The translations under genes were made by a program, and so were the position numbers. The notes beneath the pieces were generated by a model. That model searched no databases. It saw only the letters and a program-made list of their open reading frames with translations, and was not told the origin of the DNA. A stretch of 64,000 nt of DNA from a virus. Taxonomy: Duplodnaviria; Heunggongvirae; Uroviricota; Caudoviricetes. How positions within the stretch are numbered: position 1 is the stretch's first letter; each line of letters starts with the position of its first letter. This document shows, piece after piece, positions 1 to 64,000 of the stretch. Location of the stretch: IMG/VR virus record IMGVR_UViG_3300028591_000077. One strand, written 5' to 3'.

Positions 1-1
1 A

Positions 2-262
2 TTAGCAGATATTGAGCATAGCTTAGAATCTGGTATATTCGTTCCAAATCCAACACCACTTTGTCACTGGTGCAATTTCTGCCCAACGAACCCGCATCAA
101 CCAGAATCAGGCAAAGGATATTGTCCTTACTACCTAAAATGGACCAGGGAAAATCCAACTTTCCAAAAACAATTTGAATGGGATGGGCTGGAAAATCATA
201 ATAGAATCCTTGAAGAATTCAGAAATGAAATGCGTCTAGCAGCAAAAGGAGGTGAAAAGTAA
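2..262 (+). CDS. C-terminal fragment of a Cas4/AddB-like PD-(D/E)XK exonuclease (5' partial)
   Basis: Frame 2 reads LADIEHSLESGIFVPNPTPLCHWCNFCPTNP...GYCPYY; the P..CxWCxF..C Fe-S tail is typical of this family; stop TAA 260-262 overlaps the next ATG. Confidence 0.55.
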   Translation, partial: LADIEHSLESGIFVPNPTPLCHWCNFCPTNPHQPESGKGYCPYYLKWTRENPTFQKQFEWDGLENHNRILEEFRNEMRLAAKGGEK

Positions 263-456
263 TGCTAAAAGTAATTTTAAGAGAGGGTGAAACTCCTGAT
301 TCATTAATCAGACGTTTCAAAACCGCAGTTAAGAAAGCCGATATTTTAGCAGAATATCGTAAACATGACTTTTTCTTGAAAAAATCATTAAAGAGAAAGC
401 TTAAGTCAGAAAACGCTCGTAAGAAAATGAAGAGTAAAAAAAGAAAAACTGTATAA
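262..456 (+). CDS. rpsU: 30S ribosomal protein bS21 (phage-encoded)
   Basis: KVILREGETPDSLIRRFKTAVKKADILAEYRKHDFFLKKSLKRKLK matches the bS21 pattern; RBS AAGGAGGTG. Confidence 0.9.
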   Translation: MLKVILREGETPDSLIRRFKTAVKKADILAEYRKHDFFLKKSLKRKLKSENARKKMKSKKRKTV

Positions 457-460
457 TATA
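450..460 (+). promoter_or_regulatory. TGTATAATA-class (-10 only) promoter
   Basis: Same motif recurs just upstream of gene starts at 1702, 2781, 8530, 22904 and 35458. Confidence 0.5.
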
Positions 461-476
461 AAAAGGAGATTAGGGT

Positions 477-824
477 ATGGCACAGATTAATACTGGCATA
501 TTCTATGAAAGCTCTAAGTTACCACGCTTAAACAAATATGATCAATTGATTATATTTTACGAAGATGGAAGCGTAATAAATTACGTTGTAGACTATATCG
601 TAAAGCTGAGTAAAGATGCTGGTTACATATACCTATGTGACACATCCGGAACGCTCAGTCAAGAAGAAGTAAATAAGCTAAATAGAATAAAGAACATTGC
701 ATATTTGCCGGGACTTAGATTGGCAGCTCCAACCTTCAATAAGAGTGGTCGATTAACCGGCGTATCATTTGATGACGGAACAAAGTTACATTGCACAAAA
801 GTGCTTGTTGTGAAAGGAGAATAA
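477..824 (+). CDS. hypothetical protein
   Basis: ORF with AAGGAG RBS. Confidence 0.7.
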   Translation: MAQINTGIFYESSKLPRLNKYDQLIIFYEDGSVINYVVDYIVKLSKDAGYIYLCDTSGTLSQEEVNKLNRIKNIAYLPGLRLAAPTFNKSGRLTGVSFDDGTKLHCTKVLVVKGE

Positions 825-825
825 C

Positions 826-1398
826 ATGTTAACAGATACACAAATTTTAGAAAACAAAGAAAAGTATATTAGCTTACTAGCTAAGCTTGGAGTTGATTTA
901 ACTCAATTCACAAAATACTTAGAAGCTGTTGACTATTTTAACAAACCAGCATCCAATCAGTCATTTAAAGCATATCCTGGTGGTTTATGCCAATATGCAC
1001 TTGACCTATATTTTGAATTAGGAACACTTTGTAATGCCTATTTTCCAGGGGAGTACACCGAAGAAGACGTCATCAAGGTAGCATTATTCAAAGACCTCTA
1101 TAGAGCTGAAATGTATGAAGGCTATTATAAAAACATTAAAGATGAAGTAACTGGTGAATGGCAACAAATTCCTGCCTATAGAACTAAAGAGGAAAGACCT
1201 ACTTTTGGTGATTTAGGTTTCAGTTCATTTATGGTTGCACAACATTTCTTCCAATTCACAGACGAGCAAATTGAATCAATTGTTCATGGTCGTGGATTGG
1301 ACGGTTATTCAATCGATATTCAGGATATCTTAAAAAGCTATCCTTTAGTAGCATTAACTAGAATGGCGGATTTTGCAGCAACATATTTCAATAAATAG
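826..1398 (+). CDS. HD-domain hydrolase homologue with degenerate metal ligands
   Basis: PAS...YPGGLC..ALD, ALFKDLYR, PLVALTRMADFAATY scaffold of the PASxxxHxxxxGGLxxHS...LLHD family, but with the His residues replaced. Confidence 0.65.
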   Translation: MLTDTQILENKEKYISLLAKLGVDLTQFTKYLEAVDYFNKPASNQSFKAYPGGLCQYALDLYFELGTLCNAYFPGEYTEEDVIKVALFKDLYRAEMYEGYYKNIKDEVTGEWQQIPAYRTKEERPTFGDLGFSSFMVAQHFFQFTDEQIESIVHGRGLDGYSIDIQDILKSYPLVALTRMADFAATYFNK

Positions 1399-1407
1399 GA
1401 GATTAAT

Positions 1408-1668
1408 ATGGGCGCAATGCTAATGTTCTATACAAAGAAACAATATATCACTGAAGGCCTAATACTAAGCGTCAAGACAACTGATGAAATTGTCCCAATC
1501 GCCGAGATTACCTGGGATCCAAGCTTCAATGATGCTTGTATTAAAACTTTTGGCTCAAAACTTCAAGATTATATTGTTTCATATGATGACTACGTTAACT
1601 TCGTTAGGATCGTCGATGAAGCCTATGATATGATAAGGGCCGCTTATCATAAACCAATAGAAGCATAA
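1408..1668 (+). CDS. hypothetical protein
   Basis: ORF with AGGAG RBS. Confidence 0.65.
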   Translation: MGAMLMFYTKKQYITEGLILSVKTTDEIVPIAEITWDPSFNDACIKTFGSKLQDYIVSYDDYVNFVRIVDEAYDMIRAAYHKPIEA

Positions 1669-1693
1669 AGGCGGCAAAACCGTCTTTTTCTTT
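1667..1693 (+). terminator. intrinsic terminator
   Basis: AAAGGCGG-caaaa-CCGTCTTT followed by a T tract. Confidence 0.7.
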
Positions 1694-1701
1694 CTATATA
1701 T

Positions 1702-1712
1702 TGTATAATATA
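1702..1712 (+). promoter_or_regulatory. TGTATAATA-class promoter
   Basis: Lies directly after the terminator and before the AGGAG RBS of the sbcD-like gene. Confidence 0.6.
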
Positions 1713-1724
1713 TCAGGAGTAATT

Positions 1725-2753
1725 ATGAAACTTTTAGTATTTACTGATAATCATTTTTGTGAAAATTTTTCAATAGTTCAAGGACAAGGCGAAAAATATA
1801 CAACTCGTATTGAGAATCAATTAGCCTCAATTGCCTGAATAGAAGACCTTGCTGTTCAAAAAGGCTGCGATGCTGTATTTTGTCTTGGAGACTTTTTTGA
1901 TAAAGCTGATTTAACTGAACAAGAAATTACAGCAACAAAAGATATTAAATGGAATAATCTTCCACATTATTTTTTAGTTGGTAATCATGAAAGTGATACA
2001 AATGGCCTAAGATTCAGCTCTACTAAAATACTTGAAGCCACAAATAGATTCATTATTTCTGAACCTGGAAAACAAATGTTTGGAAGTTGTGAAGTTTGTT
2101 TCTTGCCTTATATTATCGAAAGTGATAGAAAACCGTTAGTTGAGTATTTTGGTGAAATGACCGATACTCCAAGAATCATCTTCTCACACAACGATTTAAA
2201 AGGCATTCAAATGGGCCCGGTTGTTTCTAAAATCGGGTTTGACCTTGAAGAAATAAAAACAGCTTGCACATTATTCTTAAATGGTCACTTGCATAATGGT
2301 CAAAAGGTTTCTGAAAATGCAATTAATCTTGGAAATTTAACCGGCAAAGACTTTGGTGAAGATGCTACAAGATATAAACATTATGCTGTAATCATTGATA
2401 CGGAAACATTAAATTGCGAGTTAATTGAGAATCCACATGCATTCAATTTCTACAAACTTGAAATCAATGCTTTAGAAGATATTGCAAATTTGTCAAATTT
2501 AAAACAAAATTCTGTTCTATCTATAAAGTGTAAGGATAGCTTGGTTTCGGAACTCAGAAGCCAAATAAATAAGCTTTCTGACAAAATTATAAACTCACGT
2601 ATCATTATCACCCGCGAAGCAACAGAGGATGAGGCAGAAGGAGACATTTCCGAGCTTACTATGGACCATTTAGTTAAGTTTGTGGAATGCTGCAGAAAAG
2701 AGATAAATAACACAGAAGCATTAGAAGTAGAACTTGCTGAAATATGCAAGTAG
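1725..2753 (+). CDS. Mre11/SbcD/gp47-like recombination nuclease (TGA 1836 = Trp)
   Basis: MKLLVFTDNH, LGDFFD, VGNHE, FSHND and NGHLH metallophosphoesterase motifs all in one frame once TGA is read through. Confidence 0.9.
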
Positions 2754-2812
2754 GGCTTTTTGCTTTTTGTTTTATTTTATTGTATAATAAATTAAAGAAA
2801 AGAGCTGAAAAA

Positions 2813-3226
2813 ATGAATAATTTTAAGAAAAATTACAAGCAGCTCTGCAAGAATTATAATCGTAAGCTTAAAGAATTACATAAAGTAAACTTCAACAGTT
2901 TAAACAATAACTTGGAATACTTTGTTACGTATCTTAAATATATGCGTGATTATTATATTCTAACAGAGCCATTACCGACAGACAAAGAAAATTTAAAAGT
3001 AACTGCATTGGTAACAGCGGTAGGAGCTTACGAAAAATATCGATCATGTAAAGATAAATACTACTGCACAAAAGAAGATGGAACAGAAGAAGCCCTTATA
3101 GAAGGAACTCCTGAGGAAGTCAAAACAAAATATGAGCTCGAAAGAAACTTTCATTGGAATTGCTTCTGGAGCTTAGTAAGTTTGAATATAGAAAGTTGGA
3201 CAGGTAAAGCAAATGCTGCAATTTAA
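2813..3226 (+). CDS. hypothetical protein
   Basis: ATG 2813 downstream of TGTATAAT at 2781. Confidence 0.6.
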   Translation: MNNFKKNYKQLCKNYNRKLKELHKVNFNSLNNNLEYFVTYLKYMRDYYILTEPLPTDKENLKVTALVTAVGAYEKYRSCKDKYYCTKEDGTEEALIEGTPEEVKTKYELERNFHWNCFWSLVSLNIESWTGKANAAI

Positions 3227-5081
3227 TAAAGTAATCGTTCACAATTTTGGAAGTTATGGACATGCTGAAGTAGATTTAGCCAACAAAGGCTTTTGTTTAG
3301 TTTCTGGCAAAAATAACTATAAAAAGGATAACGCTTTATCAAATGGCTCAGGTAAGAGCTTTTTGTGGAGTGCTATCTGTTTTGCTTTAACTGGAGAGAC
3401 AATCAATGGTCTTCGCAGTAATTTAAAGAATATAAATGCAGACGAAGATGATAATACAAGTTACGTCGTATTAGACTTTAAATCAGGCGCAGACAGTTAT
3501 TCATTAAAAAGAATCATCGCGCCTAAGTCAGATTTAAAGATTACGAGAAACGGCGTTGACGCTTCTGGAAAAGGGTTAAGAGAATCTGAAGATAAGTTAG
3601 CTAGTTACCTTCCAGATTTAACCAAAGATCTCATTGCCTCGACGATAATCATCGGTCAAGGCATGCCTAATAAATTCTCTTCATTCAGTCCATCTGGAAG
3701 AAAAGAATTATTAGAAAAGCTTACAAAATCTGACTTTATGATTGAAGATTTAAAAAACAGAATCATAAATCGTCAAGCAGATCTTAATTTAAATCTCAGA
3801 AATTATGAAGATAGTTTATTGGTTCATAGAACGCAGTATGATACAACCAAAAAGCACCATGATAAGCTCGATGAAGAGATAAGCAAGTTAGTTCAACCAG
3901 ACTTCGATAAAGAAATTAAAGAATCATCTGAAAGAGTTGCAAAGCTCCAAAAACAATACGATGAGCAAACGGCTGAAATCAAACGACTTGAACAAGAGAA
4001 TGAAGCAGCCAATACCAAGCTAACAAAACAAAGTGATGAAAAACTAAAAGTAAGCACTGAAGAGCTTACGGCTTACGGAAACTCTACTTCTGAGCTTACA
4101 CATGAAAAAGCAAGATTAGGCGGACGAATTACAAGCCTAACCTATGAAATAAAACGCTTAAAAGCTATTACTGACATCTGTCCAACCTGTGGACAAAAGA
4201 TACAAGGCGTTGTAAAACCTGACACATCTCAGCAAGAACAAGAGCTTACTGAAAGCAACCGTCAAATGGTTGATGTGACAAGAAGATTAAATGAAGCTGC
4301 TGATAAGCATAAAGAATATATTAAAAATATCAACGCAGCTTTCGACGATACAATCAATACTTTAAGACAAACAATACTAAACAATAAAAAGGCGATAAAT
4401 AAATTAAGAGAAGAGTCTACTAAGTGCTTTGAGATACTAAGCACTGAAAAAGCAGCTTATTCTAAATTAGTCTTTGATAAAGAAAATTGGGATAAATATG
4501 TTGCAGGAATTAAGAGCTCTATTGAGGCAGATAATGAGGCATTGGCTAAATTAGATAGCACAATCAGTGTTATGTCTGCTGCAAGACAAGATACCCTAGA
4601 GCATATTGCCATCGTTAAAAAGATGGACACACTCGTAAAAAGAAATTTCAGAGGCTATCTATTATCGAATATTATTGGTTATATTGATAGACGTGCCAAA
4701 GATTACTGCAATACTGTTTTTGGAACTAGAGAACTTAGTGTCTATCTCAACGGAAACTCATTAGACATTTCTTACTGCGGTAAAATGTTTGATAACTTAT
4801 CCGGAGGAGAAAAACAAAGAGTAGACCTCATTCTACAATTTGCTATCAGAGATATGCTTATGTCTTATCTAAACATGAATTCAAATATTCTTGTCTTAGA
4901 TGAAATCACAGACTTCTTAGATAAGCAAAGCTGCGCAGCCGTTATGAAGCTCATTGAAAAAGAATTGAACACAATTGAATCTGTGTTTATTATCTCACAC
5001 CACGCAGAAGAGCTTGAGCTGCCAATTGATTCAGAATTACACGTGGTAAAAGATGAAAATGGTATAAGTGAGGTTTATTAG
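3213..5081 (+). CDS. Rad50/SbcC/gp46-like recombination ATPase
   Basis: Walker A NGSGKS, coiled coil with CPTC zinc hook, LSGGEK signature, LVLDE Walker B, ISH. Confidence 0.92.
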   Translation: MLQFNKVIVHNFGSYGHAEVDLANKGFCLVSGKNNYKKDNALSNGSGKSFLWSAICFALTGETINGLRSNLKNINADEDDNTSYVVLDFKSGADSYSLKRIIAPKSDLKITRNGVDASGKGLRESEDKLASYLPDLTKDLIASTIIIGQGMPNKFSSFSPSGRKELLEKLTKSDFMIEDLKNRIINRQADLNLNLRNYEDSLLVHRTQYDTTKKHHDKLDEEISKLVQPDFDKEIKESSERVAKLQKQYDEQTAEIKRLEQENEAANTKLTKQSDEKLKVSTEELTAYGNSTSELTHEKARLGGRITSLTYEIKRLKAITDICPTCGQKIQGVVKPDTSQQEQELTESNRQMVDVTRRLNEAADKHKEYIKNINAAFDDTINTLRQTILNNKKAINKLREESTKCFEILSTEKAAYSKLVFDKENWDKYVAGIKSSIEADNEALAKLDSTISVMSAARQDTLEHIAIVKKMDTLVKRNFRGYLLSNIIGYIDRRAKDYCNTVFGTRELSVYLNGNSLDISYCGKMFDNLSGGEKQRVDLILQFAIRDMLMSYLNMNSNILVLDEITDFLDKQSCAAVMKLIEKELNTIESVFIISHHAEELELPIDSELHVVKDENGISEVY

Positions 5082-5085
5082 AATT

Positions 5086-5907
5086 ATGCAATGAAAGAAA
5101 GATCCTAATTTAAAGTACACAGACCTTTGTATCTACATCGATGAGAATATGGAGAAACTCAGAAATCCGGGAGAATATCCAGAAGTAGAAAATAAAATTT
5201 GAAATTATCTGTGGTTACTTATTAAAGCATTAGCAATTAAAAAGGGAATGTTCGATGACTTCCAACATTATGACCCTTATGCTTTTTATGGAGCAAATAG
5301 AATATTCTTTGCTCTTAGAAAAAACTTGCAAAATGAAGGCAAAACGATTAAAGGCAAATTAATTCGACCAATTAAATCTTGTCTAAACTATACAAAACTT
5401 CTATTAAATCCGATGAAAATCGAATATCAAAATGAAGCGTTTAGAGAAGTAATTAATGAAGAATTTGTTGCTAAAAAGTTTGATTCTTGGAGTTATCAGG
5501 AAAAGCTTAGATCTGAGGCTAGAGCAAGTCAAGGTGTTGATGAACAATTCTTAGCCTATATTCGTGAGCTATTTAATGAAAGCAGCTCATTAGTCGATAA
5601 GGTTTTAGAAAAATCGCCATTCGGAGCCAATACAATAGAATATAAACATTTAAGGATGTCGATTATATTAAACATTATCGCAATATTAAAAGCTAAGAAG
5701 AAACTAGACTCAGATGTGCAAACAGTTATTTTATGAAAGCTGCCAAAATCAATGTCAAATTATGTTAGGGTATTATTAAAAGAATTCTTAACAGAGTTAA
5801 AAGTAGAAATTATGGATTGCTATCACCATGCCGATATCGATGACACGATGGTAGACGCAATATTATCAAATCCAATGGGAGAATCATATAATAATGAGGA
5901 CGACTAG
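5086..5907 (+). CDS. 273-aa protein, candidate divergent phage sigma factor (TGA 5092, 5200, 5734 = Trp)
   Basis: Continuous frame under code 4; region-2-like spacing LLIKALAIK / YAFYGANRIFFAL / KSCLNYTKLLL; adjacent to gp46/47, as gp55 is in T4-like phages. The CDS is solid, the function is inferred. Confidence 0.45.
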
Positions 5908-6301
5908 TATTAAAGAGAATCTTAATGCTTTACAATTATCTGACATATATTCATTAATGCTCTTTATCTTATATAAAGTGCAGGATATTCCAGAATATGC
6001 GGTATTAAGCGAAATGTGCTATTTATTAGACGGTAGTAACTTAACAAGATTGTTGACTTATTTCGCTGGCAAAACAATAACAATTCCTACAGAAGAAGAG
6101 TTTGCTATTGTATCAAGCGCATTGCTCATGTATCAATATATAAATATAGACGGCGAGTCTTATGCAAATGCACAATCTAAACTAACTGGGCTCACTGCTA
6201 AACAAAAAGATAAAGCATCAGAACTCTACCTAAAAATTATACCAATCATGCGTCAGTATAATATTGATAGGAGCCAAATTCAGAAAAATGCCAGATACTA
6301 A
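5894..6301 (+). CDS. Mor-like transcription regulator (putative)
   Basis: LLDGSNLTRLLTYFAGKTITIPT resembles the Mor family G..a.kL...fgG..iyIP motif. Confidence 0.45.
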   Translation: MRTTSIKENLNALQLSDIYSLMLFILYKVQDIPEYAVLSEMCYLLDGSNLTRLLTYFAGKTITIPTEEEFAIVSSALLMYQYINIDGESYANAQSKLTGLTAKQKDKASELYLKIIPIMRQYNIDRSQIQKNARY

Positions 6302-6527
6302 TGAATATGGTAAGTTTCCTGAAGAGGAAAGAAGCTTTGAAACAAGAGTTTCCTTCATAAAAGACATATTTACTTTAAAGCATACTAATACAGAAATAAT
6401 GGCGCACTGCATTCAGTATAAACTTGGCAAGTCATTTGAAGCTTATTCAAAGCAAATATTAAAGAGTGTATGGACGCTTAGAGGCGAAGACCCGATGAAG
6501 GTCTTAAAAAGAATAGACCACAGATAA
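6288..6527 (+). CDS. hypothetical protein
   Basis: ORF coupled to its neighbours. Confidence 0.6.
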   Translation: MPDTNEYGKFPEEERSFETRVSFIKDIFTLKHTNTEIMAHCIQYKLGKSFEAYSKQILKSVWTLRGEDPMKVLKRIDHR

Positions 6528-6538
6528 AGGAGATTTGT

Positions 6539-6868
6539 ATGAATACAAAAACAAATATCGTAAATGACATTAGCATCCTTATGAAAGTTCCAAATAAGGC
6601 TTTGGATGCTTTCGTTGAAAAAGCTAATTTATGTATTGGCAGTATTATTGCTGATGCTCAAAAATCAGGTGAACAAAATGTTGTCATTAATATTGGTATT
6701 GGAACATTAAGTGTCAGCTTAGCCGACATGCAATGTAAATTTGTTCCAAGTAAAGCATTAAAAACAACTATTAAAGATTGCTTAACAAAAAATGTCGATC
6801 CACTTGAATTAGAACTAGAGAAAGCACTATCCAATAAATTAATGGCCATAGTTGACGAGGTATTATAA
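6539..6868 (+). CDS. HU-like DNA-binding protein (divergent)
   Basis: N-terminal helices, then VVINIGIGTLSV...KFVPSKALK, matching the HU V.i.gfGtF.v / F.psk.LK pattern. Confidence 0.5.
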   Translation: MNTKTNIVNDISILMKVPNKALDAFVEKANLCIGSIIADAQKSGEQNVVINIGIGTLSVSLADMQCKFVPSKALKTTIKDCLTKNVDPLELELEKALSNKLMAIVDEVL

Positions 6869-6869
6869 T

Positions 6870-7418
6870 ATGACTGAAGAAGAGAAAAAGAACGAATTAG
6901 AATTAATTGAGGTAAATACTGACGAGTTAAATAAAGAATCTCTTGCTATTATTAATCAAATTATTACAGAGCAAGATGCTGAAAAGACTAAAGACCTTAC
7001 CTACTTATTTAATATTAATCAAAATAAGAAAACAATGGTAAGAGCTAATAAGCTTAATGAATTATTAGATGTCTTGACAGATGCAGCAGTCGATAGATTT
7101 ACTCAAAGACCTGATGAAATCTCAAACCAAGAACTTATGCAAGGTTTGAAGATCGTCCAAGATTTAATTGAGCGTAGCCAAAAACAAGTTAATGGCACAA
7201 ATGAACAACAACCATTGATTCAGATCAATCAGCAAAACAATACACTTGAAGTTGGAGGACAAAAAGGTGGATTGAACAGAGATTCACGTGAACGTGTTAA
7301 AAATGCTGTACTAGATTTATTAAATGGTATTACTGCTCAAACAGAAGAAGCAGAAGTTGAGGACGTTACCGTAAACCCAGCCCCAACAGAATTGGAAGAT
7401 GATGAAGATGATGACTAG
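6870..7418 (+). CDS. hypothetical helical protein (possible terminase small subunit)
   Basis: Two long helices followed by QINQQNNTLEVG; function speculative. Confidence 0.5.
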   Translation: MTEEEKKNELELIEVNTDELNKESLAIINQIITEQDAEKTKDLTYLFNINQNKKTMVRANKLNELLDVLTDAAVDRFTQRPDEISNQELMQGLKIVQDLIERSQKQVNGTNEQQPLIQINQQNNTLEVGGQKGGLNRDSRERVKNAVLDLLNGITAQTEEAEVEDVTVNPAPTELEDDEDDD

Positions 7419-7704
7419 TGTTAAAAATATATTAAGCAAACTAGAAATCGAGGACACTGGCAGATACGACAATCATTTCTATATTATTAAATTAAAAGAT
7501 AGTGATGATTATGCTAGAATGTATACAAAACTAAATAAAAACGCGATTAATACGGAATTCCCTAATTTCGGAACAAACACAAATAAATCAACAGTAAAAG
7601 TAACAAATTATTTTGAGATTGATGATGAAGATATTACTTATAATATCTTCCTAGTAGCTGACTTTGACAAAGATAGTTACTATGTGAAAATTGGAGAAAA
7701 ATAA
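7399..7704 (+). CDS. hypothetical protein
   Basis: ORF; the start could be any of four in-frame ATGs between 7399 and 7411. Confidence 0.6.
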   Translation: MMKMMTSVKNILSKLEIEDTGRYDNHFYIIKLKDSDDYARMYTKLNKNAINTEFPNFGTNTNKSTVKVTNYFEIDDEDITYNIFLVADFDKDSYYVKIGEK

Positions 7705-8084
7705 TGATAATCGACTATAATGGAGTAAAGACATTCACAGACTCGCTCCAAATAGACGATATAGGGAACTGTGCAATTAAATGTGAGGGGGTATATCGCG
7801 AAGGTCGAATCCAATTATACGGTGAATATTATTTAGTAACAAAAACAATTGCCGGTAGAACGTCTATTGCAAAGTTTGGTCCGATAGTGCCAGACTTGAA
7901 TGTTATGCAAAATAGCTTTGAATGCACTTATAAGAATATTGCATACAAAGAATCAACGATTATTCGTGAGATAAACTTATTTATCAACGATGGAATGAAA
8001 GGAATATCGAAAGCAGAGGTAATCACTGATTTGGAGGCTTTTGAAGCCTTCCCATCATTACAAGAAACTTTCAATAATATGTAA
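7704..8084 (+). CDS. hypothetical protein
   Basis: TAATG coupling, GGAG RBS. Confidence 0.65.
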   Translation: MIIDYNGVKTFTDSLQIDDIGNCAIKCEGVYREGRIQLYGEYYLVTKTIAGRTSIAKFGPIVPDLNVMQNSFECTYKNIAYKESTIIREINLFINDGMKGISKAEVITDLEAFEAFPSLQETFNNM

Positions 8085-8085
8085 T

Positions 8086-8451
8086 ATGGCAGTTGCAGAT
8101 TTTAAGAAATATTTAGTTAAAATTCAAGGGCAATACCTTGAAATGAAAGCAGATTTAGCAGATTTTAATGAAGCTTTTCAGAAAGGACATATTACTGAAG
8201 AGCAACTACAAACTGCAAAAGATGATGTATATGTGGTAGAACAAAACTATCAAAGATTACTTTATGTTGCATATCTTTTAGAGATGCCTCGAAGAGACTC
8301 TAAAAAAGAAAAATATAGAAGAGCAAATAACAAAGTAACAAAAGCATTATCTGACATGAAAGCCGATGAACAAGCGGTATTTGATGAAAATAAAAGTGCC
8401 ATTGATCATTTGCGAGCAGAGCTTAAAAAGCTCACAAAAAAAGATAAGTAA
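8086..8451 (+). CDS. hypothetical coiled-coil protein
   Basis: ATG 8086 immediately after the previous stop. Confidence 0.65.
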   Translation: MAVADFKKYLVKIQGQYLEMKADLADFNEAFQKGHITEEQLQTAKDDVYVVEQNYQRLLYVAYLLEMPRRDSKKEKYRRANNKVTKALSDMKADEQAVFDENKSAIDHLRAELKKLTKKDK

Positions 8452-8455
8452 AAAC

Positions 8456-8485
8456 AAGGGCACCAAAAAGTGCTCTTTCTTTTTT
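8456..8485 (+). terminator. intrinsic terminator
   Basis: AAGGGCAC-caaaaa-GTGCTCTT plus T tract. Confidence 0.7.
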
Positions 8486-8529
8486 GCTAAATTTATTAAA
8501 TTAATAAATTATTAAATTAATAAAAAAAC

Positions 8530-8540
8530 TGTATAATATA
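8530..8540 (+). promoter_or_regulatory. TGTATAATA-class promoter of the def-like/topA operon
   Basis: ACTGTATAATATA, identical to the copy at 448-460. Confidence 0.6.
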
Positions 8541-8571
8541 GTAGGTATACTTATACATATAGGAGATTTTA

Positions 8572-9387
8572 ATGAGACAAATAATCACTGATTTAGATAC
8601 ACTTACTCCTGCAAAACCTCTTGAATTCATTACCGATAAGGGTATTGAAAAAGAGGAAGGAGAAAACATCATTAAAGAAATCAAAGAAGTCATGGCAAGT
8701 GATGAAAGCATACTTGCTTTATCAGCTCCTCAAATTGGAATTGACAAAAGAATCTTCTGCTTGAAATTCAATGATGTAATCAAAACGTTTATTAATCCAA
8801 TCGTAACCAAAAAGGTTGGCGGAACAATTGCCCCAGAAACATGTGCAAGCATGCCTGGTAAAGAAATCTTAATCAGCAGACCAGATGAAGTCACAGTCGT
8901 TTATTACACTGATGAATTCAAATATGAAGATAACAAACTTCTCGGTCCTGCTGCCAGACTATTCGACCAGCAAACACAGTTATTAGATGGTATTCCACCA
9001 TCAGAACTTGGTCTTGTTTCAGATGTTGCTGAAGATGGCTCATTAGCAGATTTAAATGAAGAAGAGATTGCTCAAATCACTGAAATCTATAAACAATTTA
9101 TTAAGACCAAATTAGAGGCTTTGCAAGCTGACATTGAATCTGATGAAGTCGCTAAAAAAGAATATAGCTCTTTAATGTTTACTGAAAACGTAATCAACGG
9201 GCGTATTAAGATTTCTGAAACAGAACAAGAAGCAAAACAAAGAGTTGAAGCAGAAAAATCGGCACAAAAATCATTGAGAATTAGCATGCAAATTGAGCTC
9301 CAACAAAGAAAAGCACAAAATCGTGTTAATATGATTAAAATGGCAAACAAGAGCCGTAGATATAAAGGAAATAAGGGGAAAAGATAA
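8572..9387 (+). CDS. Peptide deformylase homologue lacking HExxH, with a long basic C-terminal extension
   Basis: LALSAPQIG (motif 1), FINP, ETCASMPG (EGCLS motif), and ARLFDQQTQLLDGI in place of ARxxQHExDHLxG. Confidence 0.8.
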   Translation: MRQIITDLDTLTPAKPLEFITDKGIEKEEGENIIKEIKEVMASDESILALSAPQIGIDKRIFCLKFNDVIKTFINPIVTKKVGGTIAPETCASMPGKEILISRPDEVTVVYYTDEFKYEDNKLLGPAARLFDQQTQLLDGIPPSELGLVSDVAEDGSLADLNEEEIAQITEIYKQFIKTKLEALQADIESDEVAKKEYSSLMFTENVINGRIKISETEQEAKQRVEAEKSAQKSLRISMQIELQQRKAQNRVNMIKMANKSRRYKGNKGKR

Positions 9388-9605
9388 TGCAAGACGAATA
9401 TATTAGGGGTTTTGACAAAGTTATCTTGGGTGTTGTTAGAACAAAAGATAATGGCGATCAAACATTATTAGATTTTCCATCAAGAAAGATTCTCGGATTC
9501 TATATCGCTAGCGACAATACCACAAGAGAATTTTCTTACAAAATTGTATCACAAGGCAATACATTGATTGCATTGCTTTATAAATATAAAGGTGTTAAAA
9601 TGTAG
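9387..9605 (+). CDS. hypothetical protein
   Basis: TAATG coupling. Confidence 0.55.
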   Translation: MQDEYIRGFDKVILGVVRTKDNGDQTLLDFPSRKILGFYIASDNTTREFSYKIVSQGNTLIALLYKYKGVKM

Positions 9606-9617
9606 GAGGAGCAGTTT

Positions 9618-9800
9618 ATGAGAGATAATAAAAAAATGATAAGCTTAGAAATCTCAGATGAATTAAGGGAAGCTCTTCGAGTAGAGGCCTTTCACAAAGC
9701 TGTAACTGTTTCTGCACTTATTAGACAAATCCTAGAAGACCAACTAAACGTGACCAAAGAAGTTAAGGACTCAACTACTAAATTGACCGAGACAAAATAA
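9618..9800 (+). CDS. ribbon-helix-helix (CopG-like) DNA-binding protein
   Basis: MISLEISDELREALRVEA...TVSALIRQIL; AGGAGG RBS. Confidence 0.75.
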   Translation: MRDNKKMISLEISDELREALRVEAFHKAVTVSALIRQILEDQLNVTKEVKDSTTKLTETK

Positions 9801-11659
9801 TGGAAAAAATTGATAAATCAAAAAAGATATTAATTTTAGTTGAATCCCCTACTAAGGTAAAAAGCGTTGGTCAAATAGTCAAAGGTCTTGGCTATAAAAA
9901 TGTTAAAGTTCTTGCAACAGTTGGTCACACGACAGAAATTAAAAACGTAAAGGGTAGCTATAAAAATACTGGTATTTATCCAGACAATAATTTTAAAGTT
10001 ACCTACATGGTTTCCGAAGACAAGCATAAAGTAGTAGAAGACATCAAGCAAGCTGCAAAATGAGCAGACTTAGTTTTAATTGCCTCTGACCCTGACCGTG
10101 AGGGAGAAAACTTAGGAAATCATATTAAAGACATTCTTAAATTAAAGAATGATCAATACTATAGAATTTCTTACCATAGCATTTCAAAAAGTGCTATCGA
10201 GCAAGCTTTAAATAATCCAAGAAAAATGGATAAAGCTTTGGTAAACGCCGCAGAAGCTAGACAAGTTGTTGATAAAATGATTGGATTCTCTTTGAGCCCA
10301 ATCGCAAAAACTTATGTTGGCGCAAAATCTGTAGGTAGATGTCAATCAATTGGTTTAAAGCTTATTGTTGACCGCGAAAAAGAAATTGAAAACTTTATTC
10401 CTGAAAGATATTTTGATATATATCTAGACTTTTTAAAACACAGCATTGATTTTAGAGCTAAATATGTTGGCACAGATGCCAATCCAATCGAGCACTTAAA
10501 GACAAGAGAAGATGCTAATTTGGTAGTCAGTCAATGCACTGGCGATTTTGTTGTTAAGGATATTGAGAGAAAAGAAAAATATCAAAGCCCACAACCACCA
10601 TTCTGCACCGCTACTTTCCAGCAAGAAGCAGCAAATAAGATCGGCTTAAAGGTTAAAGATGCAATGAGCTGCGCTCAAAAGCTATTTGAAGGTATTCAAA
10701 TAAATGGAGAGCATGTTGGTTTAATTACTTACATGAGAACTGACTCTACAGATTTAGCTCCTGACTTCTTGCCAGAACTAAAATCTTATATCGATGGCGT
10801 TTATGGAACAGGAACATTTACAACTCCAAGAGTTGGTAAAAAATCTGATTCAGACCAAGAAGGCCATGAGGCTTTAAGAGCCGTTTCAGTCAACATGACG
10901 CCAGCTAAACTTGCAGCGCATCTTCCAAATCCATTATTATTAAAAGTATATGAACTTATCTGGAAAAGAACTGTCGCGGCGGCAATGCCAAATGCTATAA
11001 TTTCAGAGACGACTTATGACATCTACAATGGTAAACATAAGTTTATCATGAAATCAAACGAAGTTATCAGCCCAGGCTTTAAGCAAGTCTATGGTTATGA
11101 TGATGCAGATGCAGCAACAATTACTGAAACTTTTGATAAAGAAGAAGTATTACAACATGCTGTCCTAGACTTACAAGAAAAGCAAACCCAGCCAAAACCT
11201 CGCTATAAAGAAGGAACGTTGATTAAAGAGCTTCAAAAGCGCGAAATTGGGCGTCCTTCGACATATGCTACAATTGTTGAAACTGTATTAAGTCCAACAA
11301 GAGGCTATTGTGAGCTTGACGGCAAGGATATTGTACCAACCGAAAAAGGTAAACAATTAGCAAGTTTCTTAGATAGAGCTTTTCCAAACATAATTAATTA
11401 TGATTATACAAGAAACATGGAAATCGACTTGGATATGATTGCCAATGGCGAAATGGAAGAGTTAGACTTCTTAAATGGATTCTATCAATCATTAGAAAAA
11501 GCTATTGCTTCAAATCAAGAAACCGCAATTGGAACAGAAGAAACAAAAATCTGTCCAAAATGCGGAGCCCCAATGGTTGTTCGAAGAAGCCGTTTTGGTA
11601 AACTATTCTATGGTTGCAGTAATTATCCAAAATGTAATGGAATAGTGAATTTAGAATAA
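9800..11659 (+). CDS. topA: DNA topoisomerase IA (TGA 10061 = Trp)
   Basis: LVESPTK, GH, DPDREGE, SVGRCQS, ITYMRTD, GHEA, GRPSTYA and a C-terminal CPKCG zinc ribbon, all in one frame across the TGA. Confidence 0.95.
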
Positions 11660-11662
11660 TTC

Positions 11663-11697
11663 AAAAAACCACTAGAACCCCGCTAAGTGGTTTTTTA
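11663..11697 (+). terminator. intrinsic terminator
   Basis: AAAAAACCACT...AGTGGTTTTTT. Confidence 0.75.
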
Positions 11698-11710
11698 TTA
11701 TCAATTTAAT

Positions 11711-11725
11711 TGCTAAATTAATTGA
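11711..11725 (+). promoter_or_regulatory. phage late promoter motif
   Basis: TGCTAAATTAATTGA; 11 intergenic copies of YGCTAAATTA in the window. Confidence 0.7.
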
Positions 11726-11757
11726 CAATCAAGAAAAATTTTAAAGGAGATTATCTA

Positions 11758-12912
11758 ATGGCAGGACAATTACTATCATTAACACCTGAAATTCAAGCTT
11801 GGATGCACGATGTCTTAGTTTGGGGTGGAAAATTAAAAGCTGCCTCTATCGTTCGTCCACATAATTATGGACAAATGTATGAGTTTGGCTCAGCTGAAGG
11901 TGAACAAGCTGCTAAGGATATCTGTGAAGAAATTACTACAAGAAACTTTGATATTCATCAAAAAGTAGATCATGCTTTAGATATTATTTCAAAGTATTAT
12001 TTTAATCCAGATATCAACTCTAACAGCAACGATAAAGCCGACTGCAAACGTATTAGTGCTTCTACAGCTGCAGAATATATCGCTGTTTTCTGTAAAGCAA
12101 TGAATATCGTTTGGAACGACAAATCAAGAAGTAACGAAGAAATTAAATTATTTAAAGATACTAAACTTGGTGCTCAATTATGGAGATATCAATGCTTCGT
12201 ATCACAAATTGGTGGTGGAGTTAGAGTAACCACTACTGCTGGTGGAACAAGACCTAAATCAGCTAGTGGCTCAACAGGGCCAACAAATGACTATAAAGCC
12301 TCTGGCCCACAATCTGGCAATGCAAGAGGTTTAGTTGGTAATCCGCATGAAAAAATTAATCCAAAAGGCGAATGGGGAAAAATGTTTGACGTTGAGTATG
12401 ATAAGAAAGGCGTTAATGTTCCTTATTTATTCGTTGACCCACTTGGAAAAAAAGGTGATGCTGGAAACAATGTTAACAAAGTCTTAGAAGGCAGTGGTAA
12501 TGGCTATACTGATTGCGCTTGCTATTTCAATACACGCGAAGAAGCAGATGAGTTTAAAAAGAGATACGCTGAACTTCATAATTTAAAACCAAGACAATTG
12601 CCAAATGACCAAGGAATTGTCTATGATAGCGGTAAGTTCTCAGGCTTACATGTCGGTAAAGGAAACTTACAGCCAAATGGATATTTTATGGTAAATACTG
12701 AATGTGGCAAATGCTACATCAGAGCAAATAAACTTAATGAAGACATTGACCTTGATGAAGAGCTTGAAGTTGAAGAAGTGCTTCCTGAAAGCAAATTAAT
12801 CAGTGAAATGACTACAGAAGAATTTGAAGCTTATAAAGCTAAGAAGAAAAAAGCTTTTGAAGACATGCAAGGATTCTTCAACGATTATGTAAAATATGAT
12901 TTACATAAATAG
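11758..12912 (+). CDS. hypothetical protein with acidic L-x-E-rich C-terminus (putative internal head protein)
   Basis: AAGGAG RBS, ATG 11758; KLNEDIDLDEELEVEEVLPESKLISE tail. Confidence 0.6.
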   Translation: MAGQLLSLTPEIQAWMHDVLVWGGKLKAASIVRPHNYGQMYEFGSAEGEQAAKDICEEITTRNFDIHQKVDHALDIISKYYFNPDINSNSNDKADCKRISASTAAEYIAVFCKAMNIVWNDKSRSNEEIKLFKDTKLGAQLWRYQCFVSQIGGGVRVTTTAGGTRPKSASGSTGPTNDYKASGPQSGNARGLVGNPHEKINPKGEWGKMFDVEYDKKGVNVPYLFVDPLGKKGDAGNNVNKVLEGSGNGYTDCACYFNTREEADEFKKRYAELHNLKPRQLPNDQGIVYDSGKFSGLHVGKGNLQPNGYFMVNTECGKCYIRANKLNEDIDLDEELEVEEVLPESKLISEMTTEEFEAYKAKKKKAFEDMQGFFNDYVKYDLHK

Positions 12913-12935
12913 ACTGAACCAAGGAGAGATTAAAA

Positions 12936-14366
12936 ATGAAAATTAATAAAAATAAAGCTATTAATGAAGAATTAATTAAAGAAAATAAAGCTTTAACTGA
13001 AGAAGATGAAAAAGTCGAAACTTCACCAAGCGGTGATGTTACTGTTACCACAAGTGAAGAAGGTGGAGTCAGAACTACTTCTGTTGACCTTCCATTAGAC
13101 TCAAATGGTAATCCTGCCACAGCTGAAGCTAAAGAATATGCACACAATGCTATCACTGACGCATTAGATTATGTTCTTAGAGTTACAAATCACAGAAAGA
13201 GACTTGTACAAGGCGGCTTCAATACTTTTGGAACAAGTAAAAATGTATTAATCGTTGGTCTTCCTGGTTCCTCAAAAACCACATCCGTTAAAGGCTGATG
13301 TGAAGCTAAGGGATTAACCTGTTACCAGATCGACGTCAGAGACTCAGAACTTGAAGTTACTTTAAACGGTGCTCCATTCTTTGAGAAATCTGAAGATGGC
13401 AAGAAAACAATGATTTCTAAAGCCGCTTCTCATGCCTTAGACGGATTAGACGACCCAAATGGCAGCGTCTTATTCTTAGATGAGTTAAACAGACAAAAAG
13501 ATGCCGGTATTCGTGGTTCTTTATTAAAATTAGTCGCTGAAAAATCAGTCTTAGCTGCTGGTGAAAAAGGCGGCGTCCGTTATTTCCCAAATCTATTATT
13601 TGCAGTTGCTGCTATCAACCCATACGATTCAAGAGACGATGGCGTTGATAAATTAGGCGATGCTGAAAAACGTAGATATAACGTTGTTGTTGAATTCAAC
13701 TCAACTGCTGAAAGTGCACAAGCATTCGTAGATTTCAGCTATGATACAAACCTTAAACAATGCGCAAAACTTTATGCAGATCCAAATCATGACCCAGAAT
13801 TTTATTGGGGTGTATTAAAACAATTTATTTATGGTAAGAGCGTCGCTACCCATGTATTAAATTACCCAGGCTTCAAATTTGATGGTAATGCAGAAGCAAC
13901 TCTTACATTAAGAGACGATAAAACATTATTCAACCAAGCTACATTTACAGATGCTATCTTTGATGCTGGTGAATTATTCGTTTCTTCACCAAATGCAACT
14001 GTAAGCCAATTCATCAAGCATCTTATTGCTGACTTCAAGTCCGCAAACTTATTAGATTCTACATTTACAATGCTAAAGAGCGCTTTAAATGCTTATCGTC
14101 CTGCGGGCGATTTCAAAGCATTAGTCGAAGCTGAAGAACAAATGTTAGATATCGATTTAGGTAGTAAAGAATTAAATGGCAACGGCATTCCAGTAAAGAA
14201 ACCTGGTGAAGCTGGTTCTGATGACCAAGAGGATTCAGGACACTTATTTGGTGGCGCTTCTAATGACCTTGGAACTGCTGGAAATAACGCTACAGAAACA
14301 GCTAGCGAGGTTGAGGATAGAATGACTGATTTCTTCGGAAATCTTGGTGGCGGACCTAAAATATAA
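12936..14366 (+). CDS. MoxR/AAA_5-type AAA+ ATPase (TGA 13296 = Trp)
   Basis: VLIVGLPGSSKT (Walker A), VLFLDELNR (Walker B), AAINP (sensor 1), AEKRRY (Arg finger). Confidence 0.85.
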
Positions 14367-14386
14367 TTAAAGGGAGGCAAATTAAT

Positions 14387-15532
14387 ATGTCTAAAATGTT
14401 AAATAGACTATTAGAGGCAAGGATTGAAAAACGTGCCATAATGCTCCCAGACGAAGAAAGACTAAAAGAACTTTTAATTGATAATTTGCGTGACGATGGC
14501 AATGGCCATCGTCATGCCAAGTTTGCAAAACGTTTAGAGGACTTTGATGTAAATATCGTTCCATTAGATGTCGACCAAGAATTTACTGCTGCTATCTCTT
14601 TTGATGAAGCGGTAATATTCATTAGTGAAGGTTTCTTAAAAGTCAGACTTACAGAAGAGCAAGTATTTGAGCAATTAAATGTCTTAATTAGACACGAATT
14701 GTGCCATGCTCTTTTAATGCATCAAATTAGAATGATGCATGTATTAGAACAAAAATATGGTGATGAAGCTGCACAACATTTAAGTGTTAGTGCATCACTT
14801 CATGATTTACTTAACGCTGTTGAAGACTGGGATATTTCAAATCAAGCCTATAGCGCTGCTGATAAAAAATTAGTTAAAGCCTTAAAACACAGCTTAAGAG
14901 AAATTCCTGGTTTAGTTACCGAACTAGATAACCAAGGTAAAGGCTGGGAAAACATGACAGTAGAAGAAATGTATAATGCTGTCGAAAACGAAATTACAAA
15001 AATTAATAAATTAATCCTTGCTAATGATGCCTGGGGATTAGAAACAACTGTTGTCGATCATTCTACAATGACTGCTTATAAACTTGCAACATTATATAGA
15101 GACAAACAAGCAACAACTACGATTCCAGGCACTATAAGAGGATTAACAAAAAGCCCACAATTTAAAGAATGGCATAAGTATTACCAAGAAATCGTATTAC
15201 AATTGCTAGAGAAATATGAAAAAACTACTGTTTCTGAACAAGAAACACAAGACATGATTGACAAGATTGCTGCCTCAGCTCCATTAGAAAAAGTAGAGCT
15301 ATTCGGTGGTGATATAGTATTATATTCGCCTGAAGAAAAAGGCCTAGCAATGGATGTAATCAAAAAACTAAGTAAAATTCCAGAATATCAGTTACCTAAA
15401 ATTAAAATCAAAAAGAAATCACACTCTCCAGAGTATGTAAAGGCATATAATGACACAGTTAATAAATATGACGATGATTCTGTGCCATTAGAAGATGTTA
15501 TGGAAATCTTAGCTGGCGTTGGAGGAGCATAA
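14387..15532 (+). CDS. HExxH metallopeptidase-like protein (DUF2201 N-terminal type)
   Basis: TAAISFD...LIRHELCHALLMH...LLNAVEDWDIS. Confidence 0.75.
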   Translation: MSKMLNRLLEARIEKRAIMLPDEERLKELLIDNLRDDGNGHRHAKFAKRLEDFDVNIVPLDVDQEFTAAISFDEAVIFISEGFLKVRLTEEQVFEQLNVLIRHELCHALLMHQIRMMHVLEQKYGDEAAQHLSVSASLHDLLNAVEDWDISNQAYSAADKKLVKALKHSLREIPGLVTELDNQGKGWENMTVEEMYNAVENEITKINKLILANDAWGLETTVVDHSTMTAYKLATLYRDKQATTTIPGTIRGLTKSPQFKEWHKYYQEIVLQLLEKYEKTTVSEQETQDMIDKIAASAPLEKVELFGGDIVLYSPEEKGLAMDVIKKLSKIPEYQLPKIKIKKKSHSPEYVKAYNDTVNKYDDDSVPLEDVMEILAGVGGA

Positions 15533-15534
15533 TA

Positions 15535-17457
15535 ATGACAAAAGACGAAATTAAAAAAGCTGTAGAAGAAATTAAAGCGATGCCCCCTGATGCTAGACAA
15601 GGTGCTATTGATGCCTTAATGGATATCTTCTTATCTCAACAAGGCGGTGCAGGCATTCCTCAAGATACAGAAATTGAGGTTGACCCTGATTTAGAGACAC
15701 CTGCCGGTAAAGCCGGTAAAATGCCTAAGACAGATATTGAAGACCCAGATGGCGTATTAAATCAGGCAAAAGTACATAGACGTAAAAATCAAAAACAAGA
15801 CCAGCAAGACCAAAGTGAATCTGGAATGAAAGGTTCACAAGGACAGGGTGGTGGACAAAGTAGTCCTGATAATCAAGAAGACTCAGAGGATACCCAAGGC
15901 GAAGAAGGTCAAGAAGGGCAAGATAGCCAACAAAGTCAAGATGGCCAACAAGGACAACAAGGACAGCAAGGTCAACAGGGACAGCAAGGTTCAAATGGTC
16001 AAAGTGGTCAAGAAGGCTCCGACGGTCAAGAAGGCCAGGAAGGCCAAGACGGTCAGGAAGGCAAAGATGGTAAAGATGGCCAAGAAGGCCAAAATGGTCA
16101 AAGTGGACAACAAGGTCAGCAAGGAAACCAAAATGGCCAGAATGGTTCAAAGGGTTCTGAAAGTGGTTCTCAATCCGGTGGTGGAGAAGAAACTGGTGAC
16201 GATGATGGTTCCGGCGATATCGGTGGCGGTAACGACGACGAGAAAGATGGAGACGGTAAAGGCGCCGGCGATCAAGAAGGCGATGAATCAGGAAAAGGCG
16301 GAGAAGAAGGCGACAAAGAAGGCGAAGGTTCTGGCTCTGGCAATGGCGAAAAAGAAGGCGAAGGCGAAGAACAAGGTAAAGGTTCTGGAACTGGTGCTGG
16401 CGCAGGTGAAGGCGAAGACGAAGGAGAAGAAGACGATGGTGTTGACTACTCCAAAGTTCACAGAGAATTAAATGATAAAGAAAAAGCCGAAGCTGCACGC
16501 CAAAAGAAAACAGAAGCTTCTCGTGTTGCTCAACTTGGTAGAAAAGCCTTAAGCAAAGCTCCTGCAGACGCAGACCCAGCCAAAATTCAAAGAATTAAAG
16601 AATTGACCGAAGAATTAGAAAAGATTGCCAGTAGCTCAAATGCAGATGTCAATGCAGTTGACTGGGATGATATTCACGAAAAAGAAAACGAATTAATAGA
16701 TTTGAGTAAGGACCTTGTTACAGTTCATGAAACACCAGATAGACCTGAAAGAATCAAAAAAGTAAAAGATATCATCAATAATCCGGTTATAAGCCAACAA
16801 ATACAACAAGAAATTACAGCTGATAAACGTAATGACCCAACACTTGTTAAAAAATATGGCTTAGGACAATTAAATGTCGGTTCTTATTATACAATGGGTG
16901 ACTTCAAAGCTGATATTAAGCTTTGTATCGATTCTCAAGTTGCTAGAAGAAAAGAAACGGTTAAAACATTTAGCGTTCCAAATAAGAGACATGCTGCAGC
17001 TGGTTCACCAATGGTTGTTAAAGGCACTCGCCGTAAAACCATTGAAAAGAAAGATGCGCCGCTTATTGCCGTATTCGTTGACCAATCAGGGTCATGGAAT
17101 GAAGAAGACATTCAAAAGGGTAAAGAATCAATGTCTATCCTTGATGAATTAGTCAGAAAAGGCGATATCAAAGAAGTTCAATATTATTTCTTCGCTAATG
17201 GCGTTTATGAATTACCAGAACAAGCAAGACGTGAAGGTGGCACACATGCTTGGCCAAGAGTAATGAGTAAAATTAAAGAAATTGGTGCTGATAACGTTGT
17301 CATTATGTCAGATGATGACTTAGCAGATCAAAGTAGTCCACAAACACAACTCCATATTGATGGTTGTGTATGGTGGATTTGGAAATATTCAACTAGCCCA
17401 AGATGCACTAAAGAGCTCATCGGTGATGCTGGAAACTTCCAATATAAATTATATTAA
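15535..17457 (+). CDS. VWA-domain protein with G/Q/E low-complexity linker
   Basis: IAVFVDQSGSW MIDAS motif, GGT, VIMSDD; central Gly-X-Y run. Confidence 0.8.
   Translation: MTKDEIKKAVEEIKAMPPDARQGAIDALMDIFLSQQGGAGIPQDTEIEVDPDLETPAGKAGKMPKTDIEDPDGVLNQAKVHRRKNQKQDQQDQSESGMKGSQGQGGGQSSPDNQEDSEDTQGEEGQEGQDSQQSQDGQQGQQGQQGQQGQQGSNGQSGQEGSDGQEGQEGQDGQEGKDGKDGQEGQNGQSGQQGQQGNQNGQNGSKGSESGSQSGGGEETGDDDGSGDIGGGNDDEKDGDGKGAGDQEGDESGKGGEEGDKEGEGSGSGNGEKEGEGEEQGKGSGTGAGAGEGEDEGEEDDGVDYSKVHRELNDKEKAEAARQKKTEASRVAQLGRKALSKAPADADPAKIQRIKELTEELEKIASSSNADVNAVDWDDIHEKENELIDLSKDLVTVHETPDRPERIKKVKDIINNPVISQQIQQEITADKRNDPTLVKKYGLGQLNVGSYYTMGDFKADIKLCIDSQVARRKETVKTFSVPNKRHAAAGSPMVVKGTRRKTIEKKDAPLIAVFVDQSGSWNEEDIQKGKESMSILDELVRKGDIKEVQYYFFANGVYELPEQARREGGTHAWPRVMSKIKEIGADNVVIMSDDDLADQSSPQTQLHIDGCVWWIWKYSTSPRCTKELIGDAGNFQYKLY
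15943..16131 (+). repeat. 21 uninterrupted Gly-X-Y triplets (9-nt period)
   Basis: GQQ x5, GSN, GQS, GQE, GSD, GQE, GQE, GQD, GQE, GKD, GKD, GQE, GQN, GQS, GQQ, GQQ, GNQ. Confidence 0.85.
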
Positions 17458-17471
17458 GGAGATACTAAAAG

Positions 17472-18083
17472 ATGAAAGTAACATTAAAAGAATCCAAAGA
17501 ACAACTCCCATTATCATTCTTAACAGACTTTGTTAGCAGAGGCTGGGAAAATATTGGAATGTTAAAGCAAGAAATTGCTGCTATCAAGGAAGAATTCTCA
17601 GGAACTAAAAAAGTTGAAGAACTACTTCAAAATTTAGTTGATGCTTATCTTATTTGCGTTGGACAATTAGAACTCCATATGCAAAACAAAGATTATTTGG
17701 ATTTTCCAGATGAAGCTAAGGAAGAAAGCTTAAAAGAAGACTTATCATTAAAAGAATCCGAAGAAGAAACTGAAGATGATGAAAAAATCGAAGCTGAAGA
17801 AGTTTTAGATGTCTTAAAAGATAAGATTGACATTCATGGTGAAGATGACATGATCACCATTGCTGAAAAAGGTCAATTAGAAAATCCAGAAGCTCCAAAA
17901 ATTGAAACAGAAGTAACAGAAGATGAATTTGATGCTTTAGCTCAAGAATTTCATGATGCAGAAGCTGAAGAAAAAAATGATCCAAAAGACGAAATTAAAG
18001 AAGACTTTGAATACTTCTGTGACTTCGATGAGCCAACTGGTGAAGCATTAACTGATGCCGATATATACCCAGAAGATAAATAA
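17472..18083 (+). CDS. acidic protein with L-x-E motifs (putative internal head protein)
   Basis: MKVTLKES, ESLKEDLSLKES; AAGGAG RBS. Confidence 0.6.
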   Translation: MKVTLKESKEQLPLSFLTDFVSRGWENIGMLKQEIAAIKEEFSGTKKVEELLQNLVDAYLICVGQLELHMQNKDYLDFPDEAKEESLKEDLSLKESEEETEDDEKIEAEEVLDVLKDKIDIHGEDDMITIAEKGQLENPEAPKIETEVTEDEFDALAQEFHDAEAEEKNDPKDEIKEDFEYFCDFDEPTGEALTDADIYPEDK

Positions 18084-18100
18084 TTAACTAAAAATAAGCA

Positions 18101-18132
18101 AAAAGGCAAATTGGAAAACAATTTGTCTTTTT
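18101..18132 (+). terminator. intrinsic terminator
   Basis: AAAAGGCAAATTG-gaaaa-CAATTTGTCTTTT. Confidence 0.75.
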
Positions 18133-18137
18133 ATATT

Positions 18138-18152
18138 TGCTAAATTATATGA
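18138..18152 (+). promoter_or_regulatory. phage late promoter motif
   Basis: TGCTAAATTATATGA. Confidence 0.7.
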
Positions 18153-18246
18153 TAATCAGCATGGACTTATCCTTTCACCATGCTGGTTATCCATTACTAG
18201 AAAATTTTATTATTTTATATTTTTATATAAATAAGGAGAGATATAC

Positions 18247-20199
18247 ATGGGCAAAATTAGTTTTGAAGAAATCATGGCAAAAGCTGATGAGCTTGATGCT
18301 ATTCTTGATAGCTTTGATGAAAATTTAGAAGAAGCCAAGAAAAAGAAGAAAAAGCCATATGACTCTGCTACTATTACAACCGGTGATATCGGTTATAATA
18401 TTAGTCAATTTAACAAACACATGGGAACAGATTTTCCTGGAAATGACAATAGTAACCCAAGCACAGAAGAAGCAAAAGCTGCTGCACATGCTGCAGAAGC
18501 AGCTGCCCAAGATTTAGGTGGTGGAGAAGCTTCTGGGGCCAGTGATGGAGCTGCTACTAGCGGAGAAGCTGGCGCAAGCGCTAGTGAGGCTGGAGCAGGC
18601 GATGGAGGAGCCTCAGGAGGTATGGGAGAATCTTTAGAAGAAGACCTCAACTTAATGGAAGGCGCTATTCTTGACGAAGAAAGAATCTTAATTCCTAAGC
18701 TTGTAAAAAATGGCGTTGCCGAGGCAAATGCTTATATTGATTTACCTGATGGCGTCCATGTTTTGTCAAGAGAACAAGTTAGCGAAGCCCTTACAAAGTT
18801 AAGCCCAGCAGAAGAATTTATTATTGGCTATATCACTCCTGTATATTTCTACAAAGAGCTTTGGGATTTATTCAATGTTGTAAAATGCACTGAATTTATT
18901 GGCTATACAGGCATGGATTATCGTCAAGTCAGAGACGAGACAAGAAATGACTATGACTCAGACAGAGACACAAGACTTGATACCGCACGAGCACAAATCA
19001 GCAATCCAGAAGATATTGAAAATAAATTTGTTAAGAGAATTGACCACCAAGATCCAAAAGCTTACGGTCAAATTAATAAAACAGTTGTTCAAAAACAAAT
19101 TGACAAAGTAGATTACGATAGTATTCTATACTATCCAGCTCCAGGCAAAAAGCCAAAAGTTTGCTATTATATTGATATTCATGATGGAAAGGGTTATACA
19201 AAAGTTTCACGTGCTCTATTTGAAAAAACAGTAGTTGCATACGTTGAAAGCGCTCTTCAATCAGGCAAATTAGTTGGTTCAAACCGTTGGAATATTGACA
19301 AGCTAAAAGCAAAGGTCGCAAATACCTTAGCTGTTGATAATGCAACGACTGGAAAAGATGCTCTTGATGCTCAAAAACTTTGGGAACCAACTGCAACTAA
19401 TGTTGCTGATCAAAAAGTTTTTAAGCCACAAGTAAGAGCTTTATATACTAATCAAGTTTATTACCTATCAACTCCTTATGAAACCCTTGGCACTCCATTA
19501 AACCCAAGTTTATTGGAAGACGTTGAGTTAGATGAAGCTAAGCGTGAGACAAGACGTTATTACATTAGACCACAAGGAATCTTCTGCGCTAATAAATCAG
19601 AAGTCATTAGGGGCTTGATTTCAGTCGGTGATGAAAACTGTTGCGTCTATTCTTTAAAAAGCTTAGGTGATAACAGAGATGTTCATAAGCTAACAAACAA
19701 AGATATCATCTATTATTATGATGATGGTATCTTATATGATAAAAACCATGTTAAAGTTATGGATTATGACTTATACATTAAGCATGAAGAGGAACGTAAA
19801 AAATTCCCAGGCGATGTCGATAATGTATCTGGCGCTGCATTTATTGATGAATATGATGACAGAATTACAGACGTTACCGGTCCAGGTATTGAAGAAGGTC
19901 TTGGGAAATCTATTCTTGAATTCTGGGATATTTTTGATGAAAAGCCTGCAGATCAAGCTCCTTTAGCTGAAGAATTAAATGAATCAGCTGAACAAGACGA
20001 CCCATTTGATGTCTTTACTGAAGAGCTTCATGAAGAAGCTGAGACACATGTCTGCTGCATTTGTGGCGATGAATTTGTTGGTTATGGAAATAACCCAGAG
20101 CCTGTAAAGAGCCATGATGACGGTGTTTGCTGCGATGCTTGCAATATTAAATTTGTGCTTCCAGCAAGACTTGCTAACTTTAATAAAAACATTAAATAA
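18247..20199 (+). CDS. multi-segment protein with L-x-E linkers and a C-terminal zinc finger
   Basis: NLEEAKKK, SLEEDLNLMEG, LLEDVELDEA, LAEELNES; C-terminal CCICG...YGNNPEP...CCDACN. Confidence 0.65.
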   Translation: MGKISFEEIMAKADELDAILDSFDENLEEAKKKKKKPYDSATITTGDIGYNISQFNKHMGTDFPGNDNSNPSTEEAKAAAHAAEAAAQDLGGGEASGASDGAATSGEAGASASEAGAGDGGASGGMGESLEEDLNLMEGAILDEERILIPKLVKNGVAEANAYIDLPDGVHVLSREQVSEALTKLSPAEEFIIGYITPVYFYKELWDLFNVVKCTEFIGYTGMDYRQVRDETRNDYDSDRDTRLDTARAQISNPEDIENKFVKRIDHQDPKAYGQINKTVVQKQIDKVDYDSILYYPAPGKKPKVCYYIDIHDGKGYTKVSRALFEKTVVAYVESALQSGKLVGSNRWNIDKLKAKVANTLAVDNATTGKDALDAQKLWEPTATNVADQKVFKPQVRALYTNQVYYLSTPYETLGTPLNPSLLEDVELDEAKRETRRYYIRPQGIFCANKSEVIRGLISVGDENCCVYSLKSLGDNRDVHKLTNKDIIYYYDDGILYDKNHVKVMDYDLYIKHEEERKKFPGDVDNVSGAAFIDEYDDRITDVTGPGIEEGLGKSILEFWDIFDEKPADQAPLAEELNESAEQDDPFDVFTEELHEEAETHVCCICGDEFVGYGNNPEPVKSHDDGVCCDACNIKFVLPARLANFNKNIK

Positions 20200-20217
20200 T
20201 CAGGGAGGTGTAAAATA

Positions 20218-21915
20218 ATGGAAATTGTAGAAACGTTACCTTCTTGGAGCTACAGACAGTGGCAAGTAGCAGAAGAAAATATGCGTGAGTTTAACGCTGG
20301 CACAAGAAAAGAAAACGTCAAGGCATGCGGTTATGATAAATTAGAGGCTTATTATAAAATCTGCTGCGATAAAAACTTAGATATCGCTAGACAAAAAATA
20401 GAAGATGAGCTTGCAAGACGTGACCATAATAATGGGACAACAATCGGCCCTACTATTATTGCTAAATATAAAAAAGTAGCTAATCCAACTACTCAATCAA
20501 CTTCACAACCAACGCCACAATCAACGCAATCAACAAATACAACATCTACTAATACTTCTTCGACAGGTGACTATGACACTATTATTAGTATGCTTCGAGC
20601 AAATCCATCAAAATTTAATAGAGATGAAGCAGTTCAAGTAAATAATAATAGAAATAAACCAGAAGCAGTTTTAGAGTATGCAAAGTATAAACCAAGCACT
20701 CAACAAGCATTAGTTATTTTAATGTTATTAGCAGTTGCTATGCGTGCTAACAATGTTGCCAATGCCATCGTTGAAGAGCTTAAAACAAGATTTAGCTGGC
20801 CTATTTCTGAAATTCAAAGAGTTGCTGGAACCTTGATGAAAGATTCTAGTATTATGGCCGCTATTATGGCTTCTGTTAAAGGCTTAACAGAAGACCTTAA
20901 TGAAGAAGTTGATGAGGAAGGCTTAATGGAAACTGTTGAAAAACATGATACATTAAATCCTAAATTATTCGATGGTGCTCATTTAAAGGATGAAGTTCGC
21001 GAAAAAATATTAGAAATTGTAGATAAATTTACAGAAGACCTTGAAGAAGACGGTATTAGAATTATTATCAAAGATATTGTCTTAATCGGTTCTAACGTAA
21101 GTTATAACTATACAAAAGATAGTGACTTAGATATTCATATTATTGCTGATACCTCTTCATTAGATTGTCCACACAACTTATATCCATTGTTATATAGTGC
21201 TTATAGAAGTCTATTTAATAAGAAATTTGATATTAATTTCTATGGAATTCCAGTTGAATTATTTGTTGAAGCTGGCGATGTTCCAACTGTAAGCAATGGT
21301 ATTTATTCAGTAAAAAATAATGACTGGGTTAAAGTTCCAGATATTAACACAATTCCAGAATATAACAAGACTGCTCTTGAGACAAGCGTTGATAAATGGA
21401 AAGCAGAAGCTGGACAGATCATCTCTGATATTAAAACTGGCGTCTTAGAAGGCGAAGCCGCTCATGATGCTATTATTGGCTATGTAGAAAGAATTTATGA
21501 ACTTCGTAAAATCGGCTTATTGACAACCGGTGAATATGGCACTGAAAATCTTACATTTAAAGAAATCCGCAATGCTGGACTTCTTGATGAATTAAAAGAT
21601 TTAAAGAATGAGGTCACAGCCAAAAAGCTTTCATTAGAAGCTATGCAAGAAAGACTTGAAGAGCGTCAAAGATATGACTATGCACAAATTCTTTCAAGAG
21701 AAGCACATACACAAGTTATCTTACAATCAAATGGCTACTTCTTTATTCATAACGTTAAAGAACAAGACGTTGAGCCAATCTTGGCAAAACTAAGATACTT
21801 AGATTTCGTAGAATATGTAAGACGTGGTGCTGCTGGAAAATGGGATTTCTCTCATGTATATCCAGGAGCGCTTCCAACAAGATACTATACTATCGAAGGC
21901 AAAATAAAAGAATAA
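20218..21915 (+). CDS. Pol-beta-superfamily nucleotidyltransferase with N- and C-terminal extra domains
   Basis: DIVLIGSNVSYNYTKDSDLDIHII (hGS..DxD) and GIPVELFVE (third acidic residue). Confidence 0.75.
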   Translation: MEIVETLPSWSYRQWQVAEENMREFNAGTRKENVKACGYDKLEAYYKICCDKNLDIARQKIEDELARRDHNNGTTIGPTIIAKYKKVANPTTQSTSQPTPQSTQSTNTTSTNTSSTGDYDTIISMLRANPSKFNRDEAVQVNNNRNKPEAVLEYAKYKPSTQQALVILMLLAVAMRANNVANAIVEELKTRFSWPISEIQRVAGTLMKDSSIMAAIMASVKGLTEDLNEEVDEEGLMETVEKHDTLNPKLFDGAHLKDEVREKILEIVDKFTEDLEEDGIRIIIKDIVLIGSNVSYNYTKDSDLDIHIIADTSSLDCPHNLYPLLYSAYRSLFNKKFDINFYGIPVELFVEAGDVPTVSNGIYSVKNNDWVKVPDINTIPEYNKTALETSVDKWKAEAGQIISDIKTGVLEGEAAHDAIIGYVERIYELRKIGLLTTGEYGTENLTFKEIRNAGLLDELKDLKNEVTAKKLSLEAMQERLEERQRYDYAQILSREAHTQVILQSNGYFFIHNVKEQDVEPILAKLRYLDFVEYVRRGAAGKWDFSHVYPGALPTRYYTIEGKIKE

Positions 21916-21929
21916 AATAATACGAAAAT

Positions 21930-21960
21930 AAGCAGGATTAACTTCCTGCTTTTTATTTTT
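21930..21960 (+). terminator. intrinsic terminator
   Basis: AAGCAGGA-ttaact-TCCTGCTT plus T tract. Confidence 0.7.
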
Positions 21961-21972
21961 ATTAAAAATATT

Positions 21973-21987
21973 TGCTAAATTATACGA
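21973..21987 (+). promoter_or_regulatory. phage late promoter motif
   Basis: TGCTAAATTATACGA. Confidence 0.7.
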
Positions 21988-22002
21988 TAAGCGAGGTTGA
22001 GT

Positions 22003-22890
22003 ATGTCAGATCAAGTAAAAGAAAATATTAGAGTACTACGAGATTTTGATGCTTTTATGTATGAAGATACTCGTTCTGCGCTAATCAGTAAATCAAGAAG
22101 TGCTGGTGCCTATAAAGACCAGTCACGCGGCAAAAACAGATTCGAAAGAAAGAAATATTCTAAAGTAGCCAATCAAGTTAAAAGTTATAATACAATTGAC
22201 ATGAATGACTTCTTTAAAAAGGATATCCTTCAAGTTAGTATTCCAGTAACAGGCGAGACAAATAGTTATACAGTAACTATAAAAATTGAGGGTGTTGTTG
22301 CTGAAATTGCTAAGAATATTAAAAGCAATAATAACAAATTCGAATTCAGAACAGTCATTCAAGCATTAACAAAAGTATTCAATACCTCAGATGTTTATGT
22401 TAAATGCACCTGCCCAGACCATCTTTATAACTATGCACACTGAAATATCATAAACAACGTTTCTACCGACGATACAGCAAGTGATCCAGGTCCTGGAAGG
22501 GGCATTAAAAATCCACATGACGACAAAGGCCGTGGCTGCAAGCACATTCTGCTAGTTCTTGCGAATGGCGATTGGATGATGAAGGTTGCAAGTGTAATTA
22601 ACAATTATGTTCATTATGCTGAAGAGCACTTACAAAAACCATTCTTAAAAATCATCTTCCCTAAATTATATGGCGTTCCTGCTGATGAGGCAGTAGAAAA
22701 TGGCTTACTTGGTACTGATGAATTCTTAGATTCAAGCAAAGGCATGATTGATGCTATTAATGAATATGGAAGAAACCGTGGTAAATATAGACCAGGCACA
22801 AATAAGAACCCTGTTACAGGAACAGGTGGAAAAACCAAAAAAGAGGTCAGTTCTGAAGTAAATTCAGATGAAACTGACGAAAATAAATAA
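22003..22890 (+). CDS. SWIM zinc-finger protein (TGA 22441 = Trp)
   Basis: VKCTCPD...NPHDDKGRGCKHI; the two track ORFs are in the same frame and join across the TGA. Confidence 0.75.
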
Positions 22891-22903
22891 TATTATTATT
22901 TAT

Positions 22904-22914
22904 TGTATAATATA
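22904..22914 (+). promoter_or_regulatory. TGTATAATA-class promoter upstream of terminase
   Basis: TTGTATAATATAA followed by AAGGAG. Confidence 0.55.
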
Positions 22915-22938
22915 AAAGGAGTATTTTATAAATAGCCT

Positions 22939-24996
22939 ATGGATACAAATAAAATTAACATAGAAGCGTTTAATAAATTATCCCCAGAAGAAAAAGCATA
23001 CGCTCTTAAGGTATTACAAGAATTGTCCGAAACCGGACAATCAGATACCCTAGATGACTTAAAGTATTCTGACTTTGAGGAAATACCTGTAGACATCGAC
23101 ACATTCTTAGATGATGATGATTATTTCGGAAAAAGCATCTGAATGGCCGATGAATATTCTGGTGAGCGTAAATGCACACTCTTCCCATATTGACGCGAAA
23201 CATTACATAAATTATTCCCAGACAACCTAACGACTGCATACAATACGTTGATATTGACAGGCGCTATCGGTCTTGGTAAAACAGAAGTCGCTGTACTTGC
23301 AATGTCTTACCTCTTATACAGAATGCTCTGTCTAAAAGACCCATATGCTTATTATGGAATGATGCCTAACGATAAGATATCATTCTCGATGTTAAACATC
23401 ACATTAGATGCCGCCCAAGGTGTTGGCTGGGATAAAATGCAGCAACATATACAAGCATCCCCATGGTTCATGACACATGGTAATATGAATGCTAGTAGAA
23501 CAAATCCAACATGACAGCCTCCAAAAGGCATTGAGCTTATCTTCGGTTCTAATAACCGTCACGTCGTTGGTCGTGCGTTGTTCTCAAACCTTACCGATGA
23601 AGTTAACTTCGGAATCGGTTCCGACGTAGAGAAGAAAAAAGAAAAGCAAAAGAAAATGATTGCTCAAATCGATGCTCGTATGAAATCCCGTTTCATGAAG
23701 GGAACATACTTGCCAACATTGAACATCATTATCTCATCAAAAGATACAGAACAATCATTCTTAGACAGTTATATAAATACTAAAAAACAAAACGAATCAA
23801 AGACTACATTAATTGTCGATGAGCCACAATGGGTAGTCAGAAACGATAAAGGTTCTCCAAATGACCCAGGAAGTTTCTATGTAGCAGTAGGAAACAAGGT
23901 ATTGGCACATGAGCTATTACCAGTTGATTTTCCTGAATCAGAAGCTGATAAATATAGAGAAAAAGGCTATACTTTAATTAGAGTACCACCTGGATTCAGA
24001 GAGGACTTTGAAACCAACTTAGATCAATCCTTAATGGATATTGCCGGTATCTCATCATCCAGCATGACGAAGTATATATCTGGCGTAAGATTAAATCAAG
24101 CAAAAGTTGATACTTACAAAAACCCATTTACGAAGGATGTCATTGAGGTAGGCAATAATCCAGAAGATAAATTACAATATGCCAACTTCTTCGATTTGTC
24201 ACAAATAAGCCCAAATGATATGTCAAAACCGATGTTCATTCATCTTGACTTATCAACGACGGGTGACAAAACTGGTATTGCTGGTGTATGGATTACTGGA
24301 AAACGTCCTACACAAGGAGATGAAGATGCTTCAAAAGAACTGCAATTCAAACTTGCATTCTCAGTATCAATAAAAGCTCCAAAAGGCTATCAAATTAGCT
24401 TTGAAAAAACAAAAACATTCATCTACTGGCTACGAGACCGTGGATTTGCAATTAAAGGCGTTTCATCCGATACCTTTGATAAATCTATTGTCCAAGAGCT
24501 AGGCGGTCATGGATTCAAAACTCAATTCTTATCTGTTGATAGAGTTGACCTAAAAACAAGAGTCTGTCTTCCATATGCCTATCTAAAATCAACGATTTAC
24601 GAAAGACATATAGAGATTTATAGAAAATGTGACCAATTAACAGATGAATTGATTGGCCTTGAAAGAATGTCAAACGGTAAAATAGACCATACTGCCGATG
24701 GCATAAACTCAAAAGACCAGGCTGACGCGGTATGTGGCGCATTATATCTAGCAAGTCAGTATGCAGACCAATTTGCATATGATTATGGGGAAAGCTTAGA
24801 TGCTGCGTTAGAAGTAAATACAACTTATTCCGAAAATTATAAACGAAGACAAATGATTACTGACTTCGAACAAGAATTAACAAGAGCTTACGCTAATGCT
24901 GGAAAAGACGACGAAGACAATGGATTCGGAGTTGCAGCACATAACGTAACTCAACAAGATTACCAAGATATTATCGATGGTATAATTATAGTATAA
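22939..24996 (+). CDS. Terminase large subunit (TGA 23140, 23191, 23512 = Trp)
   Basis: GAIGLGKT (Walker A), LTDEVNF (Walker B), IISS, HLDLS...DKTG nuclease Asp, IDH...SKDQADAVCG. Confidence 0.92.
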
Positions 24997-25008
24997 AGGA
25001 GAGCACAC

Positions 25009-26955
25009 ATGGCTGAAACAAAAACTAAAACTACAAGAAAGCCAAAAGCTACTAAAACAGAATTAGTTGGCAATCAAGCAAAGCCAGTCGTTCTTGATTC
25101 CACTACAAAGTTAGATATTGATACTCAAAAAACATTAGTAGACAATATTATTGTTGGTGGTTTAACTGGAAGACTAGATACTGGCGAAATTGAAAAGTTT
25201 ACTTCTATTTCAAATGCCAGAGACCAAGTTTATCAATTAATCGATACAATGTGTAAAGATTCATCTGTTGCGTCTATTGTCAGAACTTATGCTGAAGACG
25301 TATGTGAAATGGGTGATAACGGACATATTATCTGATGTGAATCAAACAATCCTGACATAAGCAAGTTTATTAACTATTTACTTAATGTCATGAACGTTGA
25401 CAAAAACATCTTTGGCTGGACCTACTGCTTATTAAAATATGGCGATGTTTATCTAAGACTCTACAGAGAATCTGACTACGATGACAGATTATTCAAGCAA
25501 GATAATATTAATAAAGCTGATACAGGCAGAAGACTAAATGAAACAGTTAAATTAAATATGCATGCAGCCAATGACCCATACAGCTATTATGTTGAAATGG
25601 TTCCTGACCCAAGCACAATGTTTGAGTTAACTAAATATGGAAAAACCTATGGCTATATTGAAGTTCCAAATGCCGAAAATACTGCATTTGATTTCTCAGA
25701 GGCGTTCATGGGTGGACAACAAACAAATATCTTCAATTATAAATTAAAATCACAAGACGTTATCGTTTATCAAGCTGATGACTTCGTTCATGCTTGCCTT
25801 GAAGATAACTTCACAAGATTCCCAGAAACAGTTAAAATCTTTACGTCTGATGCCGATTATAATTCAGACAGCAATGGGTTAAATTATTCTGTCAGACGCG
25901 GTAAATCACTATTATATGATTCATATAAGATTTGGAGAGAAAAATCATTACTTGAAGGCGCAGCGATCCTAAATAGATTAACCCGTTCAAGTATCCTTAG
26001 AAAAGTCGCTGTTGAAGTTGGTGATATGCCTAAAGAGCAAGCTCAATTAACACTTAGACGTGTTAAGGACATGCTTGAACAAAAAACAGCTATCAATGAA
26101 AATGGAAGCATGTCTGAGTATAATAACCCAGCTGCTATGGAAAATAACATATACTATGTTACCCATAATGGACAAGGTGCCATCACAATTGATTCTGTCG
26201 GCGGCGATGTAAATGTTAAAGACCTCGCAGACTTAGACTGGTGGAACAATAAATTCTATTCATCTTATGGAATTCCAAAGCAATACTTTGGTTGGACAGA
26301 CGACGGCGCTGGCTTCAACGGTGGAACCGCATTAACAGTCTTATCCAGCGTTTATGCTAAAGGCGTTAAGAGAGTTCAAAACTCAATTATCCAAGCTGTT
26401 ACTGATATTATTAATTTAATATTAATTAATAAAGGATTAAAGAGCTACTTAAATAACTTCGTTTTAAAGATGAAAATCCCAGTAACGCAAGAAGAAGTAA
26501 GCTTCAGAGAAAGCTTTACCGCTAAGATCTCTGCATTAAGCAACCTTCAAAGCTTATTAACCGACGTCGAAGGAAAGACAAGAAGATTAGAAATCTTAAA
26601 GACCTTAGTTGGAACATTGAACTTTGGTGATGATATTCTAACTCAAATCGACAAAGAGATTCAAGCTACCGAAGAAGCTGAAAAAGCAGAAGCTGAGGCT
26701 GCCAAAGCCGAAGAAGAAGCTGCTGCTGCGGCATCAACTGAAACAGAGGCAACTCCAGAAGCAGCTGAAGAAGCTACAGCTGAAGAAGCTCCAGCTGAAG
26801 AAGGGGGCGAAGACTTAGAACTTACCCCAATGCCAATGGAAGGATTTAAACCAACAGAGGGAACAACTGCCTTAACTGAAGATGGCTTCTTAGATGATGA
26901 CGATGATCTTCCAACGGCAGAAGACCTTAAAAAAGATTTCACAGAAAATAAATAA
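25009..26955 (+). CDS. Portal protein, gp20-like (TGA 25333 = Trp)
   Basis: KYGDVY, GKSLL, RLTRS..RKVAVEVGDMP, DLDWWNNKFYSSYGIPK; located after terL. Confidence 0.9.
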
Positions 26956-26974
26956 TTTCGAAAGGAACTAAATA

Positions 26975-27448
26975 ATGATTACGAAAAATGATTGTCTATC
27001 AATTCTTGTTAAGATGGAGGACAATGGGCTAAACGTCAATTCTTATATTAAGAAATTAGTTGGCTCAAAGGAAATTCCGTTAGATGTTCTCCAATTCATT
27101 TCAAGAAACAGAGGAATTGAAGTCGGAAACTTCTACGAAATGCTTAGAAAAAAGCATAACCAAAGCAAATCACCATTATATACTAATATATTAAAAGAAG
27201 TTGATAATATCAATGATGTTATTACCACATTAACCTGTTTGATGACTCAAATTGTGTTATATGGCAAAAAGCTCGAAGATAATAGTCAATTCTATAAAGA
27301 GGTAAGAGCTGAAGAAATTACACGTGTATTGAATGATTATTTCAAAACCGAAATACCAGATAGCTGTGTAAAGTTAATCAAGCTCATTAAATCTGATATA
27401 TTAGTCTTAGAATATATTGCTGGAAGACGCGAATTAATCCGAGGTTAA
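26975..27448 (+). CDS. hypothetical protein
   Basis: ORF with AAGGA RBS. Confidence 0.7.
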   Translation: MITKNDCLSILVKMEDNGLNVNSYIKKLVGSKEIPLDVLQFISRNRGIEVGNFYEMLRKKHNQSKSPLYTNILKEVDNINDVITTLTCLMTQIVLYGKKLEDNSQFYKEVRAEEITRVLNDYFKTEIPDSCVKLIKLIKSDILVLEYIAGRRELIRG

Positions 27449-27460
27449 TCAAATAAACAC

Positions 27461-27490
27461 AAAAACGGAGTAAAACTCCGTTTTTTATTT
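27461..27490 (+). terminator. intrinsic terminator
   Basis: AAAAACGGAGT-aaa-ACTCCGTTTTT. Confidence 0.8.
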
Positions 27491-27508
27491 TTTTCCTTTT
27501 TTATTATT

Positions 27509-27523
27509 CGCTAAATTAATTGA
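27509..27523 (+). promoter_or_regulatory. phage late promoter motif (first of a tandem pair)
   Basis: CGCTAAATTAATTGA. Confidence 0.7.
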
Positions 27524-27606
27524 TAGACGGACCAAATCAATTAAATTGTTGATTTAAAGTGAAAATTAATAAATTATTAAATTATTAATTTATTAAAAAA
27601 TTTATT

Positions 27607-27621
27607 CGCTAAATTAAGTAG
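27607..27621 (+). promoter_or_regulatory. phage late promoter motif (second of a tandem pair)
   Basis: CGCTAAATTAAGTAG. Confidence 0.65.
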
Positions 27622-27678
27622 ACAAATTGATTTGTCTATACCACTTATTATTTGAAAGAAAGTATACAAGGGGAAAAT

Positions 27679-29547
27679 ATGGACAAAAATAAACAAATAC
27701 TCGAAACACTTAGAATGCAACCTCTTTCTGAAGAAGAAAAGGCCGCAAGACATATTCTCGGTAGACTTTATGGTCCTATCGCCACTTGTAAAGAGAATAC
27801 AAGAAACGGTAGACGCTATAACAGAGAACTTTGGGAAAGAGCTCTTACCGATGAAATCTTCCAAGAAAAGATTGCTAACAAAAGTTTGTTCCTAGAATTA
27901 GGACATCCTGCAGACAGAGAAGAGACAGACATGAAATTGGTCTGTGCTTGTATTCCAGAAATGCCTAAAATTGTCGACGGCGACTTATATGCCTATGTTG
28001 ACATCTTAGATACAGATAACGGCAGATTGTTAAAGACACTTTGCGACTATGGATTCGTTCCTGGTATCTCATCCAGAGGTTCTGGTGATATCATGGATAA
28101 TGATGAAGTCGATCCTGAGACATTCTTCTTAGAAACTTGGGATATCGTTCAACTACCAGCCGTTAAAAAAGCAAGATTGCAAGTTTGCGAATCATTAAAT
28201 GCTGAAGAACTTCAATTAAGAAAAGCTCTTGTTGAATCATTCAATAAGGCAGATAGTGATGGCAAACAAAGCATCAAGACAGCATTAGAGAATCTTCAAT
28301 TAAATATTCTTGATGAAGATGTACTCAAAGAAACCAAGATTCTTCCAGGTGGAACACCAGATGACATGGAATTAATTCCAGATTCATTAATCGATGAAGA
28401 AGTCACTGCACCACTTAATGAAGAAGAAGGTGATGCTGAACCAGAAGAAACCGAAGCTACAGAAGTCAAAGCTGACGTCGTTGAAACCGAAGCTGAAACT
28501 CCTACTGAGGAGGAATCTACTGAGGAAGTTGCTGAAAAAGACCCAGAAGCAACTGAACAAACCGTTGGAGCATTCGTTGATACTCTTAAAGGTTATGATG
28601 AAAACCTTGCTTTAGAGCTTGGTAACGTTACCATCGAAGATAAGGAATACATTCCTGAAATGATCTTCGATGATAGCGAAGAGGGCAAATTAATTATTGA
28701 TATCAACTGCACCCCTGTAGAAGAGGTCAGTGATAATAAAGAAGCTGATGCTGAAGAAACAGCAGAAGATAAGACCGAAGAGACATCTGAGGAAGCCGTT
28801 GATAACGGAGATGATGAAGTTATCGAAAGTCTAAAAGAAGCTATTCGTCAGAAAACTGCACTTGAAAAAGAAGTCAAAGAGCTTAGAAATCAAAAAACAG
28901 TTAGCGATGCCGAGGTTAAAGGATTACAAGAAAGCTTAACCAAATATAAGACTGCTTTTGCGAGAACCAGTGAATTAGCTGCAAAGTCACTCAGATTCGA
29001 AAAGGAAGTTGCTTCCTTAAAAGAACAAATTGAGAAAGACGAAGAAACAATACAAACCTTGAAAGAGACCGCATCTAAAGCCACTAAGTTGACCGAAAGT
29101 ATGCAAAATGATTCCGCTAAGGTGAAGACATTAACCGAAAACCTCGCCAAGATGCAGGCTGAAGCAGAGGCTAATGAAAAAGCCCTTAACGAGCAAATCA
29201 CTCAATACAAGCAAAAGCTTGCAGAGAGAACAGCTCTTGCTAAACAGTATAAAGCTAAGGCTGATGCTGTATTAGAGAGATATATCGCATCTAAGGCATC
29301 CATGCTCGGTGTCAGACCAACTGACATTACAAGCCGTCTTAATGAAGGCTATAGTATGGACGACATCGACAAAGTATGCGATGACTTACTAGAAATCAAT
29401 GTCAACATGACCAAGTTACCATTCGGCGTTGACAGATCCAGAACCAGAGTTGTTGAGTCCAAGGCTACGCCAAAAGACCCAGATGATGGCTATGAATTAG
29501 ATGACTCACTGTTCGAGTTAGCCGGACTTGATCGAAGAGATTACTAA
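27679..29547 (+). CDS. Prohead protease (gp21-like) fused to an acidic/coiled-coil scaffold
   Basis: NGRRY, ELGHP, GISSRGSG, WDIVQLPA, followed by about 440 aa of acidic and coiled-coil sequence. Confidence 0.88.
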   Translation: MDKNKQILETLRMQPLSEEEKAARHILGRLYGPIATCKENTRNGRRYNRELWERALTDEIFQEKIANKSLFLELGHPADREETDMKLVCACIPEMPKIVDGDLYAYVDILDTDNGRLLKTLCDYGFVPGISSRGSGDIMDNDEVDPETFFLETWDIVQLPAVKKARLQVCESLNAEELQLRKALVESFNKADSDGKQSIKTALENLQLNILDEDVLKETKILPGGTPDDMELIPDSLIDEEVTAPLNEEEGDAEPEETEATEVKADVVETEAETPTEEESTEEVAEKDPEATEQTVGAFVDTLKGYDENLALELGNVTIEDKEYIPEMIFDDSEEGKLIIDINCTPVEEVSDNKEADAEETAEDKTEETSEEAVDNGDDEVIESLKEAIRQKTALEKEVKELRNQKTVSDAEVKGLQESLTKYKTAFARTSELAAKSLRFEKEVASLKEQIEKDEETIQTLKETASKATKLTESMQNDSAKVKTLTENLAKMQAEAEANEKALNEQITQYKQKLAERTALAKQYKAKADAVLERYIASKASMLGVRPTDITSRLNEGYSMDDIDKVCDDLLEINVNMTKLPFGVDRSRTRVVESKATPKDPDDGYELDDSLFELAGLDRRDY

Positions 29548-29584
29548 TATCTTAAAAATTAGAATTTAATTAAGGAGAAAATCA

Positions 29585-30910
29585 ATGAGACAAAATTTAC
29601 TTGAAACTTATTCAAGACAATTAAAAGTCGCAGAAGCTTATGTCGCAAAGAACTTTGACGGCAGAACAGTTTCTAGCAACGCCAAACTTACTACTGCTGT
29701 CTTATTAGACAACACAAACAGATGGATGACAGAAGCTCTTAACACTGTCGCAACTGAGAGATCAGACCTCGGTGCTTGGAAGAAATTCTGCTTAAACCTC
29801 ACAAACATCGCTGTTCCTAGCTTAATCGCTAACGATTTAGTCATCGTTCACCCAATGACTTCTTACAGCGGCTCAGTTGCATACTTAAAGTATGTTTCTA
29901 AGACTGATAAGGGTGGAATCGAAAAAGGCCACGAATTCAACAGTGTCTTCGGACTTGGTGAATCTTCAGAAGCCAGAACTAACTTCACTTCACAAGTTAT
30001 CGTTGAAGAAGTTGGTTCAAGCGGAAAATTAGCTTTAACTCCTATCGCAAACGGCAGATTCGTTAAAGAAGACGAAGATGTTGCTGCTGGTAAGGGCTAT
30101 GATGCTAAAGTCATCCACGCTGATGGCAAAGTCGAATTCTTCAAAGTCGCTGACTTAGTTTACGGCGCAGGTGACAAAGTTGCTTACGTTTCAGAAGAAT
30201 TCCAAATGGAAAGAGTTCCTGCAAAGGATATCCCAACCATTGGTCCAAAAATGGAACACATCGCCTTAGTTGCAGAACCAAGACGTATCGCTGTCCGTTA
30301 CGACCAAATCACAGCCTTCCAAGCAAAGACTGACTACGGCTTCTCACTCGATAAACAAATCGCTGAACAAGCTTGTGGTGAATTAGCTTACGAAATCGAT
30401 ACTGAAATCGTTCGTATGTTAGCTGATGGCGCTGGTGAAGCTCTTCCAGAATTAACCTGGTCAAAGACCCTTCCACACGGCGTTAGCAAATTTGAGCACT
30501 ACAATGGCTTCTTAGAAGTTATTGAAAAAGCTCGTGCAATCATCTACAAGAGAACCAAGAAATTCCATCCTAACTACATGGTAATCAACGCTGATGTCTT
30601 ACCAGTCATCAAGTTCGTCAATGGTTACACTGGAGTTAAGAATCCTAAGATGAATGGTCCTTACAAAGTTGGTGAAATCGACTCATTATCAGTCTATGTT
30701 TCCCCAGAATTAGGTGAAGGCGAATTCTTCTTCGGCTTAAACGGTTCCGATATGATGAGCTCTGCTGGTGTCTACGCACCTTACATGGCTATCGTTCCAA
30801 CCCAATTACTTGGTACACCAGACGGTGGTTTAGCACAAGGCTTCAGCACTTGGTACGCAAAAGCATTACTCAACAAGAACCTTCTTGTTGCTGGTAAGAT
30901 TGTTGACTAA
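29585..30910 (+). CDS. Major capsid protein (gp23-like)
   Basis: PSLIANDLVIVHPMT, LAYEIDTEIV, AGVYAPY, STWYA; strong codon bias; follows the protease. Confidence 0.93.
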   Translation: MRQNLLETYSRQLKVAEAYVAKNFDGRTVSSNAKLTTAVLLDNTNRWMTEALNTVATERSDLGAWKKFCLNLTNIAVPSLIANDLVIVHPMTSYSGSVAYLKYVSKTDKGGIEKGHEFNSVFGLGESSEARTNFTSQVIVEEVGSSGKLALTPIANGRFVKEDEDVAAGKGYDAKVIHADGKVEFFKVADLVYGAGDKVAYVSEEFQMERVPAKDIPTIGPKMEHIALVAEPRRIAVRYDQITAFQAKTDYGFSLDKQIAEQACGELAYEIDTEIVRMLADGAGEALPELTWSKTLPHGVSKFEHYNGFLEVIEKARAIIYKRTKKFHPNYMVINADVLPVIKFVNGYTGVKNPKMNGPYKVGEIDSLSVYVSPELGEGEFFFGLNGSDMMSSAGVYAPYMAIVPTQLLGTPDGGLAQGFSTWYAKALLNKNLLVAGKIVD

Positions 30911-30941
30911 TTGCTAGTCTAGCTAATCAGTAAGAATAAAT

Positions 30942-30967
30942 AAGAACCTCTTCGGAGGTTCTTTTTT
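30942..30967 (+). terminator. intrinsic terminator with cUUCGg tetraloop
   Basis: AAGAACCTC-TTCG-GAGGTTCTTTTTT. Confidence 0.9.
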
Positions 30968-30998
30968 ATAGCCTTAAATAATAAATTTAATAAATATT

Positions 30999-31013
30999 TG
31001 CTAAATTATACAG
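30999..31013 (+). promoter_or_regulatory. phage late promoter motif driving the glycosylation cassette
   Basis: TGCTAAATTATACAG. Confidence 0.65.
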
Positions 31014-31029
31014 ATGAAGGGATAAACTT

Positions 31030-32064
31030 ATGAATTTAATAGCAAAGGAATTTTCAAGATACTCTAATTACATAGAGCATAATAAGTTTAAAAATAAGGT
31101 ATTTCTAATAACAGGAGCAAAAGGCTATTTGGCCAGCTCTTTAATTAGATTTTTATTATACCTAAATAAGACTTATAATTTAAACTTATTTATTTATGCT
31201 ACAACTCGAAATCCAGATAATATACCTAATTATGCTGATGAATTTATAAAATATATTAGTTTTGATACTTTTGAATCTTATAATTATGTAAGCAAAATAG
31301 ACTTTGTAATACATACAGCAAATCCAACGTCAAGACTTGAATTTATCAATAATCCACTTGGAACTTTTGATATTATAAATAATGGAACAAGACGTGTGCT
31401 TGAATTCTCAAAAAATCATAATATTAAATCACTATTATATTTGTCCTCAGTGGAAGTCTACGGGAGTCCAAAAACTACTAAAATGGTAAAAGAATCTGAT
31501 TATTTTGCTTTGGACCCAAATGATTTGAGAAACTGCTACCCACTTGGTAAAAAAGTCGCAGAATACTTATGCAATACTTATTATAAACAATTTAATCTAC
31601 CAGTTAATATTGTAAGACCATCATCAGTTCAAGGCTTATTCCAACCTTATACTGAGGATAGAATTTTTAATCAGATTCTTAGATGTATTATTGAGCATAA
31701 AGACTTTATATTCAAAACTAAAGGTGAGACTGCTAAAACATTAATTTATACAATGGATGCCATTACGGGCATGCTTACTATATTGACTTCTGGAAAATAT
31801 GGTGAAACTTATAATCTTACAGATAATAAGACTTTCTTTATGATGAAAGATATTGTTAAAATGATTTTTGAACATTTTAATACGGGTTTACAAGTAAAAT
31901 TTGATTTAGAAGATGATACCAAAACAGGATATATTGCACCGCTTTCATATAATCTTTCAACTGAAAAATTAGAAAGCCTTGGCTGGAAGCCACAGACTGA
32001 CTTATACCATATCTATGAAATTGATTTAAGGAGGTTTAATTATGAAAAATCTAGCAATAATTAA
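31030..32064 (+). CDS. NAD-dependent epimerase/dehydratase/reductase (extended SDR)
   Basis: ITGAKGYLA, LYLSSVEVYG, YPLGK (YxxxK), GETYN, LGWKP. Confidence 0.88.
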   Translation: MNLIAKEFSRYSNYIEHNKFKNKVFLITGAKGYLASSLIRFLLYLNKTYNLNLFIYATTRNPDNIPNYADEFIKYISFDTFESYNYVSKIDFVIHTANPTSRLEFINNPLGTFDIINNGTRRVLEFSKNHNIKSLLYLSSVEVYGSPKTTKMVKESDYFALDPNDLRNCYPLGKKVAEYLCNTYYKQFNLPVNIVRPSSVQGLFQPYTEDRIFNQILRCIIEHKDFIFKTKGETAKTLIYTMDAITGMLTILTSGKYGETYNLTDNKTFFMMKDIVKMIFEHFNTGLQVKFDLEDDTKTGYIAPLSYNLSTEKLESLGWKPQTDLYHIYEIDLRRFNYEKSSNN

Positions 32065-32764
32065 AATCGCCGGAAAGGGAACAAGAGTTCACACTGACAT
32101 TCCAAAACAATTTGTAGAAGTTCATGGTAAACCAATATTTATTTATACTTTAGAAGCTTTTGAGCAATCTAATTTAACTGATGCTATTTCAGTAGTAACA
32201 TCAAAAGAGTGACTTGATTTTGTAAAAGAAAATTGTAAAAAATTTAACATTACAAAAGCAAAGTTCTTCTGCTTGGGTGATGAAAAATATGGAAATGGTA
32301 GCACATTCAATGGTTATAAAGAAGCATTAAATAATGGATATTTTCCTGACTATATAATTTCTCATGATGGTGTCAGAGCTTTAATTACTCCAGAAGATAT
32401 TGATGGCTGCATTAAAAAGTGTGTCGGCTCAGATAATGGAATTAGCCAAATGGCTAAGGAGCTAACTGGTTCAGTATTATTCAAAAATGATCATTGGAAT
32501 GTTATTAATAGAAATGAAGTATTAGAACTTGCAACACCAATTGTGCTAAAGAACAGAATTTTTGATAGACTCTATACTTACTATCAAATAGCTACTGATG
32601 AACAAAAAGAAAAATGGTTTGGGCTAGATACTATGTTTATGGAAGAATTTGCTCATTGCATTACTCCATATGTCAGTGATAAACTAAACTTTAAAATTAC
32701 TACTGATAATGACTTAAAATTCTTTAAAGACTTAATTGAAGTAAGAGGTAACCATTATGAGTAA
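32042..32764 (+). CDS. IspD/TarI-like polyol-phosphate cytidylyltransferase (TGA 32210 = Trp)
   Basis: AGKGTRV..DIPKQF...GKPIFIYTLEAF, SHDGVR, NFKITT. Confidence 0.88.
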
Positions 32765-33917
32765 ATATATGATTTTTTATGACAGAGGTTATAGAGCCCA
32801 AGATAATGCTGAGCATCTTTGTAGATGGGTTATGAAAAATCACCCGGAAATTAAAACAGGTTATATTTTAAATAGTAATTCATATGACTGAAAAAGACTT
32901 GAAAAAGAAGGCTTTCATTTAATAGACGGTTTATGCAAAGTAGTAACACATAGAGAATTACTTAAATGTGATTATGCTTGCTCTTCTATATTTAATGAAG
33001 GAATCTGGCTAGATTTTTCAGGCTGTCATTGTAAACGCATCTTTTTAAATCATGGGCTATTCTTAGTACCTATTAACTATATTAAAGCTGAATGTAACAA
33101 TGTTGATTTATTTATTGCTACTAATAAAATTGAGTACTTTAATCTATTAGACCCATTCCATAAATTAACGCCTGAACAAGTAGCCCTTTGTGGCCAGCCA
33201 CGTCAAGATAATTTAGTTAGACAACAATTAGCCCCGCATAAAGAAAATACTATCTTAATTCAATTCTGACAAAGACCAGGTGATTGGTGTAAAAATGATA
33301 ATAAAAAGTTTTTAGAATCAATATTTTATAAAAAAACTTGTGAGTTATTAACTAATAAAAAATTACTTTATCTTTGTAAAAAGAATGACTTAAAATTAGT
33401 ATTTAAAATGCATCCAATTCAATATGACTGACTAAAATACTATAAAAAATATGAATCTGACTTTGTTGAAATAAGTGATATTACAAAACCATTTGAGCCT
33501 GAATTTATTAAAAGTAAGTTTATAATAACAGATATTAGTTCGAATGCTTATGAAATGGCTAAGATAAATAAGCCTTGTATTTATTTTGAACCTGATGCAA
33601 AAGACCTATTTTCTTGAAGAGCACAAAGAAATGGTAAGATAGAATTTGATCTTGATCACAACAGCATTGGTCCCGTAATTTATGACTCAGTAGATAAGCT
33701 AGTCGATGAAATTGAAACATTAATACACAATAATTATAAGCTTGCACAAATATATCTTGATAGACGTAATAGTCAACTGGCTTTTTTGAATAACATGGAT
33801 AACTGTAGTCGTTGTTTTAATGCAATATTAAATGTTAATAAATCAAGAACAGCTGAAAAAACAGCTGAAGAAGAAGCTAAAAAAGCTGCCGCTGAAGAGC
33901 ATTATCTATATTTTTAA
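32757..33917 (+). CDS. TagF/TagB-like CDP-polyol phosphotransferase (TGA 32889, 33267, 33429, 33615 = Trp); absent from the ORF track
   Basis: YDR..RAQDNAEHL, DWKRLEKEGF, IFLNHG, GQPRQD, QFWQR, FKMHP, IITDISSNAYE, KPCIYF; ends YLYF. Confidence 0.85.
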
Positions 33918-33930
33918 AGGAGATAACGCT

Positions 33931-34632
33931 ATGTTACAATTTATGCAAATATATGGAAATTGCACTGCTGTTCATTGTCTTGGTCTAAATCGCATTAAAG
34001 GTCCTGTTGATAATGTTCAAACGAAAAATTATAAAGTAATTGAGCTACTACTAACAAATAAATATTTTGATTATATAAAAAATGCTCAATTTGAACAAAC
34101 AAGTAGACCTGCTGGTTTTAGTGGTGACTCAAATATTGCCTACTCAACACCAATAGTTAGAATAGTCCATAATAATCCGCTAACTGATAAATATTTAAGT
34201 AATCTAAAAGTAAGATGTAAAAATTTTAATAATTTTATAAAAAACTTAGATGATACTAAATTTTTAATTTATGCTATAAATATTTATGATATAAAAGAAG
34301 ATCATACTCTTCGAGGAAATAACTTAATTACAAATATAGAATATCTTAAAAAAGTAAGATTACTTGACAAAGTTATTTTTATAGGTTCACGCGGCAATAG
34401 CTGAAGCAATTTCTGGTCAAATAGCCTTGAACCAATTATAAAAAAATATAATTTAAAATATATAGAAATGACTGGTATTAAAGCAATGAAAGATGCTACA
34501 CCAGAATATTTTGAAAAATTATATAAGCAATTTTATACTAAAGCTGAAGCTATAATAAAAAACAAAGCTAACAAAAAACCAAAAAATAAAGAAACTAAAA
34601 AAGAAGAACAAACCTATTATTTATACTTCTAG
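33931..34632 (+). CDS. DUF1796-like (papain-fold) protein (TGA 34402 = Trp)
   Basis: YGNCTAVHCLG..RIKGPVD...LLLTNKYFD and IVHN...LKVRCKNF resemble the DUF1796 G.nC...PFDW...H...RR pattern; ends YLYF. Confidence 0.55.
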
Positions 34633-34643
34633 GAGGCATAATT

Positions 34644-35432
34644 ATGAAAATATGTTTCGGAATACCAAGCTGGCTACCAGATAAAGAACCTGATAGAACA
34701 CAGCGTAGAGAAAGAATCAATAGATTATTTAAACAACTCAATGATTTTTGGCCAGACATTGATATTTTGGTTATTGCCCAAAATTGGCAAGATTTTAAGC
34801 CGATAGAGACACGAAATAAACAAGTAATAAAAGAATATAAGCCATTAGGAATTCTGCTCGCCAGAAAGACTTTAAGAGAAGAATTCTTAAAATTGAATTA
34901 TGATTATATTATTATGTTTGACGATGATGCAATAATTCAATGTGATAACAATCATGCACATATTGATTTTATTAATGAAATCGTTAAGCATCCGCAAGGT
35001 TTTTGCTTTATTCATGGTAAAAACAGCAAGTATCATCCATATATTGGTGCTCAACTAAATCTTTGTGCAATCTCAAAATTTATTTATGAACAAGAACAAA
35101 TGGTAGACATTGACCCACAGAAAGACGAAGGTTATGAAGACAGCATATTCGCCTGCCTGCTACATCATAAATATGGCAAATATGAGTTTATGCCACCAGC
35201 AACCATAAGACCTATACAGTGGATGAATAGAAAAGAACAAATAGCATCTACTTGATCTGATGATAAAAATAATGGCCATTGGGCTGTAATGAATAAAAAC
35301 ACTAATAGAATTCAAGAATATATAGTTACCTATAAAAAATTTCCTGAAAACTATAAGAAAATGATAGAAGCCTACGAAGAGCCTAACTATGATACAAGCT
35401 GAGTGAAAGAAGATACTTATTTATATTTCTAA
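34644..35432 (+). CDS. GT-A fold glycosyltransferase (TGA 35253, 35400 = Trp)
   Basis: FGIPS, GILLARKTLRE, YIIMFDDD, GYEDSIF; ends YLYF. Confidence 0.75.
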
Positions 35433-35436
35433 AAAA

Positions 35437-35468
35437 TGCTAAATTAAATGTTATTATCGTATAATATA
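35437..35468 (+). promoter_or_regulatory. tandem late-type and TATAAT-type promoters
   Basis: TGCTAAATTAAATG at 35437 and CGTATAATATA at 35458. Confidence 0.5.
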
Positions 35469-35482
35469 TGTGAGGTGTTTTA

Positions 35483-36268
35483 ATGCAAGAAATATCAAAA
35501 CATGATATCTTAGCCAATTGGAACAATGAAAATTGGGAAGGTTGGCATTCAGAAAAGTATGTTAAAGCTCGTGCTAAAAATAAAAACACCGTTCGGGATG
35601 ATAAATATTTAAGAGAAAATATTATATCAAAGTTTCCTATCACAACTGAAATATTATCATTAAAAGAAATTAATGAAAATTGGCATAATGAAGATTGGTG
35701 GAAAACCAATATTGGAAATGTCATTAATTTATTTGATAATATGTATGTTAAGAAAGGAATAAAATCCTGTAGCGGAATCTATGCGAGCTGGTTAACAAGA
35801 TTAACGCAGTATGATATAACGAGAATAGCTGAAAAAACTGTAGCAAAAAACAAAGGCTACGACTGAAACGAAGCTGGGCATTCTTATATTCATACAGGGC
35901 ATGCGACGCCAGAAGAAGCACAGCCGGACTTTAAAGATAAAGACGGACAAGACATTGAGCTAAAAGTTTGTGAAAATGAGAATTCAATAGTATATCATTA
36001 TTTTAAGAAATTAAAAAATAGCTTTGATTATACTAAACAACATGATTTTCACGGAGCGCAAAAAGCTCTATTTTTAACAAAAGCTGCTCCACATAAGCTA
36101 TATGCTATCGATTTAAACTCTATAGACGACCTGGCCTTACAAATAGGCGAAGATATAGAGCTTGATATTATTCCAACAAAGAATGGTAAAATCATAAATA
36201 AAGATGATTTACCAGCTGTCCCACCTGCTATTTTATTCGGTTTAACGCCAGCATGGGCTAAAAAGTAA
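35483..36268 (+). CDS. putative PD-(D/E)XK endonuclease (TGA 35864 = Trp)
   Basis: IAEK...QPDFKDKDGQDIELKVC; GAGGTG RBS. Confidence 0.55.
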
Positions 36269-36321
36269 TTAAAAAATTAGAGAGTATTATTGATTTATGC
36301 ATAATACTTTCTTTTTTTATT

Positions 36322-36336
36322 CGCTAAATTATATGA
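36322..36336 (+). promoter_or_regulatory. phage late promoter motif
   Basis: CGCTAAATTATATGA. Confidence 0.7.
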
Positions 36337-36358
36337 TAAGTTGTCAGGAGGATCGTTA

Positions 36359-37081
36359 ATGAAGTTACAAGAAGTAATCGATGAAATCAAACTTGAATTG
36401 ACCGGTTCCGTTCTTGAAATGGAAATTGAAGATGCTACTATTAAACAAATCGTAAACAAAGTTCTCAGAGAGCTTGAAAGATTCTGGGACGAGACTACGA
36501 TGATTACGATTCCATTCGCATCTTGCATCGATTTGTCTGGCAGTGACTTCTATGAACGCGTAAGCTCAATTGTGAAAGTATATCGTGTCCAAGGCCTTGG
36601 AGAAGGCGGAGACGGCGTAAATGCAATGACTGACCCATTATATATGCAACAATATATGATATTCAGCAACGGCGGCACGATGTATAATCTACAAGATTAT
36701 ATCATGAACTATGCATCATGGATTACATTGTCAAAAATCAAAAATACCATTTCAACAGACATGTCATTCAAAGAAGACCGACACAACAATAAATTATATA
36801 TTAATAATTATATGTCTTCACCTGGATATGTAACTATCGAATACATCCCTAAATTAAAATCCGTTGAGGATATTAAAAGTGATTATTGAATCGATATCCT
36901 GGTAAGAATGAGCGTCGCCTTAACAAAGGTTGTGGTTGGTAGAATCAGAACAAGATTCACGCAAGCCGGAGCCCTTTGGACACAAGATGGCGAAAAAATC
37001 CTCGAAGAGGGTAATACAGAACTAAAAGAACTTAGAGAAGTTCTAAGAGCAAATTCCAATCTAGTCTATCCAATAGATTAG
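36359..37081 (+). CDS. Neck/head-tail adaptor, gp13-like (TGA 36887 = Trp)
   Basis: C-terminal YWIDILVRMSVALTKVVVGRIRTRF...DGEKILEEGNTELKELREVL resembles the T4 gp13 W.K.YA.AL.K...G...DG..l.eEa..E...LREeL pattern. Confidence 0.8.
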
Positions 37082-37112
37082 TGAAATAAAGAGAAAATAA
37101 GGAGAAACCTAA

Positions 37113-40100
37113 ATGGAAAAAGAACCTGTTACAAAATTTGATCTTGAAGCCGCTTTTAAAGCTTTGGATGAACTAGATATTCCCGTAGCTGAAAAAGGTA
37201 TTGCAGCTAACAGAGTCAATCTAACTGAGACTTTCGCTAATGCTAGAAACAACAAGCTTAAAACCGAAATTCTCATTGAAGATTACTATGACTTAAATAG
37301 TGAAGAAGATTTAGAGCAAGCCAAGACAGACAGAGAAGATGAAATTGCAAAAGCAAAACTTGCAAGAATCGAAAAAATCGTTGATTTAGATGCTGAATCA
37401 CCAGAAGATTTACAACCATCTTATGTTGGTAAAGTAATTATTCAATGTCCACAATGTATGACTTTATTCTATAAAGACCCAGCTGATATTGAACCTTCTG
37501 AAGATGATGAATCAGTCGTTAACATCAATGAAGTTTGCCAGCACTGTGGCAATGCGTCCGGTTATAATGTAATCGGTAAGGTTGATGCTGTTTCTGAAGA
37601 TGAGACTGCAAATTATGATGAAGCAGAAACCGAAGAAGCTCCAGTTGAAGAAGATGAATTAAGCCTTGACTTCGAAGAACCAACAGAAGAAGTCGATGCC
37701 GAAGGAACTGGCGAAGCAGAAACTACTCTTGAAGAACCAACAGAAGAGACCGAAGATGCATTAAATCTTGACTTCACTGATACTGAAGAAGAGGAAGAAA
37801 AAGAAGAGGAAGAAAAGAAAGAAGAATCCTTAAACCATTCTAAAGTTGAAAGAGAAGCTGAAGAAGGTAGTGAACTTTTCACAGACAATAAATCTGATAA
37901 TCTAACACTTAATGAAGATACTGCAGATGAAAGCTTAAACAATTCAGAAGCTCAAAAAGAAGCTGAAAAAACTTCTGAACTTAAAACAGAAAATGAGTCT
38001 GAAAATTTAACTCTTAATGAAGAGGGCAATGCAAAATGGAAAGCCCTTTCCAACAAACCAAGAGATTTATTATCAAGAATCAAAGATGACCCAAATTATA
38101 AAGCCACTGATAAATATGTTTTCTATGGAACAGATGCAGACGGCAAAGTCCTTGCAGCTGTAAACTATGAGCATACAAGCGATAAAATCAGTGATTTAAA
38201 AGCTGAAAGAAATAAAGTCTTTGATAAGGATGAAAAGATTGAAACAGTCTATGTCTCAAGATTCTTCCATAACGAAAAAGAAAATAAAGATGAAGAAGTA
38301 GAAGTTGATTCATATATGATTTCTCGTAATAAAGTCGATGAATCCTTAGAATTAACAGAAGCTTCCGTCAAAGACTTAGATGCAAAATTAAAAGCACACA
38401 ATGACTATATTAATTATCTTAAAAAGATGATTTCACAAGAAGAAGCTGCTTTAAAATCCACAACAAACGAAGAAGTTAAAGCCGCAATTCAAAGACGTCT
38501 TGATGCATTCAACGATGACTTAAACAAAGCACTTCCAGAAGCCGTTAAAAACGATTTAGCTGCTGATGAGCTTCCAACTCCAGAAGAAACTTCTGTTGAA
38601 GAAATTGAAGCTACAGAAGAAACAACAGAATCTGTAAATAAGTCTGAAAATACTGCCGAAATTGCAAAAGACGAATTACCAGATGCAAAGACATTACATG
38701 AAGATGTAATTACTGTTAAGGTTGATACTGCTGATGGTGGTACTCCAATTGTTACTGTTGAACAAGAGCCTTCTGCTCCAATTGAAGAGCCTATTGCAGC
38801 ACCTGCTTGCGTTGGCCCAGAATGCGAAGCGCCTGTCACAGAGCCTTGCGTAGGTCCAGAATGCGAAGTCGTTCCACCTGCAGTTGCTAATATCCCAGCA
38901 GTTGAAGAACCAGTCGTAACTGATGATGTTGAAGCTGGAATGACTGCAGACGCAAATTCTGCAGTTGATGAATTAGCCGCTGAATTTGGCATCGATAGCG
39001 ATGTTGCTGTTGTTGAGCCAGGTGAGGCTGCTGAAGAAACAGCTGAAGTTGAAGAGACTAAAGAAGATGATGACGATGACGATGATGATGATGATGACAA
39101 AGGCGGTTCTGGTGAAGCTCCTGTAGATGAAGGAATTTTATCCGCTGCTGGCAGCGTTGTTAATGGCGTTGTCGATGGCGTCAAAAATCTTTTAGCAAGC
39201 GATGAAGCTGAAAAAAAGGATTTAGAAGAATGCTCTAAAGTAACTGAAGATACTGCTGAAGATGCTCTTATGCATGAATTAAAAACTCCAGTTTCTGAAG
39301 ACGAAGTTAGAGCTATGATGTCCGATTTAAGAACTGAAGACATTAATATTACAAATAATGACTCTCCAGCGAGAGTTGATAATAGAACAGTTGACAATAC
39401 AACAGAAGCTCCTACAACCGAAGAAAAACCTGTTGAAGAAGGAATTCTTGGTGCAGTCGGTGATGTAGTTGGCGGTGTTGTTGACGGTGTTGAAAATTTA
39501 TTAGCCAGTGATGAAGCTGAAAAGAAAAGCATGGATGAATGCGCTAAAACTGAAGAAGGCTTAGGCTTATTCGGTATTGGTGACGTCAATGTTAACTTAG
39601 ATGCCTCTGGACAAAATAATGCTGTTGGTGTTGGCGGTGGTGAAGGTAAGACCGAAGAATTAGAAAAAGAAGGCTTACTTCCAGATGGACTCCCAACTCC
39701 TCCAGTAAAAGTTCCTGGATTAACCGAAGATGAAGAAGCTAAAGAAGACTTACAAGAAGGTCAAAAAATTGATGAAATCTTTGGTTGGTCAAAAAAAGAA
39801 AAAGAAGAAAAAGTAAATAAATTAGCTGACTCTTTATTTAAAGAATATACTATTCGTCTTTGGGACAAAAAGAGTGAGACACAAGATTGTCGTACATTTA
39901 AAGTTGCCTCAGATAGAGCCAGCATAGAAAGTACTTATAGCAACGATTATCATAAAGATACACTTGCAGAAGCAAGAGTACTAGCTGCTAATCTATCAAA
40001 AGGTGCTAAAAATCCTATTGCCGATATCTATGGTGGTCATGTTGAAGCTAATAAATTTACAAATTTAATTTTAACATATTTCAAAGGTAATGAACTTACT

Positions 40101-40994
40101 GAAAAAGATTTAAAGACTCCAGGTGATAGTAATGGTTGGTCAGGTGAAAAATCAAATACTGCATTTGCTATTACAGCAGATGGTGACTTTGATAAAGAAG
40201 GTGGTAAAAATATTGTAGTTAGCGCCGGCAATCGTATTAATCTTGAAGCAGAATTAGCAAACCGTGCTAATGATGAAGAAAAAGAAAAAGCTAAAAAAGA
40301 TGATGAAGAGAGAACCAAACAAAAGAATGAATTAAGTCTTAGTGAAACTCTTAAAAAATGTAATTATACTGGTAAATGGATTCTAAAGGACAAGAGCAAT
40401 AATCCATTAGAAGTGAATAGCGAATTTGCAAGAGAAAAAGTAGATGAAATGCTTGCTCAAGCAAAAACAGCAAGTGCTTATATGACAGTATATATCTGTG
40501 CAGAACCAGATTGGAAACTTATTAAAGTATTCAAAGGCACTGCTGAAAAAGAAGCTGGTGCCAAAGGATATGACGCATTTGTTACTGCATTCCCAATTAC
40601 AGAATCTATTGCAAAAAATACTGCAGATCTAAGCCTTTTCGAAGATTTAGACGAAGAAACAGTAGTCAAACATATTTCTAGCTCATTAACAAAAGTATAT
40701 GAAAATGTTAATAAATTTGAAATTAAAGAATGCTACTTAGAAAATAACAAATTTATAATCGAAGGCAATATTGTATTTAAATCTGCAAAAGTAAAACCTA
40801 CAAAATATGTCTTTACAGAAGCAGTTATAAACGATGAACATAAACTCGTTTTAACCGGCATTAATGAAAGCCTTACCAATGATGGTGTATTTATATTAAC
40901 ATGTGCTATCGATGGCGCAAAACTAACCGCAGAAAATCTTGCTTATAAGTATACTGTGAATAACACATTAGTTGAAGGCTATACAAACAAGTAA
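37113..40994 (+). CDS. 1293-aa acidic protein with zinc ribbon, internal repeats and many L/V/I-x-E sites (putative processed internal head polyprotein)
   Basis: CPQC...CQHC; duplicated 32-aa (37821-37916 / 37926-38021) and 38-aa (39120-39233 / 39429-39542) units; run of 11 Asp at 39066-39098. Confidence 0.7.
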   Translation: MEKEPVTKFDLEAAFKALDELDIPVAEKGIAANRVNLTETFANARNNKLKTEILIEDYYDLNSEEDLEQAKTDREDEIAKAKLARIEKIVDLDAESPEDLQPSYVGKVIIQCPQCMTLFYKDPADIEPSEDDESVVNINEVCQHCGNASGYNVIGKVDAVSEDETANYDEAETEEAPVEEDELSLDFEEPTEEVDAEGTGEAETTLEEPTEETEDALNLDFTDTEEEEEKEEEEKKEESLNHSKVEREAEEGSELFTDNKSDNLTLNEDTADESLNNSEAQKEAEKTSELKTENESENLTLNEEGNAKWKALSNKPRDLLSRIKDDPNYKATDKYVFYGTDADGKVLAAVNYEHTSDKISDLKAERNKVFDKDEKIETVYVSRFFHNEKENKDEEVEVDSYMISRNKVDESLELTEASVKDLDAKLKAHNDYINYLKKMISQEEAALKSTTNEEVKAAIQRRLDAFNDDLNKALPEAVKNDLAADELPTPEETSVEEIEATEETTESVNKSENTAEIAKDELPDAKTLHEDVITVKVDTADGGTPIVTVEQEPSAPIEEPIAAPACVGPECEAPVTEPCVGPECEVVPPAVANIPAVEEPVVTDDVEAGMTADANSAVDELAAEFGIDSDVAVVEPGEAAEETAEVEETKEDDDDDDDDDDDKGGSGEAPVDEGILSAAGSVVNGVVDGVKNLLASDEAEKKDLEECSKVTEDTAEDALMHELKTPVSEDEVRAMMSDLRTEDINITNNDSPARVDNRTVDNTTEAPTTEEKPVEEGILGAVGDVVGGVVDGVENLLASDEAEKKSMDECAKTEEGLGLFGIGDVNVNLDASGQNNAVGVGGGEGKTEELEKEGLLPDGLPTPPVKVPGLTEDEEAKEDLQEGQKIDEIFGWSKKEKEEKVNKLADSLFKEYTIRLWDKKSETQDCRTFKVASDRASIESTYSNDYHKDTLAEARVLAANLSKGAKNPIADIYGGHVEANKFTNLILTYFKGNELTEKDLKTPGDSNGWSGEKSNTAFAITADGDFDKEGGKNIVVSAGNRINLEAELANRANDEEKEKAKKDDEERTKQKNELSLSETLKKCNYTGKWILKDKSNNPLEVNSEFAREKVDEMLAQAKTASAYMTVYICAEPDWKLIKVFKGTAEKEAGAKGYDAFVTAFPITESIAKNTADLSLFEDLDEETVVKHISSSLTKVYENVNKFEIKECYLENNKFIIEGNIVFKSAKVKPTKYVFTEAVINDEHKLVLTGINESLTNDGVFILTCAIDGAKLTAENLAYKYTVNNTLVEGYTNK

Positions 40995-41008
40995 TAAAAA
41001 CACTTAAT

Positions 41009-41047
41009 GAGGCTGGTTTTATGAATTATTAGAATCAGCCTCTTATT
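41009..41047 (+). terminator. stem-loop / probable terminator
   Basis: GAGGCTGGTTTT...AGAATCAGCCTC followed by TTATT. Confidence 0.55.
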
Positions 41048-41068
41048 GAATTATGGAGGTTATAAATA

Positions 41069-41578
41069 ATGTCTGATAACAGAAATGATTATGGCGTGTT
41101 ATTGAATAAAGATATAAAACTCCATAGATTATATTTCAAACAAATGGTAAAGCTTATCGGTATAAATTGTATCTATAAGGCACCATTACCAAATAAAACA
41201 TTTGATAAACACGGAGACTTGGATGCAGACTATGCACCGGGTAAAGTTGTTGGGTGTATCTTTCAAGAGCATCCAGATCAAAAGACACTAAAGAAAATGG
41301 GTTGAGTTGCTGAACTTCAAGAAAGTTCTTCTATAATTCATGTTCCATATGACTTACCAAATTTACAAGTTGGTGCATTATTTATTGTTCCTAGTGGCAT
41401 CGACAATGCAATTGGACGAGTATTTCGTGTAATTAGCATGCAAAATATAATGGTTTATCCAGCCTCTATTGCTTGTGAGATAGCACCTGAGTGGGAAGAT
41501 GTTGATGAGCAAAATGCACACACAGATTTTTCAGAGGCAACAACTACACTTCTTATAGATGACGAGGAGGATGATTAA
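41069..41578 (+). CDS. Head closure/neck protein, gp14-like (TGA 41303 = Trp)
   Basis: FKQMVKLIGINCIY, LKKMGW, LQVGALFIVP, RVFRV; position in the neck cluster. Confidence 0.6.
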
Positions 41579-43362
41579 TGAGTTTTATATTAACAAATAA
41601 TGGTAAAATTAAATTAATTGAACGTTTTATTCTACAAGAAGATGATACCTCAATTTATAGCACAGCCGAAACTTATTGTGATAAAATTCTTGAATTCTTA
41701 AAAAATAGAATTACAGAAGCGGAAAATAAAGGCGGACAAAATTCTCAAAATACAAAAGTATTTGCAGATGCTAGAAATAAAACAAATGAGTTATTAACTA
41801 GAATAGAAAAAACTAATGCAAAAATCTGAAAATCAAAAGATAATGCCACAGTTAAAGCCTTAACTGTTCAATATGTTGAGGATGTTGAAGCTTTACTATT
41901 AAATTTAGATCCAGACTCTGCAAAGACAGAGCAGGCTAAAGTTAAAGCAATATTAGCAGATATAAAAACAGAAGCTAGAAGCAGTGAGCTAAATCAAAAA
42001 AGACTAAAAGAAAAAATTAGAAGCATTATGTCTGCTTTAGATGAAGCTATTTCTAAACTAAGTGGAATTTCATCTGAAGATGACGAAAATTCAAAAACAG
42101 TAAATGCCGGTGATTATATTCTTAATTTGCAAAATACTTACAATGACATTGCAAAAATTAGAACTATGATCGATAAGACAGATAAAACTATAACGGATGC
42201 TTTGATTTTAGAGTTACGTAAGCTTTATGATAAAGCTTCAATTGATGCTTTACCTGAATTTATGGAGCTATGTAAAGCTGCACATGAGGGTCTTATTGGT
42301 AAAACAGCTGCCAGCTCTGATATAAAGACTGATGACCATTATAGTTTGAATAAAGGTCAAGATATCGATTGGGCTAAAAAATATGACTCCATGTCTAATA
42401 AAGATGCCTTCTGGGAATATTATTATACAGTTGCATGGGGTGCACAAAAAGGCGCAAGAATAAAAGCACTTGGTGAAGCCTTTAAGCAAGAGTGTAGAGT
42501 TTATGGTTTTACAGAGGACACAAATCCATTCATAGTATATCTTGGCTGGGCATTAGACAGCTTTAATGTAACAAAAGACGTATATTTTGCCATTCATGAT
42601 GCAATAGCTCGTGGAAGTAGTGCAATAACTGAAAATGACTTGATACATAAAGGCGGTGATGCCTTAAATTTACTAAGAAACAGAGAATTTTATACTCTTT
42701 CTAACGATAGTGCTAGAACATATATAAACTATGTGGCAGAGGTTAAAAGACTCTCACCTACAGGACTTACTACTCTACGCCGCAACCTTGGTGCTAAAAA
42801 ACCACTAGCAGACGGAAGTGATGAGGCTAAAAAATATAATATTTTGACCTATCTTTCAAAGGATACTGCTAGTGACATAGATGCTATGACTATGAACTGA
42901 GTATTAATTTATCAAAATATTAAATTAAATACTTTACTTAATATAGAAAATACTGAGAGCATTACTGTTGCAGACGTTACTTCTGCAAAATTACGTCCAT
43001 TGGCAGAAATAAGAAGCTTACTTACGCTTCTAGGTGGTAAGATAAACACCACTGTTGCCTGGAATAATAAATCAAAAACAGCTCTTGTAGATTATATAAA
43101 AACTTCCAGCGCATATAAAACTGCTGCAGCTAAAGCAACAATTGCACGACAAATTATTGTTACAGCATGCATTACATACCTTACAGACCCTGATTTAACT
43201 GTTGTCTTAAAGATACCAAAGACACCTCTTGATAAAGTTACCATAAGTTCTGCAGACATGGCCGCAGCTAAAACAATAATTCTAAAATTTGGTGATAGAC
43301 TAACGAGAGCTAGTATAGAAGCCTTAATAAAAGAATTTGAGAAAGAAAAGATTATTAACTAA
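41578..43362 (+). CDS. 594-aa hypothetical protein (TGA 41827, 42898 = Trp)
   Basis: Three same-frame track ORFs join with no TAA/TAG between them; N-terminal KLIERFILQED. Confidence 0.7.
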
Positions 43363-43688
43363 TGCAATTTACTATTAGAAATGCTGCTGCAAATAAAGAT
43401 TGGATGTCTGCAAGGGTTCTATTGGACGCAAAAGCTATAATAATGGCGCATACTATAACACCCGGAGAAATCAATTTAAATAGATATCTGTTAAAAAATT
43501 ATGGCTTAAATCTAAAAGGTGCTTGTTTGTATTTGTTATCACGTAGCAAATTCTACAAAGACCTTGACAACTCAATAACAGTTTTATTCCAAAATAAAAA
43601 CGATGATAAATTAGCCTCGTTAATTACTTATGGTACTGGACTTATAAAAGGAAGCAATTTATTAAAAGAAGCTTTCTTCAGAATTTAA
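43362..43688 (+). CDS. hypothetical protein
   Basis: TAATG coupling; LASLITYGTG. Confidence 0.6.
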   Translation: MQFTIRNAAANKDWMSARVLLDAKAIIMAHTITPGEINLNRYLLKNYGLNLKGACLYLLSRSKFYKDLDNSITVLFQNKNDDKLASLITYGTGLIKGSNLLKEAFFRI

Positions 43689-43703
43689 TGAAAGGAGATT
43701 AAA

Positions 43704-44396
43704 ATGGCGTTAGAGTATTATGATGATGCAATTATTGCAAAACTTAAAAAATGAACACCAAATAATATAGAAATACGAGTGCTTAAGCCAGATGATACTA
43801 AACGCTTGTTTGAAACAATGGCAGACGATGCAAAAGATAAAAATGCTAAACTGCCACTTATTGCACTTTCAAAAAATAATGATATAGAATTACTTCTAAA
43901 TTATAAGGGACCAAGATCATTTGATGGCTTAAAAATGCAACAGACTGAAGCTGGCACAACTTTGTTAAATGCCATTCCAGTAAAATTGCAATACCAATTA
44001 GATATTTACACAAAAACATACGCAGAATCAAGCGAATATGTTAGACAATATTTATTTAAGTTAATAAATAATCCACTATTAAAAATTGTAGTTCCATATA
44101 ATGGACAAGAAATAGTACAAGTAGCGTATATCAGAGTATTAAGCACTATATCTGATACAAGTGATATACCTCAACATCTATTCCAAGGACAGTTCACGCG
44201 CTGGACAATTCAAATGGAAATACAAGATGCCTTCTTATTTGATGTTCCATATAAACGAAATTGGAAAATATACTGTGAGGATGAACTTGTTGATCCAAAA
44301 TATTACAGTGTATTAGAAATTGCTGAGACGGTAACTACCCCAGAGGTTGAAGAAAGTGAGGCTTTTAAACTTAACTTTCAAAAGCCACAATCATAA
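43704..44396 (+). CDS. Tail terminator/sheath stabiliser, gp15-like (TGA 43752 = Trp)
   Basis: YYDDAII, LPLIALS, AIPVKLQYQLDIYTK; located upstream of the sheath. Confidence 0.7.
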
Positions 44397-44419
44397 TTTA
44401 GATTTAATCATAAATTATT

Positions 44420-44434
44420 TGCTAAATTAATTGA
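44420..44434 (+). promoter_or_regulatory. phage late promoter motif
   Basis: TGCTAAATTAATTGA. Confidence 0.7.
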
Positions 44435-44496
44435 TGATTAAGATTATTTAATCAAAACTAAGTATACATTACAAAGGTTAAAAAGGAGAACAAAAC

Positions 44497-46218
44497 ATGC
44501 CAAAAAGTATTATAAGAGAATTTGACAATTCCAACACCGGCATTACTTTATCTTCAAGCTTTGCAGTTGTCGTTCCTGGTTATATGGGAATAGAAGAAAC
44601 TAAAAAGTCAGTTGATGAAGCTGTTGAAGCTGGAATCTACATTGGTGGCAATTATGATAAAGATAAGCAAACCTATGTCAATGGCGTTTACAGATTAGCT
44701 TCTACAAGCCAATTTAAAAAGTACATTGGTGCTTTTAAAGGTAAGAAAGAAGAAGCTACCGCTCCTACCGTAGAGCTTTTCTATCAAGAAGCTGAAGGCT
44801 TAGACAAGTTTAGAAGCGCTCTTACAGTTTCACAATTTACTGAAGCTATTGCCGCTGGTTATAATTTTTATAAAGGCATTGATATTATAGAAGGTGAAAC
44901 TGGCTTCGGTAAGAAAGGTAAACTATTAAAAACATTTACCACTGAAGAATTAGGCATTGAGGATACGAAAACTGTAAAATTTATTTATGTGCCAATTGAA
45001 ACACTTTATGATGATTTAAATGACGGCACAACAACTCATGCCTATTATAAAATCAAAGCCGGTAGTGAAGGTGCTGATGAAGTTCCTGAACAACACATTG
45101 GTAACCAAATAGCTTGGGAACTATTAAAGCTTGGTTATACAGTTTTATTTAAGAAATTAAATAAGGTTGAAAGCGATGGCACAGTTAAGAGTGCTACTGC
45201 TCAATTAAAAGAACCAGAATTCTGGGAAGCTTTCAAAAATAAGTCAACATATCAATTCCGCTACTTAACAACTGGTGGTTGCTATGATGCTAGCGTTGCA
45301 GACCAGTTAGCTGCTATTGCAAACTTCAATAATAAAGTTACAGTTGAAGAAGCTGATACTCTTCTTGGCAATAAATGCGGTCGTGGCGATATTATTGCAT
45401 TATTAGACCTTGATGAAAATTATAAACAACCAGTTGTTAACCCAGATACCGGCGCTATCATTGGATATAAGAAATCTATGGTAGAAGCTATTACACAAGA
45501 AGAATTAGTTGCTGCTACAGGTCGTGCAGCAAAAGCTTTACCTGATAGTAAATATGTTGCAATCTTTGGTCCAAATGTTATTTATAATATGGAACCAGAA
45601 GAAGACTTTGGTGATAATTTAAAATTCCCTGCTTCATTCCACTATTTAGTTTGTGCAATTAACGCACAGCAAAGATATTCTGAATGGTATGCTGTTGCTG
45701 GTTATGACCGTGGCGTTGGTTCATTATCAATTGCTTACCCAACCATTACATTTGGTGAAATTGCAATTAACACACTAGCTCCTAGAGTTATTAATAGCTT
45801 TACAGATAGAGCCGTTAACCTCATCTTAAGTGAAAGAGGTAACTACTATATTTGGGGAAATAGAACGTCTGCCAAATTAGATGATAAAGGCTTAAAGTTC
45901 AGTCACTTCTTAAATATCAGACAACTTTGCTGCACATTGAAGCAAGAATTATATCAAGCTACAAGAAGATTTACATTTAATCCTAATTCAGATATTCTTT
46001 GGGTGGATTTCGTTAATACAATTACGCCAACATTAGATAATATGAAGGCTAACCAAGGTATTAAAGATTATAGAATCACCAAAGTTAAAACAGACTTAAA
46101 AGCATTAGTGGTTGCTCGCATCAGAATTGTTCCTATTGAAGCCTTAGAAGACTTTGATATTAGTATACACTTAGAAGATTCATTAACTGGCACTGTGCTA
46201 AGCGTTGATGAAGAATAG
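44497..46218 (+). CDS. Tail sheath protein
   Basis: WYAVAGYDRG, YIWGNRT, FLNIRQL, FTFNPN, IRIVP. Confidence 0.92.
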   Translation: MPKSIIREFDNSNTGITLSSSFAVVVPGYMGIEETKKSVDEAVEAGIYIGGNYDKDKQTYVNGVYRLASTSQFKKYIGAFKGKKEEATAPTVELFYQEAEGLDKFRSALTVSQFTEAIAAGYNFYKGIDIIEGETGFGKKGKLLKTFTTEELGIEDTKTVKFIYVPIETLYDDLNDGTTTHAYYKIKAGSEGADEVPEQHIGNQIAWELLKLGYTVLFKKLNKVESDGTVKSATAQLKEPEFWEAFKNKSTYQFRYLTTGGCYDASVADQLAAIANFNNKVTVEEADTLLGNKCGRGDIIALLDLDENYKQPVVNPDTGAIIGYKKSMVEAITQEELVAATGRAAKALPDSKYVAIFGPNVIYNMEPEEDFGDNLKFPASFHYLVCAINAQQRYSEWYAVAGYDRGVGSLSIAYPTITFGEIAINTLAPRVINSFTDRAVNLILSERGNYYIWGNRTSAKLDDKGLKFSHFLNIRQLCCTLKQELYQATRRFTFNPNSDILWVDFVNTITPTLDNMKANQGIKDYRITKVKTDLKALVVARIRIVPIEALEDFDISIHLEDSLTGTVLSVDEE

Positions 46219-46238
46219 TTATAAAGGAGATATAGAAG

Positions 46239-46889
46239 ATGCCTATTACAAATTTTCCTAAAAACGGTCAAAAGGTAACTCCAGCTGAAAACTGGGATCA
46301 AAGCTTAAATACTGAGCACATTAGTAATAACCTTACTGGTTATGAAGCTGCCAGAAGCTCATTCTTCATTTTTCAGGTAAGTCCAGAAGAATTACAAAAT
46401 TTATTACCACCGGATATTGCTCCTAGTGAAGATGACAAAGATAATTACTATGACAGCAAGACTGTTTCGGATTATCTAAGATTAAATGTTGTTAAAGCAA
46501 GCATTCCATCATTCACCGTTGAAGCTGTACCATACAGACGTGGTAATGATGTAGTCAAGTATGCTGGTGTTCCAACATTCAATGATGGTAGTATTACTGT
46601 AGATGATGTTGTTGGACTTCACGTTAAAGATATGCTTTATGCTTGGTTATATCTCGCATACAACCCAAATACCCGTATGGGTGGTCGTATGGCTGAATAT
46701 AAGAAAAAAGCTACATTAATGGAGTATACACAAGACTACCAATTAATCAGAACTTGGACATTAGAAGGTTGCTTTATCACAGGAATCGAAGAATCTCAAT
46801 TCGACAGAGAAAATGACGAAAAGAGACAACTCTCAGTAAGTATCTCATATGATAGAGCTACAATGAAACCTGAGCATGAATCATTCTAG
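46239..46889 (+). CDS. Tail tube protein (gp19-like)
   Basis: KYAGVPTFNDGSIT, YKKKA, RTWTLEGCF, ISYDRA. Confidence 0.9.
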   Translation: MPITNFPKNGQKVTPAENWDQSLNTEHISNNLTGYEAARSSFFIFQVSPEELQNLLPPDIAPSEDDKDNYYDSKTVSDYLRLNVVKASIPSFTVEAVPYRRGNDVVKYAGVPTFNDGSITVDDVVGLHVKDMLYAWLYLAYNPNTRMGGRMAEYKKKATLMEYTQDYQLIRTWTLEGCFITGIEESQFDRENDEKRQLSVSISYDRATMKPEHESF

Positions 46890-46912
46890 TTTATACAATA
46901 AAATTAATTAAG

Positions 46913-46943
46913 AAAGCACATTATTATAATGTGCTTTTATTTT
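46913..46943 (+). terminator. intrinsic terminator
   Basis: AAAGCACATTA-tta-TAATGTGCTTT plus T tract. Confidence 0.75.
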
Positions 46944-46983
46944 AACAAAAAAATAAATTTATTAAATTTATTTTTCTTTTATG

Positions 46984-46998
46984 TGCTAAATTATATGA
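46984..46998 (+). promoter_or_regulatory. phage late promoter motif
   Basis: TGCTAAATTATATGA. Confidence 0.7.
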
Positions 46999-47039
46999 AT
47001 ACGGCGTATGTAAAATACTCCATATGAAAGGAAAAACTT

Positions 47040-47204
47040 ATGGGAAGAAAAAAGATTGACCGAAGCGATAAAATTATGCAAACATTTGAGACATCTATTC
47101 CTTTAAAGAAAAGACTGCAAGAACGCGCTGAAAAGCAAGGAATTACAGTATCTGCACTTATTAGGAATATATTAGAAACCTTTTTTGAAGAACATAGAAA
47201 TTAA
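47040..47204 (+). CDS. small ribbon-helix-helix protein (54 aa, not in the ORF track)
   Basis: MGRKKIDRSDKIMQTFETSIPLKKRLQERAEKQGITVSALIRNILETFFEEHRN; AAAGGA RBS. Confidence 0.75.
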   Translation: MGRKKIDRSDKIMQTFETSIPLKKRLQERAEKQGITVSALIRNILETFFEEHRN

Positions 47205-47223
47205 TTAGTAAAGGAGCAAAACT

Positions 47224-47994
47224 ATGGCAGAAGAAAGACAAACAAAGTACACAATTGCAGAAGGCTACGAATTACCATCAAAAGGAAAAATTTATAATGT
47301 TCCTGTTGACCCACACGTAGAATTAAGAAGCATGACTGCAAGAGATGAGATGAAAAGATTATCTCCATCATCTACTCAATTTAAAAAATTAGCAGATATC
47401 ATTGAAGGCTGCATGATTGAAAAGCCTGCTGTTCATGTTTATGATATGGCTTTAGGAGATTATGAATTCTTACTTCACAAACTAAGAACAGTTACTTATG
47501 GGCCGGAATATAAAATGAATATTCAATGCACCCACTGCTATGAGACTTTTGAAGAAACTGCAAGCTTAGAACAGTTACAAGTAATAGATTTCGATGAAGC
47601 TAAATTTAATTCATTAAGATCATTTAAGTTACCAGTGTCTGGCGACACAGTTAAAATTAGATTTCAAACTCCAAGAATGCTTGATGATATTGAACTACAA
47701 GTAAAAGAAGCTAAAAGAAAATTTAAGACTGCTGAAATTGATTTCGATACTATGTTTTTATTAAAAAACACTATTGAAGAAGTTAATGGAACACCTCTTG
47801 ATCCAACAAGCATGGAGACCTATATAAATAAGCTTCCAGCTAAGGATATGATGAAAATCTTAAATAATATTAATGAACTAAACGGCTGTGTGGGATTAGA
47901 TAGCACATTAGTAGTAGACTGCCCACATTGTGGAGGAGAGGTAAAAACGTTTTTTCGTTTTGGACCAGAGTTTTTTAGACCCTCAAACATATAA
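47224..47994 (+). CDS. Baseplate hub assembly / tail assembly chaperone (gp26-like)
   Basis: ELPSKGKIY, RSMTARDE, D.EFLL..LR..TYG, CTHC, CPHCG, EFFRP. Confidence 0.8.
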   Translation: MAEERQTKYTIAEGYELPSKGKIYNVPVDPHVELRSMTARDEMKRLSPSSTQFKKLADIIEGCMIEKPAVHVYDMALGDYEFLLHKLRTVTYGPEYKMNIQCTHCYETFEETASLEQLQVIDFDEAKFNSLRSFKLPVSGDTVKIRFQTPRMLDDIELQVKEAKRKFKTAEIDFDTMFLLKNTIEEVNGTPLDPTSMETYINKLPAKDMMKILNNINELNGCVGLDSTLVVDCPHCGGEVKTFFRFGPEFFRPSNI

Positions 47995-48208
47995 AGACGG
48001 TCAACCTTACGGACCTAAACGATACAAGGAAATTGTTTATGAATGTTGGTATATTAGTGATCAATTGCACACAAGTTATGCAGATGTATTAGATTTAAGT
48101 TATCAAGAACGATTATACTTGATTGAATATATAAATGCTAAAGCAAGTGCTCAACAAAAAGCAATAGCACAAATGCAACAAAACTTTGCAAACAAAAATC
48201 ACAAGTAA
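47960..48208 (+). CDS. gp51-like / frameshift-extension ORF before the tape measure gene
   Basis: SYADVLDLSYQERLYLIE; no ATG or RBS; overlaps the upstream gene near T6 runs. Confidence 0.6.
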   Translation: MDQSFLDPQTYKDGQPYGPKRYKEIVYECWYISDQLHTSYADVLDLSYQERLYLIEYINAKASAQQKAIAQMQQNFANKNHK

Positions 48209-48230
48209 TTAAAATTCGGAGGAAAGCTGA

Positions 48231-50432
48231 ATGGCAGATGGTATTAGAGAATTTGGCAGTATAGGCGGTAGTGGTGAAAGAGGCGGCTCCTATGGAGGCT
48301 CTAGCTCTTCTCTTTCTGAGTTTTTATATACTCTCCAAAAATATGAAGCAGATACACTTTCAGCTGAAGAAAAATTACAGCAATTAAGAATAACTAATGT
48401 TGAAAATTTAGGAAACCTAAGAAAATCTCAGCAAAAGCAACTTCTTGAAGAAATGGCTACTCAGGAGTCAATTCTTATTGATGAAATAAAGCAGAAAAAA
48501 TTAGATGCTTTACAGGAAGAATATAATACTGAGCTAGCACTTGCCGCTGAGCTAGGTGAAGAGGAATATAAAGCTCGTAAAGGCTATACGATAGATGAGT
48601 ATAAAGAAAGAGCTAAAAAGCAAAAAGAACTCATCAATAATGAGGCAAAGGCCAAAAAGGCTCAACGAAAGATAGAAGATGCCGAAAAGGCAAAGCAAGC
48701 TAAAAAAGATGCAAAAGCTGCTTACAAGAATTTCTTATCATCTGGAAAGCCTTTAGAACGTATTGGTAAAGCGTTTTCAGAAAAAATTTATAAAATAGAT
48801 GAAAATGGAAATAAAGTTGAAGCCGGTCGTGGCGCCACTGCTGCCGGCAGACTGGTAAACCTTGTTAACGTTTTAGGTGATTTAACACGACAACTAGATA
48901 GCACAATCGAAAAAATCGGTGGATATAAAAGTGCTATTGATACCCGTTTACAGGGGTCTAAGATGTCAAAAAACTGGGCAGGTTCTTACTGGGAACAAAT
49001 GTCTAGTGATATTACCGGTATTGCAGCTGTATCGCCATTTATTAAACAAAGTGCAATAGCCGATAGAATCAACGAATATGTTTCTCAAGGTATTGCATTC
49101 AACGTTGAACAAAGAGCGGTTATCCAAGAATTATCCGGAAAGATTGCTACTACATTTAATGCAGCTAATGGCACACTTTTAAGATTAATTCGTGTGCAAC
49201 AACAAGATTCTACTGCTGCACGTTTAGGCATGGAGTCTGCATTGACTGCGTTCTTAAATAACATGTATGAAACAACTGAATACATGAGCAGTATAGCCAA
49301 TTCCGTTAAAGGTAGCTTAGAAGAAGCTATGTCATTAATGTCTGGTGAAAATGCGCTATCATTTGAGTATCAAGTTCAAAAATGGTTAGGTTCATTATAC
49401 TCTGTAGGTATGTCCGACCAATCAGTTCAAAGCTTAGGTAGTGTTTTAGGAAAAGTTGCAGCAGGCCAACTCGAAGCTATCACTAGCGGCGGGCAAGGAA
49501 ACTTAGTTATTATGGCTGCAAACCAAGCTGGTTTAAATATATCAGATATTTTAACTAATGGCTTGACTGACTCAACAACTAATGAATTAATGAATGCTAT
49601 GGTAGACTATTTAGCAAAAATTGCTAAAGACGCCGGAGATAGCAGAGTTATTCAACAACAAATGGCTCAAGTTTACGGAATGACAGCTTCAGATTTACGA
49701 GCAGCTGTTAATCTAGCAAAATCTACTGGAGCAGTATCAAGAGATGGTTTAAATTATGCCACAGCTATTGGCCGACTTACAACAATGGCCAACACATTGC
49801 ACCAAAGAACAAGCATGGGTGAAATGATGAACAATATGTGGGACAATGTAAAATATACAATGTCTGCAGGTATTGCAAGCAATCCAGTATTATATGGTAT
49901 TTATAAAATAGCTAATATGTTATCAGATACCGTTGGTGGTATTGATATTCCACTTCCACTAGTTATGGGTTCTGGTATGAATATGGGCTTAAACGTAGCT
50001 AATTTAATGAGAGTTGGAGCATTAAGCGGCGGCATATTAAGTAATATAGGTAATATTATCGGTGGGCTTGGCAATAGCTTTAATGGCGCAGCAATGCTAA
50101 ATAGACTTGGAGTTACTGGAGGCCTTACCACTGTAACACGTGGCACCGGCGCTGGATTAGCCACGACTGGTGGAGCATCTGTATCTCAATCTGGTAGCAT
50201 GATAGGTAATTCAAGTGGCAGTGACGTCCAAAGCAAAACAATGACTGACGCAACAGATTCCGCTAAAGCCGAGGTTGCACAAGCATCAGAAGAAGATGAC
50301 CAAACAAAATTAAAAGACATTAGATCAGACGTTCTAGATATTTATCATTTATTACAGACAATAGCTAATGGCAGCACAACAATTAGAGTTGACGTTACAA
50401 ATCCAGAACTAAAAGTTAGCACTCTAATATAG
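48231..50432 (+). CDS. Tape measure protein (putative)
   Basis: Long helical A/G/S-rich protein following the tail chaperones. Confidence 0.7.
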   Translation: MADGIREFGSIGGSGERGGSYGGSSSSLSEFLYTLQKYEADTLSAEEKLQQLRITNVENLGNLRKSQQKQLLEEMATQESILIDEIKQKKLDALQEEYNTELALAAELGEEEYKARKGYTIDEYKERAKKQKELINNEAKAKKAQRKIEDAEKAKQAKKDAKAAYKNFLSSGKPLERIGKAFSEKIYKIDENGNKVEAGRGATAAGRLVNLVNVLGDLTRQLDSTIEKIGGYKSAIDTRLQGSKMSKNWAGSYWEQMSSDITGIAAVSPFIKQSAIADRINEYVSQGIAFNVEQRAVIQELSGKIATTFNAANGTLLRLIRVQQQDSTAARLGMESALTAFLNNMYETTEYMSSIANSVKGSLEEAMSLMSGENALSFEYQVQKWLGSLYSVGMSDQSVQSLGSVLGKVAAGQLEAITSGGQGNLVIMAANQAGLNISDILTNGLTDSTTNELMNAMVDYLAKIAKDAGDSRVIQQQMAQVYGMTASDLRAAVNLAKSTGAVSRDGLNYATAIGRLTTMANTLHQRTSMGEMMNNMWDNVKYTMSAGIASNPVLYGIYKIANMLSDTVGGIDIPLPLVMGSGMNMGLNVANLMRVGALSGGILSNIGNIIGGLGNSFNGAAMLNRLGVTGGLTTVTRGTGAGLATTGGASVSQSGSMIGNSSGSDVQSKTMTDATDSAKAEVAQASEEDDQTKLKDIRSDVLDIYHLLQTIANGSTTIRVDVTNPELKVSTLI

Positions 50433-50443
50433 GAGGTATTTTA

Positions 50444-52408
50444 ATGTTTAAATTCAATGAAACAAATACATTTACCGGCTATTTAAAACAGCTACTTACT
50501 TCTTTTAACTTACCAAAGTATAGAGTCTATACTTCTGAACAACGAAAATATCATGAAGACTTTATTAATAACTATCAAAACCATTTAAATAAAATAAAGG
50601 CTTTAGAAGAAGAAACGGCTCTTTTGAGAGAAATAATTAATGATACTAATAATTTGGTCACAGAAGCTGAAAAAACAGCTGCTACGGCCAGATTAGCTGA
50701 AGCACGTAAAGAACTATTAGCTGAGCAAAAAATAACGCCAGAATTAAATGTATTACCGACTATTTACAGAAATGATGCACCTGAGTATAAGGATAGAGGC
50801 AAACAAGTTGATTATCCAAAACGTATGCGCTATATTCCTTACATCAAAGATGGTAAAATACAGGAATACTCACCTCAAATGGAAAACGGTCAAATCGTAG
50901 GCTATTCTCCTGATGACTGGAAAGTTTGTCATGCTGAATTTGGAAAAGACCATGATAAGCTTCATATAGTTGGCGCTGGTCCACTTAAAATTAAAGGCTA
51001 TTATTATGGCATAAAAGACCGTAATTATACAAAAAAATTAAAAATACAAAATAATATTTATGACTCTTATACACATGAGTATCTTGGCGACTATCTAAGA
51101 TTTCAAAGAGATTTTAGAAATATAAATTTAATGCCTCTTTATAATTGTTTCAGTAATAGAGTTTGCCCAAGATTAGACATAAGCTTTAAAATAGATGATT
51201 ATACTGCAAAGTTTAATACAGAAGACAAACATTATAAGATTTATATGGTGCCTATTAAATTATTCAAGCAGTATACTATTGCGATAGATAGCGGCGCAGC
51301 CGTTGAAATGTGCTGCGGCTTATATGGCCAATATCAAGAAGAAGATAGTAAATATTTAAATATCTCAAAAAATACTTACATGTGCTTCAGCAATATGCAA
51401 TTTAGAACGCCAGTCTTATATACAAAAGTAGAAAATCTTAATGAGTTTTTAACTGCAGAAAATGAAACAGAATTAGCACAGCAAGAAGAAAAACTTAAGC
51501 TATTTATTAAATTACCAGCTAACGTTGAATCTTCAATAGTTGTTCTTGAAGGCGACTACACAGCCTATAATGATACAATGATATTAAATAGAATTGATCA
51601 TGATCGCTGTGATACTGCCACGCAGAAAAAGTTTTATGCAGAGCATCCAGAAATGAAAGTATATAGTGCTGCTGTATCAAAATATCTTATAAAGCCATTC
51701 GTTATTAACTCTGAGCGAAGAGATTTAACAGTTGCCCAACAAACAGAATTAACAGCTATTTTGGCTGGCATACCAAATGTATCTTTAGATTATTATACCA
51801 AAGTATTGCATGGAACGTTACCTAGAGAATACTTGTTACCCGATATGCCAGAAGTTACAGCGGATATGTTGACGAAATTATCATTTTATGTAAATGAATT
51901 ATATAAAGTTGGTGGTTTAAATGATAAATTAAAATCTGCTTATGGCAAAAAGAAAATACCAGTTAGACTTACTAACCATACTGTTCTTAGCTTTGACGGC
52001 GACTATGAATTACAATTAAAAAATTTAATTACCCCATTACAATTATTAAGAACAAATACTGGTATTAGCTATCCTTTTGCAGATAGACTAATAGAATATC
52101 TTGTAGGCAATGCAATTACTCCAGCAGATGAAATTTATGATAATATTGAGCGCGCTAAGGTCGTTACAATTCACAATACAAATAAAGCAAGCATAAATTT
52201 AATTAATGATGGGCTTTGGGTTCCTGGTTTACAATTAATATATTATAATTATATTAACGAAAATCATAATGTGAATGACATAAATCATGATATATTAGGC
52301 TTTGTTGATAAAGACGTTGAAAAATATTATGCAGATAAAGCTGCGAATACTATCTCAAGTATAAATATATATGATGGTATTAATGATACGGACAAATGGG
52401 AGGATTAA
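50444..52408 (+). CDS. hypothetical tail/baseplate-region protein
   Basis: 654-aa ORF, AGGAGG RBS. Confidence 0.7.
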   Translation: MFKFNETNTFTGYLKQLLTSFNLPKYRVYTSEQRKYHEDFINNYQNHLNKIKALEEETALLREIINDTNNLVTEAEKTAATARLAEARKELLAEQKITPELNVLPTIYRNDAPEYKDRGKQVDYPKRMRYIPYIKDGKIQEYSPQMENGQIVGYSPDDWKVCHAEFGKDHDKLHIVGAGPLKIKGYYYGIKDRNYTKKLKIQNNIYDSYTHEYLGDYLRFQRDFRNINLMPLYNCFSNRVCPRLDISFKIDDYTAKFNTEDKHYKIYMVPIKLFKQYTIAIDSGAAVEMCCGLYGQYQEEDSKYLNISKNTYMCFSNMQFRTPVLYTKVENLNEFLTAENETELAQQEEKLKLFIKLPANVESSIVVLEGDYTAYNDTMILNRIDHDRCDTATQKKFYAEHPEMKVYSAAVSKYLIKPFVINSERRDLTVAQQTELTAILAGIPNVSLDYYTKVLHGTLPREYLLPDMPEVTADMLTKLSFYVNELYKVGGLNDKLKSAYGKKKIPVRLTNHTVLSFDGDYELQLKNLITPLQLLRTNTGISYPFADRLIEYLVGNAITPADEIYDNIERAKVVTIHNTNKASINLINDGLWVPGLQLIYYNYINENHNVNDINHDILGFVDKDVEKYYADKAANTISSINIYDGINDTDKWED

Positions 52409-52411
52409 TAT

Positions 52412-52996
52412 ATGGCTACTACTCGTGTATTAGATGATAATTATATTTATATTTCTCACCTAGATGAAGGATTTCAATTTTGAAAGCTACCTACTTGACC
52501 TGATGCAATATCAGACCGCATGCAATCAAGCTTCCAACAAACTAATGCCTTAGGCAGAACTGCTCCTGTATATACCTTCAATAATGCTGGTCCAAGAACT
52601 GTTCAAATTTCTATTCCACTACATAGAGACATTATGGATGATATTAATACTGGCATCAGCAACTCTAAGCTTGGTGAAGGTGAAGACTATGTTGATAATT
52701 TACTTAAAGCACTACAAGCTATTGCTTTACCAAAATATAATGTAAAAAATAAACTTGTAGAACCACCACTTTTAGCATTACGTCTTGGTAATGAGATATT
52801 TATTAAAGGTGTATTATCTAGCGATATTGGCCTTGATTTTTCAAAACCAATTCTTTCTAATGGTAAATATGCCCAAGTAAACCTTTCGTTATCTATTTCT
52901 GAGGTAGACCCTTATGACTCAACTACTGTATTTAAAAATGGTGGATTTAGAGGCGTAGTGCAAAGTTTAAAAAAGGGAATGAATATTGAGGACTAG
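52412..52996 (+). CDS. Tail tube initiator-like baseplate protein (TGA 52481, 52496 = Trp)
   Basis: LPTWPDAISD, LGRTAPVYTFNNAGPRTV, ALPKY, PPLLALRLG. Confidence 0.7.
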
Positions 52997-52999
52997 CAT

Positions 53000-53326
53000 A
53001 TGGATGATTTAAAAGATAAAAGATATGCATCATTTGACTATACTTCTAGGTATACAGGTGTGCCTTATTATTATAATAAAAGAGATAATAGGGAAATTTT
53101 TGGATTAAGTAAGAATCTACTTAAAAATACAAATTGGGTTGCACATAAAGTAAAGCCAACAGATACACTAGATTCACTAGCGCTTTCATATTATAATAAC
53201 CCAACATATTGGTGGGTTATTGCTTACTTTAACGATATACAGGATGCATTTATAAAATTGAGTGATAAGTTCTCGATTATTAAAATACCACCAATTAATA
53301 GTATTGAATTTGGAGATATGAGATAA
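53000..53326 (+). CDS. LysM-type baseplate wedge protein (gp53 / P2 gpX-like)
   Basis: HKVKPTDTLDSLALSYYNNPTYWWVIAYFN, IKIP. Confidence 0.85.
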   Translation: MDDLKDKRYASFDYTSRYTGVPYYYNKRDNREIFGLSKNLLKNTNWVAHKVKPTDTLDSLALSYYNNPTYWWVIAYFNDIQDAFIKLSDKFSIIKIPPINSIEFGDMR

Positions 53327-54630
53327 TGGCTTTTAAAGATGAAAGACGTTCTTTGTTAGCATCTGGGGCACGTGTTCAAGTTCCTTGGATTAAAGTAACA
53401 ATTGGTAAATATACGTTTGGTGTTTACAGTCGCACTGAAATTGGAAAACGTGATGACCAAGGTTTTTATTATACTGCCTATAATGTGCAATATCCAAATT
53501 ATGTACAAAGCTTAGACATAACTAAAATAAATGGCCAGGTAAACCAATATACTTTATCTATAAGATATGCTGTAAAGCAAACAGATGACCCAAATTTCTT
53601 TGAAAAAGTATTTTCAAGCGTAAGTAAAACACGTGAAATCATATTTAGCTATGGTGACATGAATATGCCCACATATATCTATAAAGAAGAAAAAGCAATT
53701 ATCACAAAAATTACTTCGAGATTTAATTTACAAGGTGGCGTTATTGAGTATACTGTTAACGCCGTATCTAGCGCTGCATTAAATGGTGCCGATAGCTGAA
53801 CATTTCAAGGTGGCTACGTAAAACCAAGCGATGAAATTAAAAGAATATTTAAGACAAGTAAATATAAACTACAATCACTTTTTACTGGCATGAATAATTC
53901 TAACCTAGATGCCCTTATTGCTGGCGATGATAAGTATGTTAAAGTAGAGCCAAAAAGAAATATTGCTGCATTAGACTATATCACATACTTAGTAAGCTGC
54001 ATGATCCCAATTGGCTTTGTAACAGGCCAAACAGCAAGCAGTGATATCTATGTTTTAACAATGCACGATGATACAACATTTGACGATGAGTTTAAAGACT
54101 CGACTGTCGAAAAGGGGGCATATTTTAAAGTAGAAAGAGTATCCTATAAAACAAATAAATCAGATGCTTACCAAGTAGATATTGGCTTTGGTAACACTGG
54201 CACAATTGTAACTGAATTTTCAGTAGTTGATGATGAAAACTATTCATTGCTATATAATTATAGTAGTGACCTGGACCAAGACCCATATGTAAAAAGAATC
54301 GACAAAGATGGTAATTGGCAAACTATATGAGCTCCTACCGTCACGTCTAAAAATAATTCATTCATAACAAGACCTGCCGATATTACATGGTGGACTGCAG
54401 TAACTAAATATCCAATAAAAGCTACACTTACGGTTCAAGGGTTACTTCGCCCAGCAATATTAATGAGCTACGTGCGCTTAAACGTAATATTCGTAGGTGG
54501 AAGAAAACATATTGCCTCTGGTTTATATTTAGTTACACAACAGCGAGATAGAATAGATGGAAATTCCGGCTATAAAACAACGCTAAGTCTAACAAAAATT
54601 GCTGGTGATGATTCACCGGTATTCGAATAA
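53326..54630 (+). CDS. Baseplate hub protein (gp27/GpD-like) (TGA 53797, 54328 = Trp)
   Basis: Single frame; C-terminal ATLTVQG...SGLYLVTQ..D.I...GYKTTLSL. Confidence 0.75.
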
Positions 54631-54656
54631 GAACGATTAATTCGTTCTTTTTATTT
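54629..54656 (+). terminator. intrinsic terminator
   Basis: AAGAACGA-ttaat-TCGTTCTT plus T tract. Confidence 0.7.
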
Positions 54657-54701
54657 TATTTAATAATAAATATATTTAATAAATTTATTTTTATAATAAT
54701 A

Positions 54702-54716
54702 TGCTAAATTATATGA
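54702..54716 (+). promoter_or_regulatory. phage late promoter motif
   Basis: TGCTAAATTATATGA. Confidence 0.7.
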
Positions 54717-54749
54717 TCTAGAGATTTTATAAAGTTGGAGGTTGCTATA

Positions 54750-55142
54750 GTGAGAAGTATAAAATTCCCAAAAATGTTTAATACAAATAGCACCCGCGTT
54801 TGGAAGTCGTCTGAACACGGAGAAGCCACTAGACAAAATACTAAGCTTCTCTTACACTGTGAGCGTGGAGAATTGATTGGCGACCCATATTTTGGATTAT
54901 TAATTAGACATTATTTCTTTGAACCAAATAATTATATTCTACGTGACCAAATTATTGATATGATTTATACTCAACTCGCAATATTTATTCCACAGGTTCA
55001 CGTTGAAAGAAAAGATATTTCTGTATTCCAAGACAGAGAAAAAGCAAAATTATATTGTAAATTTACCGGAATAAACCAAATAGATTTTTCTCCAAATACA
55101 TACACACTTGTGCTATTTGAAGAAAACGAAGCTAGCAAATAA
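54750..55142 (+). CDS. Baseplate wedge protein, gp25-like
   Basis: LLLHCERGELIGDPYFG..IRHYFFEPN; GTG start after GGAGG. Confidence 0.85.
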   Translation: MRSIKFPKMFNTNSTRVWKSSEHGEATRQNTKLLLHCERGELIGDPYFGLLIRHYFFEPNNYILRDQIIDMIYTQLAIFIPQVHVERKDISVFQDREKAKLYCKFTGINQIDFSPNTYTLVLFEENEASK

Positions 55143-55161
55143 AAGGAGATAGATAGAGCAT

Positions 55162-58100
55162 ATGATTACAGACAAAGAATTAAATGAAGTTTCTTTATCA
55201 CCTACTAAAAAAGACTACTATCAAATTTGAAATGAATTAATTGACTATGCTGCTAAAATTTCAGCAAGATGGTCACCAGAATCAACTAACGAGTCTGACC
55301 CAGGCATCGTTCTTTTAAAAGCACTCGTTGCCATTGCAGATAAACTTAACTATAATATCGATAAGAATACATTAGAAGCTTTTATGCCAAGCGCTACACA
55401 GGCTGAATCAATGAGAAAACTCACAGAAATGATGGGCTACTCTATGAAATATTATCAAGCAGCCACTTGCAAAGTAACTATTACTTACAAAGATTCTAAT
55501 GAAACAACATTAAAAACTTTAGGCAGCATTTACTTCCCAAAATTCGTAAACCTTAAAAATGAAGAGGAAGATAGAAACTTCGTTACTCTTGAAGAATTTA
55601 CATTACAAGAATCCGAGCCAGCCAGAACTGTTGCTGCTATAGAAGGCGAACTTGTCGAATGTGAAACTGACAACGATAATATTATCTCTATGATTCACCT
55701 AGACGATAATAATAGATACATGTTACCTGAGGTAAATATCGCAGAAAATGGTATCTTTGTATTTAATATTAATGATTCTACAGAATCTGAACTTTGGAAA
55801 CAAGTTTCTAATTTAAATGTTCAGCTACCAGGCACACCAGTTTTTAAATTTGGATTTGATTCTGCTGAAAATTTACCTTATTTACAATTTCCAGATGATA
55901 TTAGCCAATTAATACATGATGGCTTACGTATTCGTTATATTAGAACAAATGGCTTAAGTGGTAATATAGCTGCAAGAACTTTAGTAAAACTTGAACCACC
56001 AGCAATTTGGAGCACTGCTGAAGATGAGAATATTAAGGCACTTTCTGCTGATAATTTTTCTGTTATAAATACATCAGCAGCTACTAATGGTGCTGACCCA
56101 GAATCATTAACAGCTGCTTATAATAACTATAAGAAAACAATCGGTACATTTGATACCTTAGTTACTTGCCGTGACTATATGAATAAAATATATCAAATGA
56201 CAGTTAGCGATACTGATACTACTCCACTTGTTTCTAATGTTATAGTATCAGACATAAGAGATGACATTAACCGTTCATCAATTTTATGCTCTTTTAATGA
56301 TTATGGAATCAGCTATACCGACTGTTCATTTGATGGTGTTTTAGGACGTGAAATTGAACACTTTGACTTATTACTTTATCCATTTAAAACAATTTATGGC
56401 TTAAATACAAAAGAAGAATACATTAACTCATTTAAGTGTAATACTGAAAATGAGGCAGAGATATATTATGAGCTAGAAGACAATAAGACTATTGCTCACA
56501 ATTTTGTTCCACCAAAAGATGATGAAATTGCTTGTATTAAAAATTATTTAAGATTAAAGGCAAGAATTACGACCGTTAAAAAAGTAACTTCAACAGAAGA
56601 GGCAGCTATTTTAAGAAATATTTATAAAGCAATTTATAAAAACTTTAATAATAGAAATATTGATTTTGGTGAAGAAATTCCTTATGACACCATATTAGAT
56701 GTGATAGAAACAGCTGATACTAGAATCAAAGATGTTAGCTTAGATGAACCAACTCTTTATACAAAAATTGCTACAGTTGGTGGTGCTGAGCACGAGTTGG
56801 TTACAACTGGTGAAAGAACATCTACCGCACTTACTGACGCCGATAAATATTATAACAAACTTGTGTTACGTAATGTTTTAGCAGGACGTATCGCCGCTTT
56901 CCAATACAATAATAACTTTAAAACCGGCTATGACGAACTTAGCTATGGAACAGGAACTGACCCAGTAGAATCAAAATCAGTCACATATAAAACAAACTAT
57001 CCTGTAGCTGGATCTGACTTATATATTAGCAATATGAGCTCAGAATTTAAGGTTCAAGCATCAAATGTTCCAGCAGGTGGATTGACACTTAAAGAAAATG
57101 AAGTAATTCAATTTAGACTTCCAAACTTTAGAACCATAACTACATATCCTTGTTATGTAAACTATTTTATTAAATTAGATACAGCCAATAAAAGAGGTCA
57201 TGTTGCAATTCCAGCAACATTTATGACATTACGTAGTTTCTTACTCTATGAAGATCAAACTACAAATAAGACTAGATTAGACAATCTTGCTAATAGCACT
57301 ACATTTAGAACAGCCATTTCAAAATTAGAAGGCACTGAAAAAATTACATCAGAATCTCAATATAATACTGCTAAAAATTATTATGGCGCTTTATATACTT
57401 GGGACGGTTCTAGATATGTAAAATCAATGGTTTATGATTCTTCTGCAGAATACTATGCACTAGTTTTTAACTCAAGTTCATTTATTACTGTATTTAGATA
57501 TATCCAAACATTTACTATAAATGATGTTCAGTTACAAGGTATATATAAATCACTTGGCGCAAGTATGGATTACCTTGAAGGCGCTATGGTAGACGTAAAT
57601 CATGTGAAATATCAAAAAGCAGTCAGCTATGGTGGAGGAACATCAAACCCACTTGATATTTATTATGTTCAAGAAACCCACAGCACAAATGAAGAAGACT
57701 ATAAATCCGGTAGATGCACTACTGATGGTTTAGGTGTAAACGCAGATTATCCAACTGTTGGCATTGATTCAGAATATCAATTATCCAGCGGGGAATACTT
57801 ATTAATCAATTATACAGATTCTACAACAGACTCTGCTGGTAATGAGCAAAAAACAGTTATAAATAAATACTATGGTGAAGGCACTATCATTAAGCCTAAC
57901 TTTGCGATAACAGATAGCGAGTTATATCATAAGAACCACACATATTCCAAGAAAGACGGATTTTATTTTGAAGAAAAACCAAAAACCGAAGGAATGTTTA
58001 CATTAGGAACTAATGAACAAATCTGCATCAGAGATATCGTAAAAGTAGAACTTGATGAAGATGGGACAAATTTATATTGGGAATTAAACTCTGATGATCC

Positions 58101-59646
58101 AGATCTTTTGACAAACGAGTTTGTTTTCAATGAGCCAGACTTAGAAGGCAATGCCAATATGGCTTATACATTAAAAGAAGGCGAACATCTATATTATACA
58201 GATAGTAAGAAAAATGATATAGCCTTCTATGGAGCTGGCACATTAGTAATCAGACATGCTAATACTCCAAAGTTAACAAAGAAAACAACGGATGGAACTA
58301 TTTCAGAAGAAGATATTATGACCTATGGGCTTGCAGCCAATATTCCATGGAATGCCTTTAGATTATCTACTCCATATAGTAGCATTACTATCATAGAAAA
58401 TCAATATATATCTTTGACTGAGGGAGATACTTTAAAGTATATTTCGGATGTCAAGGGTGCTGAATCTAAAACAATCAATACATTTGCAGTTGATTTAGAT
58501 AACGACTGGGTAAAAACTACTGCAGCTGTTTACAAATTTGCAGAAGCAGAAACAGAAAGCTATTTGCCAGAAGTAAAAGTCGGCAATATGAATTGGGCAG
58601 TTAGAAGCAGATTAGACTTTAATCTCGGACCAATTACTCCACAAACATTAAATAGTGGAGACAGCATCAAATTAAGCTTCAAATATAGAAGCTCTAACAG
58701 AGACGCACAGACTCTTGTACTAAGACCTTTAATCCATTCCGGAAAAACAGCGGTAACACCTTTAACTATCTATTCAAATTATGTATGTCAATGTGCTTAT
58801 GATTCAGTAGACACCTCTGGCAAGTACTTCCGTGATTTAGGTGTAGATTATGATTTTAAATTAAAATTAGCAACATTGTCTGCCCCGGTTATTCTTGGTG
58901 AAGCCTCTGGTGATACTGGTGGTATATTAGCTTTAGATAACTATGTAAATGGCGATGCTTATTTTACAAAATTTTCATTTGAAAGCTTACCAATAAAAAC
59001 CCCAACAATAAGAACAACCCCTGCATTTACTTTGAATATAAATATTCCAAGTACTGATAAGTGTGGTCTTATTATGATTCACTATAAAGACGATAACGCT
59101 GCCAAAGTAGCAAGCCATGTAAATGCAAAAATTGTTGCTACTGGCGGCAAAATTGGTCCATTCAATAAAGCTGACAGAACTTGGGCAGCTACTTATACAT
59201 TAGTTCCTGGTATACAAGTCATTGAATTAGAAAAAACTGTTAAGACATTAAGTTTTTATTCCGACTACGATTCTACAGGAACAGCTGACGATCCAAAGAC
59301 TGGTAGCCAAAGCACTATAATATTTAGTGATTTAAGTATCGTTACAGATATTAATCCAAAGCTTGACTATAGGTTTGATAGCAATGATGAGACTGGAAAT
59401 ACTACAGGTTATACAAAATTATTAGCAGATATTGCTGCTAGCGGAATTGCTGATAAATTTTATTATAATGCCCCAATTGATAATAGCAATGCTATTGAAT
59501 TAAATACTAATGTAGATGCTGATAAATTATCAAGTCCAGCTGCCTGGTATGATCCTAATAACGTTAATAATAAATTTGTAATTTCTGAAATTGATGCAGA
59601 ATATCTTACTACAGGAATTGTTTTAACCAAAGCATCGAGGATGTAA
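55162..59646 (+). CDS. Large baseplate wedge protein, gp6/baseplate-J-like (TGA 55228 = Trp)
   Basis: KDYYQIW...NESDPGIVLLK...DKLNYNID...EAFMPSATQ, GADPES, LVTCRDY. Confidence 0.85.
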
Positions 59647-59652
59647 AATATT

Positions 59653-60438
59653 ATGATTAGATTACAAGATTCTACTCCATCAATATATTATACAGAGTCA
59701 AGAGACTTCCAATTCATTGGGCGTCTTTATGATATAGTTTTAAATTCCATAAAAACCAATGCGGATAATCTTTATAATATTCCTATTAATGAAAATATGG
59801 ATGAGAAATTATTAAACCTATTATCATTAACACTTGGCTTTCAATCAAAACATCATTACAATTCTAAACAATTAATGGCTTTATGCAGCGTGTTACCAGA
59901 AGTTTTAAAAAGTAAAGGAAGTTTAAAAGCAATCACTACTGCGGTTAATGCTCTTTTACAAGCAGAAGGAATAAAGCAAAGCTTAGATCATACTATTGTT
60001 CCTAAAAAAGAGATAGTATTGTATTTATCACAGTATTTATCTGATCTTAATTTGTTAAAAGATTTATTAACTTATATTTTACCCGCAGGCATTGGCTGCT
60101 CTATGGTAAAAGAATTAAGTGCAAGAACAAATATTACTACTGAGCTTACCACAGAAGATGTTGTTAATGTTTATCAAGATAAAACAGATACTGAACTCGG
60201 TCAGGTCTTACAAATCAGAGATGCTGCTGTCAGAGCAAATATGTTAGACGCTCCACGTGATACATCAGGTATTTTAGTAAATACTACTGTTCAAAGTATG
60301 GGCCTTTCTGAATTACAACCACCAGAAGTATCGCTAAGTGGACATGAGCTCACAATTAACGGGGCAGACGAGGCAGATGCTTTTGAAGTATATGCTGATG
60401 GCAAACTATACAAAACAGTTAAAAACACAAATAATTAA
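59653..60438 (+). CDS. Baseplate protein (P2 gpI / gp7-like)
   Basis: LLNLLSLTLGF, KSKGS..AI, YILPAG. Confidence 0.7.
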   Translation: MIRLQDSTPSIYYTESRDFQFIGRLYDIVLNSIKTNADNLYNIPINENMDEKLLNLLSLTLGFQSKHHYNSKQLMALCSVLPEVLKSKGSLKAITTAVNALLQAEGIKQSLDHTIVPKKEIVLYLSQYLSDLNLLKDLLTYILPAGIGCSMVKELSARTNITTELTTEDVVNVYQDKTDTELGQVLQIRDAAVRANMLDAPRDTSGILVNTTVQSMGLSELQPPEVSLSGHELTINGADEADAFEVYADGKLYKTVKNTNN

Positions 60439-60450
60439 TGGAGGCTCTAT

Positions 60451-61053
60451 ATGGAAGAAAATTTAAAAGAACAAAGAGACGTTAAAAGTTCTTTGGACAG
60501 CTTAAAATATGCCGGGGACATAAAAGTAAGTCTTGTAAAAAATCAAAGAGTATTGTCTACTAAAGTATATCACAATACTGGTTGCAGTAATTTATTTGAA
60601 TTTTTATCAAAATGCTTGTCTGGTTACTGAACTGACGCAAAAGATTTACGCCCTTGCCGAGTCGTTCTATTTAAAATAGGAGAGGGTGAAGAGCTCTTTG
60701 ACAGACAAACACATGAAAAAAAATTTAATCCAGAATATTGGTCAGACACTGAACGTGCATCAACTAAAATATTTTGTGATGGAGCTGTTAAAACTGGTGC
60801 TATTACGGAAAATGGAATAGTGAATGGCTATTATGCAAATTATCATTTTAGAGTGCCATATCTCTGTTTAATTGATGGAGCTGATATTTATAAAATGGCG
60901 CTATATCCTGATGTAACTTCAGACTTAACAAGAGAAATGAGCGCATATTATATTCTTGATGAAGATAGTCCAATTCACGTACCTGTTGGTGGTGGAAACT
61001 TTACAATCATTATTGATTGAACACTAAAAATAACTAACATGGCAAAAAATTAA
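60451..61053 (+). CDS. putative baseplate/fibre-attachment protein (TGA 60628, 61018 = Trp)
   Basis: GGAGG RBS, YHNTG, TIIIDWTLKI; continuous frame under code 4. Confidence 0.65.
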
Positions 61054-61066
61054 GGAGATATAAAAT

Positions 61067-63568
61067 ATGGACACAAATTTAGTTACTATTGAAAATAGCT
61101 ATTTACCAATAGCCACGACATTTATTAGAAGTAAAAATGTAAAAATTTTCCCATGTGCTTATAGAGGCTACTATAGCGCGGCAAACGGCTCTAAAGTATT
61201 TGACCCAGAAGCTAGAGGTTTTACTGAGTATAACTACAGTAATATCTATAGCAAACCAAGTATAAGTAAGGAAAGCTTTGTTATTTCTTGGGAAACATTT
61301 GGAAAACTTGATACTGATAATTATCATACTTTATTAAAGTGTGTTATTGGTGGTTACTATTTTGAAATTAAAGATTTATTTCCTGAAGATTTCTGGGATA
61401 GTGAAAGAAACAAAAGAAAAGTGCTAGCTCTTCGTGTTGAAGAAATTACACTTGCAACTTCTGACGAAACAGCTGATGGAACTAGAACATCCAAAGTTAT
61501 TGACTCTCTTTGTGGAACAGATTTTTATCTTGATGTTGAAAGAAATAATATTTATATTTTTGCTGGTTTAACTGTAATAGAAGAAGAAGCAGCTTCTACC
61601 AGCACATCATTCTCTTATTGGTTAGCTCCATTCAAAAATACCGCTTCTGCTGGAAAACCTGCTGTTATTGAATTTAACTGGGAAGCACAAAGAATCGGTG
61701 AAGTCTTAGATATTGGTCCAGGTAGATATTCTTTACAATCTTTTGGAGAAACAAATGCTGCTGGAACAGAATCAGACACAAGCCTTGCAAGTGGCGATTA
61801 CTCCTTAGCTCTTGGACGTGCTACTACAGCATCTGGTGATTCTGCTACTGCTTTAGGTCAAAATACTATTGCATCTGGCAAAAGATCTTTTGCACTAGGA
61901 GATAGAGCGGTTGCGGACGGTGAAAATTCCATTGCCGTTGGAGTTGGCACACTAACTAGATCTGCAAATCAAATAGCAATGGGTGCATGGAATAAACCGG
62001 GTACTAGTTACTTATTAATGCTTGGAAATGGTTCTTCATCTGCAAGACGTAATGTCTGGGCTGTATGCACTGATGGAACTATAGAATCCGAAGGTGGATT
62101 ATATATAGAAGGAGCTGCTACATTTAAGAATACCGTATCTATTGAAAAGAAGTTAAGCATTAATGATGGTATTGAAGCGAATGGATCACTTACTGCAAAA
62201 GGTAGCATTACTGTTAATAAAGCCAGTACCATAAATACACTTTATCTTGGTAATGAACTAAAAGGCTGCAGTGGTGCAATATATGTATACAGCAACAAAG
62301 CTAATGCCTATGTTTTTAAAGCTACAGAAAACGGCAGTTTCATTAAAGATGGCCTAGAAGTTTCTGGAGGCATCAAAGCAGCTAAAGTTGGAGAAAGCAA
62401 ACTTCAATTAGGTTCAAACGTAACAGGCTACTGCGGCAGTTTAGACATTTACGGCGAAAGCACAACAAAAGTATTCGAAGTCACAAAAGGTGGTGCTGTT
62501 TACGGCGCTGGAAGACTAAGAGCTGAATCATTATACGCAGATACTTGGGTTATTGCTTCATCAGGAATAAACTCTTATGGACAATTAACCGTTTATGATG
62601 GTGGTGCTTCTATTACAGGCTCAACAAGTATTAGTGGTAGATTAACAGTATCCACAGGCGGTGCAGCAATAACAGGTGATTCAACAATTACCGGCAAACT
62701 TAGAACAACTGATGAAATATCGATTGGAACGGCAAGTAATAAAGTAGCTATAATAACAAGCACTGGTAGTATTTCTGGCACTGGAAGTTTTACCTTAAAG
62801 AGTAGCGCCGGAACTAGTATATTTGACGTAGCCAGCTCCGGAGAGGTTAATACTATTGGCAAAGTTACTGCAACAGGATTTAAAATCGGCTCTAATGTAA
62901 CTATGAGTTATCTATCATCCGATAAATTATTAGATATTACAAAAGGCATTAGATTAGGCGGGGAATTATTATTAAGCGGAGCCATTAAGGTTTACGAACT
63001 AACAAGCGCTGGCAAACAGACAGATGATTGGTCTGTAGCATCAGTAGCAAAAACTGAGAAAGCATCTATTGATACCTCTGGAAATGTATCTGTTGCTGGA
63101 ACTGTGTCTGCAGGCGGCAAACTCACAATTAAAGCTGGTGGAGCAGATATAACCGGTGCAACGAAGATAAGCTCTACAGCAGAAATTGGCGGTAAGCTTA
63201 CTGTTAAGACTGGTGGAGCTGAAATTACTGGAGCAATGACTACTTCTTCTACAATTGCAGCCGGCGGAGAAGTTTCTGCGCCTTCCTTTGCAATTAGCTC
63301 TGATATTAGAAGAAAGACAAATATAAAATCTTATAAATGCGAAAAATCAATATTAGATTTAGATGTAAAAGAATTTGAATATATTAATGATGATACGCAT
63401 ACAAAACATATCGGATGTATCGCACAAGAATTACAACAAATTTGTCCAGAGCTTGTGCATATAGATCCAGAAGGATATCTTACTGTCGCTGAGACTAAAT
63501 TAGTTTATTTATTACTACAAGAAGTAAAAACACTAAAACAAGAAATTAAAGAACTCAAAGGAGAATAG
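61067..63568 (+). CDS. Tail fibre with YadA-like head repeats and a C-terminal S74 intramolecular chaperone
   Basis: ASGDYSLALG / ASGDSATALG / ASGKRSFALG repeats; SSDIRRKTNI...IGCIAQELQQICPELV. Confidence 0.85.
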   Translation: MDTNLVTIENSYLPIATTFIRSKNVKIFPCAYRGYYSAANGSKVFDPEARGFTEYNYSNIYSKPSISKESFVISWETFGKLDTDNYHTLLKCVIGGYYFEIKDLFPEDFWDSERNKRKVLALRVEEITLATSDETADGTRTSKVIDSLCGTDFYLDVERNNIYIFAGLTVIEEEAASTSTSFSYWLAPFKNTASAGKPAVIEFNWEAQRIGEVLDIGPGRYSLQSFGETNAAGTESDTSLASGDYSLALGRATTASGDSATALGQNTIASGKRSFALGDRAVADGENSIAVGVGTLTRSANQIAMGAWNKPGTSYLLMLGNGSSSARRNVWAVCTDGTIESEGGLYIEGAATFKNTVSIEKKLSINDGIEANGSLTAKGSITVNKASTINTLYLGNELKGCSGAIYVYSNKANAYVFKATENGSFIKDGLEVSGGIKAAKVGESKLQLGSNVTGYCGSLDIYGESTTKVFEVTKGGAVYGAGRLRAESLYADTWVIASSGINSYGQLTVYDGGASITGSTSISGRLTVSTGGAAITGDSTITGKLRTTDEISIGTASNKVAIITSTGSISGTGSFTLKSSAGTSIFDVASSGEVNTIGKVTATGFKIGSNVTMSYLSSDKLLDITKGIRLGGELLLSGAIKVYELTSAGKQTDDWSVASVAKTEKASIDTSGNVSVAGTVSAGGKLTIKAGGADITGATKISSTAEIGGKLTVKTGGAEITGAMTTSSTIAAGGEVSAPSFAISSDIRRKTNIKSYKCEKSILDLDVKEFEYINDDTHTKHIGCIAQELQQICPELVHIDPEGYLTVAETKLVYLLLQEVKTLKQEIKELKGE

Positions 63569-64000
63569 TGACTATGGGCGAAAGATATAAAAGCAGCAAC
63601 GGAAAGAATGCTTTTGCAGATTTTGAGCCATACCGCTGTGGCAATCCATGTCCTGATATAGACCATTTTAAGCCTTTAGGCACTGCTACTGAGCGCTATC
63701 AACACTCAGCTGCTAATGGATTTTCTCAAGATGCTACAGCTAATGGTTATAAGATAAATGGCTCTGTAGTTAAAGGTATGAAACAGGGAACAGCTCCTAA
63801 AAGCGGGAGTGCCCAAAAAATAAAGGATGGACAAGGTGATGTTACCATTTGGTATGACTCAAGCAAAAAAGAGCTTCATATCGGCGGAACAACCTATAAT
63901 GAACAGTGATTTAAAGCGAATCGTGGTTGCAAGACTGTGCCAACTAGATTTGGAATTCTTCTAGTTGGTGGCGGCGGTGGTGCGGGAGGACGCTCTTGGC
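63568..64000 (+). CDS. Glycine-rich-domain tail protein (3' partial; TGA 63907 = Trp)
   Basis: Frame continues past the TGA into ILLVGGGGGAGG. Confidence 0.6.

Follow-up and report, generated by a model that had tools for sequence, protein, structure and literature searches.

In encapsulin systems, a short terminal cargo-loading peptide that lies past a flexible linker sends unrelated enzymes to an HK97-fold shell, and in sliding-clamp binding motifs (those for T4 gp45 and the beta clamp) a short hydrophobic peptide is common to unrelated proteins. Glycosylation of tailed-phage virions has been documented for mycobacteriophages (PMC12619734, PMC11256854), and for Che8 and Rita the glycans are reported at the C-termini of the capsid and tail-tube proteins (Freeman et al. 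2023, as cited in PMC12619734 and PMC11256854). In addition, polymers resembling teichoic acid are described as the products of TagF-like capsule polymerases, which have both glycosyltransferase (GT) and polyol-phosphate transferase activity (Litschko et al. 2018, PMC5974469). Here we analyze a phage locus in which several enzymes of the capsule type carry a common C-terminal peptide and stand next to the gene for the capsid.

The window, the 64,000-nucleotide stretch of phage DNA analyzed here, contains the head-to-tail region of a T4-like myovirus, with genes for the portal, prohead protease, gp23-like capsid, neck adaptor, sheath, tube and baseplate. The major capsid protein (MCP; 441 aa; 29585..30910, plus strand, as are all features below) matches PF07068 (E=1e-24), has T4 gp23 chains as its best PDB sequence matches, is flanked by portal, terminase, prohead protease, sheath and tube genes, and is the substrate and platform proposed below. 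Between this gene and the head-tail adaptor (neck) gene (36359..37081; phrog_211, E=2e-10), which forms the conserved downstream border of a variable slot, lie a hairpin, a promoter-like motif, five glycan genes and one gene without a family. The terminator-like hairpin with its T-run (30942..30968), located 3' of the capsid gene, was recognized in the sequence, and similar hairpins follow the MCP gene in relatives. The promoter-like motif, GCTAAATT (31000..31007), heads the cassette and marks the left edge of a swapped tract; it occurs 14 times on the plus strand of the window and not at all on the minus strand, and nearly all copies are intergenic. Reading TGA as Trp throughout the window is supported, because coding density is higher in code 4 than in code 11 (0.94 vs 0.83), because the 386-aa TagF-like protein is present at full length in the protein collection (P0116), and because the TGA at 35400-35402 is TGG in a near-identical strain.

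The first two cassette genes encode an NAD-dependent SDR epimerase/reductase (31030..32064; PF01370, E=6e-27) and an IspD/TarI-type cytidylyltransferase (32042..32764; PF01128, with a match below the cut-off to NF001183, ribitol-5-phosphate cytidylyltransferase, E=2e-23), which together likely make a CDP-alditol donor. Neither carries the tail, which is found on the three genes that follow, encoding a TagF-like polyol-phosphate transferase (32757..33917; PF04464, E=2e-14), an SGNH/GDSL-like protein of 233 aa (33931..34632) and a phage GT-A glycosyltransferase with an invariant DDD (34644..35432; phrog_2456, E=1.7e-4, and viral GT2/GT7C-like clusters). The second of these had been labeled DUF1796-like, a name that was not confirmed: the protein has no Pfam or NCBIfam match, none of four family members has a Pfam match, and its predicted model (pLDDT 87.7) lies closest to SGNH/GDSL esterases and O-acetyltransferases (VIA Z 7.1, against a guide value of 8; rmsd 3.8; 141 aligned). 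The alignment shows an invariant Cys11 and His80, the Cys being placed where we presume the SGNH nucleophile to sit, and on the strength of the model the protein is possibly a glycan acyltransferase or esterase. Residues 215-233 of this model are disordered, and the tail stands behind a disordered linker.

The GT-A gene is the commonest cassette gene and its product a candidate priming enzyme; it is missing from the cassettes of L021 and L036, so no single priming enzyme is present in all cassettes. The GT and TagF-like genes, neighbors in the window, are fused in P0139-P0141, where they share one tail. Varied cassettes occupy the same post-capsid slot in code-4 relatives. Adjacency to the capsid gene is by itself weak evidence of a link to the capsid, because the slot after the MCP also hosts homing endonucleases and arrays of repeat proteins.

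As originally noted, three adjacent and unrelated enzymes end in YLYF-stop at the positions given and with differing codons, namely TAT CTA TAT TTT TAA for the TagF-like gene (33903-33917), TAT TTA TAC TTC TAG for the SGNH-like gene (34618-34632) and TAT TTA TAT TTC TAA for the GT-A gene (35418-35432). The accompanying claim that other proteins of the window lack the tag also holds, since only 3 of 56 plus-strand genes are tagged, the SDR and IspD-type genes are not, and YLYF occurs internally in none. The chance probability that any three of 56 genes would end in any common four residues is 9e-6, and that for three adjacent genes is 2e-8. Two further points needed correction. The tags had been said to appear only when TGA is read as Trp; their codons are in fact identical in code 11, but code 4 is needed to join them to the enzymes. 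Similarly, the EE/ED pair said to precede each tag is a peculiarity of this window and not a component of the tag, being present in 5 of 102 distinct tails.

Capsid-based scans, which gave 55 viral and 67 metagenomic loci, revealed that the tail is conserved on variable cassette genes between capsid and neck in many relatives. Among the distinct complete cassette genes of related phages, with Pfam classes assigned from representatives, 53 encode acceptor-acting enzymes, of which 31 end in [YF]LYF, 5 in a variant aromatic tail and 17 are untagged; the tagged enzymes span seven gene classes. All four TagF genes are tagged, as are both second GT-A genes, and every Stealth-containing or pyruvyl-transferase-containing gene has either the tag (five and four, respectively) or a variant (one each). 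The GT-A core class is mixed (11 tagged, 2 variant, 4 untagged), as are GT8 (3 tagged, 2 untagged) and the SGNH-like class (2 tagged, 1 variant, 7 untagged), and all four GT2_4 genes are untagged. No tag was found on the seven nucleotide-donor enzymes or the two SAM synthetases of these cassettes. The tag is therefore missing from donor enzymes (0/7), as originally proposed, but not every acceptor-acting enzyme carries it, 17 of 53 doing without.

The 102 distinct tails have the consensus ADG[RK]K[ND][CT]YLYF. Homologues in the protein collection often end in [YF]LYF, with 59 of 115 for the GT and 21 of 30 close ones for TagF, and some of the untagged rows are code-11 truncations. When a TagF profile was searched against 1.84 billion representatives, 10 of the 150 matches listed were tagged, all of them in the top 17, and the next 133, more distant relatives among those listed contained no tail (0/133). 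Many of these distant relatives are fusions of the capsule-polymerase type, and the five whose domains were checked are all GT2-TagF fusions, three with TPR matches. In the complete 232-kb genome G001, in which the TrpRS gene adjoins RF1, [YF]LYF ends exactly two proteins, both cassette enzymes, and the tag is likewise confined to cassette enzymes in three partial records and the window (five tagged records in all).

An extended tag pattern, limited to the DGxxN form, gave five viral-contig matches, all in already-known cassettes, and two matches in GTDB genomes, neither at a gene end. A tag-only profile, too short to reach E<=10 on longer proteins, returned just its two source proteins, and the TagF alignment gave no confirmed relative in genome_contigs. 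A scan with the GT alignment found two further tagged loci, L276 and L279, with the capsid gene out of reach, so they added no positive rows to the capsid comparison below. No published account of a YLYF tail in phages was found in literature that excluded subscription papers and bioRxiv supplements.

The tag Leu is encoded by TTA or CTA in all 31 tags, compared to about 71% in cassette genes, and the exchanged tract of one strain stops 16 nt before a tag. Both features would fit a DNA-level recombination site at gene ends, akin to that of integron cassettes, with the peptide as a by-product. We regard this as extremely improbable, because differences between tag DNAs are confined to synonymous sites and Y/F, with TAA and TAG stops alternating; moreover, a peptide consensus exists upstream of the tag, and some lineages have a peptide of a different class where the tail would be. 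Three such classes recur: Y[IM]G[FL]-like, on ten GTs; LPxxxExLFW, on two TagF proteins; and FTGLxEE[WY]WK, which crosses folds, on two GTs, three TagF proteins and one Stealth-type gene. Among SGNH-like proteins, 3 of 10 members have the tail, which extends past the last helix and is disordered in the predicted model. To judge by these alignments, the tail is a conserved and portable peptide, acquired or shed beyond the end of the folded domain.

Comparison of closely related strains indicated that the whole cassette can be swapped. L104 is 99.7% identical to the window upstream and 99.8% downstream of the cassette, which is replaced from the promoter motif (31012) on. Its GT gene differs from that of the window at 67 sites up to 35402 and matches thereafter, so that divergence stops 16 nt before the third tag. 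The identity of L085 to the window breaks at the same motif (31012). As read from these breakpoints, the cassette is exchanged between strains, with one to two events accounting for the cases seen.

One proposed platform for the tail was a phage sliding clamp or packaging motor, from which the enzymes would hypermodify DNA. Relatives do encode a DnaN-like clamp (TIGR00663, E=3.7e-4), and binding of the T4 alpha-glucosyltransferase to gp45 was once reported, as cited in a recent preprint that could not reproduce the interaction (bioRxiv 10.64898/2025.12.06.692756). The clamp is, however, found in genomes with or without a cassette, and no replication or transcription protein of the complete genome G001 has the YLYF tail. 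The phage polymerases instead start with a different conserved motif, [SG]LF (6/6 genomes). Each of five genomes has one thymidylate synthase gene (split in G008) and TET/JBP was found in none of five records, so that no acceptor base is evident from these two routes; other routes to a modified base may exist. With enzymes of the capsule type in addition, the clamp was rejected as the main platform; the DNA reading is disfavored, and we consider it very improbable.

One pointer to a platform came from the capsid itself. Position 145 of the MCP, within VEEVG-S-SGK (codon at 30017..30019), is a candidate glycan acceptor or docking residue. In the first rows compared, Ser145 was present in 16 of 16 cassette-bearing relatives and in 0 of 17 cassette-less ones. 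Among rows found after this pattern had been noted, six of seven cassette-less MCPs lacked the Ser, the exception being L230, a 13.8-kb fragment that has Ser145 and a slot without a glycan gene. A single tagged row, L126, was added at this stage, and its MCP has the Ser. In total, Ser145 occurs in 16/16 cassette-bearing and 1/24 cassette-less relatives, a comparison from which rows of unknown cassette status were left out and in which 12 of the 16 positive rows have tails on the same record or an identical MCP and 4 show only the start of a glycan cassette. Absence of a cassette was checked record-wide with 47 queries in G006 and G008 and with one GT query in eight more records. Cassette-less relatives often retain the loop with the Ser replaced (GADKK, GEDGK or GANGK vs GSDGK), and code-4 lineages without a cassette (L016, L092, L238 and L261) are among those that lack Ser145.

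Position 145 is the best of the 441 MCP columns, with one mismatch compared to five for the next best. It is also the best-separating column in 13 core proteins (0.96 vs 0.88 for the next), a survey for which rows were too scarce in the case of the longer proteins of tail and baseplate. A Fisher p of 2.7e-10 was set aside because the rows are related, 13 of the 24 cassette-less rows forming one clade. Each of the two traits changes six times on a tree from which the loop was omitted; independent pairs number two on the starred, well-supported branches (p 0.5) and six on the best tree, and the test is underpowered. Because MCP Ser145 co-varies with the cassette, the capsid is favored over the clamp as the platform. 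The original proposal is partly supported: the docking tag has held up in the tests that sequence allows (relatives, distant TagF proteins, donor enzymes and extension after the fold), with its capsid version favored and its clamp or DNA version disfavored. Ser145 could be part of the docking site instead of the acceptor, in which case the capsid would still be the platform.

Ser145 aligns to about residue 174 of T4 gp23, in a gapped loop within a low-confidence part of the HMM alignment. In T4 gp23, the limits of linker 1 of the insertion (I) domain are 132-160, and the I domain protrudes on the capsid surface (PMC9546572). With low confidence, then, the site would lie just past I-domain linker 1, in a loop mapping to the T4 insertion domain. 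The MCP model is poor as a whole (pLDDT 55.6), with Ser145 following a strand at a local pLDDT of about 80; Foldseek with this model confirmed no more than a P1/T4-type capsid, and the model is too poor for surface analysis. A complex prediction that combined the TagF tail (355-386) with two MCP 56-441 chains scored 0.00 twice, was run without controls, and counts neither way. The predicted outer position bears on the idea that the tail is an encapsulin-like loading peptide, by which the enzymes would be packed into the head and delivered along with the genome. Encapsulin cargo-loading peptides are the analogue, with a short terminal peptide past a flexible linker, unrelated enzymes and an HK97-fold shell gene adjoining. 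Packing of this kind would nevertheless leave the untagged donor-making enzymes behind, and Ser145, the residue that co-varies, has its mapped position in the insertion domain on the outside; we view this explanation as quite improbable.

Tail and Ser145 do not accompany this GT family everywhere. Distant T4-like phages, with MCPs 43-49% identical, have an untagged GT-A of the same family near the capsid gene, and none of eight such MCPs (L280, L283, L284, L288, L293, L296, L298 and L307) has Ser at the BLAST-aligned site 145, where the loop aligns badly and nearby Ser/Thr residues exist. Similarly, G022 has an untagged glycan cluster elsewhere in the genome and lacks Ser145. Because these phages have untagged enzymes and no Ser145, neither feature is needed everywhere by the family; the distribution appears to place the GT-A family beside head genes more widely and to confine tail and Ser145 to one group.

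The untagged relatives in phages without Ser145 would also suit a different scaffold, whereby the tail binds a chaperone, the scaffold-protease or the enzymes themselves. The glycan would then go to a virion protein other than the MCP, or to MCP that is still free and has yet to assemble. Several long virion proteins, for which too few rows were available for the acceptor-site test, leave room for this arrangement. However, none of the columns in the other 12 core proteins tested matches the separation seen at Ser145, and comparison of G001 with G006 and G008 gave no convincing candidate for a partner gene confined to tagged genomes. We judge this alternative unlikely. Among the virion proteins listed, no Ser/Thr-rich tail tracks the cassette, the MCP ending in VAGKIVD and the tube protein in KPEHESF.

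The families of the cassette enzymes raise another alternative, namely that the tail gathers them at a host membrane or envelope protein, where host teichoic acid or capsule would be altered for receptor masking or superinfection exclusion, Ser145 being a passenger of descent. TagF and Stealth families act on cell-surface polymers, an aromatic tail behind a basic linker could sit at a membrane, and Firmicutes are the predicted hosts of Jade-like phages (bioRxiv 10.1101/2021.08.26.457843). Furthermore, the cassette of L269, which has another tail class, lies far from head genes, in a record that is 57% complete and without an MCP match. Against these points, the cassette of the window stands behind a motif that precedes structural genes, the near-fixed L, Y and F suit a pocket better than a bilayer, and the cassettes showed no gene for a flippase, a polymerase or export; moreover, the Ser145 pattern would be left unexplained. 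We therefore consider an envelope target rather unlikely.

The explanation that we find reasonably probable is that the tail docks swappable, capsule-type enzymes at the assembling head, resulting in a teichoic-acid-like coat predicted to start on Ser145 of the MCP. What was observed is a tail that stands behind a disordered linker and is restricted to acceptor-acting enzymes, a cassette that has been swapped, and a capsid residue, Ser145, that co-varies with it; from these observations we infer the remaining steps. The untagged SDR and IspD-type enzymes would yield a diffusible CDP-alditol, with UDP-sugars drawn from the host. The aromatic C-terminus of each tailed enzyme would fit a pocket that recurs across the capsid lattice or belongs to a protein of head assembly, and the GT-A enzyme, or GT8 in some relatives, would add the first sugar to Ser145 on the outward-facing insertion domain. 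TagF-, Stealth-, GT2- and GT8-type enzymes would then lengthen a chain of sugar and polyol-phosphate, which pyruvyl- and acyl-transferases may decorate. A cassette swap from the promoter to the last tail would alter the coat, much as exchange of a capsule locus changes the serotype of a bacterium.

In its most complete form, this model describes a serotype-like phage capsule, that is, a poly(sugar polyol-phosphate) on an insertion-domain Ser of every capsid subunit, made by captured bacterial capsule enzymes that have been retargeted by lineage-specific C-terminal addresses of four to eleven residues (YLYF, YIG[FL] or FTGLxEEWWK), with coats switched by cassette exchange. This form is plausible, though we hold it tentatively. 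The features new here are the co-variation of MCP Ser145 with the cassette and the cassette swap at strain level. If the model is correct, virion glycosylation extends to T4-like giant phages, with a different acceptor, phosphodiester chemistry of the capsule type and switching between strains. With one residue (Ser145) and one peptide named, the targets of capsule enzymes encoded by phages, and the way in which soluble enzymes reach a substrate on the virion, become testable. A portable tail able to bring any enzyme to a capsid lattice would moreover offer a tool for decorating protein particles.

Comparison with described systems suggested both shared and distinct features. The phages resemble the Jade clade of TGA-recoded phages in their use of code 4, in genomes larger than 200 kb and, in G001, in having TrpRS next to RF1 (Borges et al., bioRxiv 10.1101/2021.08.26.457843); the main text of that preprint contains no word starting with 'glycos'. 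Unlike clamp-binding motifs, the YLYF tail is on no replication or transcription protein, and no modified-base pathway (TS, TET/JBP) was found alongside it. Like encapsulin loading, it involves a short terminal peptide past a flexible linker, unrelated enzymes and an adjoining HK97-fold shell gene; it differs in that the shell is a tailed-phage capsid with a predicted outer site, serving as substrate and not as container.

GT2-TagF(-TPR) fusions are among the closest relatives of the phage TagF that have no tag, and resemble the TagF-like capsule polymerases as described, but whereas those are fused cellular enzymes, the phage proteins are mostly encoded by separate genes in the head module, share a common tail and have no export system in the cassette. 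Finally, as far as the mycobacteriophage articles describe that system, both it and the present locus have phage-encoded glycosyltransferases, with the capsid protein as proposed acceptor and a proposed shielding role. The mycobacteriophage acceptors are reported to be C-terminal; here no such acceptor tail is present, the candidate acceptor being instead a Ser inside the capsid protein, in an insertion domain of the T4 type. Beyond glycosyltransferases, the enzymes of this locus add polyol-phosphate, Stealth and pyruvyl transferases, joined by a common tail in a swappable cassette.

A second class of C-terminal tail occurs in a code-4 phage carrying a two-gene glycan cassette apart from the head genes (L269:9989-12509, minus strand), in which the protein encoded by the second gene ends in FTGLPEEYWKDNF. 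This tail was also present on glycosyltransferase and polyol-phosphate transferase-like (TagF) homologues in the protein collection (P0065, P0076, P0120, P0122 and P0142). The sister phages G002 and G003 (loci L020 and L058) carry the variant tails YTGNFWSY, SQYIGL, SYFRGW and SYIGF, and their major capsid proteins share the changes W292F, I313F, P340Q, L368V and A417M at otherwise invariant positions. From sequence comparison within this single lineage, these substitutions could possibly form a pocket co-evolving with the variant tails.

The capsid-neck slot also has other occupants. At L035:13038-21312 the tagged cassette is preceded by an array of some ten repeat-like proteins that are related to one another, and such an array is also found in the relative L081. 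A gene without known family lies 3' of the cassette in the window (35468-36268); it also occurs in the cassette-less relatives L016 and L017 and is retained by L104, a near-identical strain whose cassette is swapped.

Untagged glycan genes were observed in more distant phages. A long untagged cluster far from the capsid gene of a distant code-4 relative (L274, G022:105000-120000) contains genes annotated, in part by eye, as glycosyltransferase-like, Stealth and probable radical-SAM. In T4-like phages at greater distance (L280, L283, L284, L288, L293, L296, L298 and L307), untagged members of the cassette's GT-A glycosyltransferase family lie up- and downstream of the capsid gene. For L246, L247, L253, L257 and L268, distant relatives of the window's TGA-recoded group, the best reading reassigns TAG (code 15 density 0.75-0.93 versus 0.25-0.69).

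A split family-A DNA polymerase (G001:211132 and homologues) adjoins a DnaN-like clamp, and the N-terminus of the polymerase, M-x(1-2)-[SG]-L-F in all six genomes, is probably a clamp-binding motif. The window holds 14 copies of GCTAAATT (4545-54710), all on the plus strand and nearly all directly 5' of structural genes; the motif is probably a late promoter, distinct from the T4 consensus. Finally, an AAA ATPase is encoded at 11722-17457 of the window together with conserved neighbours and a protein rich in Gly and Gln; this set, found in all relatives compared, resembles a MoxR-type chaperone module.
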